NCBI GenBank assembly: GCA_964534625.1 | Contig: CAZHRF010000032.1 | Span: forward strand, 1-37,622 | Length of the DNA stretch: 37,622 bases | Direction: 5' to 3' | DNA from: an uncultured archaeon | GTDB lineage: Archaea > Asgardarchaeota > Heimdallarchaeia > Heimdallarchaeales > Heimdallarchaeaceae | Part shown: one piece after another, positions 1 to 37,622 of the stretch | How positions within the stretch are numbered: the stretch's first letter is position 1 | Layout: the number at the start of each line of letters is the position of its first letter | Made by a program: the position numbers and the translations under genes | The notes under the pieces: generated by a model | The model's database searches: none | Seen by the model: the letters and a program-made list of their open reading frames with translations, nothing else | Told to the model about the DNA's origin: nothing

Positions 1-82
1 ATACAATAAAAAGATTTAAAGATTATCAATTATATATTAACTTGGTCTTTGTCTGATGATTTATGTCTTGTAGGGGTATAAT

Positions 83-1069
83 ATGGTACATGACATAAAC
101 GAACGTACTTTAATGAGTTCTGATTTCCAAATATCCTTTGTAGGTTTAGATGGTGTTGGTAAAACAAAAATTATTCAGCGATTAATTAATGAGCCTATAA
201 CTGATGTTACTTTCTCGACTCACGGCGTCACACGTGAAATATTAGATTTAGAAGGAGTAAAACTAGCTCTTACAGACTTGGGTGGTAAGGAGGTATTCCG
301 TAATTCGTTATGGAAAACGTATATTTCTTATTCTGATGCATTAGTTTATGTCGTTGACGCAACCAAAAAAGAAACATTAGAAGAATCTAAAACATGGTTT
401 TCAAAAGCCATGAAATGGAAAAAAACTAATAGTCCAAGTCTTTTAATTTTAAACCCTTGGGATACACCTATTGATCAAACTACTATAAATGATTTAAAGG
501 ACTATTTTTGTTCTTCTATTTCTAATGAGCGAACCAGTTTTTTAGTTATGTCACCTTTAAGCAATGAAAATGTTGATATAGCTAAAGATTGGATGGCAAA
601 AACGATTATAGATACACTAATCTCCCAGAATATATCAGTAGAAATATTTATTGCATATATTAAAACCAAAGATGGAATTATCGAAGCAAAAATCTCTTCA
701 CCTAAAACAAAAGACAAGACCTATGATATAGTATCTCCAATAATTAGGTACAAATTCGCACCAAAGAGTGAGAAGTTACTTGAATATATGCGGATCTCTG
801 GACATCAAATAGTTATGGCAGCTAATGAGGAAATTTCTTGCTGGTTGATAACAACTAAAAATTCTTTACGAAAAGAATCAAGTCTTCTAATGAAATTAAT
901 GACAGAATTTGTGAAAGATATGCAAGGGTTAAAACCATCCAAAACGGCCCATCTTTCAGAAACTGACTTAAATAGATTTCTAATAAATAACATGATTGAT
1001 AATCAACTTTTTTGGTCACAAACATCTAATACCCCGATGTTTGAAATCACTTATATTCCTGAAGAATAA
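83..1069 (+). CDS. Arf/Sar-like small GTPase with C-terminal alpha/beta (longin/roadblock-like) domain
   Basis: G1 GLDGVGKT, G2 STHG, G3 DLGG, 'FRNSLWKTY' switch II, YVVDA strand; G4 degenerate (NPWD); ~150-aa C-terminal extension. Confidence 0.85.
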   Translation: MVHDINERTLMSSDFQISFVGLDGVGKTKIIQRLINEPITDVTFSTHGVTREILDLEGVKLALTDLGGKEVFRNSLWKTYISYSDALVYVVDATKKETLEESKTWFSKAMKWKKTNSPSLLILNPWDTPIDQTTINDLKDYFCSSISNERTSFLVMSPLSNENVDIAKDWMAKTIIDTLISQNISVEIFIAYIKTKDGIIEAKISSPKTKDKTYDIVSPIIRYKFAPKSEKLLEYMRISGHQIVMAANEEISCWLITTKNSLRKESSLLMKLMTEFVKDMQGLKPSKTAHLSETDLNRFLINNMIDNQLFWSQTSNTPMFEITYIPEE

Positions 1070-1124
1070 GATTAGAAATCAATATTGTTAAATAAAGGTG
1101 TTTTCTTCTTAACATGATTGAACA

Positions 1125-2624
1125 ATGGATGAAGGAGAACTCAAAGAAATACTCAAAGGAATTAGTGGCTTTAGAGATTATTTTCCCGAAGATTTTAGTA
1201 AGATTAATACTATTTTGAATGTTATGAAAAAAACTTCAGAAAGGTTTGGGTATGAAGAATATGAAGGACCTTCTTTGGAATTTGCAAAATTAATTGAAAT
1301 AAAGTCTGGACAAGAGATAATGGGTGAAACTTTTTTAGTATTGGGGAAAGATGAACGAGAACTTGTTCTTCGACCTGAACAGACGCCTACGTTAGCAAGA
1401 ATGATTGTCAATGAACATCAGCGATATCCTAAACCGATTCGCTGGTATAGTATACCTCGAATATTCCGAAATGAAACGCCTCAGAAAGGAAGAGTAAGGG
1501 AATTCTTTCAATTTAATGCAGACATTATAGGTGTTGATGATGAGGCGGCAGATGCAGAGATAATCGCCCTTACAACGAACATAATCAAAGATGCGGGTTT
1601 AAAAGATGATGAGTTCATTTGTGTTATTAACAGTCGAGAATTAATACAAGGATATATTGAACACTTAGCAATAGATACATCATTTTATGTTGATGTGATT
1701 AAAACAATAGATTCAAGAGAAAAACACCTTCAAGCGTATATTGAACAAGATCTAGCTAAAAAAGGTGTTCAGAAACCAAAAGCCAAAGATTATGCTATGC
1801 AGATTAGAACTATTTGGCATCAAGATCCTGATATGACTAATATTAATCATGAAGAATTAGCTGAAAATGTGCACCACTATTTAGAGAAAATTAATCAAGT
1901 TATGAGAAATGTAATGGTAGAATCCTTTGTTAAAATAGGATTAAACAAAGAACAATCAGAAAGATTGTATGAGTTTGCTTCCATAAGAGGAGATCCTACA
2001 ACTTTTATCCAAAAAATGAAAAATATCGATTTGGGAGTAAAAGCAGAGCAAGCATTACAAAAAATGGAGAAACTAGCTTTGTTTTTGAGATATTTTGATA
2101 TAGAAAAAAACTGTGAATATAATGCATCAATTGCACGAGGATTAGATTATTATACAGGTATAGTCTTCGAATTTATTGATCAAACTGGTTCTGTTGTACG
2201 AGCAATAGCTGGTGGTGGGAGATATGACCAATTGGTAAATACTTTTGGAGGAGGAAAAATACCTGCTACAGGTGTGGGAATGGGAGAAACAGTATTATTG
2301 GCAATTCTTGAAGATCTGGGGCGTATTACTTCCTCTACCTCTCCAGCTCACGTATATGTAGCGCCAATAAACAAAAAAGTGCATAAGGAAGCATCAAAAA
2401 TCGTACAAAATTTAAGAGACCACTTCAAAGTAATCTTTAATCCATATGATTGGAAATTAGGTAATCATTTAGAAGATGCATCAAGCAGGAATATTCCTTT
2501 TGTTATTATTGTGGGTACCAAAGATTTAGAAAAAGAGAGCTTAACAATTAGAGATATGGAAACAGGTGATCAATATCTTGTTCCAATAAATGAATTGTGT
2601 GATAAACTATTTTCTCTCCTTTAA
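1125..2624 (+). CDS. hisS: Histidyl-tRNA synthetase
   Basis: GFRDY, LRPEQT, FRNETPQKGRVREFFQ (motif 2), RGLDYYTG, GGGRYD, C-terminal anticodon-binding domain. Confidence 0.97.
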   Translation: MDEGELKEILKGISGFRDYFPEDFSKINTILNVMKKTSERFGYEEYEGPSLEFAKLIEIKSGQEIMGETFLVLGKDERELVLRPEQTPTLARMIVNEHQRYPKPIRWYSIPRIFRNETPQKGRVREFFQFNADIIGVDDEAADAEIIALTTNIIKDAGLKDDEFICVINSRELIQGYIEHLAIDTSFYVDVIKTIDSREKHLQAYIEQDLAKKGVQKPKAKDYAMQIRTIWHQDPDMTNINHEELAENVHHYLEKINQVMRNVMVESFVKIGLNKEQSERLYEFASIRGDPTTFIQKMKNIDLGVKAEQALQKMEKLALFLRYFDIEKNCEYNASIARGLDYYTGIVFEFIDQTGSVVRAIAGGGRYDQLVNTFGGGKIPATGVGMGETVLLAILEDLGRITSSTSPAHVYVAPINKKVHKEASKIVQNLRDHFKVIFNPYDWKLGNHLEDASSRNIPFVIIVGTKDLEKESLTIRDMETGDQYLVPINELCDKLFSLL

Positions 2625-2695
2625 TTTCCTTTTTTGAATATTGCATTTTTCCCGTAATCAAAACAGATTTAATACAGCTAGGCTATGTCTCGACA

Positions 2696-4300
2696 ATGAG
2701 TTCGCTCCTAAATTACTTGCGATCGATAGATACTGATACTTTTGTCTCAAAAATACAGAAAAAAGAATATTTAACTCAATTGATTGATAAATTTGATCTT
2801 GACAATACAAAAACCATAGACGGATTTGCAGAGTTTATGCTTATTGAGACAAGAAAAACAATCAATGCAGGAAATAGGACAGATGGAACAAAAATCCTAA
2901 AATATGTGAAAGCACTATTTCCGTTCATTTCGGAAGAAATGCATGTTTCATTTTATTTGGCTTTAGCAGATTCTTTTCTTGTAGCAAATGATTATACAGG
3001 TGCGTTTAAAGCTGCATCAAAGGCCAAGATTATTGCTAATAATGCACAAAATCCCAAACTAGAGATTAAAGCCTTAAATCTATTATTTATTATTCAGAGG
3101 ACATTAGGGAAGGATAAAGCAATTAATTATCTCCTTAAATCTAAAAAACTCTCAATTGAAGTTGAAGACCACGAAAATATTGTTTTCTGCGATGTGAACA
3201 TCGGTTTAATCCATCTCTTTAATAAGAACAATAAAAAGGCTGCAGAATATGTTAAACGGGTAATAAACCATCTGACTGTTTATCCTTATCCTGAAGAGAA
3301 AATTAACATGCCTGCTGATTTCTATATCCAAGTATTTACTGAAAATCCTGGATATATTACCGCTCCAATATATAAAGAGACAGTAAGAAATGGTGTAGAA
3401 GTGGTTTTACGTGCAGTAAAACATATTGAAAATATACAACAAGCTTCAAGAAGAATATCATTACTCATTTCAACATTAAAATTATCAGATGAAATTCTAA
3501 CCCGAACATTGAAAATTATAGAAAGAGGATTGGAAGAAATATCCAAAGAAAAACGTTCGAGTTATTACATGGCTATTGCTAGTGGATTGGGTGATTATAA
3601 AGACTATAAGCTTGCATTAGTCTTTCTCGAAAAAGCTATTAATCACTTAGAGCATGTTAAAGATGAAGAAACACATAGGAAAGTAAGAAAAAATTATGGA
3701 TATACCATATCAAGAGTTCTTAATGCTACAATGGCATATGATTTACAGTCAAGCTCAAATCTAATCAATCAATCACGAACCATTTCAATAGAAACGGAAG
3801 AAAATAGTTTAATAGGAAAAAGAGCAACAAAAATATCTTTTAGGAACTCTCCCTACGATTCAGATTCAGTCTATGGTATTAGTAGGTCTCACATTGTGAA
3901 TCAAATAATACCCAGCATTAAAGAAGTATATGAATGGAAACCAATTATAAATAAACTTAGAATTTCACATAGCAAAAAAGATCCCATTAGTGAGGTAGAA
4001 CTTATTGTCATAAATGCAAAAGGACAGGACGATGATATCCGCTCTTTACTTTTGATAGGTACGGTTTTGGATGAAAAAGGATTGAGAAAAAAAAGAAGGG
4101 TATTTACTGGATTTCAGATTGTAGGACACATTGTACCAAATCAAATATTGCAAGAAAATCATTTTGAAGAATATGATATTAAATTCATTTATGATTTAAT
4201 TTATGCTCCACAAAAATTCAAAGAAATAGAACTATTAACTAATAGTAAAAACTTGGATCTCAACTTTGAATCTATTGGTAATGAGATAAAAAAAGGTTAA
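2696..4300 (+). CDS. Hypothetical protein with N-terminal TPR-like helical repeats
   Basis: 534-aa ORF; TPR-like patterns (YLALADSFLVANDYTGA, NIGLIHLFNKNNKKAAEY, ALVFLEKAINH). Confidence 0.6.
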   Translation: MSSLLNYLRSIDTDTFVSKIQKKEYLTQLIDKFDLDNTKTIDGFAEFMLIETRKTINAGNRTDGTKILKYVKALFPFISEEMHVSFYLALADSFLVANDYTGAFKAASKAKIIANNAQNPKLEIKALNLLFIIQRTLGKDKAINYLLKSKKLSIEVEDHENIVFCDVNIGLIHLFNKNNKKAAEYVKRVINHLTVYPYPEEKINMPADFYIQVFTENPGYITAPIYKETVRNGVEVVLRAVKHIENIQQASRRISLLISTLKLSDEILTRTLKIIERGLEEISKEKRSSYYMAIASGLGDYKDYKLALVFLEKAINHLEHVKDEETHRKVRKNYGYTISRVLNATMAYDLQSSSNLINQSRTISIETEENSLIGKRATKISFRNSPYDSDSVYGISRSHIVNQIIPSIKEVYEWKPIINKLRISHSKKDPISEVELIVINAKGQDDDIRSLLLIGTVLDEKGLRKKRRVFTGFQIVGHIVPNQILQENHFEEYDIKFIYDLIYAPQKFKEIELLTNSKNLDLNFESIGNEIKKG

Positions 4301-4340
4301 AATGGTAGGAAATATACTGCAATTATAAAATTAAAGAAGT

Positions 4341-5159
4341 TTATTTCCTAAAATATTTAAGCAAGACTTCCATTTGTCTCCGCTTTTTTTCATCATATTC
4401 TTTTTGTTTCATAAATTGTATGCCTTTTTTATAAAATTCTTCTGCTCTCTTCTTTTCTCCTAAATAGAGATGAGACAAGACTAATTGAATGAGTGCTTGA
4501 AAAATTTGTTCATCTTTTTCAAACTTTTCAAAATAGGACAAAGATCTCTGAATATTCATGTTTGCTTCTTCATATAATCCTTGTGATAGCTGGAATTCAC
4601 CTAAATTATATTGTGCTTCAGCTGTTTTTTCTAAGTTTTTGGTTCTTGAAAAGCATTTTATGGCATTATTATAAGCGTTTTCTACTTGTTTATTTGTAAC
4701 AAATGAAGAGTGTAAATTGGCATAATAGGTATGACCCATTTCAAGATATGCGTCACCTAAAAAAATATCTTCTTTGGTTTCTTTTAGAATGCTGATGGCT
4801 TTTTCTAAATACTCAATACTTGCAGAAAAATTACCTTGACTTCTGTACAGTTTACCTAATAATATAGCTGAATAACCAGCTTTAATTGGATTAAAATTTT
4901 CTTTAAATAAATAAAAGGCTTCTAAGTAACTTTTTGATGCCTTGATAGCAGAGTTCAATTTAACATACACATTACCTAAAAGAAGAGCACATTCCGCAGT
5001 ATTTTCTTTATCCCCCAGTTTACTATATAATTCTTCAGCATAAAACAATGAGGAACTAGCTGATTCAAAGTCTTCAGCTTCAATTTCATTTTTTCCTTTG
5101 TCCAGAAATCGGAGAGCACTTTCTTCATGTTCTAACATGTCAAGGAAAGTAAGTTTCAA
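4341..5159 (-). CDS. Tetratricopeptide repeat protein (SNAP/MalT-type TPR solenoid)
   Basis: Repeated LG.xY...G....A..Y...A units; true start may be the ATG of MLEHEE a few codons downstream. Confidence 0.85.
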   Translation of the reverse strand: MKLTFLDMLEHEESALRFLDKGKNEIEAEDFESASSSLFYAEELYSKLGDKENTAECALLLGNVYVKLNSAIKASKSYLEAFYLFKENFNPIKAGYSAILLGKLYRSQGNFSASIEYLEKAISILKETKEDIFLGDAYLEMGHTYYANLHSSFVTNKQVENAYNNAIKCFSRTKNLEKTAEAQYNLGEFQLSQGLYEEANMNIQRSLSYFEKFEKDEQIFQALIQLVLSHLYLGEKKRAEEFYKKGIQFMKQKEYDEKKRRQMEVLLKYFRK

Positions 5160-5277
5160 GGTAATATTAATGTTACTTTTGTATTTAGAATTAAATGAAA
5201 TTAACCTATATCTTTACTAAAGAAGATTGTAGACATAATGTTGATCTAAATATTGACTATTTTACCTATACCTAGCC

Positions 5278-5311
5278 AGAAAGCCCATTCGTTTAGGGTG
5301 GGGTAGTTCAT
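5278..5311 (+). mobile_element. Solo IS200/IS605-family right end (TnpB omegaRNA 3' hairpin remnant)
   Basis: AGAAAGCCCATTCGTTTAGGGTGGGGTAGTTCAT: hairpin CCCATTC/GGGTGGG followed by GTAGTTCA, resembling IS605-group right ends; no tnpA/tnpB nearby. Confidence 0.6.
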
Positions 5312-5376
5312 GGATAAGACAAATGGAATTATATACAACAGAAAAAGATTTATTTTTATTCGATTGAATAAGATAA

Positions 5377-5445
5377 TGTAATAGATGATGACGGTTTTAC
5401 CGTATGAGCTAACGCTATGATTAGTATTGGCACACTGATATTACA
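5377..5445 (+). ncRNA. C/D-box 2'-O-methylation guide sRNA (16S helix 18 guides)
   Basis: 7-bp terminal stem TGTAATA/TATTACA; box C ATGATGA 5385-5391; D' ATGA 5404-5407; C' ATGATTA 5417-5423; D CTGA 5435-5438; guides of 11-12 nt. Confidence 0.85.
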
Positions 5446-5506
5446 CAAAAGAAAGTAGAAATATCGAACTGATTACTTTTAAACAACAGTTCAGTTCTTT
5501 ATTTTC

Positions 5507-6865
5507 TTATATTTTTAACCCCACTTTTTTATTTCTCCGTTTCCAATACCACCTATAGAGTATGCAAGGTTTATTACCAATTGGGCTATCTTCAACTGCT
5601 TTTATCCATTCTTTAGTTTTTTTTCTGATTAATTCAAATGCCTCTTTTGTTAATTTATCGTTTTCTTCTTCGTCTTCCCTTTTTTGATCTTTGGCCAATA
5701 TATTTTCTACTCTTTCAGAAAAAGTTTTTTCCATCTGCTCTTTTTCGTTTGAATAAATTGCTAATCTCTTTTTATAGTCTTTTAAAACTAATCTATGTAG
5801 TTTTTCGTGCAACCACCATAATGTTTCTGGATTATAGTTCTGCTCTGCTTTCTCTCCTGTATTGAGTTTTTGAATACCGGGTAAAATAATAGGTAGATAG
5901 ACCCCTGTACAAGGAGCTGAAGTACCGGTTATCCAGTGTACAGCTAACTTGTCTTCTTTCAAATGTGAAACCATTGATGAAACTGATTGGCTAGGTGTTA
6001 AAAATGAGGCCGCATGCATACACACATTCTTCATAGAACCCTTTGAAGGTGTCCAAACACGCTCTTTTTCTTTTTTTAATCTATGCATGCGTAAAACCTT
6101 TTTAATCGTTTCAGGAGTAATGGATCCCTTTTTTTGGTTGAGTGCAGTTTCTGTAAATGCTTTCCTTTTTTTGCCTTTAGCTCCTATTTGATTAATGCTG
6201 AATTTGGCAATAAAACAATTAGCAAAATGAAAGTCTTCTTCTGAATTACAATACCCCTCTTCAATAGCATGCTGAATCAGTTCTGGATGAATGCGATTAT
6301 AATTTTTACCAATTGTCAATGTATTGGAAATAGTTCTAATGTCCTTAACTTTTTCTGTGATCCAGTATTTACCAGCTGTTTCAAGAACCCACGCCGTACT
6401 TGTATCTGCAATTATAAACGAATTGTGGTAGTTCATTTTGCGATTGTAAAAACCGCATATACCACCCTGTCCATGCGTATCCAATAATCTAATTATAATA
6501 TCAAGTGCTTCATCAGCTGTTTTGGATCTCTCTAAAGCCAATCTAAGCATGTCCATACCTAATAGTCCTTCTTTCTTTAATGGCTCTTTAGTGAAAACAG
6601 CTTCATTACCAATAGTAACACCAAATTCATTAGAGCCCATCTCTGCCCCAAACATCCAAAAAGGCTGACTAAGTAAAACTTCATATGTTTCTTCCACTTG
6701 TGGAACAGATATGTATGTACATTTTACTTTAGTTCCTTTTTGATGTTTTTTTCGTGGAACATGTACAATATTTTGAGCTTCATTAGGTTCTCTATCACTA
6801 TTCTTTCCAAATAGGACACTATTATCTTTTGTTGCTTTCCCTAAAACTACTATTGTATCACACAT
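5507..6865 (-). CDS. Peptidase C69 family dipeptidase / secernin-like Ntn hydrolase
   Basis: N-terminal nucleophile MCDT, FGKNSDREPNEAQ, WMFGAEMGSNEFGVTIGNEAV, LGMDMLRLALER. Confidence 0.92.
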   Translation of the reverse strand: MCDTIVVLGKATKDNSVLFGKNSDREPNEAQNIVHVPRKKHQKGTKVKCTYISVPQVEETYEVLLSQPFWMFGAEMGSNEFGVTIGNEAVFTKEPLKKEGLLGMDMLRLALERSKTADEALDIIIRLLDTHGQGGICGFYNRKMNYHNSFIIADTSTAWVLETAGKYWITEKVKDIRTISNTLTIGKNYNRIHPELIQHAIEEGYCNSEEDFHFANCFIAKFSINQIGAKGKKRKAFTETALNQKKGSITPETIKKVLRMHRLKKEKERVWTPSKGSMKNVCMHAASFLTPSQSVSSMVSHLKEDKLAVHWITGTSAPCTGVYLPIILPGIQKLNTGEKAEQNYNPETLWWLHEKLHRLVLKDYKKRLAIYSNEKEQMEKTFSERVENILAKDQKREDEEENDKLTKEAFELIRKKTKEWIKAVEDSPIGNKPCILYRWYWKRRNKKVGLKI

Positions 6866-7025
6866 AATTTAATAATAGATTTGCATTACAAAAACGATTC
6901 GGCTAGTTCATTTAATTAGACACATTTTTTTCTAAGTTTTGAAGATCTTGTTGAATATATTGGTAAAGTGGGACTAGTCAAAGTTGTTGAGTATAGTTTA
7001 TAAAACGGATAAATATAACTTTCTT

Positions 7026-8225
7026 ATGAATACAAAAAAGGCAAAGAAAGATTTGGGATTTGATACGCTCTCAGTACATGCTGGTCATGATGTACTTGAA
7101 ACGGGAACGATTTCACCGCCTATTTACCAAAGTGTGGCCTATCCCTATCGTACTGCGGATTATGCTGCCCAACTTTTTAGATATGAGGTTGATGGCTTTA
7201 TGTATGGGAGAATGGATAATCCCACAAATAGAATGTTTGAAGAACGACTAGCTGCTTTAGAATTAACAGAGAAGGCACTTGGAACTGCTTCTGGAATGGC
7301 TGCTGAATTTATTGCTTGTTTGGGATTATTAGAAGGTAAAGGGGATAACTTTGTTAGTGCAAGTTTTATTTATGGGGGTACAAATCAACTCTTTTCCAAA
7401 ACTCTCCCTAAAATGGGTTTCGAAAGTCGTTTTGTTTATAACCCTTCGAGTATTGACAATTGGTCAGAACAAATTGATGATAGGACAAAATTTCTCTATT
7501 TAGAAACCCCATCAAATCCTAATCTGTTTATTGGTGATATTGAAGTTTTAGCCAAACTAGCACATGAAAATGACATTCCATTGGTTGTTGATAATACAGT
7601 AGCTTCCCCCGCATTGCAACAACCAACAAAACTTGGGGCGGATATTATTGTTCACTCTGCTACCAAATACCTGTCAGGTAATTCAACTTGTATATCGGGA
7701 GTGATAGCTGGATCTAAAGAATTCATTGATGATATTAGTGCCGGTGATTACAGAAATATTGGACCCTCTCTAAGTCCGTTCAACAGTTGGTTATTATTAC
7801 TAGGAATGGAAACTTTGTCACTAAGAATGAAAAAACATTCTGTAAATGCCCTGGCCATAGCTGAATTTCTGCTGGATCATCCTAAAGTTTTATCTGTCAA
7901 TTATCCTGGATTGGCTGATCATCCTCAGCATAAATTAGCAAAAAAACAAATGAGTGGATATAGCGCCTTACTTTCTTTTGTAACGAAAGGGGAATTAAAT
8001 GATGCAAAAAAAGTTATTGATGCTTTTAACATAATTATTCATACGGGACATCTAGGTACAACAAAGACATTAGCCACACATCCTGCATTTACCACCCACC
8101 AACAAATGACTCAGGAAGAAAGAGAAGCAATTGGTATTCCTGATACAATGATCCGCATGTCTATTGGTATTGAAGATGTTGATGACTTGATGGATGATTT
8201 AGATAGTGCATTAGCACATATCTAA
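7026..8225 (+). CDS. Cys/Met metabolism PLP-dependent enzyme (O-acyl-homoserine sulfhydrylase / methionine gamma-lyase family)
   Basis: YGRMDNPT, SGMAA, ETPSNP, VDNT, PLP-lysine motif HSATKY, RMSIGIED; ATG 7026 preferred over TTG 6984. Confidence 0.93.
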   Translation: MNTKKAKKDLGFDTLSVHAGHDVLETGTISPPIYQSVAYPYRTADYAAQLFRYEVDGFMYGRMDNPTNRMFEERLAALELTEKALGTASGMAAEFIACLGLLEGKGDNFVSASFIYGGTNQLFSKTLPKMGFESRFVYNPSSIDNWSEQIDDRTKFLYLETPSNPNLFIGDIEVLAKLAHENDIPLVVDNTVASPALQQPTKLGADIIVHSATKYLSGNSTCISGVIAGSKEFIDDISAGDYRNIGPSLSPFNSWLLLLGMETLSLRMKKHSVNALAIAEFLLDHPKVLSVNYPGLADHPQHKLAKKQMSGYSALLSFVTKGELNDAKKVIDAFNIIIHTGHLGTTKTLATHPAFTTHQQMTQEEREAIGIPDTMIRMSIGIEDVDDLMDDLDSALAHI

Positions 8226-8279
8226 CTTTGTTGTTATCAAAGAATAAATATTTATTAATTATTAAACTAATAATTTAGT

Positions 8280-8747
8280 ATGCTCGAAAATGAGAATAAA
8301 TTAACGGTTAGTGGTAAAGAATTTTTGAATGACATGCTTATTCCTATCAAATTGGCTGTTGTAAAAAAAACTGGTTATCCCGTAGTTCTTTCGCTTTGGT
8401 ATATGTATAAAGATAATAAACTTTACTGCGCAACACGTAAAGGTGCCCGAGTAGTCAAATATATTCGGCAAAATAACAAATGCGCATTTGAAATCGCAAG
8501 TGAAAGACCGCCTTATAAGGGATTACGTGGAGAGGGGAGATTATATGTTGATAAAGAGAAAGGGCCATTTATATTAAGACAATTAATTCAAAAATATCTG
8601 AAAGATAAAGAGAGCAAATTGAAATCTTTTTTGATGAAAAACATTGCAAAAGAAGTAGCAATAGAAATAGACGTTGAAAAATGGTATGGCTTTGATTATT
8701 CATCTAGAATGGATGACGAACCATTGAAAGACCCACAATCCTCCTAA
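8280..8747 (+). CDS. Pyridoxamine 5'-phosphate oxidase-like (FMN/F420 split barrel) protein
   Basis: LAVVKKTGYPVVLSLWY...LYCAT...VKYIRQNNKCAFEI pattern. Confidence 0.8.
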   Translation: MLENENKLTVSGKEFLNDMLIPIKLAVVKKTGYPVVLSLWYMYKDNKLYCATRKGARVVKYIRQNNKCAFEIASERPPYKGLRGEGRLYVDKEKGPFILRQLIQKYLKDKESKLKSFLMKNIAKEVAIEIDVEKWYGFDYSSRMDDEPLKDPQSS

Positions 8748-8880
8748 TCTAATCTTATCTAAGATATAGCAATTAAACTAAATTTCAATCTTGTTGATGG
8801 AGCTCTTTTCAACGAGAGAAATGTGATAAGGTAATATAAAAGGTAGTCAAAGAACATTAACAAAGAATACAAACAAAAAG

Positions 8881-9067
8881 AAAAATAACAAACGAATTTT
8901 AAAAAAAAATGGTCAAAAAAGAACTATATTAAAATGGGGAAGCAGTAAAATTGAAAAATATGTAGAAAAGAAAAAAGAGGGAAGTTTAGAAATTAAAAGC
9001 ATTGATTTCATCTAAAGTGTTATAGGTATTTTTAACAGCTTGACGAAATTGTTGTTCGGTCTTAGCA
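8881..9067. repeat. Left copy of 187-bp direct repeat; contains a degenerate tbp 3' end (8986-9067, minus strand)
   Basis: Aligns without gaps to 12798-12984 (offset 3917) with 7 mismatches. Confidence 0.97.
8986..9067 (-). pseudogene. Displaced 3' fragment of tbp
   Basis: Reads AKTEQQFRQAVKNTYNTLDEINAFNF* versus TBP AKTEQQVRQAVENTYNTLDEINAFDF*; in-frame stop just upstream (9079-9081), no start codon. Confidence 0.9.
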
Positions 9068-9147
9068 ACAGATGTAATTTAACTTTTTATAATCAAAATA
9101 TTATATGTTTTTAGGTAAAAAGTAATAATAATGTTAAGAAGGTTAAA

Positions 9148-17494: not shown

Positions 17495-19108
17495 ATGTAT
17501 GGACAACAACCAGTTTATATTTTGAAAGAAGGCACAGAAAGAACTCGTGGAAAAGATGCTCAACGGAATAATATTATGGCTGTAAAAACAGTATCTGAAG
17601 CTATCCGTTCTTCATTAGGTCCAAAAGGTATGGACAAAATGTTATTGGATGGTTTTAGTGATATTACCATTACAAATGATGGGGCTACTATCCTTAAAGA
17701 ACTTGAGGTTTCACATCCTGCAGCTAAATTTGTTATTGATCTAGCTAAGACACAAGATCAGGAAGTTGGTGATGGTACCACTAGTATTGTTGTTATTGCT
17801 GGTGAATTACTAAAGAAAGCTGAAGACCTATTAGACTTAGATATCCATCCCAGTAACATTATTGAAGGTTATAAACTTGCTCGCTTTGAAACAGAGCGAA
17901 TACTCAAAGAGCTCGCTCAACCAGTTACTTATGAAGATGATCAAATGCTCTCTAATGTAGCAATAACTTCTATGTCTAGTAAAATTGTTAGCTCTGAAAA
18001 AGAACCCATTACTGAACTTGTTGTTCGTGCTGTTAAAACAATAGCTGAGAAAGTTAATGGGGAGTACAAAGTAGATATTGATGATATTACCATCCAGAAA
18101 AAGAAAGGAGGCAGCCTTATCGATACCAATCTCGTTGAGGGTGTGGTTTTAGACAAAGAATTTGTACATAACGATATGCCACGCAAAATTGAAAATGCAA
18201 AGATTCTTCTGCTTGATAAAGGCTTGGAAATTTCTAAAACTGAAATGGATGCTAAAATAAATATCACTAGTCCTGATCAAGTTCAAGCTTTTCTCGATAA
18301 TGAGGAAGCTATGCTTAAAGACATGGCAGATAAAATTATTGCGTCTGGTGCAAATGTTGTTTTATGTCAGAAGGGTATTGATGACATCATTCAATATTAT
18401 CTCGCCAAAGCTGGTATTTCAGCTGTTAGACGCATTAAAAAGAGCGATATGAAAAAGCTTGCCCGAGCAACTGGTGCAAAGATTTCAACAAGTTTTGAAG
18501 ATCTTGTTGAATATATTGGTGAAGCGGGACTAGTCAAACAAGTTACCGTAGCCGATGATGAAATGATATTTATAAGTGAATGCAAGAATCCTAAAGCAGT
18601 TACAATTATTATTCGTGGTGGAACTGAAGCTATAGTGGATGAAGCAGAACGTGCTATTCATGATGCATTATGCGTTGTTAGACAAGCAATTCATGATAAA
18701 GCTGTTGTTCCTGGTGCAGGAGCTCCTGAAATGGAAATATCTGTACATCTGAAATCTTTTGCTTCAAAACATTCTTCCAAGATCCAACTGGCAATAAATA
18801 AATTTGCTGAAGCTTTAGAAATTATCCCTCGAACATTGGCAGAAAATGCTGGATTAGATCCTATTGATATTCTCTCTGAATTAACAAAAGAACATAATGA
18901 CGGAAATAAAACTATGGGTATTGACCCATTCACCGGTAAAGTTCAAGATATGGCAAAACTACAAGTATTTGAACCATTGTCTGTTAAAAAACAAGCTATT
19001 TCAAGTGCAGCTGAAGCCGCTGAGATGTTATTAAGAATTGATGATATTATTGCAGCCAAGGAACTTGGTGGCGGAGGACAGCCCGGTATGCCTGATGATA
19101 TGGCTTAA
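17495..19108 (+). CDS. Thermosome subunit (group II chaperonin)
   Basis: SLGPKGMDKML, ITNDGATIL, QDQEVGDGTTS, IPRTLAENAG, LLRIDDII, GGG-PGM tail. Confidence 0.98.
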   Translation: MYGQQPVYILKEGTERTRGKDAQRNNIMAVKTVSEAIRSSLGPKGMDKMLLDGFSDITITNDGATILKELEVSHPAAKFVIDLAKTQDQEVGDGTTSIVVIAGELLKKAEDLLDLDIHPSNIIEGYKLARFETERILKELAQPVTYEDDQMLSNVAITSMSSKIVSSEKEPITELVVRAVKTIAEKVNGEYKVDIDDITIQKKKGGSLIDTNLVEGVVLDKEFVHNDMPRKIENAKILLLDKGLEISKTEMDAKINITSPDQVQAFLDNEEAMLKDMADKIIASGANVVLCQKGIDDIIQYYLAKAGISAVRRIKKSDMKKLARATGAKISTSFEDLVEYIGEAGLVKQVTVADDEMIFISECKNPKAVTIIIRGGTEAIVDEAERAIHDALCVVRQAIHDKAVVPGAGAPEMEISVHLKSFASKHSSKIQLAINKFAEALEIIPRTLAENAGLDPIDILSELTKEHNDGNKTMGIDPFTGKVQDMAKLQVFEPLSVKKQAISSAAEAAEMLLRIDDIIAAKELGGGGQPGMPDDMA

Positions 19109-19204
19109 AGATCCATCTATTTTTACTCTTTTTTTCTTTTATATTGTTTCATGAATTCTAGATATACTTTATAATACCATTATGAATCATAAATCTAGAG
19201 AAAA

Positions 19205-20047
19205 ATGAAAATAATTACAGATACATCTTGTGATCTACCAGAGGAATTAATAAGTAAATATAATATAAAATTAGTCCCATTTTATATTCACATTGGCGAT
19301 GCCTCGTATAAAGATAGATATGAAATAACTAACAAAGAGATTTACCAGTATTTAGCAAAAGATGAAGAATTACCAACAACTTCTGCACCAAATCCAAAAG
19401 ACTTCATTGATGTAATAGAACCTATTTTAAAAACGGGGGAGAGCGTTTTTATTAGTACAATCTCTTCTAAGCTTTCAGCTACATATGAATTTGCCAATAA
19501 TGCTACTAGATTTCTTAAATCACCCGATGTCTATTTGATGGATTCAGGATATGGTTCGGGATTTTTAGGTTTACTTGCTATAGATGCCTCAATTTTAGCT
19601 CAAAAGGGTAATTTGCCACCTGAAGTAATCATATCTAAACTCAACTCATTAAAAGAGACTTCTCTTCTCTATGGTTTTTTAGATACAGTCAAAAACCTCT
19701 GGCGTTCTGGTAGAATTTCTAAAATTAAATACTTTATTTCATCTTTAATTAATGCTAAACCTATCTTATCGATGAAAGACGGTGCAATTGTGCCTGTAAC
19801 AAGAGCTAGGGGAAAAAAACAAGCTATTGACTTACTTATTCAAACAATTAGGGATAAAGTGCGAAATAAGAAATACGATTGTATGATAACGCATTCTAAT
19901 TGTGTAAAAACTGCAAATAAGATTTTATCAAAGATAGAGGAGTTTGTTGATATAGGAAAAGGAATTGTATCTGAATTGAGCCCAGCATTATCAGTTCATT
20001 TAGGCTTAGGGGCTGTACTGGTATCATTGGTGCCTTCAATTGAATAA
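19205..20047 (+). CDS. DegV family fatty-acid binding protein
   Basis: IITDTSCDLP, PTTSAP, ISSKLSATY, SGRI, KPIL, SVHLG. Confidence 0.92.
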   Translation: MKIITDTSCDLPEELISKYNIKLVPFYIHIGDASYKDRYEITNKEIYQYLAKDEELPTTSAPNPKDFIDVIEPILKTGESVFISTISSKLSATYEFANNATRFLKSPDVYLMDSGYGSGFLGLLAIDASILAQKGNLPPEVIISKLNSLKETSLLYGFLDTVKNLWRSGRISKIKYFISSLINAKPILSMKDGAIVPVTRARGKKQAIDLLIQTIRDKVRNKKYDCMITHSNCVKTANKILSKIEEFVDIGKGIVSELSPALSVHLGLGAVLVSLVPSIE

Positions 20048-20102
20048 GATATTAAAAATGAAAGAAAGTTGAAGCATAAAATAATTAATTGAGCAAGAAT
20101 TA

Positions 20103-20309
20103 TTAGTGATTGTAAGTTTTTAGTGCACTAATTAATTTTTCCATTAATTCTGGTTTAATCTCTCCTGCATTTGTTTCTATAATCTCAACCCAAGTACTAT
20201 ACGCTTTTTCTCTCACTTTCTCATTATCACTGTCAAGTGTCTCAAGGATCATACGAATCTTTTGCTCGTTTAGATATTCTCTTACATTGAGCTCAATTTT
20301 ATTTTTCAT
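20103..20309 (-). CDS. Small HEAT-repeat-like protein
   Basis: LETLDSDNEKVREKA HEAT-like motif; 68 aa in an otherwise empty gap. Confidence 0.5.
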   Translation of the reverse strand: MKNKIELNVREYLNEQKIRMILETLDSDNEKVREKAYSTWVEIIETNAGEIKPELMEKLISALKTYNH

Positions 20310-20493
20310 GTACTTTCAAGATTATAATGGTAATAACATATTTAAGTCTTCTTCGTTTTTTTGTGATATTGTTTTTCATACCTCTACCACCCTATTTGTG
20401 GCATTCTATTCTCTTATTTCTTGACAAATTTTTAACTTTTTTTGTTGTGCAAAACATTGAAATAGTCTCTTGTATTATTATAATTCGTTGAAA

Positions 20494-21138
20494 ATGTTAC
20501 TGCAAAGAGATTTATCTGTTACCGTTTTAGGTAATACAGGTGTCGGAAAAACCACTTTAATAAAGCGAATTAAAGGCGAATCAATTGAAGATATTAGTCC
20601 AACAACACAGATTGAAGTTCATGAGAAAAAAATCAGGTTACAAAGCCAAGAAAATAGACCGGTACTTAGTTTAGAACGCTATCGAACTTATCGAGTTAGG
20701 GCTGTTGATTGTCCAGGTGATATGTCTCTCTGGCCTTATTGGAAGAAAGCTTTAGTTGACTATAAAACTAATGGTGTCATTTTTATGATTGATCCTTTAC
20801 AAGATCATAAAGTACAAATTGATGCTTTAACTCAAGTCAGCAATTATTTCCTAATGACTCTTGATGATGATCCTGTTAAAGCAGAACGAAAAGCTCGAAA
20901 AACTAATGCTGTTTTCTTCTTGTTGGTGAACAAATTAGATCTTCTTGATAATAAAAAATCTAAAGCTGATAGATTGCTTAAAGAACATTATTCGTCGGCT
21001 AGGGCTCATTTAGAAGAGCGCTACCCAAAAAGTTTTCATGGATGGGAAGCAATTAGTGCTATAGATAAGAGTGAGTCAATGTACAATACCATTGATGCCA
21101 TTTTTGAGACTATAAAACGAGAGCTTTATGGTAAATAA
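20494..21138 (+). CDS. Ras-superfamily small GTPase
   Basis: G1 GNTGVGKT, G2 SPTT, G3 DCPG, G4 NKLD, G5 ISA; ATG 20494 preferred over TTG 20470. Confidence 0.88.
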   Translation: MLLQRDLSVTVLGNTGVGKTTLIKRIKGESIEDISPTTQIEVHEKKIRLQSQENRPVLSLERYRTYRVRAVDCPGDMSLWPYWKKALVDYKTNGVIFMIDPLQDHKVQIDALTQVSNYFLMTLDDDPVKAERKARKTNAVFFLLVNKLDLLDNKKSKADRLLKEHYSSARAHLEERYPKSFHGWEAISAIDKSESMYNTIDAIFETIKRELYGK

Positions 21139-21362
21139 TTGTTTTATCCTTTTTTGCTCCATTAATTTATTTCAAAATAATTCAAGTATTGCGAAAAATG
21201 GGTTTATCATTTCTTACAAATTGTCAAAGTAGCTTATTGAGTTCTTAATGTTTGTAAAATCTTTTTTTGTTATAAATTTGTTTGATTTTGCACCAGTTTC
21301 AAGTATCTATTCAGCATAATAAAATTTTTATTACATTTTAATCAAATTCATTTGGTGATTTT

Positions 21363-22124
21363 ATGAAAGATGATGATGTTCCTGAAACGTTACAGAATGA
21401 AAATACTGACGAAAAAGATAAATCAACCACTTCATCAGACCAAGAAGATTCTCAATCTTCTTCAGAACCAAAAAAGAAATTCATTTTTAATTGTACCAAA
21501 TGCGGTAAATGTTGTGAAAAGTGGGAAGAAATTCCTATCTATTTAGAAGATTTACAACGCTGGGTTAATGATGGTTCGATTTATTATGTACTCTCTTTTC
21601 TCCAAATCATTGATTCTGCACCTAATACTGTTGAAATAGTTATGAGAAAAGATTCTTCCGTGCCTATACCCAACTCCAATAAAGAAGAGCAACAAAATGA
21701 TCTAGAAGATAATCCTTCTGGCTGTCCTTTGTATGATTATGAAAATAAAATCTGTAATCTATATCACAGCATGCCTATTCATTGCGCAGCGTATCCTTTA
21801 GCCTATAATGGTAAAAAGTACTATTTAGTTGACAAAGATTGTCCTGGTTTAGGGCATGGACAGATGACTAAAGAGAAACTTCAATCAGCAAGAACGAGAG
21901 CCGAATCTCATTATAATGCAAAGAATTCCTCCAAATCAGTTATGCCTGTTCTTTATACCTTAATCTTGACAAATATTATGAAGAAGAGCCAAGAGGCAAT
22001 GGATACACTCTCTTCAGAAGATAAAGAGCAACTAAATACTTTGTTATCAAAATCTAAAGAAAAAAAAGATGAGGAGGGCGCATCTGGTAATAATTCGGCC
22101 ACCTCTGAGGAAATTAATAAATAA
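21363..22124 (+). CDS. YkgJ family (CxxCxxCC) cysteine-cluster protein
   Basis: FNCTKCGKCC, GCPLY, CNLYHSMPIHCAAYP, CPGLG. Confidence 0.88.
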   Translation: MKDDDVPETLQNENTDEKDKSTTSSDQEDSQSSSEPKKKFIFNCTKCGKCCEKWEEIPIYLEDLQRWVNDGSIYYVLSFLQIIDSAPNTVEIVMRKDSSVPIPNSNKEEQQNDLEDNPSGCPLYDYENKICNLYHSMPIHCAAYPLAYNGKKYYLVDKDCPGLGHGQMTKEKLQSARTRAESHYNAKNSSKSVMPVLYTLILTNIMKKSQEAMDTLSSEDKEQLNTLLSKSKEKKDEEGASGNNSATSEEINK

Positions 22125-22139
22125 TGATCTCCTCTTTTT

Positions 22140-22826
22140 TTATTCATTTCCAGAGCAACTAAATTCTCCTTTTTTAATTAGATGCCCTTTTTCGCTTTTA
22201 GAATCTAAATATTTTTCGCTAAATTGTGTTGCTTCAATTATAATTGGCACTCTACTAGATACATTTATACCATAATCACATAATCCTTCAACTTTGGCTG
22301 GATTGTTTGTTAATAACTTAATTGTATCAATATTTAACCCTTTAAGAATGTCAATTGCTATTTCGTAGGTTCTTTCATCTGCTTTGAATCCTAATATTTC
22401 GTTAGCTTGAAATGTATCATAACCTTGGTCTTGGAGAGTATATGCTTTAAGTTTGTTGAATAACCCAATACCTCTACCTTCTTGGCGCAAATAAATTAAA
22501 ACTCCTGTTTTTTGTTTTGCTAGATATTTCATTGCGTATTCAAGTTGTGCTCGACAATCACATCTCTGACTCGTAAATACATCTCCTGTTAGACACTCCG
22601 AGTGTATTCGTACAGGAACATCTTTTTTACCAACGGGTTCTCCCTTTAAGATAACAGCATGATCTTTCATATCTCTTAAACTATGAACTCCCAAAATTAA
22701 AAATTCATTTCCAAATGTTGTGGGGAATTTTGCAACTGACCCAAAGTAAACGAGTTCTGTATTTTCAATTCCCAATTTTTTAATTGTACTATTTATTTGT
22801 GTATGGATTTTATCTTCTTGTTTCAT
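22140..22826 (-). CDS. ribA: GTP cyclohydrolase II
   Basis: VRIHSECLTGDVFTSQRCDC, QEGRGIGL.NKLKAY, DERTY, LLTNNP.K. Confidence 0.95.
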   Translation of the reverse strand: MKQEDKIHTQINSTIKKLGIENTELVYFGSVAKFPTTFGNEFLILGVHSLRDMKDHAVILKGEPVGKKDVPVRIHSECLTGDVFTSQRCDCRAQLEYAMKYLAKQKTGVLIYLRQEGRGIGLFNKLKAYTLQDQGYDTFQANEILGFKADERTYEIAIDILKGLNIDTIKLLTNNPAKVEGLCDYGINVSSRVPIIIEATQFSEKYLDSKSEKGHLIKKGEFSCSGNE

Positions 22827-22932
22827 TTTCCCTTTTAAAAGAAAAAAACGTCATATTTTAGTCTATTGTTGTTACGATATTTACTATATATGGATAAGAT
22901 TCTGTGTCTTCTGGTTCCTCAGCCGACTATAG

Positions 22933-23220
22933 TCAATAAGCTATTCTAAAGCTTGGTAGTTCTCCTTTTTTTTCTGACCATTCCGTTTTAATGTTATATA
23001 CATTAGCCGCGGGTGGGCCTTCCTTAGCAAATTCTATTAATTTCAACAGTTTCTCCTCTTTACCTTCTGCTACTATCTTTACTGAGCCATCGGGAAGATT
23101 CTTGACATAACCATTTATACTTAATTTATTAGCTACTTTTCTTGTGGTGGCTCTAAAAAAAACTCCTTGAACTACACCAAAGACATGGATTATAACTCTT
23201 TTATTTTTATTTTCATTCAT
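22933..23220 (-). CDS. acyP: Acylphosphatase
   Basis: GVVQGVFFR, GYVKNLPDGSV, GPPAA. Confidence 0.95.
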   Translation of the reverse strand: MNENKNKRVIIHVFGVVQGVFFRATTRKVANKLSINGYVKNLPDGSVKIVAEGKEEKLLKLIEFAKEGPPAANVYNIKTEWSEKKGELPSFRIAY

Positions 23221-23974
23221 CTAATTCACCTAGTTTTTTAATTAAACAATCAGTAAACTCAGGAAGTGTTGATTCACAAGGACCAAATATTGAAAAATCT
23301 GCTATATTGGAAATTGGTGTCTTTTCAGTGTTAAATTCGATGATTTTAGTATGTTGTTTTGCATAACTAGGAAGGGATGCAACAGGATGAACAACTCCTG
23401 ATGTACCAATAACCATCATCAGATTTGTTTCTTTTATCCATTCTAAAACTTTTCTCCATTTTTCATTGTCTAATCCTTCGCCAAACCATACAACATCAGG
23501 TCTGAGCAATTCATTACACATTGGACATATTGGGATCTCTGAATCTTTTGTTGCTTCTTTTATAGAATCCCATCGTTTCACAAATGAACAATTGATGCAT
23601 TTGGCATATCTTATTGTGCCATGGATTTCCACAATTCTACTGTTTCCCGCAATTTCATGCAATCCGTCTACATTTTGGCTTATAATACCTGTCAATAATC
23701 CTTCTGCTTCCAACCTAGACAAAGCTAGATGAGCGTTATTTGGTTTGGCTTTTAACAGTATTCTCATTCTGGCTTTGTACCACTCCCAAACTAATTTGGG
23801 ATCCTTTTGAAACGCGTATGGAGTAGCAAGATCTTGTGCTTGATATTGGTTCCACATTCCATCCTCTCCTCGAAAGGTTGGCATACCTGAAGCTTTAGAG
23901 ATACCAGCACCTGTTATAGCAACAATAGTGATATTACCATGGATAAGTTTACTTACTACATCCTCAGTTTTCAT
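23213..23974 (-). CDS. cobB: NAD-dependent protein deacylase (class III sirtuin)
   Basis: TGAGISKASGMPTFRG, YxxR (YKAR), QNVDGLH, HG, CxxC...CxxC, RPDVVWFGE, GTSGVVHP. Confidence 0.95.
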   Translation of the reverse strand: MKTEDVVSKLIHGNITIVAITGAGISKASGMPTFRGEDGMWNQYQAQDLATPYAFQKDPKLVWEWYKARMRILLKAKPNNAHLALSRLEAEGLLTGIISQNVDGLHEIAGNSRIVEIHGTIRYAKCINCSFVKRWDSIKEATKDSEIPICPMCNELLRPDVVWFGEGLDNEKWRKVLEWIKETNLMMVIGTSGVVHPVASLPSYAKQHTKIIEFNTEKTPISNIADFSIFGPCESTLPEFTDCLIKKLGELDE

Positions 23975-24158
23975 GTATAATACAGAAGAGAACTCAATTA
24001 AAAAGGTGTTTACTCTTTGGTTATTACGAATAAGATTAAAATTATCTTTTAAAAAGTGAACTTTCAGTTCATCTCTTATTAATTCTAAGAATATTATTTA
24101 ATCTACATAGATTAACTCTAAATGCTAATGAAAAAATATAAAGATGAGGCTGGAAGCA

Positions 24159-25259
24159 TTATATTGTAAATTTTCTTTTCTTTCCAGCAACTTCTTGGTA
24201 TAATTGATCTATACTATTTGTATATTCTGGGTACCGTATTAATGCGAGTTGGAACGCCATATCTCTTTCTGCTTCTGATAGATGAGCAAATTGTTGTTTT
24301 GGATTTGTTGTTAACGAATAATATTGAGAGATCATACTAGAACCTGCGTAGCGAATAATTTTTACAACTTCCTGTTCTAATTTTCTTACCGCAGTATCTA
24401 TTATTGTTTTATGATTATATCCTCCCGATTCAGCATTTTCTTGGAGTTTATTTATTAATTCTTTAGCAAATTCATTTTTTTGCCCATTTTTTGCAACACC
24501 TGTTGTTAAGTCTACCATACAGATATCGGGGTAATCTCCCACCAATTCAGGTGTGGCAAATAACACATCAAATTGATCTGGTGGTATGAAATTTGCAGGA
24601 AACAATGCTACTAATAATTCACGCCTTGGTTGAAATGATTGTAATGAAGAGAGAAAGGGTTTAACCATTTCTTTAGAACATAGAACTAATATTGGTCTTT
24701 CTACTAACAAAGTATGTACAATTTGCTCTTGTCCTTTGTTTACTAGTCTCATAAAAAAATACGGTGCTGCAGCAGAACGGACAATTTCAATGGACTGTAC
24801 GCCCGCCATTTGTTCTTGTGTTGATTCTAAGACTTTGGTGATATTATCTGACCATTTTATTATCCTTTGGCGCAAAGACTGGTCTAATTCGAATCCGGGT
24901 TCATAGAGAATCAAACCGGAAATTTGTTTTGAAACATTGGATGAATGGTAATTGAAAACGGGAACTTTACCATAAAGGTGGCTTTGTAACTCATCATCAA
25001 TAATATATGTTAGACATGCCATTGTAACAGGAGATCTTTTTGATTTACAAGGGACACCAAAATAAAACGAATACGCAACGCCGCCTAAATCATGTAAAGG
25101 TAAAATTGCAGAACTTTCTTTCAACATATCGGTATCGGAGGCACCCATCATCATTCGTATTGAAACTTTGTGCGCATCCTCCTCATTTAGACCTTCTTGA
25201 TGGAGAACTTTTGTTCCAACAGTATCATCAAATACGGAAAAGCATATTTTTCTTGGCAT
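24159..25259 (-). CDS. DENN-domain-like protein (uDENN/longin + cDENN), putative small-GTPase regulator
   Basis: N-terminal CFSVFDDTVGTKV (FDxxxG longin/uDENN start) and IVHTLLVERPILVLCS (cDENN-like LLxE+xI motif). Confidence 0.65.
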   Translation of the reverse strand: MPRKICFSVFDDTVGTKVLHQEGLNEEDAHKVSIRMMMGASDTDMLKESSAILPLHDLGGVAYSFYFGVPCKSKRSPVTMACLTYIIDDELQSHLYGKVPVFNYHSSNVSKQISGLILYEPGFELDQSLRQRIIKWSDNITKVLESTQEQMAGVQSIEIVRSAAAPYFFMRLVNKGQEQIVHTLLVERPILVLCSKEMVKPFLSSLQSFQPRRELLVALFPANFIPPDQFDVLFATPELVGDYPDICMVDLTTGVAKNGQKNEFAKELINKLQENAESGGYNHKTIIDTAVRKLEQEVVKIIRYAGSSMISQYYSLTTNPKQQFAHLSEAERDMAFQLALIRYPEYTNSIDQLYQEVAGKKRKFTI

Positions 25260-25488
25260 TATTATTTACTATGTGTGTTATTAAATAAATGTTTTGTGTG
25301 AGTAATTTCTTTCAAACTCACAATTTACATACACTTTTACATTCACTTCTAGATGTTTACTGCTGATTTTGATGATATTATGTCATACATTAAATAATTA
25401 CTAACCTCTTTTTGACTGTTTTTTTATGTACTCCTAAATAAAAACAATTAAATCTTTGATGTTAACTTATAATTGTGTGAAATTTATC

Positions 25489-26385
25489 ATGAATAAAAAA
25501 TTGAATCCTCTTACCGTTGCTATTGTAGGGCTCCAAAATGCGGGAAAAACAACATTGTTACATCAATTAACTGGGAAAAAAAGATTTGAAATTCTCCCTA
25601 CAATCGGATTAAATGCAGAGGTAGTAAACTATCGTGGATATAAGTTTCAAGCTATTGATATGGGAGGACAAAAAGTTTTTAGAGAGACTTTATGGAGTCA
25701 TTATACAACATTAGCAAATGGAATAATTTTTGTTTTTGATATCTCTGATCCTATATTAACTAATGAAGCAAAATATTGGTTTGATCGTGTTGTTCAATGG
25801 ACTTCCTCAAAAGCGACTTTACTATTCTTATCCAATAAAATGGATTTGAAGGAAGAGAGTAAAAAGTATTTATCACTAGAAAAAGCAATTAATCTCTTTG
25901 GTCTATCTGATCTATCTGAACGACCCGATATATCTTTCCAGATTTTTGAAGTAAGTGCATTAACTGGTGAAAATGTTTCTGCTGCTATGAATTGGTTCTT
26001 TAATAAAATAACCGATCAGATTAGACAACAGACAAAAATTTCCTTCGTATATTTACTCAATCAAGAAAATTCTGTTTTATACTCGAATTTAGTGGAAAGA
26101 GAACGAAGAGATAAATTACTGGAAATATTATCTGCAAAAATAACTCAACTGAGAGAGATGAAAACGTCTGAAATGGTGCTTGAAGTGGGCGAGTATAGGA
26201 TTGTAATAAAGCTGGAAAAAACATATTCTATAATTGTAGGTACAAAACATTTAGCCTCTCCTTTAAATCTGAAAATTGCAGCACGTTCTATTGCGGAGCT
26301 TGTAAACAAAAACTATTATCCTCCACAGAAGTATACAGAAGATCTCGACGGTATCATAAATATGACACTCATTAAAAAATTATGA
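25489..26385 (+). CDS. Arf-family small GTPase with C-terminal longin/roadblock-like domain
   Basis: GLQNAGKT, PTIGLN, DMGGQ, LWSHY, NKMD, SALTG; ~120-aa alpha/beta tail; ATG 25489 preferred. Confidence 0.9.
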   Translation: MNKKLNPLTVAIVGLQNAGKTTLLHQLTGKKRFEILPTIGLNAEVVNYRGYKFQAIDMGGQKVFRETLWSHYTTLANGIIFVFDISDPILTNEAKYWFDRVVQWTSSKATLLFLSNKMDLKEESKKYLSLEKAINLFGLSDLSERPDISFQIFEVSALTGENVSAAMNWFFNKITDQIRQQTKISFVYLLNQENSVLYSNLVERERRDKLLEILSAKITQLREMKTSEMVLEVGEYRIVIKLEKTYSIIVGTKHLASPLNLKIAARSIAELVNKNYYPPQKYTEDLDGIINMTLIKKL

Positions 26386-26406
26386 AAAAAAGCATTAAAT
26401 GCAAAA

Positions 26407-28044
26407 TCACTTACACTCCAATGCTTTTTTAATTAAATTCAAGGTTTCTTCTTTTCCTAATGCATCAATTAATGTACCTGCTCGAGGACCATATTTTTCC
26501 CCCAATATAATCGAATAAAATGCTTGGAACAAGTCTCTTGGTTTGTGTCCTTCAGATTTAGCATACTCATATATATGCTGAGTTATTTCTTTTGCACTCA
26601 TATCTGATCTCACATCTTCAACTATGGAATAAAGTGTTTCACACATTTTTTGGTCAAGTTTTTTGACTATTTCACAGTTCGGTTCTTCTAGTATCATAAA
26701 TTTGAAAGTAGCATCAGCATATTTTTTTAGCCAGTATTTTGCACGTTCATATCTATTAAAAATACGTTTCTCGTCATCTTTAGATGGATTTTTTGGTATC
26801 AAATCACGCATTTGTAACCTTTCTAACACACTTTGAAAATCATATAAGCATACTTGCATAACTGTTACTAAGTGACTATAATCTACTCTTATTGGCTTTT
26901 CTTGCGGTGGTTCTGTCATTAGAGCTAATTCATACGCTTTTATTGTCTTTTCTGCTGTTTTCTCGTGTTCATGCTCTTTTTCTTGATAGAATAGTTCTTC
27001 AGCTTCATCAAAGTCAGAAGATGTACTTGGAACATCTCTTGCTACATTAAAGTCAAAATCACGTCTTATATTGTTCCTATAAATTTTATAAAGAAAGGTT
27101 GCAGGATCTAAGATTTTTGGGAACTCAGAAACGGGAATTCCACTACCTGAACTTCCACTAAGTTTTTTTCCAGCAAAAGTTATAAAACCATGCTGAGTCA
27201 GAATGGGGGGGCGTTTTTCAAATATCTGTTTGTGAATTGCAATAGCTGTATCTACAGAACCACCTGCAACACCATGATCTTTGCCCGAATCTTCTACAGT
27301 AACACCGATAAAATGTTGTCTAGCCGCCCAATCTAATCGCCATTTGAGTTTCCAAAGTGTTTCACCCAATCTTATTTCTCCCTTATGATCACACCCTCTT
27401 TTTTGTCTCTGACAGTGCAATTCTACAAATATATCTCCTTCAGTTATTTTATGATTTGTGATTTTAGGCGCAGCAATATTTTTACATTTTGGACATTGAA
27501 CTAAAAAGAAATCTTCCATTTTTGAACCAGTAATTTCTTCGGTTAATTTAAAAACTTGCTCTTTTTTTTCCAAGAATAATTTGGCATATTTATCATAGTT
27601 CCCTTTTTTGTATGCCTCTGATGTCAAAATAGGTTCGGGATTAACATCAAATTCTCCCATGATCTCTAGAGCATTATCTGTAAAATGTTCAGCATAAGAA
27701 GTATGACAATCTAATGGATCAGGAACTTGACATATGGGCATCCCGATATAGTCTTTTAAGGTTTTACCATATTCTTTTTTGAAAAAGGAGGGTATTTTAT
27801 CAAAAGGATCAAGATCATCAATATTTATAATGAAACTAGTATCACATCCAAGATTATCTAATTCTTTTGCTATAGCTCTGCATGTAACTCCCTCTCGGAA
27901 GTTGCCAATATGATAGTAGCCACTGGGAGACCAACCTGTGGCGATTGTATGCTTTTCATTACCAAATCGTTCAATCGCTTGTTCACTAATTACTGTTGCC
28001 CAATGTTTGTAAACTTTATCTTTATTTTGTGTAATATCACTCAT
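26407..28044 (-). CDS. lysS: Class I lysyl-tRNA synthetase
   Basis: HWA, SPSG..HIGNFRE, KL.WR.DW, GKDH, KMSKS-equivalent KLSGSSG, GPRAG in anticodon domain. Confidence 0.95.
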   Translation of the reverse strand: MSDITQNKDKVYKHWATVISEQAIERFGNEKHTIATGWSPSGYYHIGNFREGVTCRAIAKELDNLGCDTSFIINIDDLDPFDKIPSFFKKEYGKTLKDYIGMPICQVPDPLDCHTSYAEHFTDNALEIMGEFDVNPEPILTSEAYKKGNYDKYAKLFLEKKEQVFKLTEEITGSKMEDFFLVQCPKCKNIAAPKITNHKITEGDIFVELHCQRQKRGCDHKGEIRLGETLWKLKWRLDWAARQHFIGVTVEDSGKDHGVAGGSVDTAIAIHKQIFEKRPPILTQHGFITFAGKKLSGSSGSGIPVSEFPKILDPATFLYKIYRNNIRRDFDFNVARDVPSTSSDFDEAEELFYQEKEHEHEKTAEKTIKAYELALMTEPPQEKPIRVDYSHLVTVMQVCLYDFQSVLERLQMRDLIPKNPSKDDEKRIFNRYERAKYWLKKYADATFKFMILEEPNCEIVKKLDQKMCETLYSIVEDVRSDMSAKEITQHIYEYAKSEGHKPRDLFQAFYSIILGEKYGPRAGTLIDALGKEETLNLIKKALECK

Positions 28045-28087
28045 TTCTGATTGTAAATTTATCTTTGACTTAAAATATTTGTTATTT

Positions 28088-29443
28088 CTAATTGAAAGAA
28101 GAATAAAGTTTGGTAATCTTATCTTGCCAGATTGCTAGATCAGAAGGTACAGAAGGATATTCTTGACATAAACGATCCATTTTTTTGTGAGCATCAAGTC
28201 CTTTCTTTAGTAGTAATACCAATGAGAATTTAGGAAAACAACGTAGTAATCGTTTTACGAGCGCTAAATGGGACAGTGGGTTGGTCTGTCCCTCTGAAGT
28301 AAGATCTCTTTGGGTAATAACTTTCTTTTTTATTAAAAACTCAATGTTTTCTCTTCCAAGTTTAGTAAGCAAAAAGGTTGTAATGGCATCTCTAAGGTGT
28401 TCACAACCGAATTCATGGATGGTTTTTTTATTATAGGTCCACAAAAATTTCTTTGAATAATTTTTTGCTCGTATGGCTTCAACAGCTGTTTCTCCAGCAT
28501 AGAAACCAGCTAATAATGCAGGACCATGTCCCTCTGCTGTTAAAGGATTTGCATGAAACGCTGCATCACCTGCTATTAGTAAACCATTCGATACCGCATT
28601 AAGGAGAGGAGGACGAGTTGGTACAACATCGCCTCGACCATCAAGTATTGAATATGAACTATTAGGAAAAACTTTCTTCATATAGTCATTATAAATTTTT
28701 TTAACACTTAGATTGGTATTTTTTCCCACTTTCATAAAACCTGTGCCACAGTTGAGTTTTTTTGGACCATCACCGAAAATCCAAAAGTAAGCTGGTTCAG
28801 GTATGGAATCATCATATTTTAAAACGATTTTTTTAGTAAATTCGTGATTTCCTTCTTTTAATTGTATAATCTCTCGATAACAAGATGAATATTCCTCTCT
28901 TTTAAGTCCAGTATAAAGTAACTCATCGAAATCTCGCGGTAAATTAGTTCTAACAACGGATCTGAGACCGCTACAATCAATTGTTATATGTCCATGGATT
29001 TCTTTAATCTCATCCTTTAATTTAGTTTTTACTCCTATTACTTTTTTATCCTTTATTATTGGGTGTAAAACTTTAGCACTCTCATAAAGATTTACTCCTA
29101 CATCCAAGGCCTCTTGTAGCAATCTTTGCCCATATATATGTCTGTCAATCATATAGCCTATAGAGGGATAAGTAAGTGAGGACATTGAACCTTTTCCCAT
29201 ATTCAAAACCATTGTTTCAATTGGGGCATTTATCTCTCCTCCTTTGGGATATTCAATTCCAAGTTTATTTGATACCTTTATAACTGATTTTTTTGAAATT
29301 GCCTCTCCACATACTTTATTTCCTATTTCGTTTTTTGTTTTTTTATCAATTAGACAAACATCCATCCCTTCTTTCCCACATTTTATACTAGCTGAAACAC
29401 CAGCTGGTCCAGCACCAACAATTATAATATCATGTTTTCTCAT
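28088..29443 (-). CDS. Geranylgeranyl reductase family FAD-dependent oxidoreductase
   Basis: GAGPAG, KVCGEA, IDR, YFWIF, GDAA..NPLTAEG. Confidence 0.88.
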   Translation of the reverse strand: MRKHDIIIVGAGPAGVSASIKCGKEGMDVCLIDKKTKNEIGNKVCGEAISKKSVIKVSNKLGIEYPKGGEINAPIETMVLNMGKGSMSSLTYPSIGYMIDRHIYGQRLLQEALDVGVNLYESAKVLHPIIKDKKVIGVKTKLKDEIKEIHGHITIDCSGLRSVVRTNLPRDFDELLYTGLKREEYSSCYREIIQLKEGNHEFTKKIVLKYDDSIPEPAYFWIFGDGPKKLNCGTGFMKVGKNTNLSVKKIYNDYMKKVFPNSSYSILDGRGDVVPTRPPLLNAVSNGLLIAGDAAFHANPLTAEGHGPALLAGFYAGETAVEAIRAKNYSKKFLWTYNKKTIHEFGCEHLRDAITTFLLTKLGRENIEFLIKKKVITQRDLTSEGQTNPLSHLALVKRLLRCFPKFSLVLLLKKGLDAHKKMDRLCQEYPSVPSDLAIWQDKITKLYSSFN

Positions 29444-29521
29444 GTTTTCTCATAAATACTAGTAAATTATAAATATTAACTTGAAAAATAATAAAAACAC
29501 CGCGAAAAAAAGTTGAATATA

Positions 29522-31078
29522 TCATGGTAATGAAACCATATCTCTTTTGATTATAGAATCAGAATCTAGGATCTCCCCCTCTTTCTTTTCTCCAATTTGG
29601 ATTTTAAATAATTCAAATAGTGGTTCTTTAGTTCCCGTTATTTTAATTTCTACCTTTGTCAAATTATTTTTTTTGGGTAAATCTGTTACCCATGAAAGTT
29701 TCTTCTTTTCACCGTCAGTTTCTTCAACAATTTGTGTGTCTTCGGGTATTTTTGTCATAATTAGATGTTGATTAGGAATTGCATCTAAAATGGAAACATT
29801 TTTTTTCTGTTCTATATTAATATTCTTAATCACATAAATTAATTTATATGACTCTTGTCCTTGTATTGGATAAATAATTTTAACTGCTTTTGCAACTTCA
29901 TTTCCGTTTCCATCTATGTAAACCTTTTTACCTCTAAATAAATAAGGATAGTAATCAAGAATATAACTTTTTTCGAGTACATCTTGCTTATCTATTTTTT
30001 TGTGTACCCATTTTACTTTTACTCCTTTTTTTCTAACTTCTTCAACAAGTCCCTCTGGAGGAATAGTATCTGGATTAGTTCTAATGAGGGAGAATTCTGG
30101 GGGGATTTCATCAGTTATATATAATGACAATGGTTTGTTTGTCAAATTGATATATTTTGTATCTGCGAGATACTTTAACCCTTCTTCTTTTATCTCTTCA
30201 TAACTATTCAAAACATTGACTTTATCATCAGCAATTTCAACAATTGTTCTGTTAATTCTTCGTCTCATATTGTAGCTGATCTCAATTTTCTTCTTAGGTT
30301 CAACTTCTGGAATTTCCCAGATGACTTCAAGAGCATGATCTTGTTTTTTCTTTAAAGGTTCAATATTTGCCCCCTCTATATCTATTTTTTCAATTTTAAA
30401 AGAATAAGGGATTTCATTGATTATTTGAACATCAGAAACTGTTTCCTCATAATCATTTTCGAACCCAGATAGTATGTTATAGTTGCCAATCTCATTCCCT
30501 ACGTCGATGCTATCTTTTTTTAATAACTCTTTTGTTTCACCATTTGGTAATGTAAAAGAAGTTCTGGATTTAATTTCTTCTGGTACTTCAACCTTGTTTT
30601 CTTCAATTAGTTTTCTTACAAATTCATCTCTCTGAAATTCATCTTTTGGAAGCTCAATTAGTGAGGATGTATGTCCTGTTATTATGTTGTCTTCTGCAAT
30701 CTCATAGGCTTGCTCGAAAAGAGTATTGTCGATGGACTTCTTTTCTTCAACAATCTTTTCAAACTCTGGTTCAAACAATTCGTCACTTTTCAATAAACGC
30801 ATAATTAAATTGTAATCACTAGCCACACCCATCTCATTGAAATATTCTTCTACCCAACGAGCAACTCGAGTTTCATGAGGTGCTAGAATTGTTGACCAGA
30901 AATCAAAAACCGTTTGCACAATTTCTTTTAGATTATTACACTCTTTTTCTTGAATTAAACCTTTTGTATCATAAAAAGCCACTATACCACTTGTAGTAGT
31001 TGAAAAAATGTTGCTATTTAAATCGATTTTAATAAAATAACGGGTAGATCCCCATATACCTTTTCCTTGTGTCATCAT
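29522..31078 (-). CDS. Hypothetical protein with three tandem beta-sandwich repeats
   Basis: Three (D/N)xIP motifs (NEIPYSF, DEIPPEF, DAIPNQH), each followed about 25-30 aa later by a W-containing strand. Confidence 0.6.
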   Translation of the reverse strand: MMTQGKGIWGSTRYFIKIDLNSNIFSTTTSGIVAFYDTKGLIQEKECNNLKEIVQTVFDFWSTILAPHETRVARWVEEYFNEMGVASDYNLIMRLLKSDELFEPEFEKIVEEKKSIDNTLFEQAYEIAEDNIITGHTSSLIELPKDEFQRDEFVRKLIEENKVEVPEEIKSRTSFTLPNGETKELLKKDSIDVGNEIGNYNILSGFENDYEETVSDVQIINEIPYSFKIEKIDIEGANIEPLKKKQDHALEVIWEIPEVEPKKKIEISYNMRRRINRTIVEIADDKVNVLNSYEEIKEEGLKYLADTKYINLTNKPLSLYITDEIPPEFSLIRTNPDTIPPEGLVEEVRKKGVKVKWVHKKIDKQDVLEKSYILDYYPYLFRGKKVYIDGNGNEVAKAVKIIYPIQGQESYKLIYVIKNINIEQKKNVSILDAIPNQHLIMTKIPEDTQIVEETDGEKKKLSWVTDLPKKNNLTKVEIKITGTKEPLFELFKIQIGEKKEGEILDSDSIIKRDMVSLP

Positions 31079-31686
31079 TCTAACCTCACTATCTCAGTTT
31101 TAGAAATAACTTCATACTCTTCTCTATTTTCAGTAGAATTCACAAAATCATCAGCACTATTTGAACGGTGATTATAGGTTTTAATTTTATATGTTCCCTT
31201 AGGAAAATTAGTTTCTATGTAATTCTTTATTTCACCTAAAGATTCAAAATATATAACTGGTGATCCAACTATTGATACATAATCGCCAAATATATCCTCT
31301 TTTTGGATTTCTACTATCTCTTTTTTATCGGGTTTCGACATTCTATTATCAAAAATTCTTTTGGCAAGATTAATGTGAAAGTTATTTAATTTTTGATTAT
31401 CTGCTTTAGAGTAAATGGCTTTCGCTTTTTCAATTTCATCTGTAAAGAGATATCTTGTAATTAGTTTACTATATGCATATGCGAGGTTTTCTTCCTCTCC
31501 TTCTTCGTCAATATTTTCTAAGGTTTCAGAGAAAAATTGCCAAAGAATTAGGGATTCCAGTATTTCATTATTTTTTTCTAATTCCATGGTTTTTCCCTCT
31601 AAAAATCTTAACGCTTCCTCAGCACCTTCAGCTGTTAATATTTTTTTTACACTTTGAATAATACTATCTAAATTATTGCTATTCAA
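31075..31686 (-). CDS. Hypothetical protein (helical N-terminus), translationally coupled to the downstream gene
   Basis: 203-aa ORF with ATGA overlap at 31075-31078. Confidence 0.65.
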   Translation of the reverse strand: MNSNNLDSIIQSVKKILTAEGAEEALRFLEGKTMELEKNNEILESLILWQFFSETLENIDEEGEEENLAYAYSKLITRYLFTDEIEKAKAIYSKADNQKLNNFHINLAKRIFDNRMSKPDKKEIVEIQKEDIFGDYVSIVGSPVIYFESLGEIKNYIETNFPKGTYKIKTYNHRSNSADDFVNSTENREEYEVISKTEIVRLE

Positions 31687-31900
31687 GACTAATCACATTC
31701 CACCGTTTACCCGTTTACCGTTTACAATTATACTGTACTATAATATATTATAAGATTTTTTGATTTTTTGACTTAAGATTGTTAGAGTTTCACTTATTAA
31801 AACTAATTGGTCAATTAAAAAGTATCCTTTCTTATGAACTTATCTGGAACTTGTACATGTATCTAAGTTCATAACCCATAAAGTTAAAAAAATATTCTTT

Positions 31901-32923
31901 ATGTCCTATTTGATGTCAAAATTAGAAAAGAAAGAATTTTGTGCCTTTCATTATAAAACTAAATCCGATGGTACATGTAGTCGATGTGGCTTATCTATTT
32001 GTCAACTAGACCAACATTACAATGAAAATGTTGAACGTATATGTCCATTGTGTGCAAATTCTGTTAAAAACAAAGGTAAAATGCGCCTAATAAACATGCT
32101 AGTATGGACACTGATTTTGGCATTTCCAATACTATGGATAACAACGGATATTGATTTTTATTATTTGATGTTGGGTGTCATAGCATTTTTTGGTCTGTTA
32201 AATTATGTTTTGAAACCTTTAATGTTAAAAGTAAACTTTAGTGGATTAGAAAAAAGTGAGATGATCCTTCCTCTGTTGCAATATTTTGAAGCTACAGGTA
32301 ATGAAGATTATTATGATTATTTTATTAAATACCTCTCAAAGATGTCAAATGACACACTACAAGAAATGAAACCATATCTTTTAAGATATTTAGTACCTGC
32401 AATAATTTTTAACTATACTAAACTACCTGAAGATTGGGATGCAAAACTATTAACTGCTTTAAATTATACGGAAAAAGAATTTGCAAAATTAATAATTGCT
32501 GATTATCGGAATCTTGTATTAAGAATAGCTGTCAATCATTGTGAACCAGAAGTATCAAAATTCATCTTATATCTAGGTAAAGTTACAGGAGATGAGGAAT
32601 TCATTAAAGAGTATATTCGTGAAATCACTTCTGATGAAATTATGAATCTTGAAGAGAAAGAGATAAAGAGTCTATATAAAAAACTGTTAGAAGAACTATT
32701 TGTGTATGAAGATACATTTTATGAACTCTGTGATAAATATGAGCTAAACAAAGAAAAAGAACGTATTCAAGCACTTCTTTCTATCTATGAACCTCCCGCT
32801 GTACCTACTTCTATGTTAGAAGCAATGTTACCGCAAGAACAAATTGATTTGAAAAGAAAGCAAAAAGAATTGGGCTCGAATAGCGATATTAATTTAGAGT
32901 TAGATGTAGAACGGCCGGACTAG
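31901..32923 (+). CDS. B-box-like zinc finger + 2 TM helices + helical domain protein
   Basis: CAFH-x7-CSRC-x4-CQLD...CPLC, followed by two hydrophobic segments. Confidence 0.7.
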   Translation: MSYLMSKLEKKEFCAFHYKTKSDGTCSRCGLSICQLDQHYNENVERICPLCANSVKNKGKMRLINMLVWTLILAFPILWITTDIDFYYLMLGVIAFFGLLNYVLKPLMLKVNFSGLEKSEMILPLLQYFEATGNEDYYDYFIKYLSKMSNDTLQEMKPYLLRYLVPAIIFNYTKLPEDWDAKLLTALNYTEKEFAKLIIADYRNLVLRIAVNHCEPEVSKFILYLGKVTGDEEFIKEYIREITSDEIMNLEEKEIKSLYKKLLEELFVYEDTFYELCDKYELNKEKERIQALLSIYEPPAVPTSMLEAMLPQEQIDLKRKQKELGSNSDINLELDVERPD

Positions 32924-33044
32924 ATCCTTTAATACTTTCTTTATGATAATTGTTCCTTCTCATGTTTCCCTTCTAAAAATTTTCATAAAAAAGCCTTTTC
33001 TACAATATGAAAATAAATAATAAGTAGAATAAGTAAAGAAAAAT

Positions 33045-33127
33045 AGGGGAGCCGAGATGATAGGGATTATTCAACCACTGATCGAGGTAAACTATGATGA
33101 TCTCAGCTCACATAGATCGGTTCTCCT
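33045..33127 (+). ncRNA. C/D-box guide sRNA (LSU rRNA guide) with variant terminal K-turn
   Basis: 11-bp terminal stem AGGGGAGCCGA/TCGGTTCTCCT; C-like ATGATA 33057-33062; D' CTGA 33078-33081; C' ATGATGA 33094-33100; D-like TAGA 33113-33116; T-rich tail. Confidence 0.75.
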
Positions 33128-33224
33128 CTTATCTTTTCTTTAATCCTCAATGAAATAAAAAAAGCTTTTAAACTATTTTAATACATCAACATGTAAATTA
33201 CATAGTACTGAGAAGAGATGGCAT

Positions 33225-34847
33225 TTGAGTATAACTTTTACACAATTAAAAAAGATCTTTAAGGGTTTTCTTTCTGTTCTAAGTGTATCTTTAATATTGG
33301 GAACCATTGGATACTTTTTAATCTCTCTTTTTTTACAAATTACATATTTATCTTATAATCTCTCTTTTTTCTCCGCATATTTTGAAATCATTTTAAACAT
33401 CATTATATTGTTATATGAAACATTCGCCCTACTCTTTCTTTGTTTTTTATTTATTATACTTAAAAATGCCATCCAAATTTATGAACAAGAGAAACAGTTT
33501 ACAGTTGCTTCTTATCCTTCTCTTTCTATTTGTATCCCCGTAAATGAACCCAACTTATCTGTCCTTAAACAAACATTTAAAGTGCTCTCTAATATTAACT
33601 ATCCAAGATCAAAATTTTCAGTACTTTTGGGGGATGATACTTTGATTTCCCCACTAAAAGAGAGCGAACAACAAAAATTGAAACAAATACTTCCCTTCGA
33701 GTATATTTACGCCCCTGAAAATACATCATTTAAAGCTGGAATGATGAATATTCTTCTTCAGAAGACACAGGCTGAATATATTATTTTTTTAGATTACGAT
33801 CATATCATCGTCGAGGATTTTCCATTAAAGTCGATCTCGATTCTTGAAAACAACAAAGATTTGTCTTATGTTCAAGCTAAAGTGAATTTCAGGAATATCC
33901 AATCATATATTCAAAAATGGCAAGTACTTATGTATGCATTGTTCTTTGAAGTGTTTAACATCTCAACATTAAGGGAATCTAATGTGCTCTTCAACGGGTC
34001 AACGTGCTGTTTCCGGAAAAAAAGTTTAACAAGGATAGGTGGTGTGCCTGAATCCTCAATAACCGAGGATATAAGCTTGAGCCTTCTACTCATTCTCTCC
34101 AATAAAAAAGGTTATTTATTGAATGAATATGGAAGTTATGGTTTAGTACCTACAGAGTTTTCTATGGTACTATCACAAGTGTTACGGTGGGCAGAAGGAT
34201 GTATGCAAAATCTTAGATTATATGGCAAATCTATTTTAAGAGGAGATCTGTCTGGATTAGAAAAAATAGATATTCTTTCAAACCTTTCCGTCTTTCTTCT
34301 TTCTTCATCGCTATTAGTAGAAAGTGTTCTTATCCTATTGGCGTATGGTTTTGGTTATAATATGATTAGAATTGAGTATGTTCTATCCTTTTCTCTTCTC
34401 ATCCCTTTTGTGGTCTTTAGTTTATCTGTCCTCTTTGCAAGTATAGTTGCATGTGTACACATAAGAACAAATCGACAAATTGACTTATACATCAAAGATA
34501 TACCATTATTACTCTATTTATTTATGGTTCTAAACCCGTTTACTATTTACTCTTTTTTCATTGGATTTGTTTTATATAAGAAACCAGATAAATCACACAC
34601 AAAATGGAACCGAGATATTCCTATTGTATTAATATCGCTATTAAGTAGTTGTTATGGTAGTTTACTTTTATTCTTAGGTATATATGAGTACATCAAAATA
34701 ACTGAATGTACTCCTTTTTTATTGTATTTTATTATTTTTGGTTTATTCTTATTTCTAACTTATCCAACTGTTCAAATTTTACAGAGTAGATCAAAAAATG
34801 ATAACCCTTATTTATCTTATCCAAGTCAGAAAGTAGGGAAAGAGTAG
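33225..34847 (+). CDS. Membrane GT2 processive glycosyltransferase (cellulose synthase-like)
   Basis: DD, FKAG, DYD (DxD), FNGS, TED, QVLRW (QxxRW); multiple TM helices at both ends. Confidence 0.9.
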   Translation: MSITFTQLKKIFKGFLSVLSVSLILGTIGYFLISLFLQITYLSYNLSFFSAYFEIILNIIILLYETFALLFLCFLFIILKNAIQIYEQEKQFTVASYPSLSICIPVNEPNLSVLKQTFKVLSNINYPRSKFSVLLGDDTLISPLKESEQQKLKQILPFEYIYAPENTSFKAGMMNILLQKTQAEYIIFLDYDHIIVEDFPLKSISILENNKDLSYVQAKVNFRNIQSYIQKWQVLMYALFFEVFNISTLRESNVLFNGSTCCFRKKSLTRIGGVPESSITEDISLSLLLILSNKKGYLLNEYGSYGLVPTEFSMVLSQVLRWAEGCMQNLRLYGKSILRGDLSGLEKIDILSNLSVFLLSSSLLVESVLILLAYGFGYNMIRIEYVLSFSLLIPFVVFSLSVLFASIVACVHIRTNRQIDLYIKDIPLLLYLFMVLNPFTIYSFFIGFVLYKKPDKSHTKWNRDIPIVLISLLSSCYGSLLLFLGIYEYIKITECTPFLLYFIIFGLFLFLTYPTVQILQSRSKNDNPYLSYPSQKVGKE

Positions 34848-35105
34848 TCTATGAAAAAAAAATACTTTTGGTACGCTTTATTACTGGGTGAACGTACTCC
34901 TTTATAAATAACGTGAAAATGACTAGAAAAGTGAATCAAAAAGGGAGAAAAAAGAAAAAATGAGTGAAGAAAAAAATAAGGTAAAAAAACATCGCTGGTG
35001 ACGCGATCACCTATCCCAAAGTAAGCTTTTTTGATAACAAAAAAATAAAAAAGATATAAAAGAAATGGAAACTCAAATAGTAAGATTAAATACACAAATA
35101 GTAGG

Positions 35106-35468
35106 ATGAGAACAGAAACAAGAGCAGACAAATACGATAGTCGAAAGTGGAAAGAGTATTGAGAAAGCCAGTATATTCTTATTTTTTGGTTTTGCAAGGA
35201 TATACATATTTCTGCTATTAGTAAGAATTTTGGGCGATATAATATAAAAGATACAATATTAATTTTAGTTATAGGTATTTTAGTATTAGATACTTTACCT
35301 ATCAAATATCTTATACGCCTATTGCGATTTGATGAGGAGATAAGAAAAGAAAAACCAGATAAAAAAGTGATAACAGATGGAATAGGAACGTTAATTATTT
35401 TTGTATTGCTAATATTATTTGACTATTTCCCTGATTCATTCACTACCCGATGTTCTAAAAATAGTTGA
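35106..35468 (+). pseudogene. Possible degraded membrane protein gene with in-frame TGA at 35160-35162
   Basis: ATG 35106, 18 codons, TGA, then about 100 open codons with hydrophobic segments to TGA 35466-35468. Confidence 0.3.
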
Positions 35469-35571
35469 AAATAGGATTTTTTATTCATATTGGGATAGAG
35501 TAGATGAGAAAACTACGAGTAGTTAATAGATAAGATAGAAATAGAATAATTAAGGATGGTATTGCAATCAT

Positions 35572-35787
35572 TTATTTATTAAGTTTTATAGAAAACAAGG
35601 TCCCTATCATAGTTAAGATGCCAAAAATATAACCAATAACGAACCATTTAATATTATTTCTTGAAACAGCAAACGATATCGGTGTAAAAGATATACCTAT
35701 GTCCCACTCCTTCTCTTCTTTTTTCTTATTTTGACCTAGAATCAGTTCTTCAGTTATTTTATCCAATTGAATCAGATCAGTTTTCAT
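35572..35787 (-). CDS. Small membrane protein
   Basis: 71 aa with a C-terminal TM helix (WFVIGYIFGILTMIGTLF). Confidence 0.5.
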   Translation of the reverse strand: MKTDLIQLDKITEELILGQNKKKEEKEWDIGISFTPISFAVSRNNIKWFVIGYIFGILTMIGTLFSIKLNK

Positions 35788-35887
35788 TTTTACTAAAATA
35801 TCCGAGGGATCTTTCGTGAAGAATAGTCTTTTAATTGTGGTAGAATACTTGTGTTTCTTTTGTTTTTTTGTCTTCCTCTGTTATTGC

Positions 35888-36763
35888 TTATAGATAACAT
35901 TTTCTCACATTAAGATCATGAATAATCGTATCAACCATGTCAGAAAGAAGGATATGCGGGGAAGAATTGATACATAAGGGAAGCTCATCACGAACATCGT
36001 GGTCTTCAACAAAAACCTTTGCGGTATGGTCGACACACGAAGGTAAGAGCCCTAAAAAGGCTATATCAGGTGTAACTGTTTGTAACGTTTTTATCCATGA
36101 GGTAAGATGGACGTGTTCTTTTATACAACGATGAGCTGAAACGGGATGGAATAAAAAGAATGTAGTTGTGTCTACAGCTAAAGGTGAATAAACAGTAGTA
36201 AGTAAGTGCTTAGCTGCCTCATACGCAGAAATAGTGGGGTGTATACTTAGCACCCGTGTATCACTCAGTCCAATAGCAGTAAGACTTTCACGTGTGTGTC
36301 CTGGAGGACAATTAAATACAAGCAAGCGGTATCCTAGTTTCCTAGCTTTACCAATTAGCGCGTTCAAACGGAAAAGAATATGTGGATAGAGAGAATCATT
36401 CAAGGTACGTGAGTCTTTGCCCAGATCTATGTGCATATCGACCGGGAGGACATCTAAACAAGGATAGGCGGTGTTAGTAGCTGAACCATGTGTAAAAACT
36501 TTTTTTCCAAGTAAGAGGTCAGTACTAGTACACGAAGGTTCAGAATCTAAGGTGAACAGACAAGTAATGGTGGGGTGGGGCGGGATAAGATCCAAGTCAA
36601 CTAAGAGGGTTTTATATCCCCGTTGAGCTACGATAGATGCTATATTCGCAGTTAATGTACTCGTCTCTTGTCTCCCTTCATGAGAATGCACAGTAAGTAC
36701 ATCCGTTCTAGTAGGTGGACACTCTGTTTTCCTAGTAAAATGCAAGGGAGTAATGTTATTCAT
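35888..36763 (-). CDS. Degenerate MinD/ParA-family ATPase
   Basis: Fold motifs TVHS...ST.TANIA, GYKTLLVDLDL, LDVLP, FNCPPG; Walker A reads HEGRQETST (no GKT) and Walker B Asp is Asn. Confidence 0.75.
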   Translation of the reverse strand: MNNITPLHFTRKTECPPTRTDVLTVHSHEGRQETSTLTANIASIVAQRGYKTLLVDLDLIPPHPTITCLFTLDSEPSCTSTDLLLGKKVFTHGSATNTAYPCLDVLPVDMHIDLGKDSRTLNDSLYPHILFRLNALIGKARKLGYRLLVFNCPPGHTRESLTAIGLSDTRVLSIHPTISAYEAAKHLLTTVYSPLAVDTTTFFLFHPVSAHRCIKEHVHLTSWIKTLQTVTPDIAFLGLLPSCVDHTAKVFVEDHDVRDELPLCINSSPHILLSDMVDTIIHDLNVRKCYL

Positions 36764-36912
36764 ACATTGTATATATATCGTATAATATATAAATATTTTC
36801 GATAAGAGCAGTAGACACTAGGAGGATAAATTATCGCCCCAGTCTAAACGTTCAAAGCTAGCTGGATACGTATAACAAGGGAGCAAGGAATAAACCCAAC
36901 CGAGTACCGTAC

Positions 36913-37224
36913 TTACGTTTCTTGAAGTGTCATGTAAGTGTTCATTAACGAGAGGATGTTATCAGCTATTATTCGCCCTTTCTTAGTCAAGGAAAGAAAA
37001 TGGTTGGAATAGTCTTTTGTACTGGTAATAAGTCCAGCTGAGGTAAGTACTTCAACCGAACTATACAGGGATGATTGTGATACTTTAATTTGATGGGTGT
37101 GGAGTAAATGGGAAATGATTGTTTTATCTTGTTCCTTTTCTTGTTTGATCAGATGAAGGTATACAAGGATCTGCATTGCCCCTTTTTTTTCAAAGACACG
37201 AAAAAAGTCCTCAGACAAGTCCAT
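36913..37224 (-). CDS. Winged-helix transcriptional regulator
   Basis: KGAMQILVYL...SQSSLYSSVEVLTSAGLI...LSLTKKGRIIA wHTH signature. Confidence 0.75.
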   Translation of the reverse strand: MDLSEDFFRVFEKKGAMQILVYLHLIKQEKEQDKTIISHLLHTHQIKVSQSSLYSSVEVLTSAGLITSTKDYSNHFLSLTKKGRIIADNILSLMNTYMTLQET

Positions 37225-37597
37225 ACTAGTAGGGCATAAAATTCATACATAAACCTTTGCTTAGCTTATGCTTAACGGGAAGTAGATATAACATAACGTA
37301 AATTAATATATAAAAACGATAAGGATTATACGATATATTTATATAGACGTAGCGTGCACTTAACGAAGAGAAGACTAGTAAAGCCGATACTATACAGGTA
37401 GTGTCAAACAATAGACATGACAAAAGGCAAGACGCTATGTGCCTACGAGGTGGAGACGGGTATATAGCCTGGTGAGAGAACGCCACCCCATGTCTTCTTG
37501 CTCCACCTTCATCTTTACTAGTATGCATTAGTATTAGTCAATCGACAAATGAATTACCCTCTATTTAATGTGCAAAATGATATATAAAGGAGATAAA

Positions 37598-37622
37598 ATG
37601 TTTGGCGAAACAATTAAATACA
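37598..37622 (+). CDS. Probable gene start truncated by the window edge
   Basis: AAGGAG at 37587-37592, then ATG TTT GGC GAA ACA ATT AAA TAC, open to the end. Confidence 0.4.

Follow-up and report, generated by a model that had tools for sequence, protein, structure and literature searches.

A box C/D sRNA of Heimdallarchaeia predicted to guide 2'-O-methylation of the decoding-centre uridine U531 of 16S rRNA

Guides for the methylation of this uridine are known from the eukaryotic snoRNA clan CL00057, which contains yeast snR77 (Um578), human SNORD65/HBII-135 (Um627) and the plant RNAs snoR77Y and snoZ7 (Um580). The U531 equivalent is listed among the conserved modification sites (PMC3511168), and Hoeppner and Poole found that no single LECA snoRNA family was placeable in the archaeal ancestor (PMC3511168). 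For Archaea, double guides directed to helix 18 were described in Crenarchaeota, namely Sac sR115, Pca sR28, Tte sR114 and Iho sR21 (Dennis et al. 2015, PMC4644070). They target A535 with the D' guide and G515 with the D guide, which has full length in three of the four RNAs. No prediction for U531 (alignment 508) is contained in the seven-species set of Dennis et al. (PMC4644070), and the 30S tables of P. abyssi list no ribose methylation in helix 18. Papers on C/D sRNAs of Asgard archaea were not found in our literature search.

The stretch of DNA analysed here (the window, 37,622 nt) had been ascribed to an Asgard-like archaeon in an earlier note made from the letters alone; the host is a member of the Heimdallarchaeaceae. 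Judged by its sequence and conservation, the segment 5377-5445 is a real and complete intergenic box C/D sRNA. The layout reported earlier, stem, C, guide, D', C', guide and D with a 3-nt K-turn bulge, was read back with every part present. All parts lie on the plus strand. The terminal stem of 7 bp (5377-5383 and 5439-5445) covaries in the orthologues and is followed by the bulge (5384-5386), which shares the first two bases of box C. Box C (5385-5391) has the consensus sequence, and its core is kept in the orthologues. Next come the D' guide of 12 nt (5392-5403), box D' AUGA (5404-5407; GA kept in the orthologues), a 2-bp stem-loop closing the K-loop (5408-5415), box C' (5417-5423), the D-side segment of 11 nt (5424-5434) and box D CUGA (5435-5438); boxes C' and D are likewise seen in the orthologues. 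The first base of box D' (A) and the sixth base of box C' (U) are off-consensus, both still being able to pair. Box order and the spacers of 12 and 11 nt are conserved, and the spacers lie within the 10-12 nt known for archaeal sRNAs. At the sequence level the stem, the bulge, the GA steps and the covariation conform to a K-turn and K-loop. Compensatory changes were counted in seven terminal-stem pairs and in one internal pair (18 orthologues); the K-loop stem consists of this pair, with eight such changes, and one invariant G-C pair. The D' guide can also form a weak self-hairpin (-3.7 kcal/mol).

The RNA sits in the gap between the ORFs 4341-5159(-) and 5507-6865(-), which run opposite to it and encode a TPR protein and a C69 peptidase. 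A TATA-like stretch at 5327-5334 (+), about 45 nt upstream of the stem, is a candidate promoter; the upstream regions of the orthologues are A/T-rich and have no fixed motif. A scan of the window for sigma-70 promoters and terminators gave nothing, a model that is not applicable to archaea. The proteins expected for an archaeal box C/D sRNA are all encoded by the host, with adjacent genes for fibrillarin and Nop5 on contig C27 and the L7Ae gene on C5. Elsewhere in the window, at 33045-33127 (+), another C/D-like RNA was noticed, whose C and D boxes depart from the consensus; its D guide pairs over 10 nt with host 23S position 3014. Further C/D candidates of the host, G000:C28:28142(-) and G000:C114:120(-), have 10-bp guides to 23S position 2020 and 16S position 992. 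The window also encodes an Arf-family small GTPase domain fused to a C-terminal domain of about 150 aa (83-1069, +), upstream of histidyl-tRNA synthetase, and an ORF of 1,233 aa (9148-12849, +).

The host genome (G000) carries one 16S gene (G000:C1:12555-14034) and one 23S gene; the latter (3373 nt) and the 16S of genome G073 (L168, 2225 nt) are over-long, suggesting insertions or introns. For the D' guide a perfect match had been expected if 16S position 534 were A. The host gene does carry A534, and the pairing over 527-537 holds. Position 538, however, is also A and mismatches C5392, so that the duplex is imperfect and covers 11 of the 12 nt. Bases 5393-5403 form 10 Watson-Crick (WC) pairs and one G-U pair with the host's own 16S (-17.1 kcal/mol). 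This is the best site of the guide among the rRNAs and tRNAs of the host, and only 4 of 300 random 12-mers scored as well. The +5 base A5399 faces U531 (host SSU position 471), the target named in the earlier note. An archaeal C/D guide is expected to form at least 9 WC pairs with rRNA and to have a paired +5 base; the D' guide exceeds this number by one. The proposed equivalence of U531 with yeast Um578 was confirmed and extends to human Um627, Arabidopsis Um580 and Dictyostelium Um571. The consensus guides of the eukaryotic Rfam families pair in the same U531 register. Thus the window RNA is predicted to guide 2'-O-methylation of the decoding-centre uridine that is methylated in eukaryotes via snR77/SNORD65.

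Orthologues were detected by model search in 29 of 30 genomes of the host family and in 21 of 22 genomes of family f5, which is of Hodarchaeales type; its member B3_Heim (G053) was placed in Hodarchaeota (PMC8813620). With a broader model, 16/17 and 10/10 genomes were positive, and the remaining Asgard genomes of that search gave only four weak partial matches. This two-lineage distribution is in accord with pattern scans of about 400 Asgard genomes. Outside Heimdallarchaeaceae and the Hodarchaeales type, orthologues were not found in the Asgard genomes searched; we do not call them absent, because incomplete genomes or divergent guides could hide copies. Non-Asgard archaea were covered by one strict pattern and the literature. 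A 10-nt core of the D' guide is invariant in 51 copies, 48 of which keep the U531 register. Three Hodarchaeales copies (L146, L147 and L024 in G049, G071 and G057) carry one additional base ahead of D'; if the box is read in the same way as elsewhere, their target would become G530. The RNA adjoins the C69 peptidase gene in all eight host-family loci with sequence there and has another neighbourhood in f5.

Several copies and matches deserve separate mention. L149 and L150 (Hodarchaeales, G072 and G070) have box C, guide and D' intact and are without C', D arm and box D; they are possibly half-size or rearranged guides. The f5 copies L133-L148 have a longer D'-C' hairpin and, following box D, a conserved extension of about 20 nt whose additional UGA/GA motifs may form a further K-turn-like module. 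A copy labelled 'Thorarchaeota' (L088) reads the same as that of G023 (family f1), which was taken as a labelling difference. As U531 guides of other Asgard classes, five scattered pattern matches were discarded; they did not exceed the control rate and had no box context. The matches in G281 (no clear second half) and G323 (overlapping an ORF on the other strand) were rejected likewise, as were bacterial matches of the GTDB scan, which have no C' boxes and stems. An apparent A535 guide of Lokiarchaeia was dismissed as well, as it lies inside ORFs of about 428 codons, presumably with a peptidase T-like motif.

The conservation also bears on the question whether the boxes are a chance arrangement in A/T-rich intergenic DNA. 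Box-only patterns were about as common in three shuffled genomes (7-9 four-box patterns each) as in the host genome (11), and no Rfam match at the gathering score was obtained in the window. On the other hand, three of the host patterns have a 10-bp rRNA guide and two of these, including the window RNA, also a stem, compared with no guide in the shuffles. The RNA recurs in about 50 genomes from two orders, its stem covaries and its guide stays fixed; this effectively refutes a chance origin, the probability of which we regard as negligible.

The D-side segment was examined in the same way. Bases 5427-5433 pair with 16S 515-521 by 6 WC and one G-U pair, which agrees with the weak 7-bp match described before. 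Taken alone, this pairing is at chance level, as the best score was reached by 157 of 300 random 11-mers. In the host the arm scores higher on 23S position 46 (7 WC and 2 G-U) and 16S position 801 (7 WC) than on 518; no tRNA is among its top ten sites. Across the genomes, the two families show no variation in 16S 514-522, to which every arm is joined by 6-7 contiguous WC pairs; in genus g4 the pairs at 520-521 are lost and one at 514 is gained. When eight genomes were scored jointly, 16S position 516 ranked first in 16S and 23S, every genome contributing 6 or more WC pairs, so that the second arm does point to 514-522, in agreement with the 515-521 match of the earlier note. The joint score was matched by 1 of 200 permutations anywhere and by none of 200 near the D' target; these counts are indicative only and overstate the significance, because the genomes are related. 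Pairing of the arm thus looks selected, whereas a methylation register does not.

An arm that is aimed elsewhere, at 23S position 45-46 or 16S position 801 or 1015, or that has no function, appears improbable. In single genomes such sites score as well as helix 18 or better, as with 23S 46 in the host or with 23S 45 in genus g4 (8 contiguous pairs). The genera g2 and g5, however, keep the arm without the 23S site. Helix 18 alone holds in all eight genomes, and the eukaryotic counterparts aim at the same strand.

It was also considered that the RNA is a true double guide for Um531 and Cm518 in the host, and for Gm517 or Cm519 in other lineages, C518 having been proposed earlier as a possible second target. 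The nominal +5 position of the arm is G517 in 24, C518 in 12 and C519 in 13 orthologues, and the base there is WC-paired in all 49 copies having the arm. The C518 register occurs in four of the five Heimdallarchaeaceae genera, in six Hodarchaeales copies and in the plant snoZ7 consensus. Moreover, less strict criteria apply to double guides with closely spaced sites, and shifts of guide targets through indels are known (PMC4644070). Against this stands the 9-bp rule for a guide duplex (Dennis et al., PMC4644070): a second guide should form at least 9 pairs with a fixed +5, but the arm forms 6-7 and uses three different registers on an invariant target. In some Hodarchaeales copies the positions -1 to -2 are unpaired, and the cross-species table holds no Cm518 equivalent. 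Hence, methylation of C518 is doubtful, since the arm pairs just 6-7 nt and its +5 slides between 517, 518 and 519, and we consider a second methylating guide unlikely.

The two arms flank 522-526 of the host 16S, a stretch containing CCG, which recalls the acetylation guides snR4 and snR45 of yeast. They might loop out this motif for a Nat10/TmcA enzyme. This explanation is very improbable, because no TmcA/Nat10 domain was found in three carriers, all Heimdallarchaeaceae: the host (90% complete) and the two circular Heimdallarchaeum genomes G004 and G007. In addition, the D' guide holds a strict +5 register, and eukaryotes keep the layout in spite of having A523. A TmcA/Nat10-type acetyltransferase domain is present in the Hodarchaeales-type genomes G068 and G073. 

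On balance, the window RNA is likely an independent archaeal box C/D sRNA in which one guide methylates and the other arm acts as a helper. The D-side arm is probably a grip on the neighbouring rRNA strand, as also carried by many eukaryotic counterparts.

The window RNA shares with clan CL00057 the target nucleotide, the use of the D' box and the +5 register, and can be regarded as a functional counterpart and candidate orthologue of the clan. Among 4,227 Rfam models the best one on the window RNA was plant snoZ7/snoR77, with 23.7 bits against a cut-off of 43; the gathering threshold of a member family is thus not reached. In genome-wide searches with the snoZ7 model the locus ranked second in the host (E 0.115) and first in G004, both non-significant, and it was not among the genome-wide matches of the SNORD65 and snR77 models. 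The window RNA differs from the clan in its archaeal size, its short C-to-guide spacing and a guide that follows the archaeal 532-537 sequence.

For the D-side arm of the eukaryotic clan no description was found in the literature searched. In the snoZ7 consensus a D-side element pairs with 517-522 in the C518 register; its five bases at positions -8 to -4 are identical to those in the arms of genera g2, g3 and g5. In the vertebrate consensus no arm could be made out convincingly, and the D guide of Neurospora CD24 serves for U5 snRNA. For SNORD65, an 8-bp match of its D segment was discarded as an artefact of the archaeal stand-in target. Metagenomes were scanned for eukaryote-type U531 guides with the D side unspecified and box D chosen blind to the target. 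Several of the RNAs obtained are confirmed clan members inside snoRNA clusters; others were assigned to eukaryotes by their 18S-type guide alone. The arm target, given as a short motif, was the universal segment 512-526, with which 27 of 36 guides (10 of 18 non-redundant) form 5 or more WC pairs, compared with 2.8 and 1.16 expected from shuffles, and none of 1429 other 16S windows reached this count. The arm registers scatter over 514, 515, 518, 521 and 525. The contigs L297, L305, L271 and L290 carry eukaryote-type U531 snoRNAs below the Rfam cut-off with long D-side arms in G514/G515 register; L297, with a 12-bp arm and its +5 at G515, looks like a true double guide for Um531 and Gm515.

The crenarchaeal RNAs resemble the window RNA in having four boxes and in addressing both strands of helix 18, the 3' strand with the D' guide and the 5' strand with the D guide. 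They differ in their targets, A535 and G515, where the window RNA addresses U531 and 517-519. Another C/D-like non-coding RNA (L239, G005:C66:12343; L242, G006:C39:9429) has the crenarchaeal A535 register and mismatches the A534 present in these archaea; neither a homologue in G000 nor a good target was found. The two-strand layout is common to Crenarchaeota, Heimdallarchaeia and eukaryotes, and U531 to the last two alone. Descent with a register shift is therefore a simple explanation: an older helix-18 double guide (A535 and G515, as in Crenarchaeota) would have moved to U531 in the ancestor of Heimdallarchaeia, and eukaryotes would have inherited U531 guide and D-side arm. We put forward tentatively, at somewhat below even chances, that the LECA snR77/SNORD65/snoR77 clan has its archaeal orthologue in this family. 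Window RNA and clan have the two antisense elements in common, and the range is restricted to Heimdallarchaeia. However, one conserved target dictates both arms, and archaeal double guides often have target sites next to each other, so that convergence is an alternative. The shared D-side arm raises the case for common descent and does not prove it. If the descent holds, an individual snoRNA family would be traced across the archaea-eukaryote boundary, with presence in Hodarchaeales, which have been proposed as sister of eukaryotes. The family, a predicted guide for a pan-eukaryotic decoding-centre methylation that in the Asgard genomes searched turned up only in two lineages of Heimdallarchaeia, offers a concrete test case for the inheritance of individual snoRNAs.

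The mechanism itself would be ordinary box C/D chemistry. The RNA would be transcribed from its own promoter and assembled with L7Ae, Nop5 and fibrillarin. The D' guide pairs with 527-537 in the pre-16S, and by the +5 rule fibrillarin would methylate U531 beside the decoding base G530. The D-side arm, itself probably methylating little or nothing, would grip 514-522 by 6-7 bp in competition with the pairs 521-528 and 522-527 of the mature 530 loop. Such a grip may hold the loop open for the D' guide, similar to the 'extra base-pairing' of eukaryotic snoRNAs, by which methylation in yeast is raised as much as five-fold (van Nues et al. 2011, PMC3116282). The conserved pairing with a sliding register therefore fits an accessory grip of this kind. 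Function was demonstrated for the yeast and human elements, whereas we infer it for the arm of the window RNA. Those elements usually lie apart from a D box, and the main text of that study does not mention snR77 (PMC3116282). Like the arm described here, they are short (4-11 bp) conserved complements beside the methylation site, often located in the second guide region.

Follow-up and report, generated by a model that had tools for sequence, protein, structure and literature searches.

A family-restricted box C/D guide RNA with a compensated kink-turn variant, predicted in a Heimdall-group Asgard archaeon

The double-guide box C/D sRNAs of Sulfolobus, Pyrobaculum, and Nanoarchaeum are built in the order C-guide-D′-C′-guide-D, with a 12-nt D spacer and a target nucleotide set by the N+5 rule (PMC4644070, PMC6009581). 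The 83-nt RNA described here, from a window of 37,622 nt (the whole stretch of DNA that was analyzed), has the same layout, D spacer, and register, and resembles the archaeal sRNAs in having two predicted guide targets within 100 nt of each other in LSU domain V (helices 90–93) and a host that encodes L7Ae, Nop5, and fibrillarin. It differs from them in its long 11-bp terminal stem, in its AUGAUAG and UAGA boxes with an A-U pair at 4b·4n and a U-A pair at 3b·3n, in its 14-nt D′ spacer and 12-nt linker, and in its host, a mesophilic, AT-rich Heimdall-group Asgard archaeon. Our literature search turned up no account of C/D guide RNAs in Asgard archaea. As we discuss below, the predicted RNA is in all probability a genuine methylation guide of the archaeal box C/D type; it is an unannotated, family-restricted addition to this known class, with a compensated kink-turn variant and a D′ guide of interesting history, and leaves the understanding of what C/D RNAs do unchanged.

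The RNA occupies positions 33045–33127 (+) in an intergenic gap of 300 nt, between an ORF of 340 aa (31901–32923) and a GT2 glycosyltransferase ORF (33225–34847). Its parts and the flanking elements are as follows.

33010–33023 (+): A/T-rich TATA-like element, a putative promoter of its own, ~25–30 nt upstream of the stem; from the sequence
33045–33055 (+): 5′ arm of the terminal stem (C helix of the kink-turn), paired with 33117–33127
33056–33058 (+): kink-turn bulge GAU, 3 nt, unpaired between the stem and the tandem G·A pairs
33057–33063 (+): box C variant AUGAUAG (consensus RUGAUGA), aligned with AUGAUGA/AUGAUGU of the orthologs
33064–33077 (+): D′ guide, 14-nt spacer, with a CAACC core in 30 of 30 orthologs
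33078–33081 (+): box D′, CUGA, read in the sequence and the family alignment
33082–33093 (+): linker between D′ and C′, 12 nt (3–6 nt in relatives)
33094–33100 (+): box C′, AUGAUGA, from the sequence and the family alignment
33101–33112 (+): D guide UCUCAGCUCACA, 12-nt spacer, antisense to LSU GUGAGCUGGG
33113–33116 (+): box D variant UAGA (consensus CUGA), aligned with CUGA of 28 orthologs
33117–33127 (+): 3′ arm of the terminal stem, from the sequence, the MFE fold, and the family alignment
33128–33143 (+): T-rich tract, a possible archaeal terminator, from the reading of the sequence

Three of the 11 pairs of the terminal stem are G-U. Beyond the bulge, tandem sheared pairs (G33059·A33116 and A33060·G33115) are followed by U33061-A33114 at 3b·3n and A33062-U33113 at 4b·4n. 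Rereading the sequence returned the 11-bp stem, 3-nt bulge, tandem G·A pairs, and canonical internal boxes just where a preliminary description had placed them, and its interpretation of the element as a C/D-box sRNA is supported, agreeing with all that could be tested. The MFE fold gave an identical terminal stem with an energy z score of −1.6, so folding energy alone is not significant. At the sequence level, the element has every property of an archaeal box C/D sRNA. Boxes C and D make a kink-turn by sequence logic, boxes D′ and C′ are present internally, the guide spacers are close to 12 nt (D, 12 nt; D′, 14 nt), and the D guide has the expected complementarity of at least 9–10 bp with a Watson-Crick pair at N5; by the same measure, the D′ guide pairs over only 8 contiguous bp at LSU 3040–3047. 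The host encodes the three core proteins: fibrillarin (C27:13647-14318) adjacent to Nop5 with its Nop domain (C27:14432-15109), and L7Ae (C5:50141-50404). A UGAUGA-14 nt-CUGA half-motif (G000 C5:50048-50071, −) lies ~70 nt beyond the L7Ae gene on its downstream side, where the following ORF begins; its spacer contains a 9-mer complementary to LSU 1433, and the half-motif is probably due to chance.

The host assembly (G000; 3.37 Mb, 32% GC) contains one LSU rRNA and one SSU rRNA. The LSU rRNA (G000 C1:19540-22912) is 3373 nt long against 2987 positions in the archaeal model, indicating sizeable expansion segments, and is 3375–3424 nt in three relatives with a complete copy. In the host LSU, the D guide forms 10 contiguous pairs, one of them G-U, with GUGAGCUGGG at local positions 3011–3020, and the nucleotide at N5 upstream of box D faces A3014 in a Watson-Crick U-A pair. 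Our E. coli numbering comes from a gapless alignment with bacterial 23S rRNA, anchored on the established A-loop U as 2552 (the "E. coli" record used was an atypical, 23S-only one); A3014 lies 25 nt past this U and corresponds to E. coli A2577, and U3043 lies 54 nt past it and corresponds to 2606. Yeast Um2921 corresponds to E. coli U2552, and A3014, as the equivalent of A2577, is therefore the counterpart of yeast A2946. In yeast, Am2946 is 91–99% methylated and is assigned to snR71 (PMC5199042). The preliminary description had anticipated both the 10-nt pairing with its single G-U and the +5 assignment to the A2577/Am2946 equivalent, and had staked the idea on the host 23S rRNA containing the target; the pairing, the register, and the target sequence were all found in the host's own LSU.

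Taken alone, the D-guide match is modestly unlikely, as 312 of 4000 shuffled guides could form 10 bp, including no more than one G-U, at some place in the rRNAs (p ~0.08). Guide variants in the family (CCUAGCUCAC, CUCAGCUCAC, and CUCGGCUCAC) all keep 10–11 pairs with GUGAGCUGGG(U), and the LSU target sequence is identical in four relatives. Among host tRNAs, no target for either guide convincingly covered N5. Written as oligonucleotides, the candidate guide substrates are GUGAGCUGGG and GGUUGGAUUC.

Evidence from related genomes carries far more weight. We located orthologs in the same GTDB family by synteny and with a covariance model built from 18 copies; the final alignment has 32 rows. The upstream 340-aa gene has a single ortholog, with 39–45% identity, in 29 of 30 other family genomes, and directly downstream of it in those genomes is a C/D sRNA with the same guides. 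The covariance model, a check that the preliminary description had proposed, identified one sRNA ortholog in 29 of the 30 and a second, tandem copy in two of these 29, with strong covariation in the stem; it found no copy in 52 other genomes of the class. The one family genome with no match also lacks the neighboring gene, and the missing copy is therefore likely to reflect an assembly gap. Across the alignment, 91.4% of cells were paired, compared with 42–51% when partners were slid; 10 of 13 pairs varied on both sides, including 8 of the 11 in the terminal stem, and no shuffle attained the observed covariation. The boxes form invariant columns, as do the guide cores GCUCAC and CAACC, each with one more nucleotide before its box (D and D′, respectively); the stems, the linkers, and the outer positions of the guides vary. 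A D spacer of 12 nt is common to all 30 orthologs. As judged from this alignment, it is the conservation in 30 genomes, and not the guide match alone, that places the element far beyond chance.

Simpler searches recovered none of this family. BLASTN in 40 relatives returned short chance matches only, and the best "guide" matches proved to be codons for AHIDHGK of EF-2 rather than homologs. The exact pattern TGATGA...CAGCTCACNNNGA occurred across the order in the window itself only, and a search of genome contigs for related loci with the upstream 340-aa protein yielded nothing. Over the whole window, Rfam gave no match at gathering score; the best sub-threshold matches were to two C/D snoRNA families, SNORD33 (22.5 bits; gathering, 44) and snR71 (RF00479; 16 bits; gathering, 60; E = 2.9). 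Strict consensus scans of the host genome gave 0 and 1 matches, and the RNA thus escapes both Rfam at gathering thresholds and strict consensus patterns, much as had been expected of consensus-based scanners. A target-driven 9-mer scan of the host genome performed no better than a reversed-target control.

Several features of the locus and its surroundings can be recorded here. The 340-aa gene (P0001; window 31901–32923, +), whose linkage to the sRNA is strict throughout the 30 genomes, matched nothing in Pfam or NCBIfam. Its product begins with a Cys-rich region resembling a zinc ribbon; two hydrophobic helices are predicted, and the C-terminal half is helical. The tandem sRNA copies (G042:C29:25617-25702 [L073:1339-1424, −] and G022:C63:32664-32749 [L072:1666-1751, +]) lie ~80 nt downstream of the first copy, ~160–165 nt from start to start, and differ from it in their D′ guide (AAAUGCACGAACAG/A) and in having a degenerate box D (CGGA / CAG-); the arrangement resembles a recent duplication in which one copy is diverging or decaying. 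The window contains another C/D-type sRNA at 5377–5445 (+), with a 7-bp stem, box C UGAUGA, guide CGGUUUUACCGU, D′ AUGA, C′ AUGAUUA, guide GUAUUGGCACA, and box D CUGA. Its C′/D′ pair is the U-A variant, and 9 nt of its D′ guide are an exact complement of the host SSU rRNA at local position 469.

The alignment also clarifies the variant boxes. Box C of the window copy departs from consensus at positions 6–7 and box D at positions 1–2. At 4b·4n, where position 6 of box C faces position 1 of box D, 28 of the 30 orthologs have G-C and one has U·U; A-U occurs in this lineage only. At 3b·3n, most orthologs have U·U, four relatives have A-U, one has C·U, and the window copy has U-A. The equivalent internal positions (C′ position 6 and D′ position 1) covary across the family, with U-A in 19, G-C in 5, and mismatches in 6. 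Read against the family, the box C and box D deviations are a real double substitution, from G-C to A-U. The boxes had been called compensatory from the window sequence, and the A-U pair at 4b·4n indeed takes the place of the G-C pair of 28 canonical orthologs.

An independent microbialite study from 2024 provides contigs of a ~90% identical relative that span the entire RNA; in them, the two variant boxes, the two internal boxes, and the D guide are all preserved. Relative to the window, these contigs have four substitutions in the RNA, three in the stem (33045 A>G, changing A-U to G-U; 33048 G>A and 33051 G>A, each changing G-U to A-U) and one at an outer position of the D′ guide (33064 G>A), all of which preserve or improve pairing. 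In the same contigs, no differences occur in the 57 nt upstream of the sRNA, compared with 12 substitutions and 4 indels in the 115 nt downstream. Because changes in the sRNA are pairing-compatible and the upstream 57 nt are unchanged while the downstream spacer has diverged, this comparison argues for purifying selection on the variant form and the promoter region. Adjoining the fully conserved 57 nt, between the 340-aa gene and the conserved promoter region, is an indel hotspot: where the window has 42 nt (32946–32987), the microbialite contigs have 118 nt of different sequence.

A Watson-Crick 3b·3n pair and UAGA as box D are both atypical for box C/D RNAs. Usual box C/D k-turns have U·U at 3b·3n and G-C at 4b·4n, in contrast to U-A and A-U here; k-turns with a Watson-Crick 3b·3n pair share with the window RNA the 3-nt bulge, the tandem G·A/A·G pairs, and the Watson-Crick pair that follows. 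[quoted passage not shown] By these general kink-turn rules, we infer from the protein-dependent folding of box C/D k-turns that the variant should still be usable with L7Ae.

The D′ guide has a less settled assignment. Its CAACC core is complementary to GGUUG, which is present twice near the D target, once in the A loop (GGUUGUUCGCC, N5 = U2552) and once at the base of helix 93 (GGUUGGAUUCU, N5 = U2606). The best host match of the window's D′ guide is the second of these, LSU 3040–3047 (GGUUGGAU), with 8 contiguous bp (−11.9 kcal/mol) and N5 at U3043 (E. coli 2606); all 11 target nucleotides pair if a UU bulge is admitted. At the A loop, the window copy forms 5 bp (−8.2 kcal/mol). By shuffling, a D′ match of 8 bp within 100 nt of the D target has p ~0.03. 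The commonest D′ guide, GGAAUUACAACC (genera g2, g3, and g5 and part of g4), forms 6 bp at the A loop and, at the helix 93 base, 5 + 6 bp interrupted by a single bulged nucleotide. In one g4 clade, AUAGCGAACAACC pairs over 11 bp with the A loop (−18.7 kcal/mol) and more weakly with the helix 93 base (−9.1 kcal/mol), and several other g4 lineages have 7–9 bp at the A loop, again with a weaker helix 93 base. The D′ spacer, 14 nt here and 13–16 nt in relatives, exceeds the norm for thermophiles. Perfect complements of the D′ guide were absent elsewhere in the host genome, and the relatives' GGTTGTAATTC occurred at chance frequency.

The family's D′ target is ambiguous on these pairings, and for the window copy we favor U3043 (2606) with about an even chance of being right. 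Relatives' copies pair best with different GGUUG sites, and the D′ guide therefore appears to have moved between two rRNA sites with a common seed. The preliminary description had guessed at the GGUUG near ~2603–2607; this stands as the best match in the host genome (8 pairs, U3043) but does not carry over to some relatives, whose guides clearly fit the A loop (U2552). We also considered a second U2606 guide at C18:~2557 and rejected it, as this candidate runs antisense within an ORF of 387 aa and has no other part of the layout. The A-loop and helix 93 sites are both classic ones; to our knowledge, methylation of U2552 is common to all domains. The host has a stand-alone FtsJ/RrmJ-type methyltransferase, a strong match (G000 C2:127681-128211, −; 196 aa, 175 bits). 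We speculate that this homolog could methylate A-loop U2552 with no guide, and such activity might be the reason why the family's D′ guides drift from the A loop. Of the sites that Dennis et al. predicted, 2606 alone recurs in all six of their thermophilic archaea, and no other archaeal C/D target is predicted as widely (PMC4644070).

The TATA-like box sits at the same distance from the sRNA in the orthologs as in the window, which makes it a candidate promoter, in a region that is AT-rich throughout. The sequencing runs that contain the sRNA sequence are DNA runs, from microbial-mat metagenomes. Putting these observations together, we consider it highly probable that 33045–33127 encodes a functional, independently transcribed archaeal C/D sRNA that guides methylation of A3014, and most likely of U3043 through D′; transcription, L7Ae binding, and methylation all enter this reading as predictions from sequence. 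L7Ae would bind the terminal kink-turn (the stem, GAU bulge, G·A/A·G pairs, U-A, and A-U) and the internal C′/D′ motif, and Nop5 and fibrillarin would assemble next. The 12-nt D guide would then pair with LSU GUGAGCUGGG, allowing fibrillarin to 2′-O-methylate A3014, the A2577/Am2946 equivalent located between helices 90 and 93 in the peptidyl-transferase region, and the D′ guide would most likely pair 29 nt downstream at GGUUGGAU, directing methylation to U3043 (2606). Such an RNA would be a double guide that may also help in folding of this region of the LSU. In this lineage, its kink-turn was rebuilt, with the closing G-C pair (box C position 6 and box D position 1) becoming A-U and the neighboring U·U becoming U-A.

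Other explanations need to be weighed against this one. That the motifs came together by chance in AT-rich intergenic DNA is extremely improbable: the fold z score of only −1.6, the guide-match p of ~0.08, and the lack of an Rfam match at gathering score would each fit chance, and 30 syntenic orthologs with covariation and invariant boxes and guides refute it. It is unlikely that the RNA binds L7Ae but guides no methylation, serving instead as an rRNA-folding chaperone or as part of a UTR, either processed from the flanking genes (340-aa and GT2) or regulating them. The complete C-guide-D′-C′-guide-D layout, 12-nt D spacer, and Watson-Crick N5 are what methylation requires; the guide cores, and not sequences facing the neighboring genes, are invariant; and a TATA-like box is equidistant in all orthologs. 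These properties speak against a non-guiding element more strongly than the following speak for it: strict linkage to the upstream gene in 30 genomes, the proposal that double guides with nearby targets act as chaperones (PMC4644070), and regulation by archaeal L7Ae through mRNA kink-turns, which is known (PMC6298567).

A further possibility is that this copy is decaying, having lost canonical boxes C and D in its lineage and with them RNP assembly, and is now drifting. It has the lowest covariance-model score of any ortholog (62 bits; the others score 63–101 bits) and is the sole one with UAGA and AUGAUAG, its linker has grown to 12 nt, and its D′ guide has lost most of its A-loop complementarity. 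The two box changes, however, restore a Watson-Crick pair instead of breaking one, and the G·A/A·G pairs, 11-bp stem, 12-nt D spacer, and full D guide are intact. Moreover, the ~10%-diverged relative holds the variant boxes exactly and has pairing-compatible changes only, against 12 substitutions and 4 indels in the 115 nt downstream. We therefore regard decay as very unlikely and retain the reading of a functional methylation guide.

On that reading, a Heimdall-group lineage keeps a predicted guide for a ribose methylation of rRNA beside the catalytic center, one that in yeast (Am2946) is near-stoichiometric. The family also offers two clean natural experiments. In the first, a compensatory change from G-C to A-U has rebuilt a kink-turn, which is useful for rules of L7Ae and k-turn recognition and for better sRNA finders; in the second, the target of a guide seems to move between two rRNA sites with a 5-nt seed in common.

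Among described RNAs, yeast snR71 is closest in its guide. The snR71 consensus (RF00479) contains an identical 10-nt antisense element, CUCAGCUCAC, one nucleotide before a NAGA-type box (CAGA there, UAGA here), and it has the same predicted target nucleotide in the same register as the window D guide. The antisense element of snR71 lies in the box C/D′ half, however, and that of the window RNA in the C′/D half; the two share only box C′ and the antisense element, and the window RNA is not a member by score. The likeness is no evidence of common descent, because the shared guide is dictated by the conserved target. We think it quite unlikely that the Heimdall sRNA family and eukaryotic snR71-type snoRNAs derive from one ancestral A2577/Am2946 guide, in combination with a naturally bispecific D′ guide (U2552/U2606 through the GGUUG seed); if this were true, snoRNA orthology would be traceable across the archaea-eukaryote boundary. 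Within archaea, the A2577 site is predicted in one of seven species of Dennis et al., where by offset it is the target of Mka sR56 (23S A2851; PMC4644070). For the D′ guide, the nearest parallels are Nanoarchaeum equitans sR10 and other sRNAs to 23S U/C2880 (E. coli 2606), in which the 2606 guide is paired with a second nearby guide to domain V (Dennis et al., 2015). Neq sR10 joins guides to 2606 and U2552 in one RNA (PMC4644070), and it is between these two sites that the D′ guides of this family are split; in the window family, by contrast, the constant partner guide targets A2577.
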